In this document: piece after piece, positions 1 to 64,000 of the stretch | Layout: each line of letters starts with the position of its first letter | Numbering within the stretch: position 1 is the stretch's first letter | Source: Shigella phage Sf17 | Sequence record: MF327004 | Direction: 5' to 3' (one strand) | Length of the DNA: 64,000 nt | Program-made: the position numbers and the translations under genes | The notes under the pieces: model-generated | The model's input: only the letters and a program-made list of their open reading frames with translations | The model's database searches: none | Told to the model about the DNA's origin: nothing

Positions 1-21
1 TAAAAAACTTAGAAAATTCCC

Positions 22-50
22 TTGACGAAATCATCACAAATCTATAAAGT
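22..50 (+). promoter_or_regulatory. putative sigma70-like promoter
   Basis: TTGACG at 22-27 and TATAAA-like hexamer about 15-16 bp downstream, upstream of first early ORF. Confidence 0.3.
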
Positions 51-56
51 ACTTAT

Positions 57-112
57 CAACGGGGAGGGAGACTTCCCCACTAAAACAAAATTCCTAAACT
101 GGAGAATCTAGA
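57..112 (+). promoter_or_regulatory. conserved early-gene leader cassette (hairpin GGGGAGGGAGACTTCCCC plus cctaaactGGAGA ribosome-binding region)
   Basis: Near-identical copy at 386-441 and related copy at 655-690, each ending 7-9 nt before an ATG. Confidence 0.5.
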
Positions 113-376
113 ATGAATAATCAAGAAATCACTATCCTGTTACAAATCGGTACTGACAAAGAAGATATCCAACTTTGCAAACGTATTGAAAGTGATTGGT
201 TCAACGGTGAAATCATCGCAGAATCTTATGAAGTAGTTGGATTTATGAATGGTGCAATTGTAAGCCATTTCGGTTTAACTAAATCTGAAGCCGTTGCAAA
301 GTATGACGTTTTATCTTGTGAGATTCTTACAAAATACAATGAAAAAAGACTTGCAACTTATGCAGCAATGAATTAA
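113..376 (+). CDS. hypothetical early protein (87 aa)
   Basis: ORF with GGAGA ribosome-binding site 7 nt upstream inside conserved leader cassette. Confidence 0.5.
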   Translation: MNNQEITILLQIGTDKEDIQLCKRIESDWFNGEIIAESYEVVGFMNGAIVSHFGLTKSEAVAKYDVLSCEILTKYNEKRLATYAAMN

Positions 377-441
377 TATTACTTTCAACGGGGAGGGAGA
401 CTTCCCCACTAACCTAAATTCCTAAACTGGAGACTAGAAAG

Positions 442-618
442 ATGAATTTTGAACAGCGTATGATTAGTAAATTTGGTGCTAAACGTTGGGAAGAGATGAA
501 AAAAGAGCACGAAGAAAGAAAAAATGAAGAAACGGTAGTTATCACTGGTGTAGACTTACTAAATCACTCAGTTACTAACTATATCTTATCTGGTAACTCT
601 TATAAGAAAGTTATCTAA
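442..618 (+). CDS. hypothetical small protein (58 aa, below ORF-track cutoff)
   Basis: ATG at 442 preceded by second copy of conserved hairpin and GGAGA cassette; open to TAA at 616-618. Confidence 0.4.
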   Translation: MNFEQRMISKFGAKRWEEMKKEHEERKNEETVVITGVDLLNHSVTNYILSGNSYKKVI

Positions 619-624
619 TAAGTG

Positions 625-653
625 TTGACAAGGGGTGTAAAAGCCCCTACTAT
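625..653 (+). promoter_or_regulatory. putative sigma70-like promoter overlapping hairpin AGGGGTGTAAAAGCCCCT
   Basis: TTGACA 625-630, 17-bp spacer, TACTAT 648-653; hairpin 631-648 lies in the spacer. Confidence 0.4.
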
Positions 654-690
654 TTAGAACCTAAACAATCCTAAACTGGAGAATCTGAAA

Positions 691-942
691 ATGGCTACTA
701 TCCACGCAACTGTTAACAATTTTGGCTTCCATGTATTAGATGTTAAATTTGATATGGTTGGAACTGGCGATGTTTTTGGCATGGTTGATATGTGTCTAAA
801 AGCAACTATTCAGGACTACAATCAATCTGAGTGGTTCTGGAAAGAAGTAAAACAAGAAGTCTTAAAGGATGGCAAATCCTCTTACTATTGGGGTGATTCT
901 CTTATCACGCTTTACTATGAAGTTGACGGCTTCAATAACTAA
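691..942 (+). CDS. hypothetical early protein (83 aa)
   Basis: ORF preceded by cctaaactGGAGAatctgaaa leader. Confidence 0.5.
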   Translation: MATIHATVNNFGFHVLDVKFDMVGTGDVFGMVDMCLKATIQDYNQSEWFWKEVKQEVLKDGKSSYYWGDSLITLYYEVDGFNN

Positions 943-983
943 CAAGTCGCCGCAACGGGGCAAATAGCCCCAGACACCTTTAC

Positions 984-1007
984 AGCCCCTTAGATGGGGC
1001 TTTTTTA
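984..1007 (+). terminator. rho-independent terminator
   Basis: Hairpin GCCCC-ttagat-GGGGC followed by TTTTTT; a second hairpin GGGGCaaataGCCCC sits just upstream at 955-969. Confidence 0.6.
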
Positions 1008-1009
1008 CG

Positions 1010-2500
1010 TCTATAAAGATTCATATCAGACCTTCAGAGCAATAACTCTATAGCTTACTCTATATCCTCTTATCAAATCAACTTAAATATAAGCCCATAA
1101 CCCGAAAGGGAAGGGCAATCTCTAAAACGCTCTATAACGCTCTATACGGGCTTATCATCTCATCTTAAGCAATCATATTAACCTACTCTTAAAAGCCCTT
1201 TATAGAGCTTTCTAGAGCCTTAAAAGAATCTTATAAGGGTATAAGCTTATAAGCTGGATAGAATCTTGTGAATGGTTAAACAGGGGCTTGATAGTTACTT
1301 TAAAGTATGCTATGGAGTCTAAAAAGAGCTTAAAAGTAACGTAAAAGATGCTTAAAAGTAACGTAAAAGTTAGCCCCCTTTACATTCTCTTAACAAAATC
1401 TTAACAAATGCAACATAGTTATGCTTATTAGAGACTTGTTAGCCCCTTGTTAAATCCTTGTTAGAGGTATGTTAAGAGCTTGTTAGACTCTTTGAAGTCC
1501 CTGTATAAGCCCCTAGAAAGCCCTATAAAGAGCTATACAGGTAGTTGGGGTGTAGTTACTAGGGAGAATCTTAGAAGAGGCTATACAGAGCTACAGAGAG
1601 CTTTTAAGAGGGCTTTATAGAGAATCACTAAGAAGGGAAGGGAACTATAGACCAAGAGATAGTGACCATGTTAATAGCTTGTTAAAAAGGTTTAGAACTT
1701 GTTAGCACCTTGTTAATTATCTTAACAAAATAACTCTTAAGATTTAACTATTTAGCAACTTATAAGCAACTTGTTAGACCCTTGTTAGTAATGTTACAGA
1801 CTTGTTAAGCTCTTGTTAGTCCTGTTAAGAAACTGTTAAGAACTCTGAAGAGATGTTAAGAGCTTGTTAGAGTTGTTAAGAAATTGTTAATGATATTTTA
1901 AGATTTTGCAAAGGGGATGTTACAGGGCTGTTAAGGGCTACCAAGCAGATATACACCCTCTGTAGATATTTTTCAGATTCTCCAAAGACCCTAAAAAGTA
2001 ACCTACCTAGTCTATTTTATAAAAATTTTATAATTCTGAATAACTATCTATACACTATCTTATATAAAACAGGAATTAACAGGCTTATAAGAGACCTTGT
2101 TAGTACCGTGTTAGACCTTGTAGGATAAGCCTTAGAAGGGAATACCTGTTTAGTGTTATATAACAGTCTATATAGAGGCTTAGTAATACCTAGTGATTCT
2201 GCTATATAGGGTACTATCGTTTACCTAGAGATTAAGATGAGTATAGGGGCTTCTAAGGGGCTAGGAAGAGGTTAGGAAGGTGATTGTATAGGGTTGATTA
2301 ATGGTAGGCTTAGAAGGCTTTATAGAGGGCTATATAGAGAGCACTATTTAGGGACTAAGAGGTTATATAGATACTATATAATACTATATAGAGATGATGC
2401 TTAGAGAGGGTGTTTAGAAGGGTATAGATATTTTATCACATATCATGGTGACCCAAGATGAACGGAGTGAATCCCAAATTTTATAAAAATTATAAATTTC
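1010..2500. repeat. non-coding repeat-rich region: phased TTGTTA(A/G) repeats and CTATANAG-type repeats
   Basis: No ORF of 60 aa or more; more than 15 copies of (c)TTGTTA(a/g) at roughly 10-12 bp spacing between 1430-1900; many ctatacag/ctataaag/ctatatag units at 1060-1260 and 2140-2400. Confidence 0.7.
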
Positions 2501-2545
2501 GTAAATTTACTCAATAAAAAGCCCCAATTAAGGGGCTGTATAGTC

Positions 2546-3217
2546 TTACATCAATTCACTAAGCATGGCTTGCAATGAAGTTTTAGAAGTCTGGAAGAAG
2601 TGTGTGAACCCACTATGACGTTCTCTTACCTGAATCATTATCTGGTCACCCTTAATCGGGTGTGAACTAATATGGTATTCATTCATGTTCAGTACAACAC
2701 CCAAACCATCTATAATGTGTCTGAGTATGTCATATTCAACAAATTCTTCTTTACCTGTGACCTTGATACAAACACCTTTGTTGGTTCTCTTAGGGTTTAT
2801 ATCTTCCATAACCAGCATTTGTTGTCCACCAAGAGAAATCATAGAGAACTCTTTACGGTTCTGCTGCTTAACATACATCTCAAGTTTCTTCAAAGTATCT
2901 TCAAAGAACGGATAAGATTTCTTGACAAAGATACCTTCAAGTGGCTCTTTACCTGAATCTTCTCGTTCCATCTTAAGTCGATTAACAAGTAAGTCTAAAG
3001 ACCACTTCTCACTTTCGTCAAGATGTGTGTTGATATCATCTAGGCTAAGTACCAGATACTTTCTTTCAAGTTCAAACTTTTTCATCTCTATCAAATCCTT
3101 AAAACATTTCTTAGTAATTGCTTCCCATTCTTCGGAGTTCTTTCTCTTCCTCTTCAGATGGGGAACCATATCTGTTAAGTTCTTCCAACTCTTCTTCAGT
3201 AGGTGTCCCATAATCAC
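2546..3217 (-). CDS. hypothetical protein (223 aa)
   Basis: Long ORF in a co-directional minus-strand gene block. Confidence 0.5.
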   Translation of the reverse strand: MIMGHLLKKSWKNLTDMVPHLKRKRKNSEEWEAITKKCFKDLIEMKKFELERKYLVLSLDDINTHLDESEKWSLDLLVNRLKMEREDSGKEPLEGIFVKKSYPFFEDTLKKLEMYVKQQNRKEFSMISLGGQQMLVMEDINPKRTNKGVCIKVTGKEEFVEYDILRHIIDGLGVVLNMNEYHISSHPIKGDQIMIQVRERHSGFTHFFQTSKTSLQAMLSELM

Positions 3218-3693
3218 ACTTTAATCTGATACTTTGAACGTTGGTAATCAACTGTGATATAACCATCATAACCTACCAACCATCTTCCACCACGACTGAA
3301 TACCGTGTCTAAATCTGCACTATTAATATCACCTTCAAAACCACAATCAGGAACTTCCCTCTCAATCTTGATAGTTGCTACTACCAAATCTGTATGAGTG
3401 TCTCTAATCATGTACACAGTGTTTGTTTTAATGGCACTTTCATGCTCTTGTTCACGTAAGTCATATGGTGCTAACAAGTCTTTATCGGCTTGTAAGTGAG
3501 ATTCTGAAAAAGCTGCATGAACCATGTAAGCTTCTGAACACTCCCAGATAAAGCTATGAAGAAGAACCTTTGCAGCATGTCTTGAACAACCAAATTCTGC
3601 AACGATATCTTTGTACATATCATCTTTAGTTCCGTTGTTAAGCAAAGCTTTACGCACTATATCTTTAACATTCTTCATCTTTCCAATCCTCAT
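3214..3693 (-). CDS. hypothetical protein (start trimmed from 3729 to limit overlap with upstream gene)
   Basis: ORF 3214-3729; internal ATGs at 3693 and 3678 each follow a GAG-rich ribosome-binding site. Confidence 0.4.
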   Translation of the reverse strand: MRIGKMKNVKDIVRKALLNNGTKDDMYKDIVAEFGCSRHAAKVLLHSFIWECSEAYMVHAAFSESHLQADKDLLAPYDLREQEHESAIKTNTVYMIRDTHTDLVVATIKIEREVPDCGFEGDINSADLDTVFSRGGRWLVGYDGYITVDYQRSKYQIKV

Positions 3694-3961
3694 CTCTCTC
3701 AATTTGAAACTCGTCAGGTAACTCTGCAATAGCTTTCAAGTAATAAGCTTCTTGAATATTGCAAAGTTCTTCATAACCACCATTCATAAGCCAGTTGTAA
3801 CCAGCAGGTACACCATTATCATCGCAGAACCCTGTGTAGAACATTGCTTTATGAATCATGTTAAGTGGCTTGTAAGCAACTTCAACGATGTAGAAAGTGT
3901 TATCTTTCCAACCACCCTTTGGAGGATGGATACCTTTAACACCTCTGGATTGTGGAGTCAT
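3665..3961 (-). CDS. hypothetical protein (98 aa)
   Basis: ORF in minus-strand block. Confidence 0.5.
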   Translation of the reverse strand: MTPQSRGVKGIHPPKGGWKDNTFYIVEVAYKPLNMIHKAMFYTGFCDDNGVPAGYNWLMNGGYEELCNIQEAYYLKAIAELPDEFQIERDEDWKDEEC

Positions 3962-3977
3962 AGATTTTCCTCTAAAC

Positions 3978-4000
3978 AGGGGCTTTTACACCCCTTGACA
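3978..4000 (-). promoter_or_regulatory. intergenic hairpin AGGGGTGTAAAAGCCCCT (minus-strand copy of the element at 631-648)
   Basis: Reverse complement of 3978-3995 matches the hairpin at 631-648; lies between two minus-strand genes. Confidence 0.4.
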
Positions 4001-4002
4001 GA

Positions 4003-4212
4003 TTACTCTTCAACAGATTCTTTATCTTTCTTTGAAGAAGCCTTTTTCTCTTTCTTCTTAGGCTCAGTTGCTGCAATAGCAATGTCAACAAGCTGTGCTA
4101 AGTCAGACTTAATCACTGTTACTGGTTGTTCGTTGTAGAAACCTTTCTCAAGGTACTCTTTGAACTCTTCCAGAGTGTTAAAGCCAAAAGGCTTGACAGG
4201 TGTTCTAATCAT
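4003..4212 (-). CDS. hypothetical protein (69 aa, Lys/Glu-rich C-terminus)
   Basis: ORF in minus-strand block. Confidence 0.45.
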   Translation of the reverse strand: MIRTPVKPFGFNTLEEFKEYLEKGFYNEQPVTVIKSDLAQLVDIAIAATEPKKKEKKASSKKDKESVEE

Positions 4213-4282
4213 TTACCCTCCGAGATATCTTTTAAGATTTTCTGGTTAATCATTTCCGCAATAGCATAGCGGATACAAATTA

Positions 4283-4789
4283 CTAAAATTTTAGGTTGCA
4301 TTCTTTACTTACCTCTTCAAACTTACTCTCAAACTCTACAATCTTCTTCTTGTAAGTCGTCATTCTCAAACATGATAGGATGATACCAACTATTGGAATC
4401 ACATACAAGAACCAAATCTCAGAAATTTTCTTCTCAGCTTGGTTAAACGTCAAATCTTGCATGTACACACTTCCAAAAGAGATGATACAAATCATAGCAA
4501 GAACTACAGATAACATAATTGCTATCCCTGCCCATCCTCTGGTGTTATACTCAGCATTTCTACGCTTATTTTCCAGATTGATAAGTTCGTTATAGTCGGC
4601 TGAGAAGTCTCTGTAGAAAGCTTTCAAATACTCTCTGCTGTAACCTTCAAAGCATCCTGTACCAAACCAATTTTCACCTCCGAAGTGTGAAATAGTCCCT
4701 TTATCACCGTTTGCTTTCACAATCTTGAAAGATACATGGTGCTTAGATTGCTCATAAGAAATCTGGTCTCTTGAATCTTCGTAAATCAT
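4283..4789 (-). CDS. putative membrane protein (two predicted transmembrane helices in C-terminal half)
   Basis: Hydrophobic stretches GWAGIAIMLSVVLAMICIISFG and IWFLYVIPIVGIILSCL. Confidence 0.5.
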   Translation of the reverse strand: MIYEDSRDQISYEQSKHHVSFKIVKANGDKGTISHFGGENWFGTGCFEGYSREYLKAFYRDFSADYNELINLENKRRNAEYNTRGWAGIAIMLSVVLAMICIISFGSVYMQDLTFNQAEKKISEIWFLYVIPIVGIILSCLRMTTYKKKIVEFESKFEEVSKECNLKF

Positions 4790-5004
4790 TGTTCAATCCT
4801 CTTTAATCGTGCATTCCACTCTCTGTCAATCATTCTCTGGAATGTCTTACCTCTGGGAGTAACGTTCTTAAGTGATTCTTCAGTACATACTAAGATATCA
4901 CCTCTGGCAATTTTGCCATAACACTGTTTAGTCTTCTTAGCTCGTCTGTACTGCTCAGAAACAGAGAGCTTCCAGTATTCACCTAAAGTTGTAAACTTTT
5001 TCAT
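4786..5004 (-). CDS. hypothetical basic protein (72 aa)
   Basis: ORF with 4-nt overlap to neighbours. Confidence 0.45.
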   Translation of the reverse strand: MKKFTTLGEYWKLSVSEQYRRAKKTKQCYGKIARGDILVCTEESLKNVTPRGKTFQRMIDREWNARLKRIEQ

Positions 5005-5741
5005 TCTTTCACCATTGCGTTGTAGAATTGCCTTTGAATCTCTTCAGCAATCTGATAAGGTGTGAAACCAGCTTTTAACATCATTCTTACTGTGTACTCA
5101 ATGTCATTCTTATTAACCACATGGTCTGTGACACTGATTGCTTCTTTTAACTCTTCCACATTCTTTTTAGCATCTTCACAAGCGCTGGTCAACATGGAGT
5201 TAAATTTCTTTTGTGGTGTAGTCCAAGCATGACTATGTGGATTTGCATCACAGAAATACTTGAAGTAATCTCTGACGTTATCTACAACCAGAGTTTGATG
5301 ACCATCTTCTTTAGTTTGGTATCGAGACTCTTGCTCAGGTACATCTGCAAGTCTGTGTGTAGGAGCCTCTATAGTAACATCAATCGTTCTAACCTTTGGA
5401 GTTGCCTCTTTCTTCAGAGTCGGAGTTGCCTCAAAAGTTGCCTTTTCAGTTTCTTCTTCATCCCCTACCACAGTATCTTGTAAAGAAATACCCAGAATCT
5501 TTCTGAAGCTTCCTGTGAAGGTTAAGTTTTCAATATCAGTGGTCGAATAGACTTTACCAGCCCATAAGTGTGCTTCTGGACCAAGTGATGTTGCTGGATA
5601 AATCTTGAAATGTAATGTCTTCATAGGTCGGAAGTACACAACCCCGCTATCAGACACATACGTAACAAATGCCTTAGTTCTTTGGGCTGGTGAAGCCTTT
5701 ACATAAATGTAAATTGTGTCTGTCTCTTTAACTTTAACCAT
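5001..5741 (-). CDS. hypothetical protein (246 aa)
   Basis: ORF; GGAGAG ribosome-binding site upstream; minus-strand TTGACA promoter-like sequence at about 5775-5805. Confidence 0.5.
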   Translation of the reverse strand: MVKVKETDTIYIYVKASPAQRTKAFVTYVSDSGVVYFRPMKTLHFKIYPATSLGPEAHLWAGKVYSTTDIENLTFTGSFRKILGISLQDTVVGDEEETEKATFEATPTLKKEATPKVRTIDVTIEAPTHRLADVPEQESRYQTKEDGHQTLVVDNVRDYFKYFCDANPHSHAWTTPQKKFNSMLTSACEDAKKNVEELKEAISVTDHVVNKNDIEYTVRMMLKAGFTPYQIAEEIQRQFYNAMVKE

Positions 5742-5811
5742 TTTATCTCTCCAATAAAAAAGGGAACCACCTTTCGATAGCTCCCATCATACAAAATTCT
5801 AGATATTACTG

Positions 5812-6405
5812 TCAAGTATATTTTCTAGGCAGTAATTTACTTTTTCTGCTTCGAACATCTTCAAGGATAGCTATGAAGTCATCAGAAGCACCCTTCCAAG
5901 GGCTGAAGTTTGGGATATGTTGGCGAATAGCTTCAATAATCGTCTTCATACCTGTGTTCTTCATCCACCAATCTGAGCTTGAGGCAGTCATAACAAAGAA
6001 CTGCTCATCATCGGTTAAGATGACCTCTTTAGTGAATGGGGAGGTGTACGTGGTGATAACTGAACCACCATTCATGTAATATGTACGCTTGTGGACTTTA
6101 TCAAGCATATCATGTAGGTCACCAAACAGTTTCACAACCTCTTGGTGGTTAATGTCTTTCTCAAGGTCTAAACGGTACTTCAGAAGTGCTTCATCAACTT
6201 CTTTAGATGAGAACTTAAAGTACTGTACATCTTCAATGATACATGCAGAGATGTTGTTCACATCCATAGTCAATTTGACAACTTTTGCTGGTGAGTTAAT
6301 GTTTGGCTGGAACGCAGCAAGCACACCCTGAACATTACCGTAGTGTTGGACTAATGCAACTTGTGGAGAATCAACTCCACCCTTTTCTTTAATGTGTACA
6401 CTCAT
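5812..6405 (-). CDS. hypothetical protein (197 aa)
   Basis: ORF in minus-strand block. Confidence 0.5.
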   Translation of the reverse strand: MSVHIKEKGGVDSPQVALVQHYGNVQGVLAAFQPNINSPAKVVKLTMDVNNISACIIEDVQYFKFSSKEVDEALLKYRLDLEKDINHQEVVKLFGDLHDMLDKVHKRTYYMNGGSVITTYTSPFTKEVILTDDEQFFVMTASSSDWWMKNTGMKTIIEAIRQHIPNFSPWKGASDDFIAILEDVRSRKSKLLPRKYT

Positions 6406-6406
6406 A

Positions 6407-6757
6407 CTATAACTTCCTCACTAAATACTTTTTAAGTGGTGTCTTTGGTTTTTCAAAGACCTCAATAGAATCTATTTTGATGCCCTCACCACGCATACCT
6501 GTGGATTGGTAGATGTAGAACTCAAGCATCCCTATATTTTTAGCTGGCATATCATGCTTAACAAAGATGGTCACTGACTCTTCACTTTTAAAGATTACTG
6601 TACCATCTTTATACACAAGCTTATCAGGTTGTTTATAGTCAAGCATATCAAACATCAGAAATAGTCTTTGCTGACATTTGTCCAGCCTTGTTGACAGGGC
6701 TTCTTGTATATCTGCAAAATTCTTATAAACAACGATGTGGAGCTTAAGCATCTGCAT
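6407..6757 (-). CDS. hypothetical protein (start trimmed from 6844)
   Basis: ORF 6407-6844 overlaps upstream gene by 100 nt; internal ATG at 6757 removes most of the overlap. Confidence 0.4.
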   Translation of the reverse strand: MQMLKLHIVVYKNFADIQEALSTRLDKCQQRLFLMFDMLDYKQPDKLVYKDGTVIFKSEESVTIFVKHDMPAKNIGMLEFYIYQSTGMRGEGIKIDSIEVFEKPKTPLKKYLVRKL

Positions 6758-7037
6758 ATTCTCTGACGAAGAAGTAGTTGATTTTGTTATCAGATACCAG
6801 AAGGTCATAGCAAGTAATTTCGAACTTACTCTTTTCAGCATCATAGCTTGTGTATGGCTCGGAAACTTGCTTTGTTGACACTTTTGGGTTATTAGGGTTT
6901 AAAAGGCCACCATAAAGTTTCTTAATGGCCTTTGTCACCACACTCCAGATAACATCATCAGTGAGTTCTTCGTACAGGTCAAACTCAGCTTCATAGCTGA
7001 AGTCATTAATTGGAAAGATAACCTGTACTTTACTCAT
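6744..7037 (-). CDS. hypothetical protein (97 aa)
   Basis: ORF in minus-strand block. Confidence 0.45.
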   Translation of the reverse strand: MSKVQVIFPINDFSYEAEFDLYEELTDDVIWSVVTKAIKKLYGGLLNPNNPKVSTKQVSEPYTSYDAEKSKFEITCYDLLVSDNKINYFFVREYADA

Positions 7038-7038
7038 A

Positions 7039-7419
7039 TCAAACTACCTGTGTAACTTGCAACGCTTCTGTTACGGAGATATCACCGACTTTTTCTTCTT
7101 TGATGAAGGTGAAAGTTAGAAGGGTTGGTTCTGAAACCTCATCTTCCAAAGGTACACCATTCAGTTCATCAAAGATAGCCTGTGTAGTCCAATCTTCCTG
7201 ACCGTCTGGGTAGTGGTAAGCATATTTGTGAAAATTCAGGTCAAACCATCCAAAAATTGGACAACCATCTGCATCATCACCACGGTATGATAGTATGCTA
7301 CCTGACTCAAACTGCAATTTCAGTCTTCCATTGTCTTGGAAAATAATTGCTTTTGCAAAATCACCAGACTCATCTAAATCGTGACCGGATGTGTCAACCA
7401 ATACATCAATCTTATTCAT
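7039..7419 (-). CDS. hypothetical protein (start trimmed from 7518)
   Basis: ORF overlaps upstream gene by 107 nt; internal ATG at 7419. Confidence 0.4.
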   Translation of the reverse strand: MNKIDVLVDTSGHDLDESGDFAKAIIFQDNGRLKLQFESGSILSYRGDDADGCPIFGWFDLNFHKYAYHYPDGQEDWTTQAIFDELNGVPLEDEVSEPTLLTFTFIKEEKVGDISVTEALQVTQVV

Positions 7420-7822
7420 AATAACCTCTCTCAGCTTTCTCAATTTTATCCAGAAGTTTGATACACTCATTGTTATGGTATGTAGCCTCACTCTGGTGTA
7501 ACTTCTTCTTCTGCTCAAGTAGAAATTTATAGTAACCTGATAACTGCTCTCTTGTCAAGGGGTGTTCTGAAATAATATCAAGAGAACTTTCACCTAAAGG
7601 TGAGAACATACCATTGTCATCCACGTTGTACAGTTCACCAGCAAAGAAGCCTTTGTTAGCCATTGTGATAGGTGAGCGTTCAATGACCTCAACAACAAAC
7701 TTTGTGAACACCTTGTCACCCATAGTAATCAACTTGGTTCCTGCAATACGAACCTTCATACCACTTCTTGTGTACTTGAAAGTACCATTATCATTCGCCC
7801 AAAGCTTCATAGTTTTCTCCAT
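7412..7822 (-). CDS. hypothetical protein (136 aa)
   Basis: ORF immediately downstream of endolysin. Confidence 0.5.
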   Translation of the reverse strand: MEKTMKLWANDNGTFKYTRSGMKVRIAGTKLITMGDKVFTKFVVEVIERSPITMANKGFFAGELYNVDDNGMFSPLGESSLDIISEHPLTREQLSGYYKFLLEQKKKLHQSEATYHNNECIKLLDKIEKAERGYYE

Positions 7823-7824
7823 AG

Positions 7825-7851
7825 AAATAAAAAAGGCTCCCGAAGGAGCCT
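7825..7851 (-). terminator. rho-independent terminator (minus strand)
   Basis: Minus strand reads AGGCTCC-ttcg-GGAGCCT followed by TTTTTATTT, directly after the endolysin stop. Confidence 0.55.
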
Positions 7852-7860
7852 CTTAATCTA

Positions 7861-8331
7861 CTATTTTGGATAAACAGCGTCAAGGTAAATCTTGGCTTCC
7901 AAACTACGTCTATTTTGTAGACCCTTGGAAGTTACTTTTTGACCATTCACTGTAATCTTGTTCCACCACTGCATAGCTTCTGCACAACCAGCTTTGTTAC
8001 CAGCATTGTGACGCTTGATAAAAGTTGAATCCTGCATAGCACCGATGCCAATGTTGTAAGTCTCTACAACAAGTGCGTCAAATTCGTTCTGCGTAGTTGG
8101 AACCTTAATTGCTCTGTTTACTGCACCTACATAGTTCTCAACATCTGCAAGGAGATATTGTTCAGCTTGCTCGGCAGTAATCTTCATCCCCATCGTAACA
8201 GGTCTTCCGTTGATACGAATTGTACCATAACCAATTGTAGGGATTCCAGCAGAGTCTTTATAGGCTTCTAAACGAAGCCCTTCAAAGAACTTAATGGCTT
8301 CTAAGCCTTTACTTGAGAGTTGCATTATCAA
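7861..8331 (-). CDS. endolysin, T4-lysozyme-like (glycoside hydrolase family 24)
   Basis: N-terminal motif FEGLRLEAYKDSAGIPTIGYGT matches the Glu-Asp-Thr catalytic spacing of T4 lysozyme. Confidence 0.85.
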   Translation of the reverse strand: MIMQLSSKGLEAIKFFEGLRLEAYKDSAGIPTIGYGTIRINGRPVTMGMKITAEQAEQYLLADVENYVGAVNRAIKVPTTQNEFDALVVETYNIGIGAMQDSTFIKRHNAGNKAGCAEAMQWWNKITVNGQKVTSKGLQNRRSLEAKIYLDAVYPK

Positions 8332-9212
8332 CCTCCTACTGCGTTAATAACCACCTTGGCAGATTGGGATGTGATTGAGCCACCTACACCAGTTACAACA
8401 CAAGAGTAAGTACCTTCATCATCAGCTTTAGAAGTCGGTGTCTTTTCATATGTTGCAGATGTTGCTGAAGGGATATCTACATCATCTTTCTTCCACTGAT
8501 AACCAGTTGCACCAGTGGCTACGATGCTAAGGGTGAGTGTATCTCCCTCTGTAATCTCTTGGTTAGTAGGTTGCTGTGTAATCACAGGCAGTGCATTCAC
8601 AGTTACTGTGGCAGCGTTGGAATTAACACTTGAGCCACCTTCACCAGAAACTACACAGGTGTATGCGCCAGCATCAGTAGGGACTACGCCATTCTTAGTA
8701 TATGTTGCAGAGGTTGCTCCAGAGATGTTTGATGCACCTTTCTTCCACTGATAACCAGTTGCACCAGTAGCAACAACTGAAAGTGTAAGTGTTCCACCCT
8801 CGTTAACAGTTTGGTCAGTTGGCTGCTGTGTAATAACTGGAGGTGTGATTGCATCCTTCAACTTTGCATTAAGCATGGAGAAAGGTTTAACCCTTGCCAA
8901 CCATTCACAATAAACTGTGTCAACATCCTTCCCATTGATGATTGCATACTGCAAGTCCATGAAGAAGTCAGCAGTCCTCATCTGAGCACCAACTGAATAT
9001 AAAAGTTCTTCACTAAATGGAACTGTGTAGTCTGGTGTGTAATTGAAGTCAGTAACTTCTGGAATATCAGACTCAGGCCACGGTGAGCTATATGTCAGAG
9101 GCAGAACGGCCTCTTGATACTTTCTGAAGTCGTATCTTTTGCCAGCTTTAACATTCGCTACAAAGTCTTTAACGAACTCTTTAAAATCTGGATATGTCTT
9201 TGCTTTAATCAT
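8328..9212 (-). CDS. hypothetical protein with N-terminal domain paralogous to adjacent gene and two tandem Ig-like C-terminal repeats
   Basis: Two ~90-aa repeats (PVITQQPT.Q...TLTLS.VATGATGYQWKK...Y.CVV.G.GGS) also seen as DNA repeats; N-terminal 120 aa aligns to ORF 9209-9577. Confidence 0.55.
   Translation of the reverse strand: MIKAKTYPDFKEFVKDFVANVKAGKRYDFRKYQEAVLPLTYSSPWPESDIPEVTDFNYTPDYTVPFSEELLYSVGAQMRTADFFMDLQYAIINGKDVDTVYCEWLARVKPFSMLNAKLKDAITPPVITQQPTDQTVNEGGTLTLSVVATGATGYQWKKGASNISGATSATYTKNGVVPTDAGAYTCVVSGEGGSSVNSNAATVTVNALPVITQQPTNQEITEGDTLTLSIVATGATGYQWKKDDVDIPSATSATYEKTPTSKADDEGTYSCVVTGVGGSITSQSAKVVINAVGG
8350..8880 (-). repeat. intragenic tandem duplication (~270 bp x 2) encoding Ig-like domains
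   Basis: Exact repeat ttcttccactgataaccagttgcaccagt occurs twice with similar flanks. Confidence 0.6.
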
Positions 9213-9577
9213 TTCTTAGCCTCTAATCTTGCATTTAGTCTAAAATAACCTTTGTGCTGCGGTGAAACATCACCTACAACAACTCCGTCAATCTTATAGC
9301 CTTTACCCATCACATATTGAATATCCATCAAAAATGTACCAAGACCAACGATATGAAACATTGGGTAAAGAAGTTCTTCAGTATCTGGTAGAGGAATTTT
9401 AGGTGTGTATTCGGAATATGTTTCGGTAGGGTTGATATCCTTCTCAGGCCATTTGCTATCACGCCATGTTAAGGGTGTCGGAAGTACATCATCAAGATTA
9501 TACCTGTCACCTTCTTGAACACTTTGGACATAAGATTGTAGGAAGCAATAAAAGTCTTTTCCACTCTTTGCCTTCAT
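9209..9577 (-). CDS. hypothetical protein, paralog of N-terminal domain of 8328-9212
   Basis: Shared motifs PLTWRDSKWPEKDI/PLTYSSPWPESDI, EELLY, FLMDIQYV/FFMDLQYA, LNARLE/LNAKLK. Confidence 0.5.
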   Translation of the reverse strand: MKAKSGKDFYCFLQSYVQSVQEGDRYNLDDVLPTPLTWRDSKWPEKDINPTETYSEYTPKIPLPDTEELLYPMFHIVGLGTFLMDIQYVMGKGYKIDGVVVGDVSPQHKGYFRLNARLEAKK

Positions 9578-9587
9578 TATCTATCCT

Positions 9588-9614
9588 TAACAAATAAAAG
9601 GGGCTTTCGCCCCA
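9588..9614 (-). terminator. rho-independent terminator (minus strand)
   Basis: Minus strand GGGGCGAAAGCCCC followed by TTTTATTTG, after stop of gene 9621-10211. Confidence 0.55.
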
Positions 9615-9620
9615 TAAAAC

Positions 9621-10211
9621 TTAAGCCATAGTCTTAAGCATGTTTTTAAGTTTTTTGAGATTCATTGTCTCATCCAACTTAAATCCAAATCCATTGACGT
9701 ACTCAATGAAATCAGATTTCTTACTCAGAGATAACGCATAGTTCATGTCGAAGTCATTACTTGGAGTGGACTCTGGAGAGGTGTTCACATCGAAAGAAAT
9801 CTCTGTGGAAGTATCTTCAGACTCTCTGAGGTTATCAATCACAACACATGTGTAGTTTGCTGGAGAGAATGATGTTGAACCAGCTACATAACTGTATTTA
9901 GCATTGTGGATAAGATTTGAGAATACTTTGAAGAATGTTTCTGAATCATGACACACCAGTTTAAATTCACTATTAGCACCTAAAGCCATAAGTGAATATG
10001 GGCTTTCACCATCAATGTTATAATCTGGGTTCATTGACTGAACAGTAACACGCATCAAGTTATTTGCAATTGTTTTCTGTTTAAATGAATTAGGTACGTA
10101 GTGCATACCTCTTTCACATTGATTGACCAACTCTTTAAGAAGGTCATCAGAATATGGTGAAGTGATTGATACAGACCCATCACCATTATAATTAAAACTC
10201 ACGTTTAACAT
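9621..10211 (-). CDS. hypothetical protein (196 aa)
   Basis: ORF in minus-strand block. Confidence 0.5.
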   Translation of the reverse strand: MLNVSFNYNGDGSVSITSPYSDDLLKELVNQCERGMHYVPNSFKQKTIANNLMRVTVQSMNPDYNIDGESPYSLMALGANSEFKLVCHDSETFFKVFSNLIHNAKYSYVAGSTSFSPANYTCVVIDNLRESEDTSTEISFDVNTSPESTPSNDFDMNYALSLSKKSDFIEYVNGFGFKLDETMNLKKLKNMLKTMA

Positions 10212-10438
10212 TTATCAGTTCTCCTACGATTGATAATCTTGCTGCAATAGAGAAATGAAGCAAATTCACTGGAAGAAACCATTAGAACCTGTTCACTAGA
10301 TTGAGCTATTGCTCTGAAATACATACCAGTTAGTGCATCATAGTGCTTATTCTTTCCAATTGAAGTGATATACCCATGACTCTTTGCAGTTTGGTATAAA
10401 TCAATAATATCTGTGATTTCTAGTTGGGAGCTACACAT
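10205..10438 (-). CDS. hypothetical protein (77 aa)
   Basis: First ORF of minus-strand block, facing a divergent intergenic region. Confidence 0.4.
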   Translation of the reverse strand: MCSSQLEITDIIDLYQTAKSHGYITSIGKNKHYDALTGMYFRAIAQSSEQVLMVSSSEFASFLYCSKIINRRRTDKC

Positions 10439-10680
10439 AAATAATCCTCTTGTCGTCTATAATTTTGAAAGTATAGGTACAAACCAATTTCAGAGGATTT
10501 GTAATAGAGTAATTCTACCCGCTTTGATTCCTTACAGTGATTGGTATTATTACCTGTCTTCAATTTTGAATTGTTTCTCATTAAGTCTCCTTTGTAGATA
10601 AAGGCAGACCTACAGCTTTAGTAAGATGGTACAGTAATCCATACAACAAGTCAAGAAGTATTGCAACTAAAAAATTTACT

Positions 10681-10720
10681 TGACATTCCTCTTGACAACG
10701 TGTAGCCTAATAAATACTTA
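10681..10720 (+). promoter_or_regulatory. putative promoter region with two direct cTTGACA boxes
   Basis: ttacTTGACAttcctcTTGACAacg in the divergent intergenic region 10439-10828. Confidence 0.3.
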
Positions 10721-10828
10721 GAAGATTACTTAAAAGACTCTTCTAAAAAGGCTATTTAAACAGATATCTTTCTGGATATCTATCTCTTATCTTAAAAGCC
10801 TTTTAAGAGGTCTTAAAAGAGGTGAAGA

Positions 10829-11200
10829 ATGACGAAACGAACAAACAAAGGCCAATTCAAGAAAGGTCAATCTGGTAACCCATCAGGTAGACCCAAAGGC
10901 TCACGTAACAAGAGTTCACTGGTCAAGGCACAGTTGACTATTGATAACTCAGCAGAGTATGCTGCAAAGCTGTTTGAGGCCATTGTCACACGTAATGCTG
11001 ACAAGCTTGCAGAGTTCGGATTAAAGGCTGAAGATGTAAACTTAAAGTCCATGATGGAAGCTGGTAAAACCATCATGACTCACTCAGCAGGTGAGATGAA
11101 AGCAATTGCAGCAGATAGCAAAAAACCTTCTGAAAATGGAGGACAGGGAGCACAGGAGAACAAACCAACGTTCTCTGCTGTAGCAACTCTGAAAAAATAA
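10829..11200 (+). CDS. hypothetical basic protein with N-terminal GNPSGRPKG motif
   Basis: ORF with GAGG ribosome-binding site; basic Gly/Pro-rich N-terminus KGQSGNPSGRPKGSRNK. Confidence 0.5.
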   Translation: MTKRTNKGQFKKGQSGNPSGRPKGSRNKSSLVKAQLTIDNSAEYAAKLFEAIVTRNADKLAEFGLKAEDVNLKSMMEAGKTIMTHSAGEMKAIAADSKKPSENGGQGAQENKPTFSAVATLKK

Positions 11201-11276
11201 TAAAAAGGTGTTGACAGGTTCTAAATCAAACGTTAGAGTCTGTCTCACCAAAACATTCTAACGAGAGAGAATTAAT

Positions 11277-12692
11277 ATGAGCGAATTATTTAAGCACTCG
11301 CATTTACATGCAGGTTTAACTGAAAATGGTGCTGTTAACCACACCTCTTCAATGTCTGCACTGGTAGATTTCTACAAAGCTGCTGGTTCAAGCAGAACAA
11401 ATGTAGAGGTTCTTCCAAACTTGTTTTACAAGGCAATGCGAGAAGATATTGATGTAGCAGTTCGAATCCTGTTACATATGCGAGATGCACGAGAAGGTAT
11501 GGGTGAGCGTAAAGCGTTCCGTTATACTCTTACTAAAGCAATCTCTGACGGGATTCTTGATGAGTTCCAAGTATTACGTATCATGGACAAGATTTCTGAT
11601 TTAGGTCGTTATGATGACTTTAAAATCTTTGTTGGTACACGTTACGAAACAGATGCTTTCAAGCATTTAGAATCGGCACTGTTAGACCCTGCAACATCGG
11701 CTCTGGCAGCAAAATGGTTACCACGAGTAAAATCACGACACATGCGTTTTGTTCGTCGTTTCTGTAAGTTTGCAAATCTTTCAGAGAAGCAGTATCGAGT
11801 TCTTCTGTCAGCACTGTCTGACACTGTTGAACAAAAGATTTCAGCAAATGAGTTCGGAGAGATTGATTACAGCAAGCTTCCTTCACTGGCTGCTGCACGT
11901 TATCAAAAACTCTTCAGTCGTAAAGATGGTGAGCGTTATGCAGCATACATTGCAGCACTGACTAAAGGTGAGACAAAGATTAATGCTGGTGCAGTCTACC
12001 CTTATGACATTACAAAGTCAGTCGGTTATGGTAATGCAACCGTTGCAAATGAGCAGTGGAAAGCTTTACCAAACTGGATGAAAGAGGGTGAGAACATTCT
12101 GTGCATGGCAGATGTATCTTCATCTATGACTTGGGAGCGACATGGTTCTGTTACAGCGCTAGACATTGGTGTATCTTTAGCCCTGTACGTTTCAGAACGT
12201 AATACAGGTTGCTTTAAAGATGAATTGATGGTTTACTCTAGCAGACCTCACTTCATCACATTGAGTGGTGATTTACAGACTCGCTTACGTCAAGTGAAGA
12301 GTCATGTAGAGTATGGTTCAACTGACCTACAAGCTGCTTTTGCAAGAATCCTTGAGATTGGTGTTAAAAACAACTTGACTCAGAAAGAGATGCCTAGTAA
12401 GCTTATCATCTTCTCTGATATGCAGTTTAATCAGGTTGATGGAGCAGATGGTCGTACTAACTTTGAAGCAATTCAAGAAAAGTACAAGAAAGCTGGATAT
12501 GAGATGCCACAACTGGTATTCTGGTACTTAGCAAACCGTAACGGTACTTGCGAAGTGTCTGTAAAGGATAACGGTGTAGCGATGGTATCTGGTTTCTCTC
12601 CAGCCACTTTAAAAGCTTTGCTTGGTGGTGAGAAGTTTGACCCTATCAGCGTAATGCTCAAAGCAGTAATGGTTGAACGCTACGATTGGTAA
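11277..12692 (+). CDS. von Willebrand factor A (vWA) domain protein with MIDAS motif; N-terminal ~270 aa unassigned (possibly TROVE/Ro60-like, unverified)
   Basis: DxSxS motif in CMADVSSSMTWERHG followed by vWA-like alternation of hydrophobic strands; 471-aa ORF. Confidence 0.55.
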   Translation: MSELFKHSHLHAGLTENGAVNHTSSMSALVDFYKAAGSSRTNVEVLPNLFYKAMREDIDVAVRILLHMRDAREGMGERKAFRYTLTKAISDGILDEFQVLRIMDKISDLGRYDDFKIFVGTRYETDAFKHLESALLDPATSALAAKWLPRVKSRHMRFVRRFCKFANLSEKQYRVLLSALSDTVEQKISANEFGEIDYSKLPSLAAARYQKLFSRKDGERYAAYIAALTKGETKINAGAVYPYDITKSVGYGNATVANEQWKALPNWMKEGENILCMADVSSSMTWERHGSVTALDIGVSLALYVSERNTGCFKDELMVYSSRPHFITLSGDLQTRLRQVKSHVEYGSTDLQAAFARILEIGVKNNLTQKEMPSKLIIFSDMQFNQVDGADGRTNFEAIQEKYKKAGYEMPQLVFWYLANRNGTCEVSVKDNGVAMVSGFSPATLKALLGGEKFDPISVMLKAVMVERYDW

Positions 12693-12710
12693 AAAGTTTT
12701 AAAAAGGGTA

Positions 12711-12739
12711 TTGACAAAGTGTTTAATACCCTTTAATAT
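12711..12739 (+). promoter_or_regulatory. putative sigma70-like promoter embedded in a hairpin
   Basis: TTGACA 12711-12716, 17-bp spacer, TAATAT 12734-12739; flanked by inverted repeat AAGGGTATT/AATACCCTT. Confidence 0.45.
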
Positions 12740-12800
12740 GTTCTACATAGAAACGAAAAAGAAGTTTTCTGAAATAAATCAAATTATTTTAAAAAACCTC

Positions 12801-12830
12801 TTGACAGACACTAAAAAATAGTGTTATAGT
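12801..12830 (+). promoter_or_regulatory. putative sigma70-like promoter for the tRNA array
   Basis: TTGACA 12801-12806, 18-bp spacer, TATAGT 12825-12830, about 28 nt before first tRNA. Confidence 0.5.
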
Positions 12831-12857
12831 TGTTACATAGGTTGTTAAAAAGATTAT

Positions 12858-12937
12858 CTCCGTTTAGCTCAGTTTGGTTTAGCAGCACTTGCTTTGGGAG
12901 CAAGGGGTCGAAGGTTCAAATCCTTCAACGGAGACCA
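12858..12937 (+). tRNA. tRNA-Pro (anticodon TGG)
   Basis: Manual fold: acceptor CTCCGTT/AACGGAG, anticodon loop tt-TGG-ga, T-arm GAAGGTTCAAATCCTTC, encoded CCA. Confidence 0.55.
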
Positions 12938-12944
12938 AATTATA

Positions 12945-13020
12945 TTCCCGTAGACAAATTAGGTAAAGTCAACACCCTTTCAAGGTGTGGTTTGAGGGTT
13001 CAAGTCCCTTCGGGAATGCC
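12945..13020 (+). tRNA. tRNA-Glu (anticodon TTC)
   Basis: Acceptor ATTCCCG/CGGGAAT, anticodon stem ACACC/GGTGT with loop ct-TTC-aa, T-loop TTCAAGT, CCA. Confidence 0.6.
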
Positions 13021-13027
13021 AGTTTTG

Positions 13028-13100
13028 ACAGAAGACCAATTACAGCAAACAAACTTTTCAATTTCGCGCATAGAAATCCAAAAAAGATTTGGTCTGGTCA
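13028..13100 (+). repeat. structured repeat element R1 (candidate small RNA, not a tRNA)
   Basis: Conserved 5-prime cAGAAGACCaaTTACAGCAAACA and 3-prime tttGGTCTGGTca ends that can pair (AGACCAA/TTGGTCT); AT-rich interior. Confidence 0.45.
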
Positions 13101-13108
13101 TTAAGAAT

Positions 13109-13185
13109 TGCGGGTATAGAGAAAGGGTGTCTCACATGTCTCATTAGCATGTTATCGGTAGGTTCGACTCCTACACCCGCCTCCA
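13109..13185 (+). tRNA. tRNA-Met (anticodon CAT)
   Basis: Acceptor with 6 bp plus terminal mismatch, anticodon loop ct-CAT-ta, T-arm GTAGGTTCGACTCCTAC, CCA. Confidence 0.45.
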
Positions 13186-13190
13186 AATTT

Positions 13191-13260
13191 ACAGAAGGCC
13201 GTTTACAGCAAACACTTAAAATTTTTTATAGGCAAAAAATGAAAAGATACGGTCTGGTAA
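13191..13260 (+). repeat. structured repeat element R2
   Basis: Same conserved ends as R1 (cagaaGGCCGTttacagcaaaca ... atACGGTCTGGTaat). Confidence 0.45.
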
Positions 13261-13269
13261 TACTAACAT

Positions 13270-13346
13270 GGTTAGGAAGCACATAAGGCATGTGCGGTCG
13301 GCTGTTAACCGAATGGTACAGGGTTCGAATCCCTGACTAACCGCCA
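13270..13346 (+). tRNA. tRNA-Asn (anticodon GTT), unusual D-arm
   Basis: Anticodon loop ct-GTT-aa, T-arm CAGGGTTCGAATCCCTG, acceptor ACTAACC-G-CCA; D-region forms 5-bp hairpin GCACAtaaggcaTGTGC. Confidence 0.45.
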
Positions 13347-13410
13347 AGATTTGGGAGAGAAGCGATTGCTCACCGATTTGTAAGGTGCAAGTCCTTAGCC
13401 TGAATAGAAT
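13347..13410 (+). other. tRNA-like fragment (T-arm-like AAGGTGCAAGTCCTT without acceptor or CCA)
   Basis: Contains T-arm-like hairpin but no complementary acceptor strands were found. Confidence 0.25.
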
Positions 13411-13415
13411 AAAAT

Positions 13416-13503
13416 GCGTCGTTATCCCGTAGATGGAAGCGGTGGTGACTGTAAATCACTTGTCATTATGACTCGGGAGGTTCGACTCCTTCACGGCGCA
13501 CCA
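13416..13503 (+). tRNA. tRNA-Tyr (anticodon GTA), long variable arm
   Basis: Acceptor GCGTCGT/ACGGCGC, anticodon loop ct-GTA-aa, extra arm, T-arm GGAGGTTCGACTCCTTC, CCA. Confidence 0.5.
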
Positions 13504-13509
13504 AATAAA

Positions 13510-13586
13510 GGTTATGTAGTTTAACTGGTCAAAATACCTCCCTGTCACGGAGGATGATGAGGGTTCGAATCCCTTCGTAACCGCCA
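13510..13586 (+). tRNA. tRNA-Asp (anticodon GTC)
   Basis: Acceptor GGTTATG/CGTAACC, anticodon stem CCTCC/GGAGG with loop ct-GTC-ac, T-arm GAGGGTTCGAATCCCTT, CCA. Confidence 0.55.
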
Positions 13587-13616
13587 AATTTGAGAGGGCT
13601 TTTTAGCCCCTCCCTT

Positions 13617-13648
13617 AAAGAGTTCTTACGAGTATTCTTTAAAGGAGC
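13617..13648 (+). repeat. palindromic spacer element cttaaagaGTTCTTACGAGtattctttaaagg
   Basis: Related copies at 14541-14570 and 16778-16805. Confidence 0.4.
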
Positions 13649-13724
13649 AGAAGACCAAATACAGCAAGCAATTTTAATATTTCAAGCCAATTTAATTTGA
13701 AAAATTTAAAACTTGGTCTGGTTC
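13647..13724 (+). repeat. structured repeat element R3
   Basis: gcAGAAGACCAAatacagcaagca ... acttGGTCTGGTtcc. Confidence 0.45.
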
Positions 13725-13734
13725 CAACAATTTT

Positions 13735-13865
13735 ACAGAAGACCGTTTACAGCAAACAATAAACAATCTATTTCTCTGGTAAAGAAAAGGCGAAGGTTCG
13801 ATTCCTTCACACGTTACGGCGTGTTGGTGTAATGGAAGCACTTAAGATAAATACGGTCTGGTAAT
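13735..13865 (+). repeat. structured repeat element R4 (long variant containing a tRNA T-arm-like hairpin GAAGGTTCGATTCCTTC)
   Basis: Same conserved ends (cagaAGACCGTttacagcaaaca ... atACGGTCTGGTaat); ~110-nt interior includes a perfect T-arm mimic and hairpin ACACGttacggCGTGT. Confidence 0.45.
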
Positions 13866-13868
13866 CCT

Positions 13869-14001
13869 CTTTGCAGTGACTTATGGAGCTAACCAGTCGT
13901 CCCATGAGTGCCGAAGAGTCTCTTGAGCATGATTCTAGATTAGCTTACTAAGAGATGACTCTACAAACCCTTTAGCAAGGTTTGCGTAGGTTACTGCAAA
14001 G
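13869..14001 (+). ncRNA. candidate structured small RNA S1 (closed by 9-bp helix CTTTGCAGT/ACTGCAAAG)
   Basis: Terminal 9-bp inverted repeat about 115 nt apart plus internal hairpins (GAGTCTCTT...AAGAGAtGACTC; CAAACCctttagcaaGGTTTG); no ORF, no tRNA fold. Confidence 0.35.
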
Positions 14002-14011
14002 ATGATTTAAT

Positions 14012-14087
14012 GGAAGTGTAGCAGAATGGTGATGCGGCAGACTTTTAATCTGACAGGCGACGGGTTCGAATCCCTCCACTTCTACCA
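14012..14087 (+). tRNA. tRNA-Lys (anticodon TTT)
   Basis: Acceptor GGAAGTG/CACTTCT, anticodon loop ct-TTT-aa, T-loop TTCGAAT, CCA. Confidence 0.5.
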
Positions 14088-14092
14088 AATTC

Positions 14093-14159
14093 GCCCCTTA
14101 ACTGAAGAACACATGCGCGGCTGGAAACACCCACTCAATCATTTCTCTACAAAGGGGCA
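14093..14159 (+). other. hairpin-bounded spacer element (GCCCCTT ... AAGGGGC, ~55-nt interior)
   Basis: 7-bp inverted repeat enclosing a non-tRNA sequence. Confidence 0.3.
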
Positions 14160-14168
14160 ACTTATAAT

Positions 14169-14245
14169 GGTTCAGTCGCAGATAAGGTAATGCAAGGGTT
14201 TCATAAGCCCTATGAATGTGGGTTCGATTCCCACCTGAACCTCCA
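14169..14245 (+). tRNA. tRNA with anticodon CAT (Met, initiator or Ile2-type)
   Basis: Acceptor GGTTCAG/CTGAACC, anticodon loop tt-CAT-aa, T-arm GTGGGTTCGATTCCCAC, CCA. Confidence 0.55.
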
Positions 14246-14247
14246 AT

Positions 14248-14323
14248 GCTGGTATAGTTAAGAAGGTTATAACACTCCCCTGATAAGGGAATATCGGTGG
14301 TTCGATTCCACCTACCAGTACCA
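14248..14323 (+). tRNA. tRNA-Ile (anticodon GAT)
   Basis: Acceptor GCTGGTA/TACCAGT, anticodon loop ct-GAT-aa, T-arm GGTGGTTCGATTCCACC, CCA. Confidence 0.6.
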
Positions 14324-14337
14324 AATTTCATAAAGTT

Positions 14338-14367
14338 GTTGACATTAAGATGTGACCACTTTAAGAT
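14338..14367 (+). promoter_or_regulatory. putative internal sigma70-like promoter within the tRNA array
   Basis: TTGACA 14338-14343, 18-bp spacer, TAAGAT 14362-14367. Confidence 0.4.
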
Positions 14368-14571
14368 AACCTTAGTTTTCGTTAGCGTAGCGTCTATTTT
14401 AAAAACTTAAAAATAAATGCAAACGATAATGTTTTTCTGGCAGTAGCTTAATAGGCTAAACACCAGCAGGGTATTCCAACCCCCTGTTAAAGAATTTGGC
14501 GTACTAGCCCACGGTATGATTAATAAAGTGGGCATCTTTAAGGGTTTTCTAAGAGAGCCTTTAAAGATAAT

Positions 14572-14648
14572 GCACCCTTAGTTCAAACGGATAGAGCAAC
14601 GGTCTTCTAAACCGTCAGTTACAGGTTCGAATCCTGTAGGGTGTGCCA
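14572..14648 (+). tRNA. tRNA-Arg (anticodon TCT)
   Basis: Acceptor GCACCCT/AGGGTGT, D-arm TAGTTCAAACGGATAGAGC, anticodon loop ct-TCT-aa, T-arm CAGGTTCGAATCCTG, CCA. Confidence 0.6.
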
Positions 14649-14656
14649 ATTTTAAT

Positions 14657-14777
14657 GGTCAAGACAACACGAGTAAGTTATCTTGGATACGCGTTAAGAG
14701 ATAAACGAAAGTCGGATAGTTGCTGAAGGGTAGCTCCCTTTAATAGTAAGTAGGTTCGACTCCTACCTTGACTGCCA
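14657..14777 (+). other. tRNA-like element with T-arm and 3-prime CCA but ambiguous body (too long or missing anticodon arm)
   Basis: 3-prime GTAGGTTCGACTCCTAC-CTTGACT-G-CCA; candidate 5-prime acceptor at 14657 gives ~120 nt, at 14710 gives ~68 nt. Confidence 0.3.
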
Positions 14778-14942
14778 ATTAGTTAGCAGATTACTATGAC
14801 GACCTTTATGGGTCTCCGCATTGACTTGAAAGAGTCAATCTCATAAGGAGGTGGTCTGTATCTCATGTTTTCCAGAACATGTAAATAATCTGAGAAGAAG
14901 CTTGACAGTGTTGAGATAACAGGGTAAGCTTCGAAATATAGT

Positions 14943-15025
14943 ATGGGACGATGTTAAGACACTAAGGCATGTGCGTAAGCCTCCAAAACTTACTCAAAGG
15001 GGTTCGAATCCTCCGTCCCATGCCA
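14943..15025 (+). tRNA. tRNA, probably Trp (anticodon CCA) with mismatched closing pair
   Basis: Acceptor ATGGGAC/GTCCCAT, anticodon region GTAAGc-ctCCAaa-aCTTAC, T-loop TTCGAAT, CCA; D-region hairpin like the Asn tRNA. Confidence 0.4.
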
Positions 15026-15038
15026 AAGTCTTATTAGG

Positions 15039-15126
15039 GGTAGGTAGCGGCTAATGGAAGCCAAACTGTCTTGAAAACAGTTGCCATTGTAGAGATACGG
15101 TGAGGGTTCGACTCCTTTATCTACCG
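15039..15126 (+). tRNA. tRNA-Ser (anticodon TGA), long variable arm, no encoded CCA
   Basis: Acceptor GGTAGGT/ATCTACC, anticodon stem ACTGT/ACAGT loop ct-TGA-aa, long extra arm, T-loop TTCGACT. Confidence 0.55.
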
Positions 15127-15381
15127 CCTAATAAGATTTAAAGCTGAGACTATTTGTTCGAGCAAGTGTTTCAGGTTTCCTCTTCGTGTATTGGCGTACA
15201 CGGCACTGGTAAAGCACCTAGTAGGTGTCACGGAGAAGAGATAGTATCAAGCTCTCCAAAGGTTCTAGTCACCGGATTAAGCAAGACTATGCAAAGGCCA
15301 ATAGGTCTTTTTAGAGAATTGTTAAGGCATTTGATACCATTGTTGCTTTGGCGTCTTAGCAGTTCTCTACAAAGATTTAAT

Positions 15382-15458
15382 GCACCTATAGCCCAATTGG
15401 AAGAGGCAGCAGACTTAGAATCTGCTCAGTGTGAGTTCGAATCTCTCTAGGTGTACCA
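15382..15458 (+). tRNA. tRNA with anticodon TAG (Leu-type anticodon; short variable arm in manual fold)
   Basis: Acceptor GCACCTA/TAGGTGT, anticodon stem GCAGA/TCTGC loop ct-TAG-aa, T-loop TTCGAAT, CCA; 77 nt. Confidence 0.4.
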
Positions 15459-15465
15459 AATTAAT

Positions 15466-15541
15466 GCAGGTGTAGCAAAATGGTTATGCGGCTGACTCTT
15501 AATCAGTAAGACGATGGGTTCAATTCCCTCCACCTGTACCA
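15466..15541 (+). tRNA. tRNA, tentatively Lys (anticodon CTT)
   Basis: Acceptor GCAGGTG/CACCTGT, anticodon loop ct-CTT-aa, T-loop TTCAATT, CCA. Confidence 0.4.
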
Positions 15542-15547
15542 AACAAT

Positions 15548-15623
15548 GGGGATGTAGTTTACATGGTTAAAACATAAGTTTTGCAAACTTAAGTACAGGG
15601 TTCAATTCCCTGCTTCTCCACCA
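15548..15623 (+). tRNA. tRNA-Ala (anticodon TGC)
   Basis: Anticodon stem TAAGT/ACTTA loop tt-TGC-aa, T-arm CAGGGTTCAATTCCCTG, CCA. Confidence 0.55.
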
Positions 15624-15629
15624 ATTAGT

Positions 15630-15704
15630 GCATCCATAGTTTAAATGGGAAAATTACAGTCTTCCAAACTGAGGTTGAGGGTTCGATTCCCTCTGGATGC
15701 TCCA
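15630..15704 (+). tRNA. tRNA-Gly (anticodon TCC)
   Basis: Acceptor GCATCCA/TGGATGC, anticodon loop ct-TCC-aa, T-arm GAGGGTTCGATTCCCTC, CCA. Confidence 0.6.
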
Positions 15705-15710
15705 AATAAT

Positions 15711-15787
15711 GCTGCTTTCGTATAATTGGCTATTGCACATCCCTTGTAAGGATGGAGATGCAGGTTCGAGTCCTGTGAGCAGCACCA
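15711..15787 (+). tRNA. tRNA-Thr (anticodon TGT)
   Basis: Acceptor GCTGCTT/GAGCAGC, anticodon stem CATCC/GGATG loop ct-TGT-aa, T-loop TTCGAGT, CCA. Confidence 0.6.
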
Positions 15788-15792
15788 ATTTT

Positions 15793-15885
15793 GAGGTCAA
15801 GTGAAAGACCGCTTGAGTCAACTGAAGACCGTAACAAATTCCACGGAGTTGAGTTAGCGGCACAGCTTCAGACCTCTTCAAAGCT
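15793..15885 (+). ncRNA. candidate structured element S3 (nested inverted repeats GAGGTC...GACCTC and CTGAAG...CTTCAG)
   Basis: Non-tRNA spacer with nested helices; contains GAAGACCG word shared with R elements. Confidence 0.3.
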
Positions 15886-15892
15886 CGCTTAG

Positions 15893-15967
15893 TTTATATG
15901 GTAAAGCCCCATCCTTACAAGTTGGTGAAGAAGGTTCAAGTCCTTCAGCGAGTACCAAGTTCCAGTA
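15893..15967 (+). tRNA. tRNA-Val (anticodon TAC)
   Basis: Acceptor GCTCGCT/AGCGAGT, anticodon loop ct-TAC-aa, T-arm GAAGGTTCAAGTCCTTC, CCA. Confidence 0.55.
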
Positions 15968-15968
15968 T

Positions 15969-16046
15969 CCCAATTGGCAGAGGATGCAAGCTCAAACCTT
16001 GTATTAGTGACGGTTCGAATCCGTCTTGGAACACCAATTTTAGGAG
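15969..16046 (+). tRNA. tRNA with anticodon CAA (Leu-type anticodon; short variable arm in manual fold)
   Basis: Acceptor GTTCCAG/TTGGAAC, anticodon stem GCAAG/CTTGT loop ct-CAA-ac, T-arm GACGGTTCGAATCCGTC, CCA. Confidence 0.4.
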
Positions 16047-16052
16047 ATTCCT

Positions 16053-16265
16053 ATGAAGCCTTATGGTAGACATGGTAAAGTTGAAATTGCAAGTTGTGGC
16101 TGCTGTGCAGCACATGATGGTGAAGAAGATTATTACAAATGGCGTACAGACCATCGTAAACGCTTTCTCAGAAGAGATAAGAAGAGAGCTAGACAGGAAT
16201 CTCAAAAGGATATTGCAGAATTAGTTCAAATGGACAGAGCAGCAACCTACGAAGTTGTTAGTTAG
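16053..16265 (+). CDS. possible small basic protein (70 aa) whose 3-prime third overlaps tRNA-Arg; may be spurious
   Basis: AGGAGA ribosome-binding site 6 nt upstream of ATG; last ~17 codons lie inside tRNA-Arg(ACG). Confidence 0.25.
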   Translation: MKPYGRHGKVEIASCGCCAAHDGEEDYYKWRTDHRKRFLRRDKKRARQESQKDIAELVQMDRAATYEVVS

Positions 16266-16291
16266 GGGTTCGAATCCTCTATTCTGCACCA
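16215..16291 (+). tRNA. tRNA-Arg (anticodon ACG)
   Basis: Acceptor GCAGAAT/ATTCTGC, anticodon stem GCAAC/GTTGT loop ct-ACG-aa, T-loop TTCGAAT, CCA. Confidence 0.55.
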
Positions 16292-16309
16292 AATTTAATA
16301 GGTAACATT

Positions 16310-16537
16310 ATGTATAAACTCATAGTTGAAAAACATAAAGATGACCACAAGATTGAAACAGGTAGATTTGGAGATACTTTCTTTATAGCGGTTGGTTGGC
16401 AATGTGACCCGTTAGAAGTTAGAAAGATTGTTTATAACTTTGCTGGATTAGAACTTAAGCAAGCTATCTTCGAAACATCACTACCTGAAAATAAGGATAC
16501 TTGCAATAACGCATATATTCTTTCAAGAGTTCGTTAG
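16310..16537 (+). CDS. possible small protein (75 aa) between tRNA genes
   Basis: ORF fills the gap between two tRNAs; weak ribosome-binding site. Confidence 0.3.
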   Translation: MYKLIVEKHKDDHKIETGRFGDTFFIAVGWQCDPLEVRKIVYNFAGLELKQAIFETSLPENKDTCNNAYILSRVR

Positions 16538-16611
16538 GGGATTAGTTTACAAGGTTAAAACCTCGGTCTTTGAAATCGAAGAAGATGGTTCAATTCCATC
16601 ATCCCCCGCCA
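16536..16611 (+). tRNA. tRNA-Gln (anticodon TTG)
   Basis: Anticodon stem TCGGT/ATCGA loop ct-TTG-aa, T-arm GATGGTTCAATTCCATC, CCA; first acceptor pair mismatched. Confidence 0.5.
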
Positions 16612-16613
16612 AT

Positions 16614-16692
16614 GCTCCATTACTCCAATTGGCAGAGAGGCCAGATTTAAAATCTGTGTTATGTATCGGTTCGAATCCGATATGGAGTACCA
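16614..16692 (+). tRNA. tRNA with anticodon TAA (Leu-type anticodon; short variable arm in manual fold)
   Basis: Acceptor GCTCCAT/ATGGAGT, anticodon stem CCAGA/TCTGT loop tt-TAA-aa, T-arm ATCGGTTCGAATCCGAT, CCA. Confidence 0.4.
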
Positions 16693-16698
16693 AATATT

Positions 16699-16774
16699 AG
16701 CAGTATAGCATAACTGGCAATGCTCCAGCCTCTGAAGCTGAAAGATTAAGGTTCAAATCCTTATACTGCTGCCA
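16699..16774 (+). tRNA. tRNA-Gln (anticodon CTG)
   Basis: Acceptor AGCAGTA/TACTGCT, D-arm GCATaactggcaaTGC, anticodon loop ct-CTG-aa, T-arm TAAGGTTCAAATCCTTA, CCA. Confidence 0.55.
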
Positions 16775-16805
16775 CTTCTAAGGGTTCTTACGAGAGTCCT
16801 TAAAT

Positions 16806-16882
16806 GTGGCCTTATCATAAATGGATAATGACCCATGCTGTGAACATGGTCTATACGGGTTCGATTCCCGTAGGTCACCCCA
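16806..16882 (+). tRNA. tRNA-His (anticodon GTG)
   Basis: Acceptor GTGGCCT/AGGTCAC, anticodon stem CCATG/CATGG loop ct-GTG-aa, T-arm ACGGGTTCGATTCCCGT, CCA. Confidence 0.6.
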
Positions 16883-16888
16883 ATTTAA

Positions 16889-16966
16889 TAGCTCAATTAG
16901 CTTATATGGTTAAAGCGCGTGTCTGAAAAACATGAGAACAGGGTTCAAATCCCGATGGGCTACCAA
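16889..16966 (+). tRNA. tRNA, tentatively Phe (anticodon GAA); imperfect T-stem
   Basis: Acceptor TAGCTCA/TGGGCTA, D-stem GCTT/AAGC, anticodon loop ct-GAA-aa, T-loop TTCAAAT. Confidence 0.4.
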
Positions 16967-16981
16967 CTTTATAGGTGCATA

Positions 16982-17716
16982 ATGAAAGAGATGACAGAAC
17001 AAAGTAAAGAGATTTTTAATCTCCTTAAAGCTGGTAATGGTTTCTCAAACCCTCTTATTACTGGTGCAGCAGTTCTTGGTGGTACTATAGCTGCCTCTCA
17101 ATCATTAGTTAACTCAATTAGTTCTGTAACAGACCCAGCTACACAACAGATTTTAGTTGCTGCTGGACTGACAACAGCCTTATTAGGAAGCTTCACAACA
17201 AGCCTTGGAAGTACAACTTCAACGACAAGTACACTTACTGAGTATGGACAAAAGTCTGTAGATGAGTTTTCACAACGTATGCAAGTAGCCAAAGGTTACT
17301 CTAACGTTATGGGAGCAGCAGGTGAACAGGTTGGATGTACACCATTTAGCGGTATCATGGGCGTAGCTACCGAGTACGGTAATAAAGCGATGGATTTGAT
17401 TAATACCTCCATAGACGCTGTAAATGGCGTTCTAAGCGATTTGCAAGATGCAATCGACCAAGGACTAGATACAATCTCTGAACTCGCTACACAGGCCGTT
17501 ACAGCAATTAATGAGGGTATTGCAAAGATTACTGCATATGCTAATGAAGTAACTCAGATGATTGCAGATGAAGCAGCACTGATTGCAGAATACCTGAAAA
17601 CAAATATTAATGGTTTCCTTGCGAATGTTCTACCAAGCTGGTTTGATGATTCATGTAAAACTGGTGTGATTGATACTATCGCAACTCCAGAGATGAAAGA
17701 AGCTCTGAACAAATAA
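16982..17716 (+). CDS. hypothetical Ala/Thr/Ser-rich protein embedded in the tRNA array (start trimmed from 16919)
   Basis: ORF-track start at 16919 is a GTG inside the preceding tRNA; first ATG clear of the tRNA is 16982. Confidence 0.45.
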   Translation: MKEMTEQSKEIFNLLKAGNGFSNPLITGAAVLGGTIAASQSLVNSISSVTDPATQQILVAAGLTTALLGSFTTSLGSTTSTTSTLTEYGQKSVDEFSQRMQVAKGYSNVMGAAGEQVGCTPFSGIMGVATEYGNKAMDLINTSIDAVNGVLSDLQDAIDQGLDTISELATQAVTAINEGIAKITAYANEVTQMIADEAALIAEYLKTNINGFLANVLPSWFDDSCKTGVIDTIATPEMKEALNK

Positions 17717-17717
17717 T

Positions 17718-17810
17718 GGAAGATTAACCCTAAAAGGTAAGGGAGCAGTTTGCTAAACTGCCAGTAACCGAGAAATCGGCGTACCAGTTCAAGTCTGGTA
17801 TCTTCCTCCA
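17718..17810 (+). tRNA. tRNA-Ser (anticodon GCT), long variable arm
   Basis: Acceptor GGAAGAT/ATCTTCC, anticodon stem GCAGT/ACTGC loop tt-GCT-aa, extra arm, T-arm ACCAGTTCAAGTCTGGT, CCA. Confidence 0.6.
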
Positions 17811-17816
17811 AATTAT

Positions 17817-17892
17817 GTGTCGGTGTCAGAAATGGTTATGTGCCTGTCTGCAAAACAGGTTTATGAGGGTTCGAGTCCCTTCCGATACTCCA
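17817..17892 (+). tRNA. tRNA-Cys (anticodon GCA)
   Basis: Acceptor GTGTCGG/CCGATAC, anticodon stem CCTGT/ACAGG loop ct-GCA-aa, T-arm GAGGGTTCGAGTCCCTT, CCA. Confidence 0.6.
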
Positions 17893-17924
17893 ATTTATAT
17901 TAATATCTCTCTCAAAGTTATTAT

Positions 17925-17984
17925 GCCCTGCTATGAGTATTCTCCCTTTCGCTACCGGAGAGTATTTTTAGACAGGGCTTTTTT
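17925..17984 (+). terminator. rho-independent terminator closing the tRNA array
   Basis: Long hairpin GCCCTG...CAGGGC with inner stem, followed by TTTTTT. Confidence 0.6.
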
Positions 17985-18049
17985 ATAGAGTTATACTTTA
18001 TAGGAAGACCTATACAGTATGTCTCTGGCATACATTGTGGTTTCTCCTT

Positions 18050-18073
18050 GACGGTCTCTGCACCGTCTTTTTT
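18050..18073 (+). terminator. second rho-independent terminator before late operon
   Basis: GACGGT-ctctgc-ACCGTC followed by TTTTTT. Confidence 0.5.
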
Positions 18074-18111
18074 CAGGAGAATCACTATAACTTTAATTTT
18101 GGAGAAATACA

Positions 18112-18318
18112 ATGAACGAGACTAATGTTTACAAAGAACTATATGAAACTCAGAAACAGGCTCAGATGCTTCAAGCAACTGTAATGGCTGTGGCTGAACG
18201 TTTAATTGTTGCAACTGGTATTAACCCACAAGAAGCAACGATGGATAAACTTCTTAATTTAGTAGATGAAAAGTTTGGTGTAGAACCTAAACAGGAATCT
18301 GAAGAAGTTTCTGAATAA
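18112..18318 (+). CDS. hypothetical small protein preceding terminase (68 aa)
   Basis: GGAG ribosome-binding site 8 nt upstream; first gene of late operon. Confidence 0.45.
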   Translation: MNETNVYKELYETQKQAQMLQATVMAVAERLIVATGINPQEATMDKLLNLVDEKFGVEPKQESEEVSE

Positions 18319-18324
18319 TTCTAT

Positions 18325-19941
18325 TTGCAGAGGTGCTTAATGGACTTAAATGTTATTAAGCAGAAGCGAGTGGAAGATGTAAGGAAAGTCCTAGCAGGTG
18401 AGTTGGGGCTTTCTGAAGAAGTAAAAGATATTATCAAATCCTTTGGTAAAGACCCCTCTAAATTCCTTCCAACTCAAATTCTGACTTTATTAAGATACAC
18501 CCCAGACCAAGTAAGACTCATCTTTAAATTGATGACTGACAAGAACTATGTAGCTCCACAGCCTGGCTCTCAAGAGGTATTCTTGAACACTAATGCTGAC
18601 TTGGTACTATATGGTGGTGCTGCTGGTGCTGGTAAGACTGCTGCCCTTTTAATGGACTCACTAAGGTTTATTGAAGACCCAAACTATAACGCTGTTTATT
18701 TCCGTCGAAATACAACACAGTTACAAGGTGGTCTGTGGCCTGCGGCTAAAAAGTTATTTGGTAAGTTTGGTGGAGTTCCACATGAACAGAAAATGACTAT
18801 TACTTTCCCTTCTGGAGCAACTATCAAGTTTACTTATTTGGAACTTGAGAAACACTCAGAAGGTCACCAAGGTATCGAATACTCAGCTATTTATTTCGAC
18901 GAAGGTACACACTTCTCGGCTTCACAGATTTCATATCTTCAGACACGTTTACGTTCTGGTGCTGAAGGTGACTCATATATGAAAATCTCAATGAACCCAG
19001 ATAGAGACCACTTTATTTATGATTGGGTAGAACCTTTCCTAGATGATGCTGGATATCCAGACCCAGAGAAGTGCGGCAGGATTCGTTGGTATGTTATGAA
19101 TGATGGTGTCATGGTTTCTGATTGGGATAGAGATAAAATTCTTGAAATGTTCCCTCTTGAGATTCCTCAAACATATACCTTTATTTCCGGTACAATCGAT
19201 GACAACCCTATTCTAGATTTCCTTGAACCTAAGTATCGTGGTAAATTAGAAAACAACACACCAGTTAACGTTGCACGTTTACGTTTTGGTAACTGGAAAG
19301 CTCGTGCTGAAGGTTCAAACTACTGGCAAAGACAATGGTGTGAAATTGTTGATAGTGTTCCAGCAGACGTATTTGACGTAAGAGCATGGGACTTAGCAGC
19401 AACATTACCTTCTGAGGTTAACCCTAACCCTGACTGGACAGCAGGTGTTAAAATGGGTAAATCTAAAAAAGATGGTTGCTATTATGTGATTAACGTAGTA
19501 AGATTTAGAGATAGACCTTCTGGAGTTGAAACACAAATTAACCAAACTGCTGAAGGTGATGGTAAGCGCACAGGTATTTTTATCCCTCAAGACCCCGGCG
19601 CTGCTGGTAAATCCTACGCAACCTCCCTTATTAGAAAACTTGCTGAGAAAGGTTTCCGAGCAAGAGCTAAACCAACAAATAAAGATAAAGTCACCCGTTT
19701 TGCGGGTTTCTCTGCTGCTTCTGAAGCAGGACTTGTCAAAATTGTTAGAGGCTCTTGGAATGAAGCATATTTCCAAGAACTAGAAGGTTTTTGTGGTGAT
19801 GGTCGTACTAAGGATGACCAAGTGGATGCTACCAGTGATGCTTTCAACAGTCTAAACGAAGTTAAACTATTCAAGCCACCTTCAATGGGTGCTCATACAG
19901 ATATTATGAAGAGTAATCCATATCAGGGGCTAAGACGATAA
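18325..19941 (+). CDS. terminase large subunit
   Basis: Walker A LYGGAAGAGKT, Walker B-like AIYFDEGTH, C-terminal acidic nuclease-like region; 538 aa at head of structural operon. Confidence 0.8.
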   Translation: MQRCLMDLNVIKQKRVEDVRKVLAGELGLSEEVKDIIKSFGKDPSKFLPTQILTLLRYTPDQVRLIFKLMTDKNYVAPQPGSQEVFLNTNADLVLYGGAAGAGKTAALLMDSLRFIEDPNYNAVYFRRNTTQLQGGLWPAAKKLFGKFGGVPHEQKMTITFPSGATIKFTYLELEKHSEGHQGIEYSAIYFDEGTHFSASQISYLQTRLRSGAEGDSYMKISMNPDRDHFIYDWVEPFLDDAGYPDPEKCGRIRWYVMNDGVMVSDWDRDKILEMFPLEIPQTYTFISGTIDDNPILDFLEPKYRGKLENNTPVNVARLRFGNWKARAEGSNYWQRQWCEIVDSVPADVFDVRAWDLAATLPSEVNPNPDWTAGVKMGKSKKDGCYYVINVVRFRDRPSGVETQINQTAEGDGKRTGIFIPQDPGAAGKSYATSLIRKLAEKGFRARAKPTNKDKVTRFAGFSAASEAGLVKIVRGSWNEAYFQELEGFCGDGRTKDDQVDATSDAFNSLNEVKLFKPPSMGAHTDIMKSNPYQGLRR

Positions 19942-19953
19942 TAGGTAGAAAGA

Positions 19954-21420
19954 ATGGCAGATATCACAGAAACACAAGAAAGCCTTCCTCCATTCAGAAT
20001 GGGTGAGGTTGGGAGTCTTGGCCTTAAAGTTCGCTCAGGAAGAATCTATGAAGAACCTAGACAGGCTTTAAGATTCCCAGAAAGTATTAAGACTTTCCAA
20101 CTTATGATGAGAGACCCTTCAGTAGCAGCCTCTGTAAATATTATTAAGATGTTTGTCAGAAAGGTTAACTGGAGATTCGTACCACCGAAGGGAAAAGAGA
20201 AAGATGCCAAGATGATTGAAAGGGCTAATTTCTTTAACTCACTAATGAATGACATGGAGCACGATTGGGCTGACTTTATTAACTCTGTAATGTCATTCTG
20301 TACTTACGGTTTCTGTGTAAACGAGAAAGTTTATAAGAAACGTCAAGGTAAGAAAGGTAAGTACCCTTCAAAATATAATGATGGTTTAATTGGTTGGGCT
20401 AAATTACCAATCCGTAATCAGACTACATTAGACAAATGGTACTTTGACTCTGACTATAGAAAAGTTATTGGTGTTAGACAGAACCTGCGTAATGTTTCCC
20501 ATATTGCAGGAGCAATTAATCTTGGTGAACAACCATTGACAAGAAAGCTTCCTAGAAGTAAATTCTTATTGTTCAAGTATGACGATGAATATGGAAACCC
20601 AGAGGGACGTTCACCATTGCTTAATGCTTATGTTCCTTGGAAATACAAAGTTCAAATTGAAGAGTTTGAAGCAGTTGGTGTTTCCAGAGACTTAGTAGGT
20701 ATGCCAAAGATTGGTCTTCCACCTGATTACTTAGGTGAAGATGCAGAACCTGAAAAGAAAGCTTTTGTTAAATACTGCCAAGAAGTAGTAAATGATTTAA
20801 TTGCTAATGACAGAGCAGGTTTAATTTGGCCTAGATTTATCGACCCAGAAACTAAAGAAGATATCTTTGAGTTCTCATTAGTTTCTCGACAGGGTGCTAA
20901 AGCTTATGATACAGGTTCTATCATTGATAGATACTCTAAGCAGATTATGATGGCGTTTATGTCTGATGTTCTTGCTATGGGACAGTCAAAATATGGCTCG
21001 TTCTCTCTGGCAGATTCTAAGACAAGCTTACTGGCAATGTCAGTGGATATTCTGCTGAAGCAAGTGAAGAATGTAATTAACCGTGATTTGGTTGCTCAGA
21101 CTTATGCACTAAATATGTGGGATGATGAAGAACACGTAGAAATTGTGTACGATGATATTGAGACACCAGACCTTGAAGCTATTGCATCATTCATTCAGAA
21201 AACAGTTGCAGTTGGTGCTCTGGAAGTTGACAAGCCATTGTCTGACAAGCTTAGAGAATATCTTGACCTTGAACCTGCTGATGAGTCTAAACCAGTATCT
21301 GAGAAACTATCTCCAAACACTCAAAGTCGTTCTGGTGATGGTTATCAAACTGCTGGAGAAGGGACTGCTAATACTCCTTCAGCTAAAGACCCAAGTACAG
21401 CTAATAAGGCAAACAAATAA
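19954..21420 (+). CDS. portal protein (putative)
   Basis: 488-aa ORF directly after terminase; acidic C-terminal region; assignment by synteny and size. Confidence 0.6.
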   Translation: MADITETQESLPPFRMGEVGSLGLKVRSGRIYEEPRQALRFPESIKTFQLMMRDPSVAASVNIIKMFVRKVNWRFVPPKGKEKDAKMIERANFFNSLMNDMEHDWADFINSVMSFCTYGFCVNEKVYKKRQGKKGKYPSKYNDGLIGWAKLPIRNQTTLDKWYFDSDYRKVIGVRQNLRNVSHIAGAINLGEQPLTRKLPRSKFLLFKYDDEYGNPEGRSPLLNAYVPWKYKVQIEEFEAVGVSRDLVGMPKIGLPPDYLGEDAEPEKKAFVKYCQEVVNDLIANDRAGLIWPRFIDPETKEDIFEFSLVSRQGAKAYDTGSIIDRYSKQIMMAFMSDVLAMGQSKYGSFSLADSKTSLLAMSVDILLKQVKNVINRDLVAQTYALNMWDDEEHVEIVYDDIETPDLEAIASFIQKTVAVGALEVDKPLSDKLREYLDLEPADESKPVSEKLSPNTQSRSGDGYQTAGEGTANTPSAKDPSTANKANK

Positions 21421-21920
21421 TGGCAGAAGTTATCTCTATTTCCAATGCTACGCGAGTGCATTCTTATAGAGGTGTCTTAATTATCACTGATGAATTAACT
21501 GTAGAGGCTGGCTCAAGGGTCAGCCTTTCAGGGTATGTTAGTGATGGTGGAACCTCTGACGTTTTCACTATTTGCAGGTTACTTGATGCTCCAATGAGCG
21601 GAAAACAGTTTATTTCAAACAATTGTAACGAAATTGTTAAAATTCCATTTGACAGTTCATGCCTTTTGGGTGTAAAGTTATATAACTGTGAGAATAAACG
21701 TGTTAACGTTAATAGTGTTGAAGCTGCATTCATTACCATTGATACAGCATTTCAATCTCCAATGACAGTAAATAAAGAGTCTAACAGACTTGAGTACATT
21801 TTTTCACAAAATGATTACAAAGTACTTGTCAAAGGTAAAGTTTATGATATGATTGTAAATGTGGTAGATGAATCTGGTAACCATTCAACAATCCTTAAAC
21901 AAAAAGTAAGGTTTAATTAA
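21420..21920 (+). CDS. hypothetical head-region protein (166 aa)
   Basis: ORF with start overlapping portal stop. Confidence 0.45.
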   Translation: MAEVISISNATRVHSYRGVLIITDELTVEAGSRVSLSGYVSDGGTSDVFTICRLLDAPMSGKQFISNNCNEIVKIPFDSSCLLGVKLYNCENKRVNVNSVEAAFITIDTAFQSPMTVNKESNRLEYIFSQNDYKVLVKGKVYDMIVNVVDESGNHSTILKQKVRFN

Positions 21921-22252
21921 TGGGAACATTAACGATTGATGGTAAGAATAAAATCCTAGCCACACTAACCCCGACAACTATTGTATTACACAATGTAGAC
22001 CCAACGGCAGACCCTACAGCAAACAAGGTTACTCAGCCAGTGGCTATCTTCTTCTCAGAACCTAATAATGGATTAATTGCTTCAGAAGACACAGTTAATA
22101 TTACTGTTCCGGCTTCTGCTACAGTTTCTCATTTTAGCTTATGGGATGACAACTCTAAGTGCGTGGCAACAGGTGCTCTAAGTAGCCCTCAGTTCTTTGC
22201 TGAAGAAGGAATTTATGTTATCTCTTCAGTATCCATTGACTTAAATAAATAG
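21920..22252 (+). CDS. hypothetical head-region protein (110 aa)
   Basis: ORF with start overlapping previous stop. Confidence 0.45.
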   Translation: MGTLTIDGKNKILATLTPTTIVLHNVDPTADPTANKVTQPVAIFFSEPNNGLIASEDTVNITVPASATVSHFSLWDDNSKCVATGALSSPQFFAEEGIYVISSVSIDLNK

Positions 22253-22263
22253 GGTGAGTAAAA

Positions 22264-23610
22264 ATGAGTTCGAATATCTTCAGACTTGCTGACAGATTAT
22301 TCAACCAACCTTTACTAGCTACAGAATCATTAGCCCACTCAGCAGCGACTTATGTTAATAACCGCTTGTTAGGTGAGGTACAAGCAGCAGTAAACTTCGA
22401 TAAGCCAAAAGGTGAAGCAAGAAGTCTTTTAAAAGTTAAAGAAGACATTGCTATCATCCCTATTATGGGTGGCCTAACACATCGTATGACCTTCATGGAT
22501 GCAATGTGTACTGGTGGACTAAGTTCTTATGAAGGTTTACGCAGAGGCTTTGACGAAGCCCTAGCAGACGAGTCTATTAAGACTATCGTGCTGCACGTTG
22601 ATTCAGGTGGTGGTGAAGCGTCAGGTTGTTTTGAGTTGGCACGTCACATCATGGCTTCAAGAGGCCAAAAGAAAATTATTGCTTATGTAGATGAGTTTGC
22701 TTGCTCTGCTGCATACGCTCTTGCATCTTCCGCTGAAGAAATTATTGCATCACCAGATGCAGATGTTGGTTCAATTGGTGTGATTATGGTTCACCAAGAA
22801 TTAACTAAAGCATTTGAAAAGAATGGCGTAACTATTAACGTTATTAAAGCTGGTGAATTTAAAGGTATGGGTTCCCCATTCCAAGCATTATCAGAAGAAA
22901 GCAAGAATAGACTTCAAAAGAGAATTGATGACACTTACAAGACTTTTACTAGTTTTGTTGCAGACTCACGTAATATCTCTGAAGAAGCTGTAAAGAATAC
23001 TGAGGCGAATGTTTATTCTGCTCAGGAAGCTCTTGAACTTGGTTTAATTAACTCTATCATGTCTCAAGATGATTTCTTAAATTACTTACAAGGTTCTGAA
23101 GAAGCTCCTGTAAGTTTAAACACAAACAATTCAGGTGAAGAAATGACTGAACAAGAAAAGCAAGAACTAGAAGCTCTGCGTCTTCAGGTTGCTCAAATGA
23201 AAGCTAAGGAACAGGAAACAGTTCTTACAGATTTAACTGGTAAGATTTCTGCATCTGCTGAAGCTTTTGGGTTTGATGCAAAAGAAGCTGCAACAGCTAT
23301 TTTAGGTGCTGGTCTTGACAACCCTCTGAGTGTTCTGTTTATGAATGCTATGGAAGGTGCTAACCAGAAACTTAATGAAACTATCGCGTCCCACGCTTCT
23401 GCCATGTCTGAGAAGGATTCTGAAATCACTAAGCTGAAAGAAACTGCTGGTGCTGTTCTGGAACACTCAAACGCTATGGAAGAACTTGGCAATGACGGCG
23501 AAGCAGAAGTGGATGACGGTAAAGACACCGCTCCAGAAGCAAATGCTAATGCTAACGCTGACCAACGCAAACTGGCTCTCCAGAATGCTTTGAAAACTCT
23601 TATCAAATAA
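22264..23610 (+). CDS. prohead protease (S49/ClpP-like) fused to scaffold-like coiled-coil C-terminal region
   Basis: S49-type motif FACSAAYALASSAEEIIASPDADVGSIGVIM in N-terminal half; C-terminal half Ala/Glu-rich and predicted helical. Confidence 0.65.
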   Translation: MSSNIFRLADRLFNQPLLATESLAHSAATYVNNRLLGEVQAAVNFDKPKGEARSLLKVKEDIAIIPIMGGLTHRMTFMDAMCTGGLSSYEGLRRGFDEALADESIKTIVLHVDSGGGEASGCFELARHIMASRGQKKIIAYVDEFACSAAYALASSAEEIIASPDADVGSIGVIMVHQELTKAFEKNGVTINVIKAGEFKGMGSPFQALSEESKNRLQKRIDDTYKTFTSFVADSRNISEEAVKNTEANVYSAQEALELGLINSIMSQDDFLNYLQGSEEAPVSLNTNNSGEEMTEQEKQELEALRLQVAQMKAKEQETVLTDLTGKISASAEAFGFDAKEAATAILGAGLDNPLSVLFMNAMEGANQKLNETIASHASAMSEKDSEITKLKETAGAVLEHSNAMEELGNDGEAEVDDGKDTAPEANANANADQRKLALQNALKTLIK

Positions 23611-23622
23611 GGAACACAAATA

Positions 23623-24000
23623 ATGGCATATCAAGGTTTTACTAAATTAGGTAACAGAGAACCTCTGAACGATATCATCCTTTGGGAACAGATTACACCA
23701 ACTGGTCACTCTCGTAAAGAGTACGCTCCAGTAGCCAGCACTGAATATCGTGTAGGTGAAGTTCTGAAAGCTGATGGTACTAAAGTCGCAGCAGGTGAAG
23801 AAGCTCAGGCAGATTCTGTATGTATCGTTAACTTCTACGCAGACCTACAACTGTCTTACCACGGTCAGTTAAAAGTTGTTGGTATTTACCGTGACGCTGA
23901 ACTGAAAGACATGCTAACTCTGGCAGATAGTGTTGATGCTGCTGCTGTCAAGTCTGCTCTTAAGGCGAAAGGTATTGATTTCGTCCCAACTGGCCTGTAA
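23623..24000 (+). CDS. putative head decoration protein (lambda gpD-like position)
   Basis: 125-aa ORF between protease/scaffold and major capsid gene; assignment by synteny only. Confidence 0.4.
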   Translation: MAYQGFTKLGNREPLNDIILWEQITPTGHSRKEYAPVASTEYRVGEVLKADGTKVAAGEEAQADSVCIVNFYADLQLSYHGQLKVVGIYRDAELKDMLTLADSVDAAAVKSALKAKGIDFVPTGL

Positions 24001-24031
24001 TTAATAATAAGACATTCTGGAGAATTTTACA

Positions 24032-25135
24032 ATGTTGACTAATTCTGAAAAAAGCAGATTTTTCCTTGCTGACTTAACTGGTGAAGTCCAGTCTATTCCA
24101 AATACTTACGGATATATCTCTGGTCTGGGACTGTTCCGTTCTGCTCCACAAACACAGACTACTTTCCTGATGGACTTGACTGATTGGGATATCAGTTTAC
24201 TGGATGCGGTAGACCGTACCAGCCGTAAAGCTGAGACTAGCGCTCCTGAGCGTGTTCGTCAGATTAGCTTCCCGATGATGTACTTCAAGGAAGTTGAAAG
24301 CATCACTCCTGATGAGATTCAGGGTGTTCGTCAGCCAGGCACTGCAAATGAACTGACTACTGAAGCAGTTGTACGTGCTAAGAAGCTGATGAAGATTCGT
24401 ACCAAGTTTGATATTACTCGTGAGTTCTTGTTTATGCAAGCTCTGAAGGGTAAAGTTATCGACGCTAACGGTGTTCTGTACGCAGACCTGTACAAGCAGT
24501 TCGATGTAACTAAGAAGACTATCTACTTCGACTTGGACAACCCGAACTCTGATATCGATGCGCACATTGAAGACCTGCGTATGCACATGGAAGATGAAGC
24601 TAAGACAGGCACTGTAATCAACGGTGAAGAAATTCACATCGTTGTTGACAGAACTTTCTTCAGCAAGCTTATCAAGCATCCTAAGATTCGTGACGCATAC
24701 CTTGCACAACAGACTCCGCTGGCTTGGCAACAGATTACTGGTTCTCTGAGAACTGGTGGTACTGACGGTGTTCAGGCTCACATGAACCGTTTCTACTACG
24801 GTGGTGTTGTATTCGTACAGTACAACGGTAAGTTCAAAGACAAGCGTGGCAAGACTCATACTCTGGTTAGCATTGATGGTGTATCTGATACTAATGTTGG
24901 TGTAGGTCACGCATTCCCTAACGTAGCAATGTTGGGTGAAGCTAACAACATCTTCGAAGTTGCTTACGCTCCATGTCCTAAGATGGGTTATGCAAACACT
25001 CTGGGTCAGGAACTGTATGTGTTCGAATATGAGAAAGACCGTGACGAAGGTATTGACTTCGAAGCCCACTCTTACATGCTGCCATACTGCACACGTCCTC
25101 AACTGCTTGTTGACGTTCGTTCAGACGCTGAGTAA
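24032..25135 (+). CDS. major capsid protein (putative, lambda gpE-like position)
   Basis: 367-aa ORF after protease and decoration genes; GGAG ribosome-binding site; assignment by synteny and size. Confidence 0.6.
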   Translation: MLTNSEKSRFFLADLTGEVQSIPNTYGYISGLGLFRSAPQTQTTFLMDLTDWDISLLDAVDRTSRKAETSAPERVRQISFPMMYFKEVESITPDEIQGVRQPGTANELTTEAVVRAKKLMKIRTKFDITREFLFMQALKGKVIDANGVLYADLYKQFDVTKKTIYFDLDNPNSDIDAHIEDLRMHMEDEAKTGTVINGEEIHIVVDRTFFSKLIKHPKIRDAYLAQQTPLAWQQITGSLRTGGTDGVQAHMNRFYYGGVVFVQYNGKFKDKRGKTHTLVSIDGVSDTNVGVGHAFPNVAMLGEANNIFEVAYAPCPKMGYANTLGQELYVFEYEKDRDEGIDFEAHSYMLPYCTRPQLLVDVRSDAE

Positions 25136-25157
25136 TAACTTGAAAGGAGGGTTATAA

Positions 25158-25607
25158 ATGTGTTATACAGGCGACCCCGCTAATAACCCTCTTGATAGAG
25201 TTCGAATCCTCTGCACCGATACTGACAACAATGAAATCCTCATTGACCAATCGGTGCTAGAGTGGTTCTACCAAGAATCTGGAAAGGATGAAAAGAAAGC
25301 AGCCATCAAAGCTCTTAAATATTTACTCTTTCAAGTAGCCAAGATGGGAGATGAGAAAGTTGGTGGTGTTTATTTACGAAACTCTTCCAGATTCAAATCT
25401 CTGAAAGCTGTCTATGACGACCTAGTTAAAAGCTCTGTTAGTGGCCTCCCTTATGCGGGTGGTATTAACCAGTGTGATATTGACATGCGTCGTCAAAATC
25501 CTTGCTCTGTCAAGAAATATACTGAATATGGCGATGCTGTTAGATACTACGGTAGAGATTACTGTGAACGTGTCAATGGTGTATTTATTATCGAGCGAGA
25601 TGAATAA
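25158..25607 (+). CDS. hypothetical head-tail joining protein
   Basis: ORF between capsid and tail genes. Confidence 0.45.
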   Translation: MCYTGDPANNPLDRVRILCTDTDNNEILIDQSVLEWFYQESGKDEKKAAIKALKYLLFQVAKMGDEKVGGVYLRNSSRFKSLKAVYDDLVKSSVSGLPYAGGINQCDIDMRRQNPCSVKKYTEYGDAVRYYGRDYCERVNGVFIIERDE

Positions 25608-26089
25608 TGGTTAAAAGGGTTATTCACCCCGCTAGAGCTAAATTAGTCGGGGCTATGAAGAACTTGCATACGGCTAATGCTCAAGTTGGGTATTTTCAGG
25701 AACAAGGTCAACATAGCTCTGGTTTTTCTTACTCTGCTTTAATGTACTTGCATGAAGTTATTGGTGTACCAGCAGCTTCAGGTAAAGTATATCGTAGGTT
25801 GTTTGAAATTACTATGATGTTACACAGACAGACCTTGTTAGAGCAGACTAAGAAGAATCTCTATAAGCAATTAAACAGTCTTAATACTGACCCCTCAGAT
25901 ACTTTAGAAGCATTTGCAAAGAGTGCTCAGAAAGCAATTAAAAGAGGTTTTGGTAATACGGCTATATTACCTCCTAACGCTCCATCTACAGTTAAAAAGA
26001 AAGGCTTCAATGCCCCTCTTGTAGAAACTGGAGATTTACGAGATAACCTTGCTTATAAAATCTCTACTAAGAAAGGTATTAAAAAATGA
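25607..26089 (+). CDS. hypothetical head-tail joining protein
   Basis: ORF with overlapping start/stop. Confidence 0.45.
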   Translation: MVKRVIHPARAKLVGAMKNLHTANAQVGYFQEQGQHSSGFSYSALMYLHEVIGVPAASGKVYRRLFEITMMLHRQTLLEQTKKNLYKQLNSLNTDPSDTLEAFAKSAQKAIKRGFGNTAILPPNAPSTVKKKGFNAPLVETGDLRDNLAYKISTKKGIKK

Positions 26090-26487
26090 GACTCTTAAAT
26101 AGACACAGCTTTGTAGTTAAAAGAAAGGTATCTGAAGATGGTCATTACAATGAAGATGGTGATTGGGTAGTTTCACAGGATATTGTATCAATTAACTGCA
26201 AAGGTAATATCCAACCTTATATTAAGGGTTCTGTAAAGAATGGTACACAGATTGTTTTACCTGAAGGTATCAGACTGACAGATACAAGAATCCTTTTCAC
26301 TGTAGCTGAGTTAAGAACGTCTGATGATGTTGATTGGACTGAAGCTGATATTGTCATGATTAAGGGACACGAATACGAAGTCTTTATGACAATGGATTGG
26401 TCTGAACAATTAGCTCACACATCCCATTATGAGTATATCATTATTAGAAGGGATAAGATGAATGCAGTTAGAAACAGCAGAACTTGA
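26086..26487 (+). CDS. hypothetical head-tail joining protein
   Basis: ORF with overlapping start/stop. Confidence 0.45.
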   Translation: MRLLNRHSFVVKRKVSEDGHYNEDGDWVVSQDIVSINCKGNIQPYIKGSVKNGTQIVLPEGIRLTDTRILFTVAELRTSDDVDWTEADIVMIKGHEYEVFMTMDWSEQLAHTSHYEYIIIRRDKMNAVRNSRT

Positions 26488-27061
26488 GAAAGGTATTGTC
26501 CGAGTTTTGGTTGATGTTATTGGTCACCGTTTAGCGAGAGACAAGAATAACAGACCAAATGTTATTAGGGCTTACCCTTCAGATAATTCCAATGATAAAG
26601 GTCTGAAACCAGACCAACCTTTTATTACAGTATACTGTCAAGATGCTACCACACCTTATGGTTGGGTTCTTGATAAGTTCGTGGAAGATGATGTAGTTTG
26701 TTATAGAATTGCTTTTCAGATTCCTGTACTGATTACTGTAAATGGTAAAGGTGCTCACAGTATTATGCTTGAGCTAAAACAAAGATTAGAGATGAGTACT
26801 ACAAGAGATTATCTAGCTGACATGACAGGTGCTTCAGTACTTGATACAGGGGCTATCCCGAATGATTATACTTATCTCAACACAGATTTTGAAAATTCTG
26901 CACCTCTTGTTGTAACCCTTGTAAAAAATTCAGTATTAAAAGATGAGCGTGGAAGTATTATCGAGCGTATCATTGTGGATGGTGAATTGGTTTACGAGGA
27001 AGGACAGGAGCCACCAGAATATACTATCCATCTAGATGTAGACTCCAAAGGGGTAAAATAA
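26462..27061 (+). CDS. hypothetical tail completion protein
   Basis: ORF immediately before putative sheath gene. Confidence 0.45.
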   Translation: MQLETAELEKGIVRVLVDVIGHRLARDKNNRPNVIRAYPSDNSNDKGLKPDQPFITVYCQDATTPYGWVLDKFVEDDVVCYRIAFQIPVLITVNGKGAHSIMLELKQRLEMSTTRDYLADMTGASVLDTGAIPNDYTYLNTDFENSAPLVVTLVKNSVLKDERGSIIERIIVDGELVYEEGQEPPEYTIHLDVDSKGVK

Positions 27062-28414
27062 ATGTGGAATCCAATTGTTAATGTAGATATTACATTGAAC
27101 ACAGCAGGAACTACAAGAGAAGGTTTTGGTTTACCATTATTCCTTGCTTCAACAGATAACTTTGAAGAAAGAATCCGTGGTTATACTTCATTAACAGAAG
27201 TAGCTGAAGACTTTGATGAAAGCACTGCTGCGTATAAAGCTGCAAAACAGCTATGGAGCCAAACTCCAAAAGTAACTCAACTGTATATTGGTAGAAGAAC
27301 TATGCAATATACTGTTTCTATTCCCGACACAGTGGCTGAAGGGAGTGAATATTCATTGACAGTTGCTATTGGTGGTGGTGTTTCTCAGCCATTCCAGTAC
27401 ACTGCAAAAGAAAGCGACACAGCACTTATTGTCTTGAATGAGTTTAAATCACAGATTGAAGCAAGCCCAACAATTAAAGATGGTGTTAATGTTAGTGTAA
27501 CAGGTACTGGTGCTTCTGCGACGATGATTATTACTAAAGCTGGTGATAATGACTTCGTAAAAGTAACGTCTATTACACCTACAACATCTATTGCAGCAAC
27601 AACTGCTGACACGGCTTCCGCTGCTCTGGCATCCATTGAAACATATTCAACAGATTGGTACTTCATCTCAGCAGAAGACAGAACTCAACAGTTTGTCTTA
27701 GCAATGGCTTCAGAGATTCAGGCTCGTAAGAAGATTTTCTTCACAGCTAATGCTGACGTTAAGGCTCTGCAAGGCACTGATTTGACCTCTGCAACAGATG
27801 TTCCAGCACAGTTAGCTAAGAGCAAGTACACTCGTACAGTTTGCTTGTGGCATCACACAGCCGAGTTTGACTACCCAGAAATGGCTTACATTGCATATGG
27901 TGCTCCATACGATGCAGGTTCAATTGCTTGGGGTAACGCTCAGTTAACTGGTGTTGCAGCATCCCTACAACCTGCTAACCAGAGACCACTGACAAGCATT
28001 CAGAAGTCAGCTTTGGATACCCGTAGCTGTAACTTCATTGACCTCGATGGTGGGGTTCCTGTAGTGCGCAGAGGTATCACTTCTGGTGGTGAATGGATTG
28101 ATATTGTACGTGGTGTTGATTGGCTTGAATCTGATTTGAAAACATCTCTGAGAGACTTGCTAATTAATCAGAAGGGTGGTAAGATTACTTATGATGATAC
28201 TGGTATTACCCGTATTCGTCAGGTCATTGAAACATCTCTTCAGCGAGCAGTTAACAGAAACTTTTTGTCAACTTACACCGTTACTGTTCCTAAAGCCTCA
28301 CAAGTTGCATTGGCAGATAAGAAAGCACGTATCCTGAAAGACATTACCTTCCACGGTATTCTTGCAGGGGCTATCTTGGATGTTGACTTGAAAGGCACAG
28401 TGGCTTACGAATAA
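27062..28414 (+). CDS. putative tail sheath protein
   Basis: 450-aa ORF followed by a ~148-aa tube-sized gene, frameshifted chaperone pair and tape measure; contractile-tail gene order. Confidence 0.5.
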   Translation: MWNPIVNVDITLNTAGTTREGFGLPLFLASTDNFEERIRGYTSLTEVAEDFDESTAAYKAAKQLWSQTPKVTQLYIGRRTMQYTVSIPDTVAEGSEYSLTVAIGGGVSQPFQYTAKESDTALIVLNEFKSQIEASPTIKDGVNVSVTGTGASATMIITKAGDNDFVKVTSITPTTSIAATTADTASAALASIETYSTDWYFISAEDRTQQFVLAMASEIQARKKIFFTANADVKALQGTDLTSATDVPAQLAKSKYTRTVCLWHHTAEFDYPEMAYIAYGAPYDAGSIAWGNAQLTGVAASLQPANQRPLTSIQKSALDTRSCNFIDLDGGVPVVRRGITSGGEWIDIVRGVDWLESDLKTSLRDLLINQKGGKITYDDTGITRIRQVIETSLQRAVNRNFLSTYTVTVPKASQVALADKKARILKDITFHGILAGAILDVDLKGTVAYE

Positions 28415-28428
28415 AGGAGTAATTAGGA

Positions 28429-28875
28429 ATGGCTATGTATCAGCAATATTCCCCTAAAGATGTAGTTTGTAGCTGGAATGGCATTGCCATTGAAGGTTTT
28501 GCACCAGACTCATTCTTGCGTCTTCAGAGAAACTCTCCACTTGTTACGCAAGTTGTAGGTGCAGGTGGTCAAGTGGCTCTGACAAGAAATGCAGACAAGA
28601 CAGGTACGATTGAGATTGAGCTAATGCAGACTTCTCTATCAAACCAGATGCTTTCTGCAATTCAAGCTAAACAAGATGACATGGAACTTGAAGAAGATAT
28701 CTCATCTAACTTTGTAATTTACGACCCATCTGGTTCAGTTCTGGCAACAGGTATTAATGCTTGGTTGCAAGAGCTTCCACAGATTGAATTAGGTCGTGAC
28801 CAGAACTCGAAAACTTGGATTTTCGGTTGTGAGAAGTTAGACTACACTTCAACAATCCCTGCGTCAAGCGTTTAA
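28429..28875 (+). CDS. putative tail tube protein
   Basis: 148-aa ORF between sheath and chaperone genes. Confidence 0.45.
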   Translation: MAMYQQYSPKDVVCSWNGIAIEGFAPDSFLRLQRNSPLVTQVVGAGGQVALTRNADKTGTIEIELMQTSLSNQMLSAIQAKQDDMELEEDISSNFVIYDPSGSVLATGINAWLQELPQIELGRDQNSKTWIFGCEKLDYTSTIPASSV

Positions 28876-28951
28876 CAAATCCTAATAAGGGGGAGACTGT
28901 AAAAGGTCTTCCCCTTTTGTGTTTTTATAGCATAACTTTTAAGGAATCACA

Positions 28952-29353
28952 ATGAAGACTGAAACTAAAATGATTAACGGCAAGAAGGTAACTATTATTC
29001 TTCTTGGAGCAAGAGATGGTATCCGTATCTCTATGAAACTTGGTAAAGCAGTTGTACCAGCATTTGCACAGATGTTCTCTGGTTTAACCTCTAAAGATGG
29101 GGAAGCTAAAATCCCATTTAAAGAACTCGTTGAAGCTTGCTTTGAAAAGGTTGACGAACTAGATATTGATGCAATGGCAGAGACACTATTTCAGGGGGCA
29201 ACAGTTAACGACTTCCCACTGAAAATTGATAGTTACTTCCAAGCGAACTACGGTGAATTTATTGACTTCTTAGCTTTTGCTTTGGAGGCAAACTTCGGAA
29301 GTTTTTTCGAGGCAAGCATTTTCAAAAGCCTAACTTCTCAGCAGGAAGCTTAA
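28952..29353 (+). CDS. tail assembly chaperone (G/E-type, zero-frame product)
   Basis: 133-aa ORF immediately upstream of tape measure gene with slippery site near its 3-prime end. Confidence 0.6.
   Translation: MKTETKMINGKKVTIILLGARDGIRISMKLGKAVVPAFAQMFSGLTSKDGEAKIPFKELVEACFEKVDELDIDAMAETLFQGATVNDFPLKIDSYFQANYGEFIDFLAFALEANFGSFFEASIFKSLTSQQEA
29302..29308 (+). promoter_or_regulatory. -1 programmed ribosomal frameshift slippery heptamer T_TTT_TTC
   Basis: Zero-frame codons TTT-TTC at 29303-29308; -1 frame from 29308 is open through ORF 29362-29589. Confidence 0.6.
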
Positions 29354-29589
29354 GTTATTCTATGCAGACCCCGCTGACTGACGGGGCTGTAAAGGCAACT
29401 TATGATGAAGCAGATGAGATGAAATTTGTGCTTGCTATTTATGGTATGGATGGGTGTAAAGAAACACTCAACCAACTTTTTGATATGACCTTCGTTGATT
29501 TATTATCTCTACGTCAGTATTTAGAAATTCAGAAGTCATATAAAGAAGAAATGGCTTACAACGAACTCAGAAAAGCAGGTAAAATTTAA
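29308..29589 (+). CDS. -1 frame extension of tail assembly chaperone (GT/E-prime-type fusion segment)
   Basis: Frame entered from slippery site is uninterrupted to TAA at 29587-29589, which overlaps the tape measure start. Confidence 0.5.
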   Translation, partial: RGKHFQKPNFSAGSLSYSMQTPLTDGAVKATYDEADEMKFVLAIYGMDGCKETLNQLFDMTFVDLLSLRQYLEIQKSYKEEMAYNELRKAGKI

Positions 29590-31825
29590 TGGCACAATAT
29601 ACAGTTGATAGTTTTATTGTTGAACTTGGATTCAGTGAAAAGGTTGTTAAGGGTTTGCAAAGAGTTGAGAAAATGGCTATGCAGTCTGCTCAACGTATCG
29701 AACGTAATATCAATAAAGCCTTTGATGTGAAGCCTAATAGAAGTTCACAAGACGCTCTAAACAGACTTGTAAAAAACGCTCAGACTGCTTCAGGCAGAAT
29801 CAATAAATCCCTAAACAATGCTATGAATTTAGATTCACAAGGTGTAAAATCACTTCGTAGATTAGAAACACAGGGTAAGAAAACAGCCAAAGAAATTAAT
29901 AAGGCTCTAAGACAAGCTATGAATGTTGAAGGTAAAGTCAATGTTCGTGGTGGAGTTGGTAGAGGCCGTGGTAATACTATCCCTCCGGTTGGAGGTGGTG
30001 GTTCACCTAGAGTTAGACCTGATATTGCTCAAAGACAGATGGAAAGAATGTTTAATAACAACTTCTACTCTGGTTTGACTCGTCGTCTTGAAACAATTGG
30101 TGGACAAGGTAACCAAATGGCTACTTCCTTCAGAGGAAGCTTACAAGGAATCTATAATAAGTACAAAGGTAGTGGTAAAGTTGGTGAGTATGAGATGGAA
30201 GTCAAGAAACTCATTGACACTACCAAACGTTGGGTTATTGCAGAAAATGCTAGACTTAAGGCAGTCAGAGAGTCAGCTTGGTTACAAGACAGAGCAAACT
30301 CTTCACTAAGACAGCTTGTAGGTGGTTTTGTTTCAGCGTATGCTATGCTGGAATTAGCTCAGAAGACTATTGATGCAGGTGTAAAGAGACAGTCTGCACA
30401 GTTAGCCTCAACAGCTATCTTTGGAGGGGATACACAGCAAGCTAGAATGTTCGCTGCTACGTTCTCTCACCAGATTGGTCAGAACTACACAGACACTATG
30501 AAGCAGTACTCAAACTTCGCTGCTGGTGCTCAACCAGAGTTAGGTTTTAAAGGGACTCAAGAGTTCTATAAGAATGCTGCTATGTTCTCACGTATTCGTG
30601 GTGCTTCTGATGAAGACTTGAAAGGTATCATGGTTGCTTTCCAGCAAATGGCATCTAAAGGTAAGATTCAGGCTGAAGAACTTCGTGGACAGTTAGGTGA
30701 CCGTTTGGCAGGTGCTGTTCAGTTATTCTCTGATGCTATTGGTAAAACTCCACAAGAACTTGACAAGATGATGAAAGATGGTCAGCTTCTTGCTAAAGAC
30801 GTTCTACCAAAAGTCTCAGAAAAAATGAGAGAGCTTGTTGAAGCAGCAGGTGGTATGAATGCAGTTTCTAAGCAGACAGCCACCTCTATGGGTCAAGCAA
30901 AAGCTATGTGGGATAACACTCTTGTAGCACTTTTCAACAACTCTAGCGAAGGTATTTCACAACTCTCTAACTCAGTTGCAATGTTCTTGCAAGGTTCCCT
31001 TGGTACATCTGAAGCACTTGGTACAGGTATTGGTTACCTTTTAAAAGGTGCTAGTAACCTTCTAGACTTCGTGACAGATATCATGTACCGCATTTCTTCA
31101 TTGTACTATACCTCAATGGGCTATTTCAAGGAATTAGATGCTAGTCAACAGAAACTAATCAAGGATTCTGCTGAGTTAGTTGCTACGTTCACCGCTATTG
31201 GTGTCTCAATTGCAGCTATTACAAAAGTCGCTAAAATCTTTGGTGGTACTGTAGCATTTGTCAAGAGTATCTTTGAAGAAGGTATCTTAGCTAAGATTGC
31301 ACAGAAGTTTGGATTAACTACAGCAGCAGAAACAGCAGCTACAACGGCTGGTGTATCAGCAACCAGAATGGCTCTTGGTGTAGGTGGTTCTGCATTAATG
31401 TTATCTGGTTCAGTTGACAAGAATGCTGGAAAGAGATTTAACGAGGTTAACACACCTAATCCTTTCAATGAAGCTATCTCAGGAATCACTAATCCAAAAC
31501 GTCCAATGTTCTTTGACCAGAATGGACAACTTCAGTTTGCACAATATACCACAGACACTTCTGGAAATATTCAGAGAGTTGATAATGGTTTGTCAAATTG
31601 GGATATTATCATGAACAACCTGTCTGAGTCTCTAAATAACTTTGCAAACAAGTTTAACCAGACACCTATGATGATGACTCCTTCTGGACTACCATTGCAA
31701 ACTAAGCAGACGCTTCACGTTTCCTTTAATCTGGATGGTAAGCAGATTGCTACTAAGATGGTGGATATCACTGATAAGAGTCAGGAAGATATTCTGTTAA
31801 ACTCTAGCTACCCAGAGGATGAATA

Positions 31826-31826
<1 letters not shown>
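29589..31826 (+). CDS. tail tape measure protein
   Basis: 745-aa Ala/Gly-rich largely helical protein directly after frameshifted chaperone genes. Confidence 0.7.
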
Positions 31827-34587
<2,761 letters not shown>

Positions 34588-34588
<1 letters not shown>

Positions 34589-35004
34589 TGAAAACAGATT
34601 TTGCAATCAATCTTGGTGGTGACTACGTAGCTAAATTAGGAAATGATTCTGTATACGTTGCTCACGGAGATTTAAAAATTACGGGTAATCAGATTAGAAT
34701 TATCCCAGAAGACGATAAAGCTACTCAGGTAGCTCAAAGATTACATATTAGGTGTCTTCTAAGGGCTGGAGAAGTATTCTTTAATACATCTGCTGGATTC
34801 CCTTATTTACAGCTTGCGAAGTTCAAGCAGAAGACCTCTATTTTTGATAATTATATGAAAGGTTACCTTGTTGAAACGAGAGATGTAACAAACATCTACA
34901 ACTACTCTTCAACAATGGATAATGCAATGAGAAAAGTGTCAGTAAGATTTAATGCAACGACAACTGCTGACGATGTTGAAATTAATACAGAGGTAAACAT
35001 TTAA
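34588..35004 (+). CDS. putative baseplate wedge protein (gp25/gpW-like)
   Basis: 138-aa ORF between spike-like and J-like genes. Confidence 0.4.
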
Positions 35005-36473
35005 TGGCTGGATTAACAACTACAGGTTTACAAACAAAAAGATATCAAGAAATCTTGGATGATGTTAAAGCAAGTCTGTATAGAGATATCTCACCAAACC
35101 TTGATGTTTCTGAAGATAGCGAACTTGGGTTATTCTTAGCTTCTGTTTGCCGAGGTCTTGCAGACGTTCATGAAATCTTGTCAGAAATCTATGATGGTGG
35201 TACTATTGACAAAGCTGAAGGATTCAGTTTAGATGATGTAACAGCTTTGAATGCTGTATACAGATATGTGGCACAGGCTACAAGAGGTCAAGCTGAGTTC
35301 ACTGGTAATTCTGGTGCTCCTGTACCAGCCACTACAAGATTAAGAAGCACAGCAGGTAACATCTTTTACCCTGTGTCAACTTTCACACTGACTCCATCTT
35401 ACTGTGTAGAGGCAAACTTAGAAGTTAACTCTTTACGAACAGATGCAAACTATGTTATTATCATTGACAACATTGAGTATTCATATCAGCCGACTAGTTC
35501 TGATACCATTACAACATTGCTACAGAAACTTGCAGATGCTATTAATGGTGGTATTATTGCAAAGGCTGAAGTTACTAATGATGGTTCAGTTCTGAGAATC
35601 TATAAAGACACTGGAGATATCATTGCCAGAACTAACCCTATGGTTGTTACTGCAACGACATTCTTAACATTTACAAAGATTACTTCAATCAGTGACGTTG
35701 TAGCAGATGAAACTGGAGCTATCCAGACTCTTGCAGGAACCTTGATTGAGATTGAAACAACTGTAGATGGTCTCGATAGTGTTTTCAACAGATATGACTT
35801 GACAACAGGTCGTGATGAGGAAACTGACACAGAACTGAGACAACGTTACTTAGAATCTCTGGCTGTTACTGGTGTAGGTACTCTAGATGCTATTGTAGCT
35901 GCTGTCAAGAGAGTTCAAGGTGTGTCTGATGCTTCTGGTGTAGAAAATGATACTGAGACAACAAACTCTGATGGTCTTCCTCCGAAGTCTTTTAAGATTG
36001 TTGTAGTTGGTGGTCAGAATGATAATATTGCACAGGCAATCTGGGACACGAAACCTGCTGGTATTCGCCCATATGGTTCAATCTTTGGGACTGCATATGA
36101 CTTAGGTTCTCTCCCTCACGACGTTTACTTTAGTAGACCAATGCCTAAATACGTTTTTGTCAAGGTTACTTACTCTCTTTACGATGAAGAAACTCTTAAC
36201 ATCCCTGAGCAGGATATTCATGACAGAATTGTTCAAGGTATTAATGCCTACGGTAGAACTTTGAAAGTTGGTAACGATGTAATCCCTAACAGAATCTATG
36301 GACATATCTATGATGTGATTCAAGGTATCGAGATTAATGAGATTAAGGTTGCACTTTCAAATAACCAAGCAATTCCACCTGCTGAGGGGCAGTACACAAC
36401 CTCAAGAATCACTATTGATGGTGACCAGTACACTGTTTGGGAAAGCTCACAGTATACAATTACCAAGGAGTAA
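35004..36473 (+). CDS. putative baseplate J-like protein
   Basis: 489-aa ORF in conserved baseplate position. Confidence 0.5.
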
Positions 36474-36475
36474 CA

Positions 36476-37333
36476 ATGTTTAAAAAGATTGAAAACTTTT
36501 ATGAGAAAACATTGGACGAAAGAACTGTAACTCAATTCAAAGATAAGTTTATTTACACAAGTCTATTGAAATCTATCACAGATGAGTTACAATTATTAGA
36601 GGATATCAGTAATCAGTTATATACTGAAAGAAATATTCGTGTAGGTGTTGGCACACAACTTGATAACATCGGGGCTTTGATTAAAGTCCCTAGACCTATT
36701 GGTGCTGATGATGACACTTACAGAGCTATCCTCTACATTCAAATTTTCTTAAGACGTTCTGACACCACACCAAGCTTCTTACAAAGAGCTGTTATGACTC
36801 TTTACAACGCATCATTCAGCCAGATTTTTGAGCACATTACGCCAATGACTGGTGGAATTGTTATCCGTGTAAACACTCGTAATAACGTGTTAGATACAGC
36901 ATACACACTTTCTAAGATTGCTGCAACAACTATTGGTTCAGCAGTTATCCTTAGAGATGTTACCTTAAATGGTACTGCTTGGACTCCTGTAGAGGTTGCT
37001 GATTCATCTCTGGCAATTACTGATGAGAACAATAACTGGTTTGTAACAAACACTAACAAGGGTCTTATTACGAACAACACAGGTGGCTCTCTAGAAGCAA
37101 ATAAATTAGGTAGTTTTGCAGATGCAGGTGTAAGGGATGGTTATGTAAGAGTGGATAAAACTGGTGGAAGTACCAGTAAAGATTATTTAAAAGTCAGCAA
37201 AACAAACAATAGCAACGACTATTTCATTGCTGGTAAAGAAACAGTAGCAGGTGGTGATTATGGGATTATGGCAGAAGTCGCCCAAATCGTCAAAGGCAGA
37301 AAAGATAAATCTCAACAAGAAGGAAGTTCATAA
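36476..37333 (+). CDS. putative baseplate/tail fiber-associated protein (start trimmed from 36437)
   Basis: AAGGAG ribosome-binding site before ATG at 36476, after the upstream stop. Confidence 0.45.
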
Positions 37334-37632
37334 TGTCTCTTTCATGGTCTACAGATACAGTTGATGCTGATGGTAACCAGCTTAAAGTTTTACCACCTCC
37401 AGAAATTCAAGCCACTGGCCTATTAAGGGGTGAGCCTATGGGTCGTCAGTGGTTTAACTATATTATCAACTATTTGCTTAACAAAGTAAATGGTACGGTT
37501 GGAGAGGTTCGTTCATTTGCTACGGAGCAACCTGATTTAGTTTCCAATGGTTGGGAATTAATTGACACAGTAACAGGAACTGCACCCACTAGCACGACTA
37601 ACCTTTACACATACGAATATAAAGGGAGCTAA
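37333..37632 (+). CDS. hypothetical tail protein (99 aa)
   Basis: ORF between baseplate and tail fiber genes. Confidence 0.45.
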
Positions 37633-37634
37633 TA

Positions 37635-38810
37635 ATGCCAGTAGGTGAAATTCAAATTAGTGCATTGCCTCAAGCCTCGTTGCCTATTGATTTAAGTGAT
37701 ATCTTTCACCTTAAGCAAGGTATTGAGGATAAACGATGCACACTTGAGCAATTACTTGCTCCACACGCATCTTTAAGAAATAACCCACACGGTGTTACAA
37801 AGGTTCACGTAGAACTTGGTAATGTTGTTAACGCACTCCAATTAGTGGCTGCTAATAACTTGTCAGACGTGGTTAGTGTTGAAGAGGCTAGGCAGAACCT
37901 TAATATTCTATCAAGTGATGAAGTTAATGCTCTTATCCAGAATCACATTAATGACAAGAATAACCCTCACAACACTAACAAGATTCAAGTAGGTTTGTCT
38001 AATATTCAAAACTGGACATATTCAAACTCTTACTCTGAAGACGCTGATAAGTATGCTACTGCAAAAGCTGTGAATGCTTTATATAGAGCTATCCAGAATA
38101 GCTATCCAATCGGTACTATTCATTTGTCAGTTAACCCTGCAAACCCATCTACATATTTACTTTGTGGTGGTACTTGGGAGTTAGTTTCTAAAGGAAGGTC
38201 TCTTGTCGGTTATGACACAGATACAAGACCTGTAGAATCAGTATTTGGTTCTGCTACTGTAACACTTACACAAAATAACATTCCAAGTCACACACACTCT
38301 GTATTACTAACTGGTGGTGGACACTCCCACAATGCAACAGTAGTAATTTCTAACTTTGACTATGGGACTAAGAGCACATCAAGTTTTGATTATGGTTCTA
38401 AGGCCACAAACGACTCTGGAAGCCACGCTCATAACGTTAATGGTTCTGTAAGCAGTGCTGGTAGTCACAGCCACAGGATTCCATTGAGGGGTTCTGACAG
38501 GGGTGGTGTGAATGCTATTACGGCAACGGCTGATGCAGGTGTTGGTAATGCGTCATATACAGACTTTGATGGGGTTCACACACATACCTTCAACGTTAAT
38601 TCTTCAGTTGGTGGTAACCACTCTCACAGTGTGTATATCGGAGCACATGGACACAGTGTTGCAATTGGTTCACATGGACACTCAGGTACTGTGACAGTTC
38701 AATCTTCTGAGCACACTCACTCAGGTACAACTGGTGCATTTGGTGCTGGACAAGCATTTAATATTGAGCAACCTTCTTATGTTGTATATGTTTGGAAGAG
38801 AACTGCGTAA
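37635..38810 (+). CDS. tail fiber protein with C-terminal His-x-His repeat region
   Basis: C-terminal HTHSV, GHSHNA, SHAHNV, SHSHRI, HTHTF, NHSHSV, GAHGHSVAIGSHGHSG, EHTHSG; ends ...VWKRTA like the next gene. Confidence 0.65.
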   Translation: MPVGEIQISALPQASLPIDLSDIFHLKQGIEDKRCTLEQLLAPHASLRNNPHGVTKVHVELGNVVNALQLVAANNLSDVVSVEEARQNLNILSSDEVNALIQNHINDKNNPHNTNKIQVGLSNIQNWTYSNSYSEDADKYATAKAVNALYRAIQNSYPIGTIHLSVNPANPSTYLLCGGTWELVSKGRSLVGYDTDTRPVESVFGSATVTLTQNNIPSHTHSVLLTGGGHSHNATVVISNFDYGTKSTSSFDYGSKATNDSGSHAHNVNGSVSSAGSHSHRIPLRGSDRGGVNAITATADAGVGNASYTDFDGVHTHTFNVNSSVGGNHSHSVYIGAHGHSVAIGSHGHSGTVTVQSSEHTHSGTTGAFGAGQAFNIEQPSYVVYVWKRTA

Positions 38811-38855
38811 TTATTTTATAAGGGGCTACACAGCCCCTAGAAAGAGGATTTATAA

Positions 38856-41234
38856 ATGGCTGAATATAAGCTAAGTGAGCTAAACAGTATTGATACAGTT
38901 CGCTCAGAAGATTTACTTCACCTAAGAATTATCAAAAGGTCTGATATGCTAGGTGATGAAGACCGTAAAATGACCTATGCAAATTTCCTTGCCTCTTTCA
39001 AACTAGAAAGATTCTTACAACTAACTGGTGGGGATATGACAGGGAATCTTGGCATCGTTAAATTAAGATACGGTGGAAAAGACTTATTAGACCCAACAGG
39101 TTCTTCTGAGGTTATTCTCGGTGACACTGCCAAGACCTTTAGAATTAATGCAAGTGCTTTAAGATTAACTGTAAATGATGCCACAAGGTCTGCAACAGTT
39201 TATCACACACTTAATAAACCATCTCCTAATGAATTAGGTATGAGAACTAACACTGAAAATGATGCAAGATATGCTATGAAGGAAACTGAAAATACCTTCT
39301 TGGCAAGACAAATCATTAATATCAACGGTGTTGGTTTGACACTTAAAAGTATCTTACCAGATGGTGGAGCATATATTGAAGCAAGAGATTCAAATAATGC
39401 TTTGAGATTCACAGTTGGTAACTTGACTTCTGGTACTGATGTTACATTAGTTAACAGCAAAGGTGCTACGTTGACTCTTGGTACAAACTCTGTTAGTGTT
39501 GACAAGAACTTTGAAATCAATGGTCAGGTTCAGCCTAATAACTGGAATAACCTTGATGCAAGATTCTTTACACAGACTGCTGCTGACCAGAGATTTGCAC
39601 GACTTAATGCAAGTAATAACTTTGTTGGGGTTAACAACTTCAACGGGAAGACTTACGTTATTGCAGATAGTAATGCACTTAACTTAAGAGCGGCTACAGA
39701 GAATGCTGCATTATTTATGCGTGGTTATAACAGTGCTGGGACAGGTGCTTGGTATGTAGGTCAACCAGATGGTACGCAGTCTGAGGTTGTTTTAGCAAAC
39801 CAGATGACAAATGTTAACTTGAAAATTGCTACAGAGTTTTCATTTAACAAAGCTATCAACGTAACTGGTCAGGTAAAACCAAGTGACTTTGCAAACTTTG
39901 ATACAAGATATGTTCCAAGCTCTTTAACGAACGTTCTTGCAAGAACTAATGCTGCAAACGTTTTTACTAACCCACAAACTATTGTTACTACAGATGCGGC
40001 TTTCACATTGCAAAGTGGGACAGCTAATTCATCACTGTATATTGTTGGTGCTAATGCAGACGGCAATAGACGTTGGTATGTTGGTAACGGTGAAGGTAGC
40101 AGACCAAATTCCCTGTTCCTATACAACTATTCAAGTGGTGGTGTGCAGTTAGAAATTGCTGAGACTTTCATGTTTAATAGAAGCGTATCAGTATCTGGTC
40201 AGGTTCAGCCTACAGATTGGACAAACTTTGACTCAAGATATTACACACAATCTGCTGCAAACTCAAGATATATGTTGTCTGGTGTGTCTGGAACTGGAAC
40301 AGAAGTAGGTGATGCAACAGGTATTGCTTGGAATTCAAAAACAGGTTTGTACAGTGTTACAAATTCAACTGGTGGGTCTACTCACTTAGTTTACCAAATG
40401 CACCTTGGAGTTGGTACATCTACACCGACTGCACAGTTTAAATTTAACTACAAGAATACTGGAATCTATTATAGAACAGCAAGGGATGGATTTGGTTTTG
40501 AAGAGGTTTGGGCTAAAATCTACACAGACCAAGACAAACCTACACCCTCTGAACTTGGTGCTTACACCAAGGCTGAAGTAGACCAACGTATTGCCTCTGC
40601 GGTAACTGATTCTACAGACCTCAAGAAAGTGTATCCAGTAGGAATTGTGACGTTCTTTGCTTCTAATGTCAACCCAAATACAGCTTTCCCAGGCACTACT
40701 TGGACTTACTTGACAGAGGGTGCAAACAGAACTATTAGAATCGGTTCTGCAAATGGTTCCGATGTGAAAGGGCTTGGTGGTGCTGATACAGTTGCATTAA
40801 GTGTTGGTCATATTCCTGCACACACTCATAGCTTCTCTGGAACAACAAGTACATTTGATTATGGCACTAAGTACACAGACGCTCAAGGTGCTCACGACCA
40901 TGACAGAGGTAACATGGAAATCTCTGGTGACTTTGGTTTCTTCAGAAGTGATGCAAATAGCTTCTATACAGCAAGTGGGGCATTCGCTATCTCAGGTTCA
41001 CAAGCCTCTAGGGGTTATACTGGTTCACAATTCACTTATGGTACACCTGTCAACTTCTACGCATCAAGAACTTGGACAGGGAGAACAAGTTGGGTAGGTG
41101 CTCACGGTCACGGTGTAGGTATTGGTGCTCACAACCACACATTCAGTGGTAACACTGGTGCAACTGGTTCTGGTGCAGCATTCAGTGTTCTTAACACTTA
41201 CATTAAATTAATGGCTTGGGTAAGAACTGCATAA
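38856..41234 (+). CDS. long tail fiber protein with three internal repeats and C-terminal His-x-His region
   Basis: Three repeats GQV(Q/K)P.(D/N)(W/F).N(F/L)D.R(Y/F); C-terminal AHTHSF, GAHDHD, GAHGHGVGIGAHNHTF; ends ...MAWVRTA. Confidence 0.65.
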   Translation: MAEYKLSELNSIDTVRSEDLLHLRIIKRSDMLGDEDRKMTYANFLASFKLERFLQLTGGDMTGNLGIVKLRYGGKDLLDPTGSSEVILGDTAKTFRINASALRLTVNDATRSATVYHTLNKPSPNELGMRTNTENDARYAMKETENTFLARQIININGVGLTLKSILPDGGAYIEARDSNNALRFTVGNLTSGTDVTLVNSKGATLTLGTNSVSVDKNFEINGQVQPNNWNNLDARFFTQTAADQRFARLNASNNFVGVNNFNGKTYVIADSNALNLRAATENAALFMRGYNSAGTGAWYVGQPDGTQSEVVLANQMTNVNLKIATEFSFNKAINVTGQVKPSDFANFDTRYVPSSLTNVLARTNAANVFTNPQTIVTTDAAFTLQSGTANSSLYIVGANADGNRRWYVGNGEGSRPNSLFLYNYSSGGVQLEIAETFMFNRSVSVSGQVQPTDWTNFDSRYYTQSAANSRYMLSGVSGTGTEVGDATGIAWNSKTGLYSVTNSTGGSTHLVYQMHLGVGTSTPTAQFKFNYKNTGIYYRTARDGFGFEEVWAKIYTDQDKPTPSELGAYTKAEVDQRIASAVTDSTDLKKVYPVGIVTFFASNVNPNTAFPGTTWTYLTEGANRTIRIGSANGSDVKGLGGADTVALSVGHIPAHTHSFSGTTSTFDYGTKYTDAQGAHDHDRGNMEISGDFGFFRSDANSFYTASGAFAISGSQASRGYTGSQFTYGTPVNFYASRTWTGRTSWVGAHGHGVGIGAHNHTFSGNTGATGSGAAFSVLNTYIKLMAWVRTA

Positions 41235-41242
41235 TTACCTTG

Positions 41243-41300
41243 TTGACTAACTGTCAAGATGGTGTTAATATTTCTTAGTAGGTATTCTCACCATCTTGGC
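41243..41300 (+). promoter_or_regulatory. intergenic region with palindrome TTGAC-taact-GTCAA and 10-bp inverted repeat CAAGATGGTG...CACCATCTTG
   Basis: Operator-like dyad overlapping a TTGACT -35-like box. Confidence 0.35.
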
Positions 41301-41320
41301 TCAAGAAGTAAGGTGATTAA

Positions 41321-41515
41321 ATGCCAACCATTCTAGCAATCCTCATGAAAAACCTTGGGGCATTCTTTTGGAAGCTTCTTTTTTCTCTTCTCAGTGAATA
41401 CATGATTGAAAAAGTGTTCTTTAAGCTTGCAAGATACCTTGCGAGTAAAACAGATACACCTATTGATGATGAATTTGTAGATACCTTGGAAAAGGCTTTT
41501 AAAGGTGAGAAATAA
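41321..41515 (+). CDS. small membrane protein (holin-like candidate)
   Basis: 64 aa, one predicted transmembrane helix (ILAILMKNLGAFFWKLLFSLL), charged C-terminus. Confidence 0.4.
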   Translation: MPTILAILMKNLGAFFWKLLFSLLSEYMIEKVFFKLARYLASKTDTPIDDEFVDTLEKAFKGEK

Positions 41516-41889
41516 TGAAGTGGCTTGAAGATGCTTTTAAGAATAATATTGGTGCAATCGTTGTAGGTATTTTCAGTGTAATTGGTATGTACACTACAAT
41601 GCAGGTCTCTGATGGTAAACAGGAAGTGTCTATCACAAATAAGTTACAGCAGTTGGATGGTTACTCAAAAGGTAACTATTCAGCTATTCGTGACTTACAA
41701 TCTGATATGAAGCTCCTACAATTAGGGATGGAGAACCAGAAAGTTCAGCTAGAGAATGTTAAGGGAGAAAACGCTAAGTTGACTAAGACCCTTGATAAGT
41801 TCTCTGACAGTGTTAACAACTTAGCACAATCTGTATCAGCTTTGCAAGCAATTACAGAACAAAATACCCAAAGCACTAAAAAGAAATAA
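41515..41889 (+). CDS. membrane-anchored coiled-coil protein (i-spanin-like candidate)
   Basis: N-terminal transmembrane helix (IGAIVVGIFSVIGMY) followed by ~100 aa helical/coiled-coil region. Confidence 0.4.
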   Translation: MKWLEDAFKNNIGAIVVGIFSVIGMYTTMQVSDGKQEVSITNKLQQLDGYSKGNYSAIRDLQSDMKLLQLGMENQKVQLENVKGENAKLTKTLDKFSDSVNNLAQSVSALQAITEQNTQSTKKK

Positions 41890-41894
41890 TTCTA

Positions 41895-41925
41895 AGGCTC
41901 CTTTTTACGGGAGCCTTTTTTGTTT
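41895..41925 (+). terminator. rho-independent terminator at convergence of late operon and minus-strand block
   Basis: AGGCTCC-tttttacg-GGAGCCT followed by TTTTTTG. Confidence 0.65.
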
Positions 41926-42825
41926 CTACTTACCTACTGATAAAGGTGCTTCAATCTTACCAGCATGTTTATACCCTTTCAACCCACCTAGGAAGTCATC
42001 TGCTGTCATATGTCTCAAGTCTTCAAGAGACTTCAAATCTTGATGAATTTCAAACTTAGGTGCTGGGAACTCTTCATTACCAAGAAGCTGAAAAACCTGT
42101 GACATATGGTTCTGGTAGATTTGAGTATCACCATAAGTCCCTACCAGATATCGCGGTGTATACCCCGTCAGTTTACACAACACTTCCAAGATAAAGGCAT
42201 AGGAAGCAATGTTAAATGGTAATCCTAAGAACGTATCACAAGAGCGCTGATACCATTTCAAATCTACCTCATTAGTGTTCGAGATGTAAATCTGAAAAAG
42301 TACATGGCAAGGTGCTAATGCCATAGAGTTACTTGATATATCTGCTGCATTCCATGCGTTAACGAGCATGTAACGGTCTGTAGGAGACTTTCTCATCTTC
42401 TCTACAAGATTACTCAACTGGTCTACAACAACTCCACCATGACCTTCGTAGGCTCTCCATTGGACTCCATAGATTCTTCCTCCAGCGTCCTCCAGCCAAT
42501 CATTCTCTGTAGCATAGGTTGTTTTCAACCAACGTTTAAAATCATCTGTCCAGATAGTCCAACGCTCTCCGTCATTCTCCCCCCAAGTTCTGTAACGCAA
42601 ATGGCCTAGTTGGTTTTCACCGTTCATAAACCATAATGCTTCACCGAGGACTTGACGCATAAACGTTTGTTTTGAGGTGATTAATGGAAATCCACTACGC
42701 ATATCAAAACGGAACTCAGGTGGAGCAAAGGTAGAAATCACTGAGCCAGTTCTGGTTTTACGCAACTCACCAACTGATAAAACATGGTTTAAAATAGCTT
42801 TGTAGCTTACATCTGCTTGTGACAT
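41926..42825 (-). CDS. thyA: thymidylate synthase
   Basis: Motifs ALAPCHVLFQIY (active-site Cys) and QRSCDTFLGLPFNIASYA (Asn retained, so dUMP-specific). Confidence 0.9.
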   Translation of the reverse strand: MSQADVSYKAILNHVLSVGELRKTRTGSVISTFAPPEFRFDMRSGFPLITSKQTFMRQVLGEALWFMNGENQLGHLRYRTWGENDGERWTIWTDDFKRWLKTTYATENDWLEDAGGRIYGVQWRAYEGHGGVVVDQLSNLVEKMRKSPTDRYMLVNAWNAADISSNSMALAPCHVLFQIYISNTNEVDLKWYQRSCDTFLGLPFNIASYAFILEVLCKLTGYTPRYLVGTYGDTQIYQNHMSQVFQLLGNEEFPAPKFEIHQDLKSLEDLRHMTADDFLGGLKGYKHAGKIEAPLSVGK

Positions 42826-42826
42826 A

Positions 42827-43372
42827 TTAGAAAAGCCCTCTTACTTGTGGAACATAGGTATCAAACACCACAGACTTATCTTCTGAAGGTTTGGACTGTA
42901 CTTTAGCAAATAAATCTGTGTCATACAAGTACTGGAAGAAACCCTCATAAGGTAGCTTGACAGTAGCCTCTTCAGTAACTTCCTTAATAACACTGTGGAA
43001 AACTACGTCAGCATACGGCAAAGCTGAGATTAAGATATTGGCTCCACCGATTACTAAAACATCTTCATCAATAGAGCTATCAATATACTTCAGGAAAGCC
43101 CCAAAAGCTTCAGGCTTAACTCTTGCTTTACAATGAGAGTCATCTTTAAAATCCAGACCATAAAAGTCAAGAGAGTTTGTCAAGACAATGTTCTCACGGT
43201 TTGGCAAAGGCTTGCTCCCAAGAGTCTTCCAAGTTTCGCTACCCATCAAGACTAACTGGTTAACAGTCTGCTTCTTAAACTCTGCCATATCTTGTTTATT
43301 ACGAGGCCAAGGCATTCCAGTAGCTGTGCCAAACTCCCCGTTAATACCACTTGCAAAAATTAACTTAATCAT
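42827..43372 (-). CDS. folA: dihydrofolate reductase
   Basis: MIKLIFA...GMPWP...LVLMGSETWKTLG...PLPNRENIVLT...VIGGANI matches DHFR core motifs; adjacent to thyA. Confidence 0.85.
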   Translation of the reverse strand: MIKLIFASGINGEFGTATGMPWPRNKQDMAEFKKQTVNQLVLMGSETWKTLGSKPLPNRENIVLTNSLDFYGLDFKDDSHCKARVKPEAFGAFLKYIDSSIDEDVLVIGGANILISALPYADVVFHSVIKEVTEEATVKLPYEGFFQYLYDTDLFAKVQSKPSEDKSVVFDTYVPQVRGLF

Positions 43373-43641
43373 TTTGTAAATCCTTTGATAATGAACCAGT
43401 TCAGAACACGCTTCACAATCCTGTTTGGATGGTAAATAAGGTGGGGTTGTGGTTCATAACTTCCATAAGCCCAAAAAGATAAAATCTTTCCACATCCACA
43501 GCAACGGGTGTACTCTTCAGCGATATTGCCAGAGACAATCTCTGAAACTTCACCTTGGAAGTTCTCACCTCCACAATGGCAGCATTTAACTGGCTCACCA
43601 TCATTCATGTAACACTGTGATACTCCGCTTAAGATTTTCAT
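43369..43641 (-). CDS. zinc-ribbon-like Cys-rich small protein
   Basis: Paired Cys clusters CCHCGG and CCGCG about 30 residues apart. Confidence 0.45.
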   Translation of the reverse strand: MKILSGVSQCYMNDGEPVKCCHCGGENFQGEVSEIVSGNIAEEYTRCCGCGKILSFWAYGSYEPQPHLIYHPNRIVKRVLNWFIIKGFTK

Positions 43642-44153
43642 TTTTTGTTTACCTTAAAAGTGCGTTCAAATTTTAGTATGAAATCAAGGTCATCAACTTC
43701 ACTTGACAGGAAGTCTTCAAAGTGTTTTGGAACAAAGTCTAAGAAACTCATAGAACCAAAATCACCTGTCAGCTTGATAGTGCCTTGTTCACACTCAGCA
43801 GTTACTACATGACCACCTTCAGTTTGCTTAACAATCTCTACAATATCAGCTATGAAGATGTTTAGCAATGCTTTAAAACTTCTTGGATACTGTGTATCTG
43901 AGTACAGTTCAATACTTGGCTCAAGATTAACTTCAATAGAACGACTATCCCGTAGCTCTGGAGTAAATAAGTGAGCAGGAAGAACACACAGAGAATCAGC
44001 AGTGTCTTCATCAATGAACTCAATAGTTCCTGCATCATAGTTAGTGTCAATCAAGAATGTCTTCTCAGTATGATTTGTGGACTTCATATGCTCAGACAAC
44101 ATTGATTTCAAGAACTCTGCTTCAGGCTGGCAAAGGGTAATTCCAATTTTCAT
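43638..44153 (-). CDS. hypothetical protein (171 aa)
   Basis: ORF with 4-nt overlaps to neighbours. Confidence 0.5.
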   Translation of the reverse strand: MKIGITLCQPEAEFLKSMLSEHMKSTNHTEKTFLIDTNYDAGTIEFIDEDTADSLCVLPAHLFTPELRDSRSIEVNLEPSIELYSDTQYPRSFKALLNIFIADIVEIVKQTEGGHVVTAECEQGTIKLTGDFGSMSFLDFVPKHFEDFLSSEVDDLDFILKFERTFKVNKK

Positions 44154-44154
44154 G

Positions 44155-44658
44155 TTAAACCTCTACAAAAGTATCTTTGTCATTATCGTACTTGAAGAAT
44201 TTTATACACTTTTGTGTCTTCCAGTCAACCTTTTCATCATAAGCAAGACCTTTTGCTACACGCTTTCCAATGGTCTGTATAATGATTTCACGGAGTTTTT
44301 CATATTCCTTCCAAGCTCTTGATACAACAGTTAGGTTATATTTGCGATAACTTTCAACAGATTGTTCGTTATAGCGTATCTCCATAGGGCTTGCAGGCTT
44401 GTACAGATGGGGTAGTAAATCCCAACCCATATGCCCTTCTTCTTTGGCTAGTTCTAGTTGGTGAAGATATTCATTCAACCGTCCATCTTCCTCAAGCCAC
44501 CTGTGAAGTGTCTGCAAGCCTAAGATATTGTTGTTAAAGTGTGATGCACGTTTCACAGAACCTAAATCACAACGATAATCTGACTTTGGTAGTGATAGTA
44601 TACTGCCTTGCAATACACTGTACCCAAAGTATAAATCGAGTTTTAAGGGAAGAGACAT
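44155..44658 (-). CDS. hypothetical protein (167 aa)
   Basis: ORF in minus-strand block. Confidence 0.5.
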   Translation of the reverse strand: MSLPLKLDLYFGYSVLQGSILSLPKSDYRCDLGSVKRASHFNNNILGLQTLHRWLEEDGRLNEYLHQLELAKEEGHMGWDLLPHLYKPASPMEIRYNEQSVESYRKYNLTVVSRAWKEYEKLREIIIQTIGKRVAKGLAYDEKVDWKTQKCIKFFKYDNDKDTFVEV

Positions 44659-45002
44659 TTGATATCCTCATTTTTAAACACAAAAGTTGTATAGTTGTGA
44701 CCATCAACATCTAACCAGACAGCCTTGACTTCAACACCATCTAGGTTCTCTGACAACTCTTTGATGAAGTGGTCTCGCACCTTTTTAGCACTTGTAGTTT
44801 CAAGTTTGATGTTAGAGATTGCAGAGCCAATTGCCATATAACCTCTTACACGATTTGCTTCAGTATGCTTCATACCACCAGTTGTGTAAACCTCTTTCAA
44901 GGTCTCCAGAATTGCATTACCATAAAGCTTCTCTGCTGGAGTTGGTTTACCATAGAAGCCAATTGCAAAGTTATCGTTAAAGATTGCATTTTCACGTTTC
45001 AT
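44643..45002 (-). CDS. hypothetical protein (119 aa)
   Basis: ORF in minus-strand block. Confidence 0.45.
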   Translation of the reverse strand: MKRENAIFNDNFAIGFYGKPTPAEKLYGNAILETLKEVYTTGGMKHTEANRVRGYMAIGSAISNIKLETTSAKKVRDHFIKELSENLDGVEVKAVWLDVDGHNYTTFVFKNEDIKCLFP

Positions 45003-45003
45003 A

Positions 45004-45303
45004 TTAATCTGCCAGCCTTAAGTTAAAGTTTACACCAAGTTTTGTACAAGCATTAAGCATGTACTCTAAAGAAATCTTTTGAGGGTCGTTAATGATATTT
45101 GACACACGACTCTGTGAGATTTCACAAACAGTTGCTACTTGAGCCTGAGAAAGTTTTAGCTTCTCAATCTCTTTAGAGAATCTGAAAGATACAAAATCTT
45201 TCATCTCTTCTATATCCATTGGACAGATATAACTCTCCATTTCCGCCTCTCTATCAGCCTCCCAAGAATCTTGAGGTGCATATGGGTCAAAGACTTCATT
45301 CAT
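45004..45303 (-). CDS. putative helix-turn-helix DNA-binding protein
   Basis: C-terminal segment LSQAQVATVCEISQSRVSNIIN resembles XRE-type helix-turn-helix. Confidence 0.4.
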   Translation of the reverse strand: MNEVFDPYAPQDSWEADREAEMESYICPMDIEEMKDFVSFRFSKEIEKLKLSQAQVATVCEISQSRVSNIINDPQKISLEYMLNACTKLGVNFNLRLAD

Positions 45304-45499
45304 CTTTCTTTCTCCGTTTTCGAGAAGTGTCTATTAACGAATCAAGATTAGTTGCTCTGACGTTTTCACGAGTCCCATTGATGTAGTTATCTAAAGACTC
45401 TACAACGGTTGAATAATCACTTGCCCAAACTCTGTAAATAACTACTCCGTCATCATCGACTACTTCACCGTAGTCTACTCTACAGATGTTCTTCTTCAT
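45296..45499 (-). CDS. hypothetical protein (67 aa)
   Basis: ORF overlapping start of the HTH gene. Confidence 0.4.
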   Translation of the reverse strand: MKKNICRVDYGEVVDDDGVVIYRVWASDYSTVVESLDNYINGTRENVRATNLDSLIDTSRKRRKKDE

Positions 45500-45501
45500 G
45501 A

Positions 45502-45882
45502 TTATAAACCCATGCAGTGACGATTTTCAATAAAGTATTGAACACCTTTGAAAGACTCACGCATAAAATTATCTTTCACATCTTCTACAGTTTCGATACC
45601 TTTACTATCAAGAAGGTCAACGTTCTGAGTAACCATCTCATCTGCTAATCTGTCATAGTAATCTCCCATAAAATGGTAGTTGTAGTCAACCATCTTATCA
45701 GTCATTTCTTGAACAGTCTGAGCAGATAACGGTTTAGTTAACTCTCCAGCATTTGATGCAATTTTCTGTACAATCTTACAAGATTCTAAAGCAACACCAC
45801 TAAAGTTTGCTTCAGGCATCTTCATAGCTGCTGCACTAAAACTCATACCAAGAGCAATGATACCAACAAGTAACTTTTTCAT
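45502..45882 (-). CDS. secreted/periplasmic protein with Sec signal peptide
   Basis: N-terminus MKKLLVGIIALGMSFSAAA with predicted cleavage after AAA; two Cys in mature part. Confidence 0.55.
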   Translation of the reverse strand: MKKLLVGIIALGMSFSAAAMKMPEANFSGVALESCKIVQKIASNAGELTKPLSAQTVQEMTDKMVDYNYHFMGDYYDRLADEMVTQNVDLLDSKGIETVEDVKDNFMRESFKGVQYFIENRHCMGL

Positions 45883-46239
45883 AACTACCTCCTATATAAA
45901 ATTTTGTATACATTTGAGTATAAAAATAAGCTATAACACCTGACTTGTCAACAGATTTTATAGCTTATTTGGCAGATTTTTTATAAGGCTACTGCCATCC
46001 TTCCGCACCCGACCTGACCTCGCCCAACCTTACCTGACTGAACCACACCCGACCAAACATCACTTAAAAACCCTTTTCAAAGACTCTTAAGTGATGTAAT
46101 CGAATTTTTATGTAGCTCCGATTAACTACCCATACCTAACCCCACCTTGCCACACCGAACCAGACCAAACCCAGCCTCATTAAAAGACCCTTTTAAAGAC
46201 CTTTTAAAAAGGAGCCTCCGAAGAGGCTACCTAGTCAAC
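45883..46239. repeat. structured non-coding region A (C/A-rich tracts plus three hairpins)
   Basis: Shares with region B: 10-bp-stem hairpin CATCACTTAA...TTAAGTGATG, hairpin with conserved loop ttttaatgtagc and 3-prime AACTACCC, AT-stem hairpin TTAAAAG-acccttttaaagac-CTTTTAA, and ACC-rich tracts. Confidence 0.6.
46211..46232 (-). terminator. rho-independent terminator (minus strand) after gene 46240-46680
   Basis: Minus strand AGCCTC-ttcg-GAGGCT followed by CCTTTTT. Confidence 0.55.
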
Positions 46240-46680
46240 TTAGAAAGGTTTTCTACGTTGCTTGTTAATGTTAGCTTTCATGGCAGCTAAATGGTTTTGC
46301 TGTTCAATCAGTCGTGAACGTTCTTGATGACTAAGTACCATAGTGTTCACATTCTCAATCGCTTGAGTGGCTTGTTTTAAAGCACGACCAATCTTACTAG
46401 ACATTTTACGTTTTGCAATAGTTGCTTGATGTTTAGGTTCCACCACACGATAACCAACACCCATTGAAGTGACCAGATAAATCTTCTCTTCTTTAAGAAG
46501 CTTCTCAATAAACTTCTCAAGTCGATTTAGGCGTGTAAGTGCGTAAGCTTTCATTTCATCTTCGTACTTAACAATGTCACCTTGATAAGTCGGCTTCACA
46601 ATACCTAAGAAGGTGTCCATCTCAGAGTGTGATACAGTATCACCGTAACTGAACTTTGCTGCTAATGCTTTTGTATTCAT
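46240..46680 (-). CDS. hypothetical protein (146 aa, basic C-terminus) in repeat-bracketed cassette
   Basis: ORF; no recognisable motif. Confidence 0.5.
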   Translation of the reverse strand: MNTKALAAKFSYGDTVSHSEMDTFLGIVKPTYQGDIVKYEDEMKAYALTRLNRLEKFIEKLLKEEKIYLVTSMGVGYRVVEPKHQATIAKRKMSSKIGRALKQATQAIENVNTMVLSHQERSRLIEQQNHLAAMKANINKQRRKPF

Positions 46681-46682
46681 AA

Positions 46683-47640
<958 letters not shown>

Positions 47641-47850
47641 CCGTTGGTTTATGCTGCTCAGTATACTCACCAAATTTTCTATGTCAACAACTTTATATTA
47701 AAAATTCTCTGACTACTGCATTTACTACAAATGATAACAGAGTAAGGGCTAAGGCTGATTTGTATGTTATGCTTAACAGTTTACTTATGAAGTAAGATAA
47801 TGATAAAACAACAAAAACAAACAGGATAATTGCGCTAAACATGCTAACCT

Positions 47851-48951
47851 CTATTCATAATCTCGTATAACAAGCCCAACAGGGAACTGTAAAGACCCCT
47901 TACGAGTCATCTTCTGGAACTGAACCGTTAAAGGCTTCCCGATAAACTCTTCAGGATGTTCAGCAAGATACTTTTTCTTCTCGTGTGTAGTTTTCCATGA
48001 AACATCTACAAAGACGTTAGGAAGAGTCTCTACAACGAACTTACCATGACCACGTTTATCAGTCTTTACACCAGTTACTTTAAATTCCTGTGTGTGCATC
48101 TTCTTGTGCTTAATCAGGAAGTAAGAGCGATGACCACACTCATAGAACGAATCTGGTGAGATTGACCGATACATTGCCCCTTCAAACTTGAGTTTAACCC
48201 AGTTGTCATGAGCATTATCAAATTCTTCCCAAGAGTTAACACGGATTGTCTGAACAGGTACAACCCTGCAAGCATCACCGAGTTCAACGATTGGTGAATT
48301 ATCAATAACTTCACGACGCTCAGGCCAAGATTTAGTCTTGTCACAGATATCATACCAGTAGAATTTAAGAAGGTGACGGTCTGGATTGTCAGCATTCTTA
48401 ATCATAGATACAATATCTTCCAAGTCCCAACCATGAGCATAAATCTCCCCGTCGAAATCCTCAACATCTTTGTGCAGTTTCAGCATAAGAAGAACATCAG
48501 GAATCAACTCTACAGGAATGTTGTATACCGTGTTCTCACGAGAATATGCCGTAAAACTTTCTGAGTCAGCATCTCTTGAAATCCTGCAACGAACACCATC
48601 AAGTTTAGGTTGAGCATCGGCAGGGAATACCAGATACTTCTTGTGACTTATCTTGGAAGCATCCTGAGCAAGCTGTACACCAACCTTCTCAACATTCTCT
48701 GCTTCAGATTTTGTGTAAGCATATCCTTTACGGTCAACCTGCTTCTTGTACTTAGCAGCAACTTCAAAGAGAGCTTGCTGTTCAGCATTACGCTCATTCT
48801 TTTTACCGATGTTCTTAGGTTCTGCTGTGTACTCTTCAAACATCATCTTGCCATTTTCTTTACCATAAGTTGTGACGACTTTATCACCTACAGCAACACA
48901 TGACCAGACGTTGAAAGAACCATCTTTATTTTGTTTGTACAGAATTGTCAT
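47851..48951 (-). CDS. ATP-dependent DNA ligase
   Basis: Adenylation motif I PKLDGVRC; 366 aa, similar in size to T7-type ligases. Confidence 0.8.
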   Translation of the reverse strand: MTILYKQNKDGSFNVWSCVAVGDKVVTTYGKENGKMMFEEYTAEPKNIGKKNERNAEQQALFEVAAKYKKQVDRKGYAYTKSEAENVEKVGVQLAQDASKISHKKYLVFPADAQPKLDGVRCRISRDADSESFTAYSRENTVYNIPVELIPDVLLMLKLHKDVEDFDGEIYAHGWDLEDIVSMIKNADNPDRHLLKFYWYDICDKTKSWPERREVIDNSPIVELGDACRVVPVQTIRVNSWEEFDNAHDNWVKLKFEGAMYRSISPDSFYECGHRSYFLIKHKKMHTQEFKVTGVKTDKRGHGKFVVETLPNVFVDVSWKTTHEKKKYLAEHPEEFIGKPLTVQFQKMTRKGSLQFPVGLVIRDYE

Positions 48952-49154
48952 TTACGTTTCCCACCAATTTCTACATCAATAACTTGTGTGTCTCCACAAA
49001 CATCAAACTTATGAATGATATTCTCTACAGTGTAAGTCCAACCATCAATCCTTACCCATTCACCTTCTCGTGGCACTATTGGGTTACGTTGTGCTACAGT
49101 TGTAGTTGAGTGAACAACGTCATACTTATAGATAAAATTTACCAGAACCTGCAT
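48948..49154 (-). CDS. hypothetical protein (start trimmed from 49205)
   Basis: Internal ATG avoids 50-nt overlap with upstream lipoprotein gene. Confidence 0.35.
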   Translation of the reverse strand: MQVLVNFIYKYDVVHSTTTVAQRNPIVPREGEWVRIDGWTYTVENIIHKFDVCGDTQVIDVEIGGKRK

Positions 49155-49155
49155 A

Positions 49156-49401
49156 TCAATATCCTCCATCAAAAACTGTGGTGTGTGACTGACTATTCTT
49201 CCCATACTTGTAAGAAGTTGTAGTCTGAGAATTTGGGCAGCGAACTACAATAACATCCCTGCTAATGGCATCACCATTAAGCTTATAAATCTTGCAGTCT
49301 TGCATTTCTGGAGGAAGTCTGTAAGAGGCATCCTTATTCTCATAAGAAGGGTTGCACCCCACCAGTAAGACTACTAAAGCTGGTATCAATAATTTTAACA
49401 T
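49156..49401 (-). CDS. putative lipoprotein
   Basis: N-terminus MLKLLIPALVVLLVGCNPSY: signal peptide with lipobox-like LVGC. Confidence 0.55.
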   Translation of the reverse strand: MLKLLIPALVVLLVGCNPSYENKDASYRLPPEMQDCKIYKLNGDAISRDVIVVRCPNSQTTTSYKYGKNSQSHTTVFDGGY

Positions 49402-49411
49402 TTTAAACCTC

Positions 49412-49663
49412 TCAATAAAATAAGTCTGAAGCTTTTGAATTTACAGGATTCAAAGAACCTTCGTAATGTTCTTCATAACCCTCTTGGCAGATATTATACA
49501 GTTCTTTGAATCGGGTTTCATCAACTGGTTTAACATCTTTCTTAGCGCATAAGAAGAGATACCAATCATACCCCAAATCCCTGCACCAAGCCTCTGAGAC
49601 AAAAGCTATTGATTTGTCTTCGCTCTTGAAGATTGCTAAAGCTTCTTGCTCTTTATTGCTCAC
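49412..49663 (-). CDS. hypothetical protein (83 aa)
   Basis: ORF in small-gene island. Confidence 0.45.
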   Translation of the reverse strand: MSNKEQEALAIFKSEDKSIAFVSEAWCRDLGYDWYLFLCAKKDVKPVDETRFKELYNICQEGYEEHYEGSLNPVNSKASDLFY

Positions 49664-49874
49664 GATACTCTACCTCTCTAAAAGTTTTATGGTAATAGAT
49701 TTTGTAGTAAGCTATCTCGTTACTTTTAACATTTGTTTTAAGAAGAGTCCAGTCATAACCTTCACCAACTCTTCCCCAAATGCTATAAAGTTTCATTAAA
49801 GATACTCCATCCAGTTTTCTGCCAAGGTTCCCCCTTGTACCATGCAGCCATTGGGTAACCCATTTCACATACAA
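49653..49874 (-). CDS. hypothetical ORF (73 aa), overlaps neighbour by 92 nt; possibly shorter or spurious
   Basis: ORF-track call; 3-prime-proximal internal ATG at 49796 would remove the overlap. Confidence 0.25.
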   Translation of the reverse strand: MYVKWVTQWLHGTRGNLGRKLDGVSLMKLYSIWGRVGEGYDWTLLKTNVKSNEIAYYKIYYHKTFREVEYREQ

Positions 49875-49974
49875 CCTTTCCGTCTTTTATTTCAAAGAAC
49901 TCATCAGATGTGAAATTTTCATTTCGAACTTTCTTGCCCTGTTTCATAGCTTCGAGAGCTTCTTCGTATGTCAT
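49783..49974 (-). CDS. small protein tentatively resembling DUF2829-type phage proteins (start trimmed from 49989)
   Basis: N-terminus MTYEEALEAMKQGKKVRNENF...; resemblance to DUF2829 is from memory, not a search; ATG at 49974 gives 4-nt overlap with upstream gene. Confidence 0.35.
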   Translation of the reverse strand: MTYEEALEAMKQGKKVRNENFTSDEFFEIKDGKVVCEMGYPMAAWYKGEPWQKTGWSIFNETL

Positions 49975-50180
49975 TTTTGGTGTCTCCAAAATTCAATGTC
50001 AATAAGTTCCTGTGCAATACTCTTCAGATTCCCTTTCAAGAAAACCTTTTCAGAGTTAGGTAGGCTTGCATTATCAATGAGTCTATTCATTCTGTCAAAA
50101 AGAGTTTTCTTCCGATTCTTGATAGTCTCTTTTGAAGCACCTTGCATCATGGCAAGATGAGTTCTTCCACGGTGGCTCAT
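49971..50180 (-). CDS. hypothetical basic protein (69 aa)
   Basis: ORF in small-gene island. Confidence 0.4.
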   Translation of the reverse strand: MSHRGRTHLAMMQGASKETIKNRKKTLFDRMNRLIDNASLPNSEKVFLKGNLKSIAQELIDIEFWRHQK

Positions 50181-50377
50181 AGACGTTCACCTTTAAGGTA
50201 ACCTGTCTTATCCTTGATAATCTTACCTCCAGCAATAAAAATATCAACCTTGCGAAGATTTTCATTAGAAAGCTTGAGGTGCTTATGGCTACTGCAAATG
50301 ATGATGCACATAGTCTCAATCTCACTTTGAGAATATCCAGCACATTGCAGTTGAACTTCAATTTCTGAAATAGTCAT
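50177..50377 (-). CDS. hypothetical protein (66 aa)
   Basis: ORF immediately downstream of DNA polymerase gene. Confidence 0.4.
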   Translation of the reverse strand: MTISEIEVQLQCAGYSQSEIETMCIIICSSHKHLKLSNENLRKVDIFIAGGKIIKDKTGYLKGERL

Positions 50378-50438
50378 ACAAGTCTCCTATACAATATATA
50401 GTATAAGGTACTCTTCCATGAGCACCTTGTCAACACTA

Positions 50439-53138
50439 TTAGTGGACTTCAAGCCACGATTTACCAACTTTCCCTGCACCTGTGACCAATGTCTCTTTTC
50501 TTAGCCCAAGGTTCTTAGATGCTTGACCATAATACCAGTCAGTTACTGCTTTCACATCTGCTGTCATGCTCTCTGGACATTCCCAGCTTGTTTCATCGTG
50601 GTAAGCACAGAGTAAGCGAGCACCAATAGCTGGTTTACGACCATTCAACTTCATCAAACCTTCGTCAATCATACGACGACATGCAAGGTTGATTGCTTCA
50701 TTCTGAACTTGTGCTTCTGAACCCATCAGCAAATAGTTCAAGAGTTTGTGTGGAGACTTACACCACAGCCAAGCCCCAGCAACCTTCACAAAACCACCTT
50801 TAGAGATTGCAGCAGTTTTACCAAACACCTCTTCAAGTGCTTTCTTAGTTGCTTTGAAATCAGCTTCCAAGTTGTCTAACAGTTTCTTAATCTTCGGCAA
50901 ACGCACAAAGTAAGTCTGCTTAGTCAATGCACCTTCCTGAGTAGTTGCTGCTTTAATTGTCTTGGCAAACTTCTCATCACCTGCACCGAACAACAAAGCA
51001 TAGATACCATTCTTAGCTTTCTTACGTCCCTTGCTAATCTCATGAAGAAGATTCTCATCCTGAGTAGCACGACAAGTCAAGATATCTTGCTCATCATTAA
51101 GGCTGAAGTAGATACTGTTCAGAGTGTGAGCATCAGTCCCTGAGTAAACTACGTACAAATCGTTTTCAGAGTCGTAACGCAGATACTTGTCAATCTCTGG
51201 ATTCAGATACTGGTCAAAGTGTTTACAGTAGTATCTTCCATCCTCTTGACGGACAAACTCAATCTCTTCTTTACCCTCTGTTACCGCTTTGGTGAAGTCT
51301 TTATCACCCATGAAGTTACAGAGTAGTACAAGCTGTGCAGAGTTCATATCAACAGATACTACGTTGGTTCCCTCTTCACAAATCCACACTGCCCTCATTG
51401 GCTCACCGTACACGGCAGCACCAGAAGGTACGTTTACAATACCATACTGAGTCATACGTCCAGTAGAAGTACCAAACACCATTGCACCTGCACTCAAACG
51501 ACCATCTGGACGAATCTGGTTCAGCCAACCTTTCTCATCATCCTTTGAGTTCTCAATAGTCCTGCGTCGGTGCATCAAAGTATAGTACTTCGCAATCTTC
51601 TGTCCAAGCTCACCTTCGATTGTATCATAAGAAGACTCTGTAAGCTTTGGTGAAGTCCTAATCAAGCAAGGCTCAAGCACATCTGTGTACTTCTTAACAG
51701 ACCAGTTATGCTCAATGTAATAGACACCTTCATGCTCAATGTAATTCAATCCACAACGTTCAACCATCTCATCCCACTTAGGATGTTTGCGAATCATCTT
51801 TTTGTTGTCTTTGAATCTGCAAACCTTGATAGGACGACCATCAGAATCTTTTTTATAGTTCCAATCATCAGGAATCCAACCAACGGATTTTAAGTAATCC
51901 TTCACCACAGCTACCTGAGTCATTCGTGAAACTTCAAACTCAATTGGTGTGAATGGTGCATCAATCAAACCAGTGTAGCGACTAGACTCTAACTCAAAGT
52001 GGTTAACAACGTGAACATTGTAGTACTTCACAGTTTTCACAGTCTTAACTGGCTTCCAATCTTTACACTTCTTGCCAATCTTCTCATTCAGTTCATTACA
52101 AACTGCACGAGCATCTTTCATTGCTACAAAACCTTCAGGGTACTCTTCTTTTGTGACCGTGTTAGTTGGAGTGTAGCAGTTGCGTTTCTCAACATTAAAA
52201 ATCTTTGTAGTTGGCTTACCATACGGCTTGATAGGGTACTGCTTCAACTCGCCTTCACGCATCTGTTCACGATACTTTGTCTTAGGGTACTTGGTAATCC
52301 TTTTTAAACCGTCAACGTGACCAAATGTATCTACATACTCATTCCAAGACTTGGCAAATTCTTCACCTGTGACTTTACCTTTTGTCTTAATAGTTGGTGG
52401 AAGGTGTGGTTCAACCTCAGCAGCCAACTCATTAGTTAACTTGTCAAGCTCTTTAACGTGGAACTGCATAAGCTCTACATCAGCTTTCCAACCGTTGATA
52501 GCTTGCTGACTCATCCAGAAAGATGTTTCTTTAGCTCGCATGTAGGTTTCATAAGTGTCAACACCACACTTCTTAAGCTTGAGGTACTCATTATCAAGAG
52601 CACGTTTAGTTTTGGCGTTAATCTTAATATCTTCTACAACACGAGTAAGAATCTCTGCATTCCAGACACCCCACTCTTCAATCTCTGGTTTACGGACACC
52701 TACACGAGCACCCCATGCAGCCAAACCATGAGCACCTTTGTAACCTTTTGGTGTAGGTCTATCCATCCACTGTACGCGAGATTGGATAAGTGAATCCTGA
52801 AAGAAGTCACCCCAAGGCTTACACTTAGGATTCTCAAAGTTCCACAGGTCAGGTGCAATGTGATTAAACACCCACCAGTCATAACCAAGACCATTATGGA
52901 TACAAAGACGTTTAGCTTTCAGTGCAAACTCAACCCCTTCACGCAGACCACCTTTGATGTACTTCGTGTACTTGTGACCAAGGATAGGCTCATCAGTGAA
53001 CACCCACACAGCAGGTTCGTCACTGTCATCTTTATAGTCTGCGAAAGCCATTACGTGTGCTTTTGTAAACTCAAGGAGCAACCCATCAGTTTCTGTATCA
53101 CCAACCAAATGTAATTTTTCGAAATCTACATTGTCCAT
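50439..53138 (-). CDS. DNA polymerase, family A, with 3-prime to 5-prime exonuclease domain
   Basis: Exo I motif VGDTETDGL near N-terminus; motif B-like KAKNGIYALLFGAG; motif C LLCAYHDETSWE. Confidence 0.9.
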   Translation of the reverse strand: MDNVDFEKLHLVGDTETDGLLLEFTKAHVMAFADYKDDSDEPAVWVFTDEPILGHKYTKYIKGGLREGVEFALKAKRLCIHNGLGYDWWVFNHIAPDLWNFENPKCKPWGDFFQDSLIQSRVQWMDRPTPKGYKGAHGLAAWGARVGVRKPEIEEWGVWNAEILTRVVEDIKINAKTKRALDNEYLKLKKCGVDTYETYMRAKETSFWMSQQAINGWKADVELMQFHVKELDKLTNELAAEVEPHLPPTIKTKGKVTGEEFAKSWNEYVDTFGHVDGLKRITKYPKTKYREQMREGELKQYPIKPYGKPTTKIFNVEKRNCYTPTNTVTKEEYPEGFVAMKDARAVCNELNEKIGKKCKDWKPVKTVKTVKYYNVHVVNHFELESSRYTGLIDAPFTPIEFEVSRMTQVAVVKDYLKSVGWIPDDWNYKKDSDGRPIKVCRFKDNKKMIRKHPKWDEMVERCGLNYIEHEGVYYIEHNWSVKKYTDVLEPCLIRTSPKLTESSYDTIEGELGQKIAKYYTLMHRRRTIENSKDDEKGWLNQIRPDGRLSAGAMVFGTSTGRMTQYGIVNVPSGAAVYGEPMRAVWICEEGTNVVSVDMNSAQLVLLCNFMGDKDFTKAVTEGKEEIEFVRQEDGRYYCKHFDQYLNPEIDKYLRYDSENDLYVVYSGTDAHTLNSIYFSLNDEQDILTCRATQDENLLHEISKGRKKAKNGIYALLFGAGDEKFAKTIKAATTQEGALTKQTYFVRLPKIKKLLDNLEADFKATKKALEEVFGKTAAISKGGFVKVAGAWLWCKSPHKLLNYLLMGSEAQVQNEAINLACRRMIDEGLMKLNGRKPAIGARLLCAYHDETSWECPESMTADVKAVTDWYYGQASKNLGLRKETLVTGAGKVGKSWLEVH

Positions 53139-53397
53139 TTTTACTCCCTCTCAAATCATTCTGGGTAATACCCTACAGCAATTTTCTGCAAAAAGCAAGT
53201 TGACAAACTGCTTGACAAGGTGTTAGTCTTTTCGAAGTGGGTTTTATCTTAATAGACTCCCTTTATAGATTAACTATACAGTTTCTTTAAAAGTCTTAAA
53301 AGATTTTTAATAGCTTTTAAAAAGCTTTAAAGTTATATGTATAACATACATAAAGATAAGAGATTAAAATCTTTATAGATACTTAACAGAGGCAATC
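53139..53397. promoter_or_regulatory. divergent intergenic control region (tandem TTGACAA boxes, AT-rich palindromes)
   Basis: agTTGACAAactgcTTGACAAgg at 53198-53219; repeated cttaaaag / ctttatag words; separates minus-strand polymerase from plus-strand block. Confidence 0.35.
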
Positions 53398-53838
53398 ATG
53401 CAGAGGATGTACGTTCACCCAGATATCAATAACCTTGTCCAAGCTTTAGAAAGAGTTGAAGCACTTTACATCGAGGCTCAGAAGGAGTATGCTTATCAAC
53501 ATCGTCGAATGGTTGATGTTCAGCATGAGATAGAACTATCAAGTGGATACGACGAAGGTTTAAAGTGCTCGGTATTTGAGCACATGAAAGAGATATCTTC
53601 AGAAAGACGTAAAGCGAAAGACACAATCTTTTTGATAGATACCTTAAAAAATAAGTTGCAAAATGGAACGGACTTAGATAGTCTATCCCAACTGCTTCAG
53701 GATGCAGAGAATACATGGGACAGAAATTACTTCCCACGGTCTGAAAAAGGACTTGACTTCTCTTCACAAGAAAGCTTAAGATTGTCACGACTTACTATTA
53801 ACAAAATGAGAGAGATTAAAGATGAAAACTGTAAATGA
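53398..53838 (+). CDS. hypothetical protein (146 aa)
   Basis: First ORF of plus-strand replication block. Confidence 0.45.
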   Translation: MQRMYVHPDINNLVQALERVEALYIEAQKEYAYQHRRMVDVQHEIELSSGYDEGLKCSVFEHMKEISSERRKAKDTIFLIDTLKNKLQNGTDLDSLSQLLQDAENTWDRNYFPRSEKGLDFSSQESLRLSRLTINKMREIKDENCK

Positions 53839-54616
53839 GATTCTTGAAGAAAAAGGTATTGACGAAGCATTCATGCTGAACACTGTTGAGACTCTTGCTA
53901 TCATTATGCGTAGCAACTCACTGTCAGGAAAATTTATCCCTGAATCTCTGCGTGTTGTAGAAAACGCTGTAGAGAATGACGAAGATTTCCGTAAAGAGGT
54001 TGAATACCTGCTGGCTAATAAGACTGATGCTCTGAAAACCATCCTCATTGGTGTTGATGCCTTTGCAACATACATCTTTGATGAAATGTATTCAGGTGGA
54101 TACATCCAGATTACTGAGAAGGGTATTAAAGAGCTTGATAACATGAGTGATGAAGACCTTCTGAAAGCTATTTGTACGCCAGTTGCTGCTGTAATGGCAT
54201 CGCTAGAGAAGCGTATGAATGATAAGTCACCACGTTATGCAAAACTGGATTGGGGCTTTGATGAAGTATCTGACAAGGCAATTCAGTATGCTGATGAGAC
54301 AATGAATAAGCTGTCAGAGATTACTAATGGTCTCTCTTTAGACCCTATTCAGGTTAAGGTAACTTCACTGTTAAATGCTATCTTTAGCATCATGGGTATC
54401 CATGCTTTACTTGAAGTGTCAAAAATGTTAGAGTCTGACCCAAGCTTTGTAGAGAGCATTTCACAAGGTGCTCATACAGCAGCACTCGGGGATGTATTTA
54501 GCCAAACTGGTGCAGCAGTTCTTAGCACCAAGATTGCAATCAACTTCGGTGAAGAGTTTGTTCAGCAGTTAGAAGCAATGTCTGAGCGTGAACTCACTGG
54601 TTCTAAACTACAATAA
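53822..54616 (+). CDS. hypothetical protein (264 aa)
   Basis: ORF followed by hairpin plus T-run at about 54630-54658. Confidence 0.5.
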   Translation: MKTVNEILEEKGIDEAFMLNTVETLAIIMRSNSLSGKFIPESLRVVENAVENDEDFRKEVEYLLANKTDALKTILIGVDAFATYIFDEMYSGGYIQITEKGIKELDNMSDEDLLKAICTPVAAVMASLEKRMNDKSPRYAKLDWGFDEVSDKAIQYADETMNKLSEITNGLSLDPIQVKVTSLLNAIFSIMGIHALLEVSKMLESDPSFVESISQGAHTAALGDVFSQTGAAVLSTKIAINFGEEFVQQLEAMSERELTGSKLQ

Positions 54617-54673
54617 TTGTGGCATACCCTTAAGCCTCCTTAATTGGGGGCTTTTTATTATGGAGTGAACGAT

Positions 54674-55414
54674 ATGAAAAGTGTTATTGCATTTACTGGA
54701 AAAGCTCGTTCTGGAAAGGATACATCTTGCAGCATTGTAAAAAATCTATTGAATGAGGCTGGATACACTGTTAAAGTGTTTGCGTTTGCCGATAACTTAA
54801 AAGCAACTGCTGGATTTATCTTTGACTTGAACTGGCAAGACCTGTATGGTGATACGAAAGAAACACCTAAAAAGTTTAGCTTAGATTTTGACAATCTTAA
54901 CTCCCGTGTGGCATGGGCTTTCCAGCTAAACATGAAAAGTAAGGGCATCCATGAAGATGCAAAACTTTGTGGGGAAATCACAGACAGGCTTATCAAAGAG
55001 TTAAAGAAAGTTGGTAAACCTACATTGCTTACAAAGCTTGGTTTGAAAAATGAATATATGATTTCCTCAAGACAAATACAGCAAGTCTGGGGTAGTGAGG
55101 TTATCCGTAAAATTCTTGGAGAGCGTTTCTGGATTACAGACTTGGCAGAACGTATTGAAAAATTCTATGGTGATTGTGTTAAGAAAAGTCACATAGGTAT
55201 TGCACTGATATGTGATTTAAGGTTTGATATTGAAGCTGAGTTCCTTCAAAGCTATGATAGCCAGATAATTGAGATTACAAGAAAAGATGCTATTCAGGTG
55301 GCTTCCCATAGCTCTGAACGTGGTATTTCCACTAACTTCTCTCGTGATATTATCCAGAATAATGGAACGATGGAAGAATTAGAGAGTAAACTTAAAACCA
55401 TTATCAATCTATAA
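54674..55414 (+). CDS. deoxynucleoside monophosphate kinase (T4 gp1-like), start trimmed from 54644
   Basis: P-loop IAFTGKARSGKDT and C-terminal NNGTMEELESKLKTIINL parallel T4 dNMP kinase; GGAG ribosome-binding site before ATG 54674. Confidence 0.75.
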   Translation: MKSVIAFTGKARSGKDTSCSIVKNLLNEAGYTVKVFAFADNLKATAGFIFDLNWQDLYGDTKETPKKFSLDFDNLNSRVAWAFQLNMKSKGIHEDAKLCGEITDRLIKELKKVGKPTLLTKLGLKNEYMISSRQIQQVWGSEVIRKILGERFWITDLAERIEKFYGDCVKKSHIGIALICDLRFDIEAEFLQSYDSQIIEITRKDAIQVASHSSERGISTNFSRDIIQNNGTMEELESKLKTIINL

Positions 55415-55417
55415 AAG

Positions 55418-55618
55418 GTGTTGAAGATGAGAGAGAATAACTTTAAAGTAATTGACCACCGTACAGTGGAACTCTCATCTCTTTCCAAAGAAGTTATGAT
55501 GGAGCGACTTGAAAGGGTCGCTTCAAGAAGGAAAGAGATTGCAGAAGAAATCCATGAGCTTGATAAGATTGAAAACGGTCTTAAGGCAGAACTACAACGA
55601 AGAGGTGTGAATGGCTAA
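55418..55618 (+). CDS. hypothetical coiled-coil protein (66 aa)
   Basis: ORF between kinase and primase-helicase. Confidence 0.4.
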   Translation: MLKMRENNFKVIDHRTVELSSLSKEVMMERLERVASRRKEIAEEIHELDKIENGLKAELQRRGVNG

Positions 55619-57602
55619 ACAGAGAAAACTGAAAGATGCTGGAACATTTGTAGGTCACTGTGCATGTCCACGCCATCAATGTTTATCTTCAGATGCAGGT
55701 TCTATATATCGTCATGATGACGGTTCATATTCAATGACATGTTTCAGTTGTGGAAAAGGTTTTCCAGAGTGGGATTTTGATAAAGGGCAGATTGTGAGTA
55801 CTCATACTTCAGGTTCAGAGAATAAAAACCGTACATTTCGTGGTATGGATTTAGATGATGTGAAAGAAAACCTAGAAGCAATGGATTTAAAAGACAGGAA
55901 GATTCCTGCAAAAGTCCTTGAGCGTCTTGGTATTAAAGTTGATATTGATGATAACGGTGATATTGATGCACATTTCTATCCAACATACAAAAAGGATGAA
56001 GATGGGAAGTTGCAACATGTAGGTTATCGTGTTCGTCACAAATATCCAGATGACTATCATAAAGAGCACTTACGTGGGAAGTTGAAAGATTTTTCTGGTG
56101 GTGTCGGAGATATTAAAGGTGAACTGGCTATGTTCGGTTCATGGATTGCTCCAGAAGGTGGTAACCGTCTTTTCATCTGGGAAGGTGAGATGGAATGTGC
56201 TACAGCAATCTACATGACTTCTTTAGCAATTAAAGATAAGTCTAGACGTAAGAATTACTGCCACGTTTCTGTACCATCTGGTGCTAATGTTAAGTCTATC
56301 AAAGAGAACTATCAGTATATTACTTCCTTTGATGAAATCTACCTGTGCTTTGATAATGATGAAGCAGGGGCTAAAGCAACTAAGGAAGCTGCTGGTATCT
56401 TACCTATTGAGAAAGTAAGACTGTTCCAGTATCCTGAAGGTATTAAAGACCTTAGTGAGTGGTGGACTAAGTTCTTCAAAGACAAAGATACAGTCTTAGA
56501 AGGATTTAAACAACGAATCTACAATGCACCTCGTTACTGTCCTGCTGGTATCAAGAACTTTGCAGACGGTTTCGATGCTATGAAGAATCGTGGTCAGATT
56601 CCTTTAATTCCTTTCCCAGATTCTTTCGGGGATTTGAATAAGCTGACTTATGGCGGGTATGGTTTAGGTGAAATTACAACCCTTGCTGCACCTTCATCTG
56701 TAGGTAAATCTGCATATACTCGTGAGATGATTTACAAAGCATGGAAAGATACCGAGTACAACATTGGTGTGATTCCTGTAGAAGATACTTACGAAGAACT
56801 CATGGAAATGCTCTGTGCAATCCATCTTAGTAAGCAGATTTCAGAGATTCCTTACGATGAGCGTAATTGGGATGAGATTAAGGTTGCACATGCTGAGTTA
56901 TCAAAAGGTCGTCGTATTCACATCGTAGACCACCAAGGGGCAATTGACCAAGATAACCTGCTGGAGTTTGTTGACTATCTGGTTAACAGTCTCGATTGTA
57001 AGATTATCATCCTTGACCCTATTACATTGGCACTGTCACGCTCTGATACAGATGAAGAAGAAGTTCTGTCTGAGTTACTTCGTCGCTGTAAGCGTTATCA
57101 GTATGCTCAGGTAAACGTATGTCACGTTCGTAAGAGTGCAGGTGGTCAAAAGGCCAACTCTGAAGGTGGTGATATTTCTGAAGAAGATATCAAGGGTTCT
57201 GGTGCATACTTCCAGATTTCCATGAACAACATTTTGCTTATGCGTAACAAGGTTGACCCAGACCCTGTTAAAAAGAACTTGACAAAAATCAAGCTAACGA
57301 AGTGTCGTCGTCATGGTAAATCAACTGGTATTGCTGGTCACACTTGGTACAATCCAGATACAGGCCGTCTTGTAAAGGCTGCTGGATGCGGTGTTGATAT
57401 TGATGGTGCAGCAGAGAATATTCGTCAGCAGTTTGGTATTGGTGAGGCTGAAGACCATTACGATGACTCTATGCCACACTATGAAGATGTTGATTTTGAC
57501 CGTGAATCTGGAGAGATTTACACACAAGAGCAACGTGAAAGCTCCACCATTCCACCTGTGATTAACGAGGATAATGATGACTGTCCGTTCGAAACTGATT
57601 GA
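55611..57602 (+). CDS. bifunctional DNA primase-helicase (T7 gp4-like)
   Basis: N-terminal Cys4 zinc-binding element (CACPRHQC...CFSCG), TOPRIM motifs (IWEGEMECATAI, CFDNDEAG), helicase Walker A PSSVGKSAYT and Walker B IIILDPIT. Confidence 0.85.
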   Translation: MAKQRKLKDAGTFVGHCACPRHQCLSSDAGSIYRHDDGSYSMTCFSCGKGFPEWDFDKGQIVSTHTSGSENKNRTFRGMDLDDVKENLEAMDLKDRKIPAKVLERLGIKVDIDDNGDIDAHFYPTYKKDEDGKLQHVGYRVRHKYPDDYHKEHLRGKLKDFSGGVGDIKGELAMFGSWIAPEGGNRLFIWEGEMECATAIYMTSLAIKDKSRRKNYCHVSVPSGANVKSIKENYQYITSFDEIYLCFDNDEAGAKATKEAAGILPIEKVRLFQYPEGIKDLSEWWTKFFKDKDTVLEGFKQRIYNAPRYCPAGIKNFADGFDAMKNRGQIPLIPFPDSFGDLNKLTYGGYGLGEITTLAAPSSVGKSAYTREMIYKAWKDTEYNIGVIPVEDTYEELMEMLCAIHLSKQISEIPYDERNWDEIKVAHAELSKGRRIHIVDHQGAIDQDNLLEFVDYLVNSLDCKIIILDPITLALSRSDTDEEEVLSELLRRCKRYQYAQVNVCHVRKSAGGQKANSEGGDISEEDIKGSGAYFQISMNNILLMRNKVDPDPVKKNLTKIKLTKCRRHGKSTGIAGHTWYNPDTGRLVKAAGCGVDIDGAAENIRQQFGIGEAEDHYDDSMPHYEDVDFDRESGEIYTQEQRESSTIPPVINEDNDDCPFETD

Positions 57603-57855
57603 TAGTTATCTGAAGGAGGGTTTTGAACCCTTCTATTCAGAAGAAAGCAGAGAAAAATTTGTAAAAGAGTGCTTGACTAAGATAGAGCAGTTCGGTAAAG
57701 TACTCATCAACAAGGGACATGAAGTAAAGTTTGAACACTTATCAAAAGATAATGTTGAGCAGTTTGCATTAGCGATTGATGGTTTATCTACAGTTTACAT
57801 CTTTACCTTGACTAATAAACATTTTGAATATGAAATATATCGGAGAGATTCATGA
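57574..57855 (+). CDS. hypothetical protein (93 aa)
   Basis: ORF overlapping primase-helicase 3-prime end. Confidence 0.4.
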   Translation: MMTVRSKLIDSYLKEGFEPFYSEESREKFVKECLTKIEQFGKVLINKGHEVKFEHLSKDNVEQFALAIDGLSTVYIFTLTNKHFEYEIYRRDS

Positions 57856-58074
57856 AACATTCTAAAGCATTCGAGAAAGTATTTGGCGATTCCATGAAAG
57901 CAACTGCTGGTAAATCTGCTGAACACTATGTACAGAAGCGAGTTCGTACAGGTAAGACGGCTCGTAAAGCAGCTAAGAAATCTGCTTAAAGTGTTTGACA
58001 AGGGAGTACGAAGTCTGTAAGATTGTACTCCTTGATAGTTGAGTTGAAAGTTAATTTGAGAAAGAGGTATTAAA

Positions 58075-58938
58075 ATGTCTAAAGTTGTTAAAATGAAAGC
58101 TCCGGTAGAGAAGTACAATGGTCAAGAACGTGAGACTCTGCGTTACCTGCTGAAAGATGTTTGGTTCTATTACCTGAACACTATTCCACGCCCTCAAAAG
58201 GGTAAATCTGTGGATAAGCATTTTCCGGGCAAAGATTGTAACTACAGCGTTTCAATTCTGGCAAAAGATGGTAACAAGCTCTTTAAAGAGTTCACCAAGT
58301 CTAAAAAGAGTCCTGAAGGTTGGGATAAAGTTACTACAGAGGCTGTTGATGCAGATGACTTCGAAGAGAAGTTTGGTTGTGAGCCTCCGTTTGAAGCTGA
58401 CACCTATCACATCCTGAAGGTTAGCCGTTCAGCAGCATATAAAGATGGTGCTGTGTGGTCAGCAAAACAGAGTTTCCCTGTAATGCTGGTTGAAGAAATC
58501 AACGGTAAGCGTGTTGCAGTTAAGCAGCCTATGAAGAAAATCAAGGCAGCAAAATCTGATAAGCACGATGATGATAAGACTTACGATGTAATTCATCCAG
58601 ATATTGCAGTTGGTAACGGTTCATTTGGTAGTGTGATTCTGGCGACTCACTTCTACACATTTGAAGGTAACGTTCTGACCAAGCCAATTCAGGAACAATT
58701 TATCATTGATACTCTGGTTCCTTACACTGGTGGTACTGGTGGTGCTACTGAGACTGAACTGGATGAAGATGAACTGGCAATGCTTGGTCTTGCAGGTGTT
58801 GAAGACAACGGTGAAATCACTGAAGAAGATGCAAAAGATTCTGGTGATGAAGGTAAAGGTGGTGATGACGACGATGACGACGACCTGCCAAACCCAGATG
58901 ATGACGACGAAGATGATTTCGAAACTGACGACGAGTAA
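58075..58938 (+). CDS. putative single-stranded DNA-binding protein with acidic C-terminal tail
   Basis: C-terminus GDDDDDDDLPNPDDDDEDDFETDDE resembles acidic tails of phage SSBs; located within the replication block. Confidence 0.5.
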   Translation: MSKVVKMKAPVEKYNGQERETLRYLLKDVWFYYLNTIPRPQKGKSVDKHFPGKDCNYSVSILAKDGNKLFKEFTKSKKSPEGWDKVTTEAVDADDFEEKFGCEPPFEADTYHILKVSRSAAYKDGAVWSAKQSFPVMLVEEINGKRVAVKQPMKKIKAAKSDKHDDDKTYDVIHPDIAVGNGSFGSVILATHFYTFEGNVLTKPIQEQFIIDTLVPYTGGTGGATETELDEDELAMLGLAGVEDNGEITEEDAKDSGDEGKGGDDDDDDDLPNPDDDDEDDFETDDE

Positions 58939-58973
58939 TAGTCAGTAACTACTACAAAGCCCTGTACAGACGT

Positions 58974-60041
58974 ATGGGGCTTTTTCGTATGGAGAGTACA
59001 ATGGAACAATACACCTTAACAAAGCTCCCAGAGAGCGTTACACACGTCTTTATTGACTCTGATAGCATTGCTTACAAAGGTGCTTGTGTAGTTGAAAAAG
59101 CAAAGTACAAGTATGTGAATAAAATCACTGCTGAAGAATCCGACGCTTTTGATAGTGCAAAACTGGCAGCACAATGGCTGTCTGACCAAAGAGTTTTAAC
59201 TGAAGAGTTAGGACTTGACTTTGATGAAGATGAATGGGAAAGACAGACTTGGAAGGAGGCTAAGAGTGAAGCTGAAGCAATTATGGCTACACAGCAAGTT
59301 CTTCAGGAGTGGTTGAAAGTCGTTGGTAAAGAACGCAAATGGATGGGTTACCTTACTGAGAAAGGTGTTCACAAACACAAGGATATCAAAGGTCTTGAAC
59401 ACCAATACCAAGGTAACAGAAAAGAAGCTGTAACACCTACACACCTAGTTGCTTGTCGTGAGTATCTTCTGTCACGACCAGAGTTTAAGCTCCTAAAGGG
59501 GGGCTTCGAAGCAGACTCTATCGTTATTGCAAAAGCTGAGAAGATGGGTAAAAAAGCTGCTCTGATGAGTATTGATAAAGACCTTCGTCAAGCTGAAGGA
59601 ACTTACTGTATTGATATGACTTACGAGAAAGCTCCATTAATTTTCATTGCAGATAATAACGTTGGTGAGATTTGGGATTGCCCTATCAAATCTAAACCGA
59701 AAGCTAAGAAGACAGTCGGAGTAGGTTTTAAATTCCTCTGCTATCAAGCTGTAGCAGGTGATAATGCAGATAACTACTTCGGTTTAAAAGGTGCTGGTAA
59801 GGTTGCAGTGATGAATGCACTGGAAGGTAAAACTACCTACAAAGAGTGCTTAGACGCAATCTATGAGCTTTATGCTAAGAAAGAGTCATACACCTATGAA
59901 TCATGGGATGGTCAGATTGTGACAAGAACTCCACTAGAATTAATGGAGCAACACTTCTGGATTGCTTATCAAGAACGAAATCCTAAAGATGATTTTACGT
60001 TTAAAAAATACAATTGGGAGCCAGTTATGAATGAAGATTAA
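58974..60041 (+). CDS. 5-prime to 3-prime exonuclease / flap endonuclease (RNase H-like)
   Basis: N-terminal acidic cluster VFIDSDSIAY and H3TH-like motif GDNADNYFGLKGAGKVAV; true start may be an internal Met near 59001. Confidence 0.6.
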   Translation: MGLFRMESTMEQYTLTKLPESVTHVFIDSDSIAYKGACVVEKAKYKYVNKITAEESDAFDSAKLAAQWLSDQRVLTEELGLDFDEDEWERQTWKEAKSEAEAIMATQQVLQEWLKVVGKERKWMGYLTEKGVHKHKDIKGLEHQYQGNRKEAVTPTHLVACREYLLSRPEFKLLKGGFEADSIVIAKAEKMGKKAALMSIDKDLRQAEGTYCIDMTYEKAPLIFIADNNVGEIWDCPIKSKPKAKKTVGVGFKFLCYQAVAGDNADNYFGLKGAGKVAVMNALEGKTTYKECLDAIYELYAKKESYTYESWDGQIVTRTPLELMEQHFWIAYQERNPKDDFTFKKYNWEPVMNED

Positions 60042-60531
60042 AGGATTTGGAAATTGCCCTGTTTATGGACATTGGGTTTCACTGTGCGGGGAAATTGACC
60101 CCGCTAACTATTTTGGTTTTGTCTATTTAGTATACTGTAAGAAAACTGGACAATATTATATTGGAAAGAAACAATTTAATAACGTCACTAAGAAAAAGGT
60201 TGCTGGAAAGACCAGACGTAAAGTCGTGACAAAAGAAAGTGATTGGATGACTTATCAAACATCTTCTGAATACATTAAGAAAGATATTGAATCTTTTGGT
60301 GAAAAAGAGTTTGACTTCTACATCATCCAGACTTACTATACGCGAGGTGGCTTAGTTTATGGCGAAGCTAACCTACAACATAAGTTTGACGTCATGACAA
60401 AAAGGATTGACTCTAAGCTTCGACTCTTCTACAATGCAAACATTGCAGCAATCAAGTTTCTTACAAAAGAGACTTATGATGAAGCTGAGAAGAGAATCAC
60501 TAAAATCATGAAACTTAATGAGAGAGTTTAA
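60031..60531 (+). CDS. GIY-YIG-type nuclease domain protein
   Basis: FGFVYLVYCKKTGQYYIGKK fits GIY-(10-11 aa)-YIG spacing, followed by conserved Arg/Glu/Asn positions. Confidence 0.45.
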   Translation: MKIKGFGNCPVYGHWVSLCGEIDPANYFGFVYLVYCKKTGQYYIGKKQFNNVTKKKVAGKTRRKVVTKESDWMTYQTSSEYIKKDIESFGEKEFDFYIIQTYYTRGGLVYGEANLQHKFDVMTKRIDSKLRLFYNANIAAIKFLTKETYDEAEKRITKIMKLNERV

Positions 60532-60532
60532 A

Positions 60533-60748
60533 ATGTTTAATAAAATCAAAAATGACCATGTTTCTAAAATCCAGAGTGGTGTAGCAGCACTGAAGGAAAC
60601 TATCAGTAAAGCTAAGTCAGCTACAGAAGCTGAGATGGATGCTCTGGAATCACAAATTCAACATCTGTTAAGCAAACGTGTTGAACTCAAAGAACGAATG
60701 GACTATATTGAGTCTCAACAAAAGTTGTTTGAAGATAAGGAGGCTTAA
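60533..60748 (+). CDS. hypothetical coiled-coil protein (start trimmed from 60518)
   Basis: ATG at 60533 follows upstream stop. Confidence 0.4.
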   Translation: MFNKIKNDHVSKIQSGVAALKETISKAKSATEAEMDALESQIQHLLSKRVELKERMDYIESQQKLFEDKEA

Positions 60749-61503
60749 TGTTTAATTCCAGAGAATCCGTAAGAAATTGGAATCTACGTTGTGGCAATAA
60801 TCCAAAAGAACCATACAGCACAGAGTATTGGGAATCACTGAAAAGCCAATCTCTGTGTATGCTTGAAGAAGCTAGAGAGTTAGTCGCAGCAGTAGAAGCC
60901 AAAGACCCTGTTGAGACCCTTGATGCTCAAGCTGATTTGCAGTATGTACTTGATGGTTTAATTTTCCTGACACAACATGACCATGATGGTGCTATCAAGG
61001 CTGTTTGTGAAAACAACAACCTCAAATACACAGACGACTATCAAGAAGCTCTACAGCGAATGTTTGATATTGAGAAACGTACTGGTGATGAATGTTACCT
61101 GCGTCAATCAATCATCGAAGGTAAAGAGTGGTTTGCGATTATTCGCAAGTCTGATGGTAAGATTATGAAACAGTCTAATCTTCCAAAAGTTCAACTTGAA
61201 AGTTTTATTGCAGAAGTTGACGCAAAAGAATTATTTGTGGTAACATCTGACACATGCGTTATCTGCCAAGGACTGATTGGAAGTCTTGGTAGTCTTGGCA
61301 TTAAAAACTTTTCTAAAGTTGAACCAATCTCTTCAAAAGCAGATAAAGATTTCTGCCGTGAGAATGGATTATGGCTTGCGGATATTGTGTACTATGATGG
61401 TGAGAAGTTCCATGTAACCTCATATCCGAAATTGAATTATGATGCAATCAACCTCAAGCAGTGGTTGAAAGGAGTCGGTTATAATGGATTCACAGAACAT
61501 TAA
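60748..61503 (+). CDS. putative MazG-like NTP pyrophosphohydrolase domain fused to C-terminal CxxC redoxin-like domain
   Basis: N-terminal LEEARELVAAVEAKDPVETLDAQADLQYVLDGLIFL resembles MazG helices; C-terminal FVVTSDTCVICQGL has CxxC; just upstream of nrdA. Confidence 0.4.
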   Translation: MFNSRESVRNWNLRCGNNPKEPYSTEYWESLKSQSLCMLEEARELVAAVEAKDPVETLDAQADLQYVLDGLIFLTQHDHDGAIKAVCENNNLKYTDDYQEALQRMFDIEKRTGDECYLRQSIIEGKEWFAIIRKSDGKIMKQSNLPKVQLESFIAEVDAKELFVVTSDTCVICQGLIGSLGSLGIKNFSKVEPISSKADKDFCRENGLWLADIVYYDGEKFHVTSYPKLNYDAINLKQWLKGVGYNGFTEH

Positions 61504-61810
61504 TAAAGGTGAAGAAGTGGTGGCAAAAAGCCACTTCTCCAACTACAACCTCTCTATGACAGTGTTTATGAATGATTCACTGTTAGACAAGTACGGAGAG
61601 AAGCCAGAAACGATTCTGGATAATGAACAAGTATTAGCAGCAGTGTTGTATAAGTATGGCTTAAATATTGATAAACCGTACTCTTACGAGATTTGCCAGC
61701 ACAGAAATACTTTTGGTAAAGTTGTTGTAGCCCCCCTGTTCATGGGTGTAGAGCGCACAGATGACCAGTGGATTTACTTGAAACGAAACTTGGATAGATA
61801 TCATGTCTAA
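61484..61810 (+). CDS. hypothetical protein (108 aa)
   Basis: ORF; start may be an internal Met to avoid overlap. Confidence 0.4.
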   Translation: MDSQNINKGEEVVAKSHFSNYNLSMTVFMNDSLLDKYGEKPETILDNEQVLAAVLYKYGLNIDKPYSYEICQHRNTFGKVVVAPLFMGVERTDDQWIYLKRNLDRYHV

Positions 61811-62138
61811 AATTAAGAAGTTAACTAAAGAAGAAATCAAAGCTGGTGAAGAACTAGGCAATGATAAGTTTGGTGAGACATTACATCATGGTGACTTTGT
61901 AATGTACACTGAAGATTGCAAAGGTCGCAGCGATATCAAATTTGGACGAGTTGTCTGCAAAGTACGTGGTAACTTTTCAATTGCAAGACTTGAAGAAGAT
62001 ATTAGTGAGAAACTTGACATGGCATTCGATGAAGGTAAACGTTACTGGTACATGAATACAATGTCTAAAGGTTCACTAACAAAAGTGTCACAGAAGTTCA
62101 TTGAACTCTGGGAAAGTAAAAAGATTTTTAGCATTTAA
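61803..62138 (+). CDS. hypothetical protein (111 aa)
   Basis: ORF followed by strong terminator. Confidence 0.45.
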   Translation: MSKIKKLTKEEIKAGEELGNDKFGETLHHGDFVMYTEDCKGRSDIKFGRVVCKVRGNFSIARLEEDISEKLDMAFDEGKRYWYMNTMSKGSLTKVSQKFIELWESKKIFSI

Positions 62139-62145
62139 TCTCTAA

Positions 62146-62170
62146 GGGGTCTCTTCGGAGACCCTTTTTC
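62146..62170 (+). terminator. rho-independent terminator
   Basis: GGGGTCTC-ttcg-GAGACCC followed by TTTTT. Confidence 0.65.
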
Positions 62171-62189
62171 ACCTGTAGGATTTAATATA

Positions 62190-64000
62190 ATGATTACTAC
62201 TATTCGCAAATCAGACGGTACAATCGTACCATTCGAACCAGAACGTTTAAATAAGTGGGCTTCATGGGCTGACAAGAGAGGAATTATCTGGTCAGAAGTT
62301 GTAATGGAAGCTATGAAGCGTGTCTATGAAGGTTGCACAACAAAAGAAATGCACCAAGCTATGATTGACGTTTGTATTGATAAGCAAACTCAAGAGTACT
62401 CTGATATGGCTGGGAGACTACTTCTTGGCATTATCTACAAAGAAGCTTTTGGTGGATTTACAAAGGTTCCTCAATTACTTCCATTTGTGATGAAGATGGA
62501 GCAGATGGGGCTTTGGGAGCATATGGATTACACACCTGAAGAGATTGACTATTTACAAGGTCACATTGTACATTCAAAAGATATCTCTTATGGGTATGCA
62601 GTACTGAAGCAGTTCCGTGATAAGTATGGAATCCGTGACATTAAAAGTGGTAAGCTGTTTGAGTCTCCACAGTTTATGTTCATGGGTATGGCTATGAAAT
62701 CCTTTGAAAGACAGCCTAAACAGCGCCGTTTAGATGATGTTATTAAGCTCTACACATATCTATCTGACCTGAAGATTAATGCCCCTACACCGTATCTGAA
62801 TGGTCTGAGAGCTACAAAATCTGGCTATGCTTCATGCTGCCTAATTAAAGCAAACGATACTGCTGAATCTCTTGGCATTGCTACAAAAGTAGCTTATGAC
62901 ATGACCACTAAGCAAGCAGGTATTGGTATGCTGATGGAGACCAGAACAATTGGTGATGGAATCCGACAAAATACTATTGAGCATATGGGAAAACTCCCTT
63001 ATTATAAGCTTGTACGTGCTGCTGTAGAAGCTAATAAGCAGAAGAGTCGTGGTGGTTCAGCTAATAACTTCTTCACTGCATTAGACCCACAGATTGAGGA
63101 TTTGCTACGCTTGAAGCACCCTACAACGGTTCCTGCAAAGCGTATTAATGAAATGGATTACTCATTTGGTGCAAATGATTACTTCTGGCAATGTGTACAG
63201 TACGATACAGATTGGTTGCTATTCTCTTACAAAGACGCACCAAGACTGTATGATATGTTCTACACAGCAAGTGCTGATGAATTTGCTATGGCAGTAGGTC
63301 ACGCAGTTCATACAGGTGTTAAACATAAACGTGTAAAGGCTCGTGAGGTTGCCAAGTTGTTTATTCAGCAACGTTATGCTACAGGACGTGTTTACCCGTT
63401 CTTTACTAACAACGCAAACTATCATACACCTTTCAAAGAGCCTTTGAAAATGTCAAACCTGTGTATGGAGATTGTCTTACCAGTTCATGGTTTTGAGGAT
63501 GAAAGAGACCTGTATAGCTACACAGCCAAGAAAGAAGATGGTGAAGTTGCTCTTTGCTTCCTAGCTAGTTTGGTTGCAGGGAGAATCACAGAAGATGAAT
63601 ACGCTGACGTTGCTTATTATGCTCTTGCAATGGTTGACTCCGTTATTGACCTTATGGATTATCCGTATCCGTCAATGCGTAACCATGTTCAGAAGCGTCG
63701 TTCTGTTGGTATTGGCCTTACTAATGTGGCTCATTACCTTGCGAAGAACTATGTGAACTACTCATCAAGGGCTGGTAAAACTAAACTTCATGAGTTGGCT
63801 GAGATGCACTCTTACTTCTTGCATGAAGCATCTTTAAGACTCGCAAAAGAGCGTGGTGTACCAGAGTACATGCAGTTTACTAAGTACCCTGACGGTTGGG
63901 TTCCACCAAAGACTGCTAACAAGAAAATTGATGAAAAGCACGATGCAAAACTTCGTTATGATTGGGATGACCTGTCACATCGAATCAAAGAAAATGGAGG
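62190..64000 (+). CDS. nrdA: ribonucleotide reductase class I large subunit (partial, runs off window end)
   Basis: N-terminal ATP-cone-like IRKSDGTIVPFEPERL, catalytic motif SNLCMEIVLP, frame open from ATG 62190 to 64000. Confidence 0.9.
   Translation, partial: MITTIRKSDGTIVPFEPERLNKWASWADKRGIIWSEVVMEAMKRVYEGCTTKEMHQAMIDVCIDKQTQEYSDMAGRLLLGIIYKEAFGGFTKVPQLLPFVMKMEQMGLWEHMDYTPEEIDYLQGHIVHSKDISYGYAVLKQFRDKYGIRDIKSGKLFESPQFMFMGMAMKSFERQPKQRRLDDVIKLYTYLSDLKINAPTPYLNGLRATKSGYASCCLIKANDTAESLGIATKVAYDMTTKQAGIGMLMETRTIGDGIRQNTIEHMGKLPYYKLVRAAVEANKQKSRGGSANNFFTALDPQIEDLLRLKHPTTVPAKRINEMDYSFGANDYFWQCVQYDTDWLLFSYKDAPRLYDMFYTASADEFAMAVGHAVHTGVKHKRVKAREVAKLFIQQRYATGRVYPFFTNNANYHTPFKEPLKMSNLCMEIVLPVHGFEDERDLYSYTAKKEDGEVALCFLASLVAGRITEDEYADVAYYALAMVDSVIDLMDYPYPSMRNHVQKRRSVGIGLTNVAHYLAKNYVNYSSRAGKTKLHELAEMHSYFLHEASLRLAKERGVPEYMQFTKYPDGWVPPKTANKKIDEKHDAKLRYDWDDLSHRIKENG

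Follow-up and report, generated by a model that had tools for sequence, protein, structure and literature searches.

Two tail fibre genes of a Mooglevirus, each predicted to carry a distal tip of the phage T4 gp37 type

The DNA analyzed here (64,000 nucleotides, hereinafter the window) belongs to a Mooglevirus (Ounavirinae, Felix O1-like phages of Shigella and E. coli) and shows 98.5% nucleotide identity to vB_EcoM_3HA14 and 95.7% to Sf14. The region between positions 37,635 and 41,234 is spanned exactly by two adjacent open reading frames (ORFs) on the + strand, 37635-38810 (391 aa) and 38856-41234 (792 aa), which are denoted below the short and the long fibre. Upstream of this pair are found, in this order, a baseplate J-like wedge gene, a gene for a baseplate protein and a 99-aa ORF, and downstream two small ORFs and the convergent thyA/frd genes; the same gene order is found in Sf14, Moogle and Michonne. 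In sequence and gene-order comparison, the two genes are syntenic and orthologous to the gp52/gp53 pair of Sf14, with 100% amino acid identity between the short fibre and gp52 and 96% between the long fibre and gp53. Both Sf14 proteins are virion proteins identified by mass spectrometry (Subramanian et al., 2025, PMC11821841).

The intergenic stem-loop between the two fibre genes (Table 1) has a folding energy of -13 kcal/mol (z = -2.7) and is invariant across Sf14, Moogle and Michonne; a Shine-Dalgarno-like AGAGGA is located downstream of it. A scan for promoters detected promoter-like sites only at chance level, and the promoter/terminator scan places a terminator after the fibre operon. The two ORFs that follow the fibres match only PHROGs of unknown function. 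A tblastn search of the window with T4 gp38 returned chance matches only (E>2), and no dedicated folding chaperone gene (gp38 or Tfa) was thus detected next to a fibre gene in the window; for the Sf14 genome, too, no counterparts of the Mu chaperones gp50/gp51 are reported (PMC11821841).

Table 1. The two fibre genes, their predicted parts and the intergenic stem-loop (positions in the window; residues are those of the respective protein)
Feature	Position	Strand	Remarks
Short tail fibre gene	37635..38810	+	391 aa; ORF; phrog_2097 tail fiber, E=6.6e-131
Short fibre: N-terminal baseplate-attachment region (putative) and shaft, aa 1-139	37635..38051	+	best-conserved part of the family
Short fibre: N-terminal part of collar, aa 140-218	38052..38288	+	gp10_C fold, motif YPIGT...
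Short fibre: predicted outbound needle strand, aa 219-281	38289..38477	+	HxH 219, 230, 264, 278; two FDYGxK repeats
Short fibre: predicted head at hairpin turn, aa 282-314	38478..38576	+	aligned between T4 gp37 HxH 929 and 966
Short fibre: predicted return needle strand, aa 315-362	38577..38720	+	HxH 315, 329, 338, 347, 360
Short fibre: C-terminal segment back to collar (predicted), aa 363-391 and stop	38721..38810	+	ends ...AFNIEQPSYVVYVWKRTA
Intergenic stem-loop	38821..38838	+	AGGGGCU-ACAC-AGCCCCU; between both fibre genes
Long tail fibre gene	38856..41234	+	792 aa; ORF; phrog_4277 matched full-length
Long fibre: three ~110-aa shaft repeats, aa 143-472	39282..40271	+	every unit a beta-rich domain with a short helix after it
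Long fibre: mid-fibre domain like Mu tail fibre S protein, aa 477-587	40284..40616	+	Pfam gp37_C
Long fibre: N-terminal part of collar, aa 588-655	40617..40820	+	BLASTP to short-fibre collar
Long fibre: predicted outbound needle strand, aa 656-682	40821..40901	+	HxH 656, 680; one FDYGTK repeat
Long fibre: predicted head, aa ~683-749	40902..41102	+	67 aa, 13 aromatics; between HxH blocks
Long fibre: predicted return needle strand and C-terminal collar strand, aa 750-792 and stop	41103..41234	+	HxH 750, 759; ends ...NTYIKLMAWVRTA

The first-pass annotation described both proteins as ending in dense HxH motifs and a similar terminal sequence. The strings it quoted are indeed present (...YIGAHGHSVAIGSHGHSG... 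in the short ORF and ...WVGAHGHGVGIGAHNHTF... in the long ORF) and the arrays are real, except that in the long fibre only two of the four motifs lie close to the C-terminus. The nine motifs of the short fibre account for 18 of its 25 histidines and the four of the long fibre for 8 of 13; among 200,000 residue shuffles, none gave nine motifs in the short fibre and five gave four in the long fibre. A low-complexity His-rich artefact was considered as an account of the arrays and rejected. In each fibre the motifs form two blocks with a His-free segment between them, and in the homologue alignments of both fibres their histidines either do not vary or show conservation of at least 90% (among 42 long-fibre homologues, H656, H658, H750, H752, H759 and H761 are invariant, and H680 and H682 at least 90% conserved). 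The similar ends likewise hold: the short ORF closes with ...VWKRTA and the long one with ...AWVRTA, W-x-R-T-A being common to both, and the C-terminal modules of the two fibres are homologous up to the last residue (BLASTP, 29% identity over 242 aa, E=4e-17). At the DNA level the 3' ends of the two genes are only 74% identical over just 42 nt, so nothing indicates that gene conversion has recently taken place between them. Within both the short-fibre and the long-fibre families, the C-terminal tail is among the best-conserved segments (77-93% identity).

Both modules are homologous to the receptor-binding tip of T4 gp37 (2XGF), which is aligned with aa 146-363 of the short fibre (E=9.4e-25) and aa 629-769 of the long fibre (E=3.4e-5). 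All seven HxH motifs of T4 gp37 pair one-to-one with motifs of the short fibre, the outbound arm being aligned to HxH 883, 915 and 929 and the return arm to HxH 966, 980, 989 and 998, with HxH 230 and HxH 360 as the extra motifs. Both short-fibre arms are 13 residues longer than those of T4 (spans of 59 and 45 vs 46 and 32), and in the close homologue P0039 both head-proximal motifs, one per arm, are lost together. In the alignment with T4, the four motifs of the long fibre fall where its arms adjoin the collar and where they adjoin the head. For the paired-arm evidence, only unambiguous homologues are cited: a rule that places the head in the largest HxH gap was rejected because, in Moogle-type alleles whose FDYGxK repeats are expanded, it puts the head in the wrong place, and the arm-length correlation of -0.77 obtained with it is accordingly meaningless and was not used.

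The predicted needle is flanked in both fibres by the two parts of a gp10_C/gp37-type collar. In the short fibre, aa 155-390 correspond to positions 4-139 of the 139 positions of the Gp10_C profile (PF21939; E=4.5e-17, 63.7 bits, cutoff 27), and the sequence search also matches the T4 gp10 structures 2FKK and 5HX2; in the long fibre, the collar is identified by BLASTP to the short-fibre module, PF21939 itself scoring 25.6 bits over aa 590-790, just below the 27-bit cutoff. As about 100 additional residues interrupt a match that runs from the start of the profile to its very end, the needle and the head constitute an insertion within the collar domain. PF07484 (Phage_tail_collar / MdpB) is detected in neither fibre at E<=0.1 in the Pfam search and is borne by more distant short-fibre homologues; hence the fibres are better assigned elsewhere, PF07484 being a related family.

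Sequence comparison and structural modeling thus point to a chain that folds back, with the C-terminus returning to the collar, and if the chain is such a hairpin, the shared C-terminal tail would be the closing strand of the gp10_C-type collar rather than the tip. The tails of both fibres resemble the ends of T4 gp10 (...YRWIRIA) and T4 gp37 (...AFNYIVRLA). The earlier proposal of receptor-binding tips in both genes is accordingly supported by the homology to 2XGF, whereas the shared tail, which had been presented together with the tips, would lie, within the tip module, at the greatest distance from the receptor. The receptor-contacting head likely lies between the HxH arms in both fibres, and it is in these segments that sequence variation concentrates.

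In the short fibre, aa 1-139 show 64-88% mean identity among 57 homologues and, by analogy with the short tail fibre (STF) of phage Bas63, would bind the baseplate. The N-terminal part of the collar is modeled by AlphaFold2 (AF2) with pLDDT of 75-91 and has T4 gp10 among its top Foldseek matches, and the C-terminal segment, which fits the end of the Gp10_C profile, is modeled with pLDDT of 84-88. The AF2 monomer contains two long strands (aa 222-242 and 346-365), which may pair as the arms of the hairpin, and a confident C-terminal strand; pLDDT falls below 50 at aa 260-326, that is, in the distal needle and the head. A Foldseek search of this model against the PDB gave only weak matches (T4 gp10, E~0.01; C24, 6OV6, E~0.2) and did not recover 2XGF. 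The least conserved stretch of the family is aa 282-314 (12-26% identity among the 57 homologues), which is the probable receptor-contact region.

The three ~110-aa internal repeats that the first-pass annotation reported in the long fibre are readily recovered by self-comparison (aa ~143-247, 247-359 and 361-472; pairwise identity 29-39%, E=1e-13 to 5e-23). PF20744 (gp37_trimer) matches the protein in three stretches (E=1.6e-44), as expected of a repeat shaft with units of ~95-110 aa, and at the DNA level the repeat D1 underlies the protein repeats with spacings of 345 and 330 nt. Within each unit the AF2 pLDDT is 70-84, the linkers between units being either short and helical or modeled with low confidence, and Foldseek matches the shaft to T4 gp34 (4UXG, E=9.8e-5). 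The shaft is followed by the mid-fibre domain, which is matched to the Mu S protein both in sequence (8JU3, E=2.6e-22; PF12604, E=6.6e-18) and in the predicted fold (Foldseek, 8JU3, E=7.8e-8) and is swapped for unrelated sequence in the Citrobacter phages Moogle and Michonne.

The N-terminal part of the long-fibre collar shows 59-81% identity across the family. In the predicted head, 39% of the columns vary, compared with a mean of 14.6% (P=1e-6; 25 sequences at least 95% identical). The arms are unequal, with 24 vs 9 residues between the HxH motifs, so the boundaries between head and needle, including the collar-side boundary of the return arm, are uncertain. The AF2 monomer of the tip was disregarded (aa 580-792, pLDDT about 30-48, C-terminus modeled as a helix); the long-fibre model is informative solely for the shaft repeats and the Mu-S-like domain. 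Among 120 long-fibre homologues, 105 have four HxH motifs and 13 have six, and the presence or absence of the Mu-S-like domain occurs with either tip in all four combinations. The long fibre could conceivably be bivalent and read two surface features, with one independently exchangeable specificity module in its Mu-S-like domain (aa 477-587) and a second one in its gp37-type head, but we consider this rather unlikely. In a related scenario, how far each head reaches might be adjusted through the length of the needle, which would be determined by paired indels of HxH layers in the two arms.

Taken together, these observations make it very likely that the locus encodes the two fibre types of an Ounavirinae myophage, each with a distal T4-gp37-type tip that consists of a collar, an HxH needle and a head. 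Each protein is probably a homotrimer with the N-terminus fixed to the baseplate, and the distal tip would comprise a collar of the gp10_C fold, the needle, and a small head at the turn. The needle would be formed by one outbound and one return beta-strand per chain, hence six strands in the trimer, with both histidines of an HxH motif on one face of the strand, pointing to the threefold axis. Six histidine ligands from the three chains would hold one metal ion per layer, Fe(II) in the case of T4 gp37, and by motif count there would be nine such layers in the short fibre and four in the long one; the resulting metal column would stiffen the trimer and keep its chains in register. The trimeric state and metal binding are proposed for both fibres by analogy. 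The variable head would contact the receptor, probably lipopolysaccharide (LPS), and after the return strand the conserved ...W-x-R-T-A segment would re-enter and close the collar. The long fibre would add to this module the T4-gp34-like shaft of three repeats and the Mu-S-like mid-fibre domain. The two fibres may differ in specificity, and a proposal to this effect, with two receptors or specificities, was put forward before in the supplement of the Sf14 paper (PMC11821841).

The division of labor between the fibres could be T4-like, with the long fibre alone serving as the reversible host-range sensor and the short fibre acting as a gp12-like secondary, irreversible binder of the LPS core that links binding to the triggering of the baseplate, without determining specificity independently. 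The homologues in Bas63 were named STF and LTF by the authors, with the STF seated on a wedge protein (PMC12609058); furthermore, the collar of the short fibre is nearest to that of T4 gp10, the component of the baseplate to which gp12 is attached, and between the window and Sf14 the short fibre is unchanged, in contrast to the long fibre with differences at 4% of the positions. However, the short fibre is 430 Å long and runs along the sheath like a long fibre, and its head is the most variable segment of the family (12% identity), which is not what one would expect if it bound a conserved core. This scenario is possible but doubtful and, given that a gp12-like short fibre would still bind a receptor, it refines the proposal of two receptor-binding fibres rather than replacing it. 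That one of the two fibres binds no host receptor and is purely structural, a sheath brace or a sensor of fibre retraction, seems improbable: both fibres are folded back on the sheath, and the head of the Bas63 STF lies between sheath domains (PMC12609058), but both also possess a complete gp37-type tip whose HxH motifs are conserved and whose head is variable, and the clustering of substitutions in the heads is hard to reconcile with contacts to a highly conserved sheath.

The C-terminal end and the HxH arrays themselves can also be read differently. Cleaved intramolecular chaperones are found at the ends of some tailspikes and the T5 L-shaped fibre, and the shared tail, as the most conspicuous feature common to both proteins and located at their very end, might be considered either such a chaperone or the receptor-binding end. 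We assign hardly any probability to these possibilities: the tail fits the last Gp10_C positions and resembles the ends of T4 gp37 and of gp10, a baseplate protein that does not bind receptors, and its 77-93% identity is the opposite of what is expected of a specificity determinant. The cleaved chaperone in particular was rejected because the tail is the end of the collar profile and highly conserved, and because the Pfam search detects no protease or chaperone domain in either fibre. Nearly as implausible is a needle that consists of metal-free His-rich beta-strand repeats stabilized by packing or hydrogen bonds alone. Individual HxH motifs are missing in some homologues, such as P0039, as this view would allow, but every motif that binds iron in T4 gp37 has one counterpart among the motifs of the short fibre, the histidines of the motifs are among the few invariant residues of otherwise variable strands, and the i, i+2 spacing puts both histidines on one face of the strand, as in the solved structure.

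Felix O1-like phages are used in Salmonella typing and are considered for therapy against Shigella and E. coli. Host recognition by these phages is poorly defined; LPS, which is probably the type of receptor that Ounavirinae and Mooglevirus use, is implicated, and the mechanism is called 'elusive' in the BASEL paper. The gene structure, motif statistics, homology and variability pattern are established here; the fibre pair and the T4-like tip are already known, and the present result, although real, is an ordinary one that refines what has been published. What it implies for host-range engineering is that the likely specificity residues are those between the HxH arms rather than the C-terminus, so that ~35-70 residues would have to be swapped, with the collar, the needle and the C-terminal strand left intact.

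The closest described system is Sf14, which belongs to the same genus and in which gp52 and gp53 have the same lengths as the fibres of the window (391 and 792 aa). The Sf14 fibres were fitted as 430 Å (short) and 630 Å structures, in two sets retracted along the tail (PMC11821841), and published AlphaFold trimers have been fitted into the maps of both Sf14 (PMC11821841) and Bas63 (PMC12609058). In the main text of the Sf14 paper, 'HxH' and 'histidine' occur once each, in a passage on the tail needle gp47 rather than the fibres, and the gp37/C24-like part of gp52 is described, from the AlphaFold trimer, as central, whereas here it is predicted to be a distal hairpin whose HxH arms enclose the head. 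Bas63, a Felixounavirus and thus a member of the sister genus, has the same tip architecture in both the STF (gp26) and the LTF (gp27), namely a collar, a six-stranded HxH needle, a head and a chain that doubles back, and its LTF contains T4-gp34-like repeat domains (PMC12609058). About 52% identity is reported between the Sf14 and Bas63 fibres. The HxH counts differ: Bas63 has seven in the STF and six plus HHxH in the LTF, compared with nine and four in the window; the long-fibre head in the window, with 67 aa between the arms, is larger than that of Bas63.

In T4, every HxH motif, with contributions from three chains, binds a single iron ion (Bartual, 2010, as summarized in PMC12609058). The gp37 tip (residues 785-1026, 2XGF; Bartual et al., 2010) is collinear with the short fibre and has in common with it the FDYGTK repeats, a head segment of similar length (34 aa in gp37, 33 aa in the short fibre) and the C-terminal ...R-x-A end, whereas the short fibre has two additional HxH motifs (230 and 360) and the long fibre only four in all. 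The T4 tip is mounted on the gp34-35-36-37 assembly, unlike the tips encoded in the window, each of which is part of a single-polypeptide fibre; the tblastn search identified no gp38 homologue in the window. The C-terminal domain of T4 gp10 (PF21939, 2FKK; related to the gp12 collar) shares with the fibres the motif YPIGT...NP..TY...G.W and the closing C-terminal strand (...QPYITVYRWIRIA in gp10 vs ...QPSYVVYVWKRTA in a fibre of the window) but has no HxH needle, which in the fibres is inserted, along with the head, in that very domain. Finally, the long fibre combines shaft repeats that resemble the T4 gp34 rod (4UXG) in fold with a segment (aa 477-582) homologous to residues 327-429 of Mu S (8JU3, E=2.6e-22); the Mu S/S' fibres end in a chaperone-dependent C-terminal domain, whereas in the window the Mu-like domain has an internal position, with the gp37-type tip coming after it.

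The interval 37635-41234 comprises exactly two neighbouring plus-strand ORFs, encoding a short and a long tail fibre, that close a baseplate and tail operon (see the table). The fibre genes are preceded by a Baseplate_J-like wedge gene, the gene of a DUF2612-like baseplate protein and a 99-aa ORF. Two small ORFs follow them, and then a terminator-like hairpin separates the plus-strand structural operon from thyA/frd, the convergent genes for thymidylate synthase and dihydrofolate reductase. The DNA of the region shares 98.5% identity with Escherichia phage vB_EcoM_3HA14 and 95-98% with Shigella phages Sf13 to Sf19, all of them members of the genus Mooglevirus in the subfamily Ounavirinae (Felix O1-like myophages). 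Sf14, Moogle and Michonne share this gene order, and the short and long fibres are, respectively, 100% identical to gp52 and 96% identical to gp53 of Sf14.

Features of the tail fibre locus and its flanks
Feature	Coordinates	Strand	Details
Baseplate protein ORF	36437-37333	+	mechanical call, TTG start, 298 aa; overlaps the preceding gene
99-aa ORF	37333-37632	+	immediately 5' of the short fibre gene; phrog_4141, function unknown
Short fibre gene	37635-38810	+	ORF, 391 aa
Stem-loop between fibre genes	38821-38838	+	AGGGGCU-ACAC-AGCCCCU, 7-bp GC-rich stem
Long fibre gene	38856-41234	+	ORF, 792 aa
Mu-S-like mid-fibre domain	40284-40616	+	long fibre residues 477-587
64-aa ORF	41321-41515	+	only PHROGs without assigned function; best phrog_402
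124-aa ORF	41515-41889	+	only PHROGs without assigned function; best phrog_4038
Terminator-like hairpin	41894-41917	both	9-bp stem, T-run on the + strand

Both fibres end in modules rich in His-x-His (HxH) motifs, as the first-pass annotation had proposed, and all the strings it quoted are found in the two ORFs. The short fibre contains nine HxH motifs (residues 219, 230, 264, 278, 315, 329, 338, 347 and 360), which account for 18 of its 25 histidines, and the long fibre contains four (656, 680, 750 and 759), with 8 of 13 histidines. These numbers exceed the shuffle expectation: in 200,000 residue shuffles of each protein, the short fibre never reached nine motifs and the long fibre reached four only 5 times. 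The similarity of the terminal sequences that was also noted extends much further, given that the C-terminal modules of the two proteins are homologous over ~240 residues, extending to the very C-terminus (29% identity, E=4e-17).

The short fibre (residues 146-363) matches the sequence of the receptor-binding tip of T4 gp37 (2XGF) with E=9.4e-25, and the long fibre (residues 629-769) matches it with E=3.4e-5. When both modules were aligned with residues 785-1026 of gp37, taken from the T4 genome record, all seven HxH motifs of the T4 segment (883, 915, 929, then 966, 980, 989, 998) aligned with motifs of the short fibre (219, 264, 278, then 315, 329, 338, 347), which differs from gp37 by two extra motifs, at 230 and 360. 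In tblastn searches, the tip module was detected in 804 phage records, including T-even gp37 and lambdoid side tail fibres. In the T4 structure, as described in the Bas63 paper (PMC12609058), the chain turns back at the head, the segment that separates the outbound and return arms, and this makes the HxH-bearing needle a six-stranded beta-barrel. The assignment of both genes as encoding receptor-binding tips is supported by strong homology and by structures published for phages that are near-identical or related, albeit with a corrected topology; the gp37-type reading is supported for both fibres, and trimerization, metal coordination and receptor binding would be predicted by homology.

The correction concerns the position of the shared C-terminal tail. 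Residues 155-390 of the short fibre match positions 4 to 139 of the 139-position Pfam Gp10_C profile, the type of domain that forms the collar, and therefore the needle and head constitute an insertion of ~100 residues inside the collar; because the match reaches the end of the profile, the C-terminal tail is part of the collar as well. The score of the long fibre falls just under the Pfam cutoff. The C-terminal tails read ...QPSYVVYVWKRTA in the short fibre and ...NTYIKLMAWVRTA in the long fibre, and ...QPYITVYRWIRIA and ...AFNYIVRLA in T4 gp10 and gp37, respectively. Compared to T4, each arm of the short fibre is 13 residues longer (first-to-last HxH spans of 59 and 45 residues, as opposed to 46 and 32), and in the homologue from Salmonella phage SPJ41 (P0039, 66% identical), the two head-proximal motifs are lost together, one from each arm. 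The AF2 monomer model of the short fibre contains long strands at 222-242 and 346-365, which we read as the two arms of a hairpin, as well as a confidently modelled terminal strand at 385-389; the monomer models are unreliable in the short fibre for the distal needle and the head and in the long fibre for the entire tip, and a Foldseek search did not recover 2XGF. The arm lengths, the paired motif loss and the predicted strands are all compatible with a hairpin. Given this hairpin and the insertion topology, the shared tail forms the last strand that closes the collar and lies proximally within the tip module. The head that probably binds the receptor corresponds to the His-free stretch flanked by the arms (residues 282-314 of the short fibre and ~683-749 of the long fibre, where the arm boundaries are uncertain).

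Sequence variation is distributed along the same lines. Among 57 homologues of the short fibre, identity to the Sf17 protein lies at 60-88% along most of its length and drops to 12-26% in the head (residues 286-315). In a set of 25 long fibres with at least 95% identity, 39% of the columns in the head are variable, compared to 14.6% on average (P=1e-6), and the collar and the C-terminal strand show a deficit of variation; the histidines of the HxH motifs are invariant or at least 90% conserved. This is the pattern that would be expected of a conserved scaffold with a specificity-determining head, and as such is indirect evidence. At greater distance, the long-fibre tip comes in two forms: 105 of 120 homologues, that of Sf17 among them, have four HxH motifs and a head of 67 residues rich in aromatics, and 13 of 120 have six motifs, a form also found in the Citrobacter phages Moogle and Michonne. 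Furthermore, the outbound needle strand contains FDYGxK(x)TS repeats of 10-11 aa (38355-38412 and 40854-40881) that are shared with T4 gp37 and are expanded by 20 aa in the short fibres of Moogle and Michonne, so that needle length appears to be altered through gain and loss of repeats.

The three ~110-aa internal repeats previously noticed in the long fibre are borne out by self-comparison (residues 143-247, 247-359 and 361-472; pairwise identity 29-39%, E=1e-13 to 5e-23), by three matches to Pfam PF20744 (E=1.6e-44) and by a DNA repeat with spacings of 345 and 330 nt. In the monomer model, they form beta-rich domains (pLDDT 70-84) joined by short helical or low-confidence linkers, and the fold matches the T4 gp34 rod (4UXG, E=9.8e-5), in agreement with the description of the long tail fibre (LTF) of Bas63. 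The domain that follows is homologous to the Mu tail fibre protein S (8JU3) in both sequence (E=2.6e-22) and fold (E=7.8e-8), whereas Moogle and Michonne have unrelated sequence in its place. Presence and absence of this domain each occur with both tip types among the 120 homologues (all four combinations, with counts of 103, 10, 1 and 3), and therefore the domain and the tip behave as independently exchangeable modules. This would allow the Mu-S-like domain to be a second specificity determinant. That the long fibre is bivalent, with two exchangeable recognition modules, seems rather unlikely.

The 51 nt around the stem-loop between the fibre genes (38808-38858) fold with -13 kcal/mol (z=-2.7). 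The stem-loop lacks a U-tract, is followed by a Shine-Dalgarno-like AGAGGA, and is unchanged in Sf14, Moogle and Michonne despite divergence of the flanking coding sequences; a terminator is annotated at this position in the Moogle record. The element might tune the levels at which the two fibres are expressed relative to each other, or the stability of their mRNA. Among the neighbouring genes, the baseplate protein is annotated as a 285-aa product in Sf14, Moogle and Michonne, consistent with a PHROG match that begins at residue 14, and the discrepancy is a start-codon ambiguity only. A Pfam search with the 99-aa ORF gave no match; its orthologue is listed as 'Homolog of T4 gp11?' in the Sf14 protein table, with 'No' in the detection column (PMC11821841). 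The 124-aa ORF has weak coiled-coil-type Pfam matches, an N-terminal segment that is hydrophobic by eye and the label 'putative holin' in annotations of relatives; its orthologue gp55 (FDI99_gp102) is marked 'Yes' in the structural proteins' column of the same table (PMC11821841), which we take to mean detection in the virion.

The literature points to LPS as the receptor: according to the BASEL paper, LPS is the target of Felix O1-like phages and Bas63 requires an intact core, and a mutant resistant to the Mooglevirus Henu12, with an insertion in waaH, has lost phage adsorption. The window encodes no homologue of T4 gp38, and a Mu-type chaperone was not found in Sf14 (PMC11821841); the gp37-type tip would fold here without such a chaperone.

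The identity of both fibre genes and the architecture of their tips are already known. In Sf14, gp52 and gp53 are both virion proteins according to mass spectrometry, AlphaFold trimers have been fitted in the cryo-EM map of the tail, where fibres of 430 A and 630 A are retracted along the sheath, and different receptors have been suggested for the two proteins, the authors' idea being LPS plus a protein receptor (PMC11821841). Resemblance of the C-termini of both Felix O1 fibre proteins to T4 gp37 was reported in 2010 (PMC3185647). In Bas63, of the sister genus Felixounavirus, both fibres are described with a tip made up of a collar, an HxH needle and a head (PMC12609058), so that this architecture has already been published for the subfamily. 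Compared to Bas63, only the motif counts, 9 and 4 as opposed to 7 in its short tail fibre (STF) and 6 in its LTF, and the larger head of the long fibre differ.

Follow-up and report, generated by a model that had tools for sequence, protein, structure and literature searches.

The question that this locus raises is what seven small genes, packed beside the folA and thyA genes of a strictly lytic phage, might contribute, and whether they belong together at all. The window analysed, 64,000 nucleotides of Shigella phage Sf17 (MF327004), represents a Mooglevirus genome (Ounavirinae, Felix-O1-like). An earlier note on this DNA had described the genes as an accessory run downstream of thyA and folA and had proposed superinfection exclusion or inhibition of periplasmic host enzymes for the secreted member. 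From our analysis a different picture emerges, namely that the seven genes form the promoter-proximal part of a nine-gene early/middle operon within the conserved backbone of the Ounavirinae, in which an exported protein, p126, would shield the cell envelope, p67 and p99 would act as a regulatory pair, and p119, p167, p171 and p90 would serve as takeover or regulatory binders. To this reading as a whole we assign a probability of roughly 0.4.

Results

Organization of the operon

All seven open reading frames lie on the minus strand, closely packed or overlapping, and their boundaries are exactly those given before (Table 1). The overlaps amount to 16 nt between p167 and p119, 8 nt between p67 and p99 (ATGAATGA, with the stop of p67 inside the start region of p99) and 4 nt between the stop of p90 and the start of folA. 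Although the run stands to the right of folA and thyA on the plus strand, it is transcribed first and is therefore upstream of these two genes, which inverts the placement in the earlier note. The folA and thyA orthologues of a distant metagenomic phage (L033) carry PF00186 and PF00303, respectively.

Table 1. Features of the operon and its surroundings in the window.
Feature	Position	Strand	Description
VIPR cassette	about 45997-47630		vipr, vap, four vrRNAs
Promoter	45923..45951	-	sigma-70-like, TTGACA-17-TATTTT; consensus scan 10/12
5' leader	45893-45922		TATAC-N7-TATACA repeats, then RBS
p126	45502-45882	-	126 aa, exported protein (predicted)
p126 signal peptide	45826..45882	-	residues 1-19, MKKLLVGIIALGMSFSAAA; predicted SPase I cut after AAA
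p67	45296-45499	-	67 aa
p99	45004-45303	-	99 aa, XRE/Cro-C1-type HTH
p99 HTH domain	45025-45168	-	residues 46-93
p119	44643-45002	-	119 aa, orphan
p167	44155-44658	-	167 aa, orphan
p171	43638-44153	-	171 aa, orphan
p90	43369-43641	-	90 aa, Cys4 zinc-ribbon (predicted)
p90 ribbon	43492-43584	-	C20-x2-C23 … C47-x2-C50
folA (dihydrofolate reductase)	42827..43372	-	ORF; DHFR annotation in Sf19 and >20 other phages
thyA (thymidylate synthase)	41926..42825	-	ORF; annotated in Sf19; last gene of the transcription unit
Intrinsic terminator	41894..41917	.	bidirectional; scan: 9-bp/8-bp GC-rich stem, T-runs on both strands

We consider it highly probable that a single transcription unit extends from the promoter (45951-45923) through the seven genes, folA and thyA to the terminator (41894-41917), because the frames are packed or overlap, different genera as well as L033 share the conserved promoter, a scan from 45882 to 41917 found no terminator-like site inside the operon, and a terminator follows thyA. 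The latter is common to the operon and to the convergent holin gene on the plus strand. Host RNA polymerase would initiate at the sigma-70-like promoter, and the transcript would cover the seven small genes, which appear to be translationally coupled, and then folA and thyA before ending at this terminator.

Promoter-like sites are not in excess in the region (18 versus 14.1 ± 4.1 in shuffled sequence). The -35 hexamer and the TATAC motifs of the operon promoter are invariant in Mooglevirus, Suspvirus, Felixounavirus, the locus L009 and L033, phages in which the coding sequence behind the promoter is only 53-70% identical. The leader repeats precede a strong ribosome binding site, TAGGAGGT; the motif TATAC-N7-TATACA has 6 matches versus 1.4 expected, four of them at the operon promoter, and we regard this promoter-specific repeat as a candidate operator. 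At the p126 start codon, identity breaks from about 90% upstream to 53-70% downstream, the adjacent mobile VIPR cassette contributing part of the upstream conservation. The hyperplastic early regions of T4-type phages hold small orphan genes behind repeated promoter/stem-loop cassettes, which are also recombination boundaries; the Sf17 operon resembles them in its orphan early genes behind repeated regulatory intergenic modules and in the identity break at p126, but differs in having a gene content and order that are fixed throughout the Ounavirinae.

Conservation and selection

Each of the seven proteins matches a PHROG family over its full length (E 1e-24 to 1e-105), and over 25 nearly identical phage genomes have the genes annotated as coding sequences. 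Their order is kept in 32 Ounavirinae loci and in L033, and six of the seven, identically arranged and linked to folA-thyA, were found in all Ounavirinae loci examined and likewise in L033, whose secreted protein is just 27% identical. Order and content persist down to 27-56% protein identity, and pairwise dN/dS values of 0.05-0.45 across all seven genes, the 67-aa frame included, indicate purifying selection. The selection and the retained order, in the 32 loci as in L033, therefore speak for a conserved backbone and against the label 'accessory', which would suit p167 alone: this sole variable gene is present in Mooglevirus, Suspvirus, L008/L009 and L033 and absent from Felixounavirus. The features that had been read from the sequence, namely a Cys4 ribbon, an HTH protein partly overlapping a 67-aa frame, a Sec-type signal and three unassigned proteins, were all borne out by the homologues and profile searches described below.

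A VIPR cassette upstream of the operon

Directly upstream of the operon lies a VIPR RNA-guided interference cassette, an already published inter-phage interference system that the earlier note had missed. A 200-aa protein (46683-47285) matches the PDB entry 36pp_D, 'SUSP1 Vipr protein', over residues 6-200 (E 1.4e-129), and its 146-aa neighbour holds the vap position. According to the VIPR preprint, which describes vipr and vap as the only protein genes, vrRNAs consist of 9-16 YNNGG repeats and a conserved tail and flank vipr/vap (PMC13142463). In the window, the minus strand carries four vrRNA units with 9-15 GGY/NN repeats, one pair to either side of vipr/vap. Under a 1-nt-skip rule vrRNA2 matches the locus L039 at position 7307 with 2/24 mismatches and L036-L038 with 3/24, a level (<=3) that none of 200 permutations reached (best 5); vr1 and vr4 gave no exact match. 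The vrRNAs of the window and of the Felixounavirus loci L018, L021 and L023 match L039, a member of the satellite-like family that carries a p126 homologue. The cassette hence resembles SUSP1 VIPR type II in its Vipr match, vap position, repeats and satellite target. None of the seven operon genes is part of VIPR, as loci that lack vipr/vap (L009, L010-L012, L033) carry an intact operon.

p126, a predicted exported protein

The N-terminus of p126 reads MKK, LLVGIIALGMSFS and AAA↓M (arrow, predicted cut), and thus combines a positively charged n-region, an h-region within the 10-16 residues typical of Sec/SPase I signals and small residues at -3 and -1 with a cysteine-free c-region that has no lipobox; the Kyte-Doolittle-19 hydrophobicity maximum is 1.79, at residue 4. 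These n-, h- and -3/-1 elements are retained in every homologue despite sequence drift, with cleavage motifs such as VNA↓T, AYA↓D, ASA↓N and SFG↓K. In the AlphaFold model, residues 1-16 are the sole low-confidence stretch (pLDDT <50), and the mature part of ~107 aa is confidently modelled as a three-helix bundle, helices 1 and 2 of which are joined by the invariant surface loop GEL(T/L)KP(L/I)S. Cys35 and Cys123 are invariant down to 22-27% identity and probably staple the bundle by a disulfide in the periplasm. In a p126 paralogue of L033, this protein's C-terminal motif recurs behind hydrophobic stretches at the N-terminus that resemble transmembrane anchors and not a signal peptide. Given the signal architecture kept despite drift, the two invariant cysteines, the L033 paralogue and the confident helical-bundle model, we predict that the Sec signal is cleaved and p126 exported to the periplasm.

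Within the operon p126 diverges fastest: between Mooglevirus and Felixounavirus its identity is 33-35% (dN 0.63) versus 63-78% for p90, p119, p99, folA and thyA. A diverged homologue, WP_001350217.1 (hhalign probability 98%; tblastn E 4.6e-10, mature region), sits in an integrative satellite-like element of E. coli, in its variable cargo slot, about 400 bp from a predicted target site of the VIPR vrRNA of the presumed helper. Together with the vrRNA matches to members of this element family, the divergence and the satellite copy suggest that p126 evolves under conflict.

The p67/p99 pair

The C-terminal 50 residues of p99 match the XRE/Cro-C1-type profiles PF01381 (HTH_3; E 2.8e-8, 34.1 bits versus a Pfam gathering cut-off of 23) and PF13744 (HTH_37; E 3.7e-7, 30.3 bits versus 27), and the protein falls into phrog_1373, a transcriptional regulator family; its N-terminal 34 residues are invariant and acidic. 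p67 (phrog_4473, E 8.6e-40; dN/dS 0.10-0.21) has no Pfam or PDB relatives and ends in an invariant basic C-terminus, VRATNxDSLIDTSRKRRKK. We suggest that the two proteins form a coupled pair in which p99, as an XRE-type HTH dimer, would regulate transcription, most likely by autoregulating the operon promoter or by shutting off early promoters, and in which the basic tail of p67 may interact with the acidic N-terminus of p99.

The remaining small proteins

No recognisable relatives were found for p119, p167 and p171 beyond the phage families in which they occur. The first (phrog_4116), with 68-73% identity across genera among the best-conserved of the seven, has homologues in the Ounavirinae only, among 5.8 billion proteins searched, and no Pfam or PDB match. 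p167 (phrog_9143) has a homologue in L033 that is 41% identical over 66 aa, and no PDB match. The acidic p171 (pI 4.6) is confidently modelled as an internally repeated unit of a helix and four strands, an orphan fold with no significant structural relative.

In p90 (phrog_2993), two CxxC knuckles lie 23 residues apart, within the ~20-25 residues typical of conserved Cys4 ribbons; C20, C23, C47 and C50, together with C10, do not vary among 8 sequences with identities as low as 52%, and an amphipathic C-terminus is conserved as well. Relatives of the ribbon core with 37-44% identity are small early frames of Klebsiella phage Kpn BU9 and of the Tegunavirus phiR1-RT, and distant homologues align over residues 11-64. 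Membership in the ECs_2282 zinc-binding family (NF047912) was rejected at 15 bits versus a curated cut-off of 37. p119, p167, p171 and p90, in which no enzyme signatures are seen, would be cytoplasmic lineage-specific proteins, most likely host-takeover or regulatory binders.

Discussion

The p126 protein, which from its sequence and model is predicted to enter the periplasm, resembles no known exclusion protein, either by homology or by a specific match of the fold. Two early phage proteins of the envelope, T4 Imm and T5 Llp, close the cell to later-arriving phages by blocking either DNA entry or the receptor; p126 differs from both, since Imm is an inner-membrane protein and Llp a lipoprotein, and p126 has neither a lipobox cysteine nor a second hydrophobic segment. 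A closer analogy is offered by T4 Spackle (Sp, gp61.3), an early, signal-peptide-bearing periplasmic helical bundle with a disulfide Cys29-Cys81 (PMC7677548). p126 shares with it the early gene, the (predicted) N-terminal export signal, the small all-helical bundle and cysteines that link the first helix to the C-terminal end, the p126 disulfide being a prediction. It was not accepted as a member of the Spackle family, to which it shows no sequence or specific structural homology. Lysozyme or peptidoglycan-hydrolase Pfam domains were not detected in the 10 tape-measure/tail, baseplate and fibre proteins scanned (three of them without any Pfam match), so that a Spackle-type target is not evident.

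Because of its predicted export, its probable disulfide, its first position behind an early-type promoter, its top divergence and its satellite homologue, a role of p126 in superinfection exclusion or periplasmic inhibition, as the earlier note had proposed, appears plausible. As a periplasmic binding protein or inhibitor, it would shield the envelope of the infected cell from other phages, by superinfection exclusion or by protection from lysis from without, following a Spackle-like logic with an unrelated sequence. The satellite homologue fits, rather than proves, such a periplasmic role in phage-phage competition, and the conservation of p126 throughout the subfamily would also be compatible with a housekeeping role. 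One could go further and speculate that the proteins of the p126 family, of which helper and satellite each have a diverged version, serve in the periplasm as weapons or shields in a three-way conflict between Ounavirinae helpers, E. coli satellites and competing phages, where they would block or license Ounavirinae-type virion DNA entry via the tail tip or a periplasmic host component and thus represent a new, non-Spackle class of secreted exclusion proteins; in this specific form we regard the idea as rather unlikely.

The same export evidence is shared by the reading that the target of p126 is not an incoming phage but a host component of the periplasm or envelope. Inhibition of a nuclease, protease or murein hydrolase of the periplasm, or a block of an envelope defence or stress response, might in this case keep the infected cell whole and productive. 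Its occurrence in every Ounavirinae genome examined suits a function required in each infection, and the invariant surface loop suggests a fixed binding partner. However, the rapid divergence between genera with closely related hosts and the copy in a satellite's variable cargo slot are more typical of mobile-element conflict than of a conserved host enzyme target, and PDB searches returned no similarity to the periplasmic inhibitors Ivy, PliC and MliC, for which reasons we judge a host target somewhat unlikely. That p126 is instead a lysis-related membrane protein of the i-spanin or antiholin-like signal-anchor type seems extremely improbable. Lambda Rz combines an N-terminal hydrophobic segment with a helical periplasmic domain, to which p126 with its two cysteines bears a superficial likeness, and the holin gene is only about 4 kb away. 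Yet the hydrophobic core of p126 comprises only ~13-16 residues and in all homologues runs into a canonical AXA cleavage motif, the model shows three helices in a compact bundle and not an extended coiled coil, and no partner lipoprotein frame is embedded in or adjoins the gene, which moreover lies behind an early-type promoter in a replication/nucleotide cluster on the strand opposite to the holin and was left hypothetical by the lysis-focused annotators of phages Moogle, Michonne and Mordin.

For p67 and p99, a derivation from a toxin-antitoxin system has to be weighed, with p99 acting not as a transcription regulator but as an antitoxin decoy of the HigA/HipB-like type, whose conserved acidic N-terminus would neutralise abortive-infection toxins of the host. 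The best non-generic matches of p99 are indeed to antitoxin HTH families (PF13744 with 30.3 bits, TIGR02607 HigA with E 2e-5, Y4mF/HipB), with weak profile matches to 2a6c, HigA2 (7ewc), HipB and PezA; a small upstream gene overlaps the HTH gene in a higBA-like order, and the invariant N-terminal 34 residues form an extension ahead of the HTH as in HigA2-type antitoxins. In contrast to these, the extension of p99 is strongly conserved and acidic, the genome is that of a strictly lytic phage, and no toxin partner is recognisable: p67, short for a toxin at 67 aa, resembles neither RelE nor HigB nor any other toxin in Pfam, NCBIfam, PADLOC or PDB. p99 also stays below the NCBIfam antitoxin equivalog cut-offs (TIGR02607 24.3 versus 47.7, TIGR03070 22.7 versus 71.65, PRK09726 14.8 versus 79), PADLOC returned generic HTH matches only, and XRE HTH domains are common to many non-toxin-antitoxin regulators, which makes this derivation quite improbable. 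To a similar degree we doubt that the run has no coherent function and consists of individually dispensable orphans with nothing in common but the promoter that also serves folA-thyA. Family and fold assignments are lacking for five of the seven proteins, and p167 is cleanly lost in Felixounavirus, but order and content are retained at 27-56% protein identity, dN/dS is low throughout, and the conserved overlaps indicate that co-expression is maintained. We thus prefer the reading of a conserved operon with an exported first product and a regulatory pair.

Overall, the present analysis delimits an ordinary set of orphan genes in a phage and yields testable predictions, and is not a discovery. 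Felix-O1-like phages are widely used in typing, biocontrol and therapy of Salmonella and E. coli, and should p126 turn out to act in exclusion or envelope protection, this would bear on the behaviour of such phages in cocktails and mixed infections and would set a second structural solution for exclusion in the periplasm beside that of T4 Spackle. The p126 homologue in an E. coli satellite further provides a direct handle on helper-satellite biology, which has become newly prominent through VIPR.

Gene content and conservation

The seven ORFs at 43369-45882 were found with exactly the coordinates that the earlier note had assigned to them, all on the minus strand, and the features it had described proved real, namely a Cys4 ribbon with invariant cysteines, an HTH domain (Pfam above cut-off), a signal sequence of retained architecture and an overlapping 67-aa ORF. 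Named by their length in amino acids and listed as transcribed, the genes are p126, p67, p99, p119, p167, p171 and p90, followed by folA and thyA; the description of the run as lying downstream of thyA and folA hence holds in plus-strand coordinates only, as folA and thyA are transcribed after the seven genes. They are packed head to tail with 2-nt gaps or with overlaps of 8 nt (p67/p99), 16 nt (p119/p167) and 4 nt (p171/p90 and p90/folA).

The region of 2,514 bp shares 92-98% identity with Mooglevirus genomes (Citrobacter phages BSwM KMM2, Moogle, Michonne and Mordin, and Shigella phages Sf14-Sf19), which places the window in a Felix-O1-like (Ounavirinae) lytic myovirus, and 70-72% with those of Suspvirus and Felixounavirus. 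Gene order is kept in 32 related loci with the sole exception of p167, which is missing from all Felixounavirus loci, and the label "accessory" is thus wrong for six of the seven genes. Each protein has a full-length PHROG family match, and dN/dS lies between 0.05 and 0.45 for all seven genes, the 67-aa ORF included (pairwise, against four relatives). As judged from these sequence comparisons, the seven ORFs are genuine protein-coding genes. Their counterparts in Shigella phage Sf19, gp61-gp67, are annotated as "hypothetical protein" in six cases and as "transcriptional regulator" in one. Apart from the HTH domain, scans of the seven proteins against Pfam, NCBIfam, PADLOC and PHROGs returned only PHROGs without an assigned function. 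PDB searches by sequence and by profile with the 126-, 119-, 167-, 171- and 67-aa proteins gave no credible match, and a literature search turned up neither functional nor transcriptomic data on these genes.

Transcription unit and mosaic boundary

Features of the operon, the adjoining VIPR cassette and the satellite-like element
Feature	Position	Strand	Remarks
vipr	46683-47285	minus	200-aa product matches PDB 36pp_D "SUSP1 Vipr protein", E 1.4e-129
vap-position gene	46240-46680	minus
VIPR flanks with vrRNAs	45997-46213 and 47373-47629
Hairpin terminator	46228-46213		after the preceding gene
Operon promoter	45951-45923		TTGACA-17-TATTTT; strong RBS ahead of p126
Bidirectional hairpin terminator	41894-41917		after thyA; common to the convergent holin gene
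p126 homologue in satellite-like element	L042:9267-9659 (E. coli NC101); L036:6001-6393		between HTH/replication-like gene and resolvase

Between p126 and the bidirectional hairpin no terminator-like site was found, and an Rfam scan of 41500-48000 gave no match. Neither the -35 hexamer nor the TATAC-N7-TATACA repeat downstream of it varies between genera, and both are also unchanged in the comparison locus L009 and the distant metagenomic phage contig L033 despite differing flanks; within the window, the repeat is essentially unique to the operon promoter. The region shows no enrichment of promoter-like sites as a class, so that the argument for the operon promoter rests on conservation and not on the scan. 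Two further strong promoter-like matches on the minus strand lie within coding sequence, one with its end 2 nt before the p67 start (45501-45530, TTGAAA-18-TATAAT) and one within p167 (44199-44228, TTGACT-18-TAAAAT); they are probably chance matches in AT-rich DNA. In the 5' leader (45893-45922), three TATA(C/T)A units, which include the palindrome TGTATACA, are spaced 12 nt apart; all genera and L033 keep this arrangement.

We infer early or middle expression from the type of promoter and from the fact that the operon lies in the arm for replication and nucleotide metabolism (DNA polymerase, ligase, folA, thyA); no transcriptome for the Felix-O1-like phage group was found in the literature.

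A sharp mosaic boundary lies at the p126 start codon (45874-45882; 45883-46010), with about 90-100% identity between genera upstream and 53-70% downstream. Its upstream side consists of vrRNA tail and promoter. Since about 10 nt separate the end of the last vrRNA tail from the operon -35 hexamer, near-identity extends upstream of the promoter and then collapses at the start codon. Repeated intergenic modules may serve as recombination junctions.

The predicted exported protein p126 and its relatives

The N-terminus of p126 (MKK-LLVGIIALGMSFS-AAA|M, without a lipobox) reads as a textbook SPase I signal, and in the homologues the signal sequence varies while its architecture and the small -3/-1 residues are kept. 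An AlphaFold2 model (pLDDT 87.9, pTM 0.75, from an 8-sequence alignment) has helices at residues 30-44, 54-85 and 93-120, with disorder confined to residues 1-16. Every homologue, down to 22-27% identity, retains both Cys35 in helix 1 and Cys123 in the C-terminal tail, as a periplasmic disulfide would predict. A fold search returned generic helical bundles only, and a spanin role was rejected.

p126 is the most diverged gene of the operon. Word-indexed homologue searches with p126, p119 and p171 found Ounavirinae relatives only, and an exhaustive HMMER search with p126 against 1.84 billion representatives added two distant relatives. Two long repeat proteins (P0034 and P0036) were dismissed as spurious, as they match via a "GELxKP" motif.

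The first distant relative, P0035, is encoded on the 74-kb contig L033, which keeps the full order of secreted protein, 63-aa protein, HTH protein, 121-, 157- and 171-aa proteins, zinc ribbon, DHFR and ThyA at 27-56% protein identity to the window across the seven genes. Just upstream of the secreted copy, this contig carries a 180-aa paralogue of p126 (L033:5197-5739) with the same C-terminal motif YGFKFYVDHKSCTGV, in which hydrophobic N-terminal segments resembling transmembrane anchors replace the signal peptide.

The second, P0037 (E. coli WP_001350217.1), aligns with p126 at a hhalign probability of 98% over the full length and by tblastn at E 4.6e-10 over the mature region. In E. coli NC101, its gene is part of a small integrative element located between lafU and dinB, where an HTH/replication-like gene and genes for a resolvase and a large serine recombinase flank it. 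E. coli GB089 harbours a larger relative of this element, which has tape-measure and baseplate genes as well and in which the slot of the p126 homologue is empty (L039:7219-8195). The homologue is a variable cargo gene of a lafU-dinB satellite-like element. No homologue of any other operon gene was found in the satellite elements, and no plasmid homologue of P0037. At the DNA level, hundreds of E. coli genomes have a match to the region of this homologue.

The other operon proteins

In p99, an XRE-type HTH occupies residues 46-93 (PF01381 and PF13744 both above cut-off) and is preceded by an acidic, invariant N-terminal stretch of 34 residues. We favour a role as transcription regulator, with the TATAC repeats of the 5' leader as candidate operator. 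The rival, that p99 is an antitoxin decoy, is retained. The nearest solved relatives are 2a6c, HigA2, HipB and PezA, all weak matches (E 1e-3 to 0.1). The antitoxin equivalog scores are all below cut-off, and p67, which lies upstream of and overlaps p99 and has an invariant basic C-terminus, shows no likeness to any toxin. The annotation of a p67 orthologue in Escherichia phage JLBYU32 (L002 3944-4156) as "putative heme-degrading enzyme-like protein" is without family or motif support.

p119, p167 and p171, none of which has a family or PDB sequence match, are confined to Ounavirinae; p167 and p171 are conserved within the subfamily, and p119 ranks with the best-conserved of the seven proteins. 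The label "putative nucleoside triphosphate hydrolase" given to the p119 orthologue of JLBYU32 (L002 3291-3650) has no family support and no conserved Walker A, because Felixounavirus has V or A in place of the lysine. For p171, a confident AlphaFold2 model (pLDDT 85, pTM 0.70) consists of a repeated unit of a helix and four strands. Five cysteines are invariant in p90, a Cys4 zinc ribbon. Small early ORFs of unrelated phages encode relatives of its core at 37-44% identity; a PDB search with p90 returned designed or C2H2 fingers only.

The neighbouring VIPR cassette

A complete Viral Interference Programmable Repeat (VIPR) cassette, a system already published (PMC13142463), adjoins the operon upstream. 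According to that 2026 preprint, VIPR comprises a RAMP-like Vipr, an accessory Vap and vrRNAs of about 100 nt built of GGY/NN repeats, which guide dsDNA binding by a 1-nt-skip code and repress competing phages and satellites (PMC13142463). In the window, four G/T-rich repeat units with 9-15 GGY/NN repeats each flank the two genes. This gene pair is 93-97% identical in nucleotide sequence across genera, against 53-73% for the flanking genes, and is absent from about one third of Ounavirinae loci.

Decoded by the 1-nt-skip rule, vrRNA2 (47373-47445) finds a site with 2/24 mismatches in the GB089 element (L039:7307-7341) and with 3/24 in loci L036-L038 (L036:5605-5639). This site lies some 87 nt ahead of the HTH/replication-like gene of the satellite, and 200 permutations of the guide gave no match with three mismatches or fewer. 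The vrRNAs of three Felixounavirus loci (L018, L021 and L023) match two further sites in the same element. The target patterns of vrRNA1 and vrRNA4 had no exact match in 185,579 genomes, and the satellite's p126 homologue itself is matched by no vrRNA from 33 phage loci. Like the satellite of the preprint, which is marked by tape-measure and baseplate-hub genes (PMC13142463), the GB089 element carries tape-measure and baseplate genes, and it was reached here independently, via p126 homology. The shared satellite element is the sole link between the seven genes and VIPR; the operon is not part of the system, and phages without VIPR still carry it.

Two Felixounavirus loci without vipr/vap (L010 and L019) retain homology to the vrRNA-containing intergenic regions at about 4560-5010. 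One possible reading of these sequences is that they are orphan vrRNAs; another is that they were left behind when recombination between the flanking repeats removed the cassette.

Discussion

The question arises what a protein with a predicted export signal at the head of this operon would do. The idea of the earlier note that it acts in exclusion is a reasonable, if putative, one with circumstantial support. The closest characterised analogue of p126, albeit without homology, is T4 Spackle, an early periplasmic helical bundle of 75 aa that has a Cys29-Cys81 disulfide and acts against superinfecting phage by inhibiting its gp5 tail lysozyme (PMC7677548); no lysozyme domain was found in the tail and baseplate proteins of the present phage that were scanned. 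The main rival is that p126 acts on a periplasmic component of the host. Given the promoter-proximal early position, predicted export, a small helical bundle that would be stapled by a disulfide, rapid divergence and the cargo copy in a satellite, we tentatively propose, at a probability of roughly 0.4, that p126 is a factor in the competition between mobile elements at the envelope.

Overall, nothing in the region departs from known kinds: lineage-specific small genes form a conserved early operon, and their products include an XRE regulator and a probable periplasmic effector.

Follow-up and report, generated by a model that had tools for sequence, protein, structure and literature searches.

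A minimal Tad2-fold protein and a predicted lipoprotein in a mosaic island of small genes of the Felix-O1-like Shigella phage Sf17

Phage sponges such as Tad1, Tad2, Acb2, Acb4, Sequestin, Lockin and TadIV-1 are small, oligomeric and early-expressed proteins that soak up nucleotide signals. The known nucleotide sponges have positively charged pockets, and the Tal et al. preprint calls its pipeline 'prediction of positively charged pockets'. TadIV-1 (T4 vs.3) is restricted to Straboviridae and has a structure distinct from the known sponges. Tad2 proteins are homotetramers whose pockets lie where protomers meet. Helix α1 serves their tetramerisation, and the residues binding 1''-3' gcADPR (3'cADPR), the Thoeris signal, were established by mutagenesis and crystallography (W25/N26 and S76/T78/D79 in SPO1 Tad2; W21/N22 and S90/T92/D93 in HgmTad2). 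Either the double mutation W21A/N22A or the triple mutation S90A/T92A/D93A strongly reduced gcADPR binding by HgmTad2. In HgmTad2 and SptTad2, an insertion of 35-41 residues between strands β2 and β5 forms a cyclic-dinucleotide pocket. Only about 1% of Tad2 proteins are predicted to lack the gcADPR site. When sponge homologues were tested, 19 out of 84 (about a quarter) inhibited none of seven signalling systems, and the authors suggest that these have unknown ligands. A preprint on sponge diversity tested 18 Tad2 homologues.

The locus considered here belongs to the Felix-O1-like Shigella phage Sf17. The window, that is the whole stretch of 64,000 nucleotides that was analysed (record MF327004), is a Mooglevirus sequence 99.6% identical to Shigella phage Sf18. 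An earlier note, made from the sequence alone, had pointed to an island of seven small genes at 48948-50377, flanked by the genes for DNA ligase and DNA polymerase. The observation is confirmed: seven densely packed minus-strand ORFs of 47-83 aa fill the span, all of them labelled 'hypothetical' in public records. Gene starts were chosen to agree with GenBank Sf18 gp19-gp25. With this choice, a purine-rich Shine-Dalgarno-like sequence lies 5' of all seven genes, and in most cases the start overlaps the preceding stop. Each gene matches a separate PHROG family (E from 5e-17 to 1e-50), which marks them as conserved genes and excludes chance ORFs. The size range first given, 47-85 aa, was right in that the genes are small and tightly packed, but the largest product has 83 aa, the first gene encoding 68 aa and not 85. 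The 85-aa version of this gene is the longest ORF, from an ATG at 49205; the shorter start is favoured by the PHROG_4427 match, which spans residues 18-85 of the long ORF, and a GGAGGA Shine-Dalgarno motif precedes the internal ATG.

Both flanking genes are also on the minus strand. Downstream lies an ATP-dependent DNA ligase (366 aa, 47851-48951; Sf18 gp18; Pfam DNA_ligase_A_M and DNA_ligase_OB_2; PHROG_114, E 6.7e-94), and upstream a family-A DNA polymerase (899 aa, 50439-53138; PF00476; Sf18 gp26). No terminator-like site was found between polymerase and ligase, and the island probably shares a transcription unit with the polymerase. Numbered from the ligase side, g1 (68 aa, 48948-49154; PHROG_4427, E 2e-45; Sf18 gp19) has no Pfam, NCBIfam, PADLOC or PDB match. 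It is followed by g2 (49156-49401; PHROG_902), discussed below, g3 (83 aa, acidic with a pI of 4.7, GTG start; 49412-49663; PHROG_9065, E 1e-49) and g4 (47 aa, basic; 49653-49796; PHROG_2381, E 4e-21). Beyond g5 stand g6 (69 aa, very basic with a pI of 10.4; 49971-50180; PHROG_5180, E 2.6e-46), without significant Pfam or PDB match, and g7 (66 aa, with a Cys/His-rich N-terminal half; 50177-50377; PHROG_4230, E 8e-36). NCBIfam and PADLOC returned nothing for the six genes other than g5, and the searches run gave no functional signal for g1, g3, g4, g6 and g7.

A presence/absence matrix shows that sister phages differ, in a mosaic fashion, in the genes that they carry between ligase and polymerase. 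The g1 product of Michonne is only 53% identical; g3 is found in Sf18, Sf19 and Michonne and is missing from Bas63 and SUSP1; g4 is missing from Sf19, Moogle and SUSP1 and has 57% identity in Bas63. The fastest-diverging gene of the block is g7 (74% identity in Sf19, 42% in Michonne, 38% in SUSP1 and 36% in Bas63, compared with 87-100% for the ligase). Some alleles are decayed or chimeric. DNA alignment with Sf19 and Moogle delimits g4 and g5 as an insertion/deletion cassette (49653-49974, minus strand). In these two phages, the ATGA that ends g6 runs directly into g3; in the Sf17 window, the ATG at the end of g6 starts g5, and the GTG-initiated g3 comes after the cassette. The g4-g5 segment is thus a clean and precise indel between sister phages, and this, with the mosaic content, bears out the accessory character first proposed for the island. 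The seven genes may be pictured as a translationally coupled, dispensable accessory block within an early/middle replication operon (polymerase, then island, then ligase), the content of which would be shuffled by recombination at gene boundaries. A near-consensus σ70 promoter inside g6 (TTGACA-17-GATAAT, 50098-50070) was considered as a dedicated g5 promoter. The idea was dropped because just two of the 21 loci fetched keep the site exactly and the region shows no excess of promoter-like sites (17 found, 13.4 expected).

Within the cassette, g5 (49783-49974) encodes a 63-aa protein, here called mini-Tad2. A likeness to DUF2829-type proteins had been proposed for its N-terminus, and it holds at the level of the fold. 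The Pfam profile PF11195 ('Tad2-like') matches g5 with an E-value of 3.7e-5, but at 24.6 bits this is a borderline miss, 0.4 bits under the gathering cut-off of 25, and the match covers only profile positions 1-40 of 73. The same profile is matched at E < 0.01 by 24 of 71 mini-Tad2 family members (best E 1.5e-5). A profile of bona fide Tad2 sequences, run against all stop-to-stop ORFs of at least 35 aa, found g5 as its sole match in the whole window (E 8.4e-4). Comparison of the mini-family with 43 bona fide Tad2 proteins by hhalign gave a probability of 92.7% in a greedy alignment (E 4.4e-7, 59 columns) and of 92.4%, over 26 columns only, by default, both with E about 5e-7; the C-terminal half of g5 aligns to Tad2 only when forced. 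Single-sequence and profile HMM searches of the PDB sequences with g5 gave only non-significant Tad2 matches (E 0.16-0.57), which covered no more than the N-terminal helix and the DW motif at the C-terminus. Because these sequence searches are weak, a fold comparison was needed. The AlphaFold model of g5 (pLDDT 90.5) has the Tad2/DUF2829 core of helix α1 and a small antiparallel β-sheet. Searched against the PDB with Foldseek, it returned Tad2-family structures as its only significant matches: the top 14 are all Tad2 (probability up to 0.99, TMq 0.58-0.69), and non-Tad2 matches all have a probability of 0.10 or less. BFVD matches include proteins of 60-63 aa labelled DUF2829 or Tad2-like. These comparisons place g5 in the Tad2/DUF2829 fold, as a minimal member. 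A PADLOC match of g5 to type IV Cas8/Csf1 (E 3.7e-4, 18 bits) is short and partial and was rejected as noise.

Retention of the core in g5, with helix α1, the β-sheet and two aromatic 'walls' (F21 for W25, and W45 aligned to W73), goes along with marked departures from Tad2. With 63 aa, g5 is shorter than the Tad2 proteins SPO1 gp34.65, HgmTad2/AcrIIA7, ModTad2 and SptTad2 (86-104 aa). Residues W25, N26, G27, K28, W73, S76, Q77, T78 and D79 are invariant in all 43 bona fide Tad2 sequences. In g5, the W-N-G-K and S-Q-T-D motifs are replaced by F-T-S-D and G-E-P. Positions W25, N26, W73, S76, T78 and D79 of SPO1 Tad2 correspond to F21, T22, W45, a gap, E49 and P50, so that only aromatic character is kept among the gcADPR-binding positions. 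Of the β2-β5 insertion, only a turn of two residues, D31-G32, is left (26 gap columns in the alignment), and in the model strands 27-30 and 33-36 are joined directly. In Tad2, this insertion also includes helix α2 of the dimer interface, which g5 lacks; since the α2/β2 dimer interface is deleted, oligomerisation may not be retained. The mini-Tad2 family has a conserved set of its own, K15, H/N18, E25, E37, G39 and Y40, residue 18 being His in 57 of 71 relatives and Asn in the clade of the Sf17 window. In the alignment, the family-conserved positions fall on segments that match the pocket-forming segments of Tad2.

The mini-Tad2 family (~60 aa) occurs in 454 phage genomes and forms at least 231 clusters at 50% identity. 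Its members are found in FelixO1-like, T4-like, rV5-like and T5-like phages of Enterobacteriaceae. In the T5-like Epseptimavirus phages, the g5 homologue stands last in the left terminal repeat, the pre-early region; the T5 terminal repeat holds no g5 homologue, and the arrangement is that of Epseptimavirus-type T5-like phages only. In T4-like, rV5-like and Bas81 phages, homologues sit within runs of small early genes. Tandem duplications of the domain (P0105, P0077 and P0112) suggest that the unit works as an oligomer. Heterogeneous, unannotated C-terminal extensions are present on 43 family members, and a Pfam scan of these longer proteins for fusion partners returned no informative domain. 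Such extensions would suit a ligand-binding module and an adaptor or oligomerisation module equally well. None of the papers searched links Tad2 to Ounavirinae, BASEL or Epseptimavirus phages.

Most likely, g5 would work in the cytoplasm during early infection, as a small binder that forms homo-oligomers. Its likeliest target would be a small-molecule signal made by the host and different from gcADPR. The putative pocket would be lined by K15, H/N18, F21, E25, E37, G39-Y40 and G55-W56, predicted to sit on the equivalents of the β1-β2 loop, the β3-β4 region and the C-terminal helix region. The shared logic of the other sponges could apply to g5, but fold searches return Tad2 only, and no relation in sequence or fold to Tad1, Acb2, Acb4, Sequestin, Lockin or TadIV-1 was detected. 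It can further be proposed that the mini-Tad2 proteins, reduced to the Tad2 core, make up a sponge class that is new and capture an immune signal that canonical Tad2 does not. We regard this as doubtful. Such a sponge would use a re-engineered pocket (K15, H/N18, F21, E25, E37, Y40 and W56), and the signal might be the product of a defence system that has yet to be described.

Alternatively, g5 may have kept the Tad2 core only as a compact scaffold for another purpose, as a protein-binding inhibitor of a host factor or as an oligomerisation/adaptor module, in which case the island would serve host takeover or replication tuning rather than anti-defence. Both known Tad2 ligand sites are missing from g5, which lies inside a replication operon, and many longer proteins begin with its domain, followed by C-terminal parts that are unrelated and unannotated. 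The protein is also acidic (pI 4.8), and two glutamates are among the most conserved residues of the family, whereas the pockets of known nucleotide sponges carry positive charge. However, all characterised members of the Tad2 fold retrieved in PDB searches are small-molecule sponges, and the conserved residues lie on the Tad2 pocket segments rather than on a distinct surface. Moreover, the homologues in the T5-like pre-early region are among the first genes to enter the cell, and this region carries host-shutoff and counter-defence genes. A non-sponge role is considered less likely than not.

Much less probable is that g5 is a Tad2 in the strict sense, a tetrameric sponge for gcADPR that would make the island anti-Thoeris. 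The fold, the borderline PF11195 match and the retained pocket aromatics F21 and W45 would agree with this, and Tad2 proteins are described as versatile. However, g5 has F, T, S and D at four positions invariant in the 43 Tad2 proteins, and a gap, E and P at S76/T78/D79, while HgmTad2 mutated at its site binds gcADPR poorly and predicted loss of this site is rare among Tad2 proteins. With the gcADPR residues replaced and the β2-β5 insertion absent, an anti-Thoeris role for g5 is unsupported, and so is the Thoeris link raised in the earlier note. A cyclic-dinucleotide role is likewise not supported, the pocket-forming insertion being missing from the g5 sequence.

The second gene of interest, g2, encodes an 81-aa protein whose signal peptide, MLKLLIPALVVLLVG, is followed by the lipobox cysteine Cys16 (LVGC) and a mature part of about 65 aa. 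The N-terminus (MLK-LLIPALVVLLV-G-C16) fits the lipobox [LVI][ASTVI][GAS]-C. In a scan with a PROSITE-PS51257-like rule, two of 617 Met-initiated ORFs in the window match, g2 being one and the other lying antisense to a 294-aa ORF. Residues G15 and C16 do not vary among 12 close homologues and five distant ones (31-74% identity). In homologues of Felixounavirus and of phages of Vibrio, Erwinia, Klebsiella and Acinetobacter, G15, C16, Y27, P30, C36, V52, C55 and P56 are all invariant. By tblastn, homologues occur in 572 phage records. The lipoprotein first proposed from the LVGC motif is upheld, since the lipobox Cys and a second Cys pair are kept across homologues: g2 encodes the precursor of a lipoprotein whose family is conserved in many virulent phages that infect Gram-negative bacteria. 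The mature protein would be exported, lipid-anchored and periplasm-facing, with a putative C36-C55 disulfide, and may act on the envelope of the infected cell, not in lysis. Under the E. coli +2 rule, Asp at +2 is an inner-membrane retention signal. The +2 residue is Asn in Sf17 and Asp in two homologues from enterobacterial phages, so that the membrane sorting predicted from it is ambiguous. The AlphaFold model of g2 is poor (pLDDT 58.6), and a phmmer search of all PDB chains (E up to 10) brought up nothing but noise from ribosomal protein eL18. Precomputed annotation assigns g2 homologues to Pfam DUF4884 (PF16225), a family without known function, but hmmscan of Pfam with g2 did not reproduce the match. 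A Zn_ribbon_InsA match (E 0.0035-0.11) was rejected as well under threshold.

Receptor masking or superinfection exclusion had also been suggested for g2. It would then be an exclusion factor of the T5 Llp / Cor type, placed in the outer membrane's inner leaflet and blocking the receptor that the phage itself uses. The design is indeed comparable, a small phage-encoded lipoprotein with a lipobox, a conserved pair of Cys and some 65 aa in its mature part; g2 is probably also made early, with the replication genes, and its Asn at +2 would allow sorting to the outer membrane. Nevertheless, g2 lies in the replication module and adjoins no receptor-binding protein gene (the tail fibre gene of Moogle is more than 8 kb away), and the PDB search detected no similarity to any chain. 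Its homologues occur in unrelated Vibrio, Erwinia, Klebsiella and Acinetobacter phages, for which a common receptor is unlikely, and the Asp at +2 of two homologues predicts retention in the inner membrane. Furthermore, the receptor of Felix-O1-type phages is LPS rather than a porin-type protein. The suggestion was not borne out, and an Llp/Cor-type function appears improbable. A role for g2 in lysis, as outer-membrane spanin (Rz1 equivalent), was also considered, since g2 is a small lipoprotein with a conserved Cys and the lysis genes of Felix-O1-like phages are dispersed over the genome. This is effectively refuted, because Moogle has an annotated overlapping o-/i-spanin pair (gp121/gp122, 84.4-84.9 kb) far from its 'hypothetical' g2 homologue gp40. 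Neither g1 nor g3, the genes next to g2, encodes a transmembrane segment for an i-spanin, and the lack of a C-terminal transmembrane domain in g2 excludes a unimolecular spanin.

Taken together, the account that we favour, tentatively and at somewhat less than an even chance, is that of an accessory block in which g5 is a small-molecule binder and g2 an envelope lipoprotein outside lysis. The island is thus a testable anti-defence lead, as a candidate only, and g5 may be a sponge with a different ligand or may have a non-sponge role. Sponge proteins have repeatedly been a route to the discovery of bacterial immune signals; Tad1 and MoTad2, used as baits, led to 3'cADPR and His-ADPR. Mini-Tad2 is a concrete candidate for a new specificity, being widespread and strongly conserved in its own residue set, with both known ligand sites lost. 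It is also easily tested, with 63 aa and natural sister phages that carry (Sf18) or lack (Sf19) the g4-g5 cassette. If it is a new sponge, g5 would be usable as a bait for signal discovery. If it is not, the label 'Tad2-like domain' would not mean 'anti-Thoeris', which matters for automated anti-defence annotation. Mini-Tad2 would also offer a first clue to function for genes that hundreds of candidate therapeutic phages of E. coli, Shigella, Salmonella and Klebsiella carry as 'hypothetical'.

Seven small genes (g1 to g7) lie on the minus strand between the DNA ligase and family-A DNA polymerase genes of Shigella phage Sf17, with polymerase on their 5' side and ligase on their 3' side (window 48948-50377). 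Their starts, concordant with GenBank, define g1 (48948-49154, 68 aa), g2 (49156-49401, 81 aa), g3 (49412-49663, 83 aa, GTG start), g4 (49653-49796, 47 aa), g5 (49783-49974, 63 aa), g6 (49971-50180, 69 aa), and g7 (50177-50377, 66 aa). The earlier note described this island accurately, with one correction. The 85-aa ORF at the top of its size range is the longest-ORF reading of g1; the 68-aa form is favored because the PHROG match spans residues 18-85 and the ribosome-binding site is better. A Shine-Dalgarno-like sequence precedes each of the seven genes, most gene starts overlap the preceding stop in ATGA-type junctions, and no terminator-like site was found between the island and the polymerase or ligase gene. 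The island genes would be early genes, co-expressed with the polymerase. A near-consensus sigma70-like promoter (TTGACA-17-GATAAT, window 50098-50070, minus strand) lies 96 nt upstream of g5, within g6. Of 21 fetched loci only 2 keep it exactly, so that it is probably a chance match. Directly downstream of ligase, a 49-aa minus-strand ORF (window 47693-47842, PHROG_22006) is extremely hydrophobic (GRAVY 1.77) and is conserved in Sf18, Sf19, and Michonne, with 40% identity in Bas63. It probably encodes a small membrane protein and could count as part of the island.

In total, 260 phage records match window 47800-53200, including Shigella phage Sf18, a Felix-O1-like myovirus (Ounavirinae, genus Mooglevirus), at 99.6% identity. 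The seven Sf18 genes between DNA ligase (gp18) and DNA polymerase (gp26), gp19-gp25, are all annotated "hypothetical," as are the island genes in every public source, and each of g1-g7 matches a separate PHROG family of unknown function (E 5e-17 to 1e-50). Gene content was compared by local tblastn in five relatives (Sf18, Sf19, Michonne, Bas63, and SUSP1) and separately, from the annotated genome, in Moogle. Both g1 and g7 are present in all five tblastn relatives; g2 is found in Sf18, Sf19, Michonne, and Bas63 and is absent from SUSP1; g3 in Sf18, Sf19, and Michonne and absent from Bas63 and SUSP1; g4 in Sf18, Michonne, and Bas63 and absent from Sf19, SUSP1, and Moogle; g5 in Sf18, Michonne, and SUSP1 and absent from Sf19, Bas63, and Moogle. 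The g7 proteins share 36-74% identity, as compared with 87-100% for the ligases of the same relatives. On DNA alignment, the ATGA that closes g6 is followed at once by g3 in Sf19 and Moogle; this ATG serves as the g5 start codon in the window, where g3 comes after g4 and has a GTG start. The g4-g5 cassette has thus been cleanly gained or lost at a gene boundary.

Several alleles are decayed or recombinant. Inside g5, a homopolymer (window 49830-49834, CCCCC on the plus strand, GGGGG in the gene) is the site of a frameshift in Citrobacter phage BSwM KMM2, giving a 106-aa fusion of the N-terminal part of g5 to g4 (P0326), which may reflect sequencing error, decay, or slippage. In Shigella phage vB_SflM_004 (equivalent of window 49783-50377), an 83-aa chimera (P0008) joins a g7-like N-terminus to g5 from R17, with loss of helix α1 and deletion of g6, further evidence of recombination and decay inside the island. 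The g5 homologues P0005, P0006, and SUSP1 agp043 end in KASDLFF, which we regard as the same C-terminus as the KASDLFY of g3 (window 49412-49430), and an opening microhomology, ATGA...GAAGAAGC, is common to g3 and g5; both features suggest recombination scars. Extra genes are found at the island edges in relatives (L020/L021 4024-4557; L002 3244-3756; L010 2775-3302), namely a 177-aa ORF between g1 and ligase and HNH/AP2 homing endonucleases adjoining polymerase. Because of these additions, the polymerase-ligase interval is also seen as a place where mobile endonuclease genes land. The mosaic content, the clean indel, and the decayed or recombinant alleles mark the island as dispensable and fast-turning. 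Such turnover fits accessory host-interaction genes, and is not proof of an anti-defence function.

Against the Pfam "Tad2-like" family (PF11195, DUF2829), named after the Thoeris anti-defence 2 protein, g5 scores 24.6 bits (E 3.7e-5), just missing the gathering score of 25, with a match confined to positions 1-40 of the 73 in the profile. A word-indexed protein search returned only close relatives; an exhaustive HMM search gathered a mini-family of 231 cluster representatives (E <=1e-3), most of them stand-alone proteins of 59-70 aa, and 24 of 71 aligned members match PF11195 at E <0.01. For comparison, SPO1 Tad2 (gp34.65, 89 aa) was taken from the SPO1 genome and its homologues, all with PF11195, were gathered, 43 being aligned. 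Profile-profile comparison of the mini-family with these bona fide Tad2 proteins gave a probability of 92.4% across the 26 N-terminal columns; a greedier alignment reached 59 columns, at 92.7% (E 4.4e-7). Among all window ORFs, g5 alone was retrieved by an HMM built from the bona fide set (E 8.4e-4). The AlphaFold2 model of g5 is confident (pLDDT 90.5), with a helix (3-11) and four strands (16-18, 27-30, 33-36, and 56-58). The top 14 Foldseek matches in the PDB are all Tad2 structures (SPO1, ModTad2, and SptTad2; probability <=0.99, query TM 0.58-0.69), every further match having a probability of 0.10 or less; among predicted viral structures, matches include 60-63-aa proteins labelled DUF2829 or Tad2-like in UniProt. 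The likeness to DUF2829 pointed out in the earlier note is thus borne out: g5 shows the Tad2 fold and is very probably a remote homologue.

This raises the question of whether g5 has kept the ligand sites of Tad2, a phage sponge for the immune signal gcADPR. In SPO1 Tad2, gcADPR is contacted by W25, N26, I63, T65, D67, H71, W73, S76, T78, and D79. W25, N26, G27, K28, W73, S76, Q77, T78, D79, D84, and W85 are invariant in the 43 aligned sequences. In HgmTad2, binding is strongly reduced by either the W21A/N22A double or the S90A/T92A/D93A triple mutation, and the site is conserved in ~99% of Tad2 proteins. In the full-length alignment, F21/T22/S23/D24 of g5 stand opposite W25/N26/G27/K28, W45 opposite W73, and W56 opposite W85, whereas S76 falls in a gap and T78 and D79 are replaced by E49 and P50. 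Judging from this alignment, g5 retains the aromatic frame of Tad2, with its polar ligand contacts all altered. Tad2 has a further pocket, which takes cyclic dinucleotides and is made by 35-41 residues inserted between β2 and β5. In g5 a two-residue turn stands in place of this insertion, and helix α2, which contributes to the dimer interface of Tad2, is lost with it. Hence g5 is without either known Tad2 ligand site. However, the mini-family strongly conserves A6, M10, G13, K15, V16, H18 (Asn in the clade of this phage), F21, E25, E37, G39, Y40, G55, and W56. Since these positions fall, in the alignment, within the loop from β1 to β2, the β3-β4 region, and the C-terminal end, the segments matching the Tad2 pocket-makers, their conservation argues for a functional site with a chemistry differing from that of Tad2.

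By tblastn, the mini-family is found in 454 phage records, whose phages include T4-like phages of Klebsiella, Citrobacter, and Salmonella, rV5-like Vequintavirinae, Erwinia phages, and Bas81. The gene is the last one in the left terminal repeat of T5-like Epseptimavirus, the pre-early first-step-transfer DNA that enters the cell first (for example, L005 4001-4198 of phage cott162); T5 itself has no homologue. Outside Epseptimavirus, it lies within runs of small early hypothetical genes. Two or three tandem domains in some relatives (P0105, P0077, and P0112) hint at an oligomeric working unit. Unannotated C-terminal extensions are present in many others, and in some (P0018, P0022, P0023, and P0031) they are long and end in a common basic tail, KGKGHNKLQKRKKK.

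It can be proposed that g5 would be oligomeric, its re-lined pocket binding some small molecule that is neither gcADPR nor a cyclic dinucleotide. That it is an immune-signal sponge, whatever the specificity, is a tentative reading. Sponge families offer a precedent for unknown ligands, 19 of 84 tested homologues having inhibited none of seven systems. A role other than that of a sponge is only slightly less likely for g5. With its polar gcADPR contacts altered, g5 is very doubtful as a sponge specifically for the Thoeris type I signal.

The lipoprotein predicted in the earlier note, g2, also stands. With MLKLLIPALVVLLVG-C16 at its N-terminus, it satisfies the lipobox rule, as does only one other of the 617 Met-initiated ORFs of the window, which is antisense to a 294-aa ORF. 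The L-x-G-C motif and mature sequence are nearly unchanged in 12 close homologues. By tblastn, 572 phage records carry the family: nearly all Ounavirinae have it, and so do ~290 Vibrio phages, Erwinia and E. coli jumbo phages, Klebsiella Vequintavirinae, and Acinetobacter phages. Since five distant homologues (31-74% identity) all retain G15, C16, Y27, P30, C36, V52, C55, and P56, the lipid anchor and the Cys pair are features of the family, the latter probably forming a periplasmic disulfide. Directly after the lipid-modified Cys, g2 has Asn and the Erwinia and Klebsiella phage homologues have Asp. According to the E. coli "+2 rule," Asp at this position predicts inner-membrane retention, so that the compartment faced by g2 is uncertain. 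The protein would be exported, lipidated, and disulfide-bonded, with an envelope-directed role. A spanin function is ruled out: the genome announcements of Moogle and Michonne report separate inner and outer spanin genes, and those of Moogle (overlapping gp121/gp122, 84.4-84.9 kb) are distinct from the "hypothetical" g2 homologue gp40. No sequence similarity of g2 to any PDB chain was found, and its AlphaFold model is unreliable (pLDDT 58.6). Precomputed annotation tables assign g2 homologues to Pfam DUF4884 (PF16225), a family of no known function, whereas hmmscan of g2 against our Pfam copy gives no match to it even at E up to 10, which may be a version or filter discrepancy.

Elsewhere in the window, 26 tRNA genes covering most amino acids are clustered at 12858-17892 (plus strand), with a similar cluster in Moogle. 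Outside the window, the genus also has genes for a nicotinate/nicotinamide phosphoribosyltransferase, a ribose-phosphate pyrophosphokinase, and a Macro-domain protein (Moogle KM236239, 3197-6412 and 82504-83298); such genes could work against defences that deplete NAD or are based on ADP-ribose, the Thoeris effector among them.

GenBank already listed the island genes as hypothetical proteins, and an automatic "DUF2829" label was in place on short relatives of g5; our literature search found no paper linking Tad2 to these phage groups. What is new here is a distinct, widespread 60-aa subfamily with the Tad2 core and without either ligand site. That the island serves as an anti-defence and exclusion locus is a hypothesis, and the mini-Tad2 subfamily provides a cheap, well-defined experimental target.
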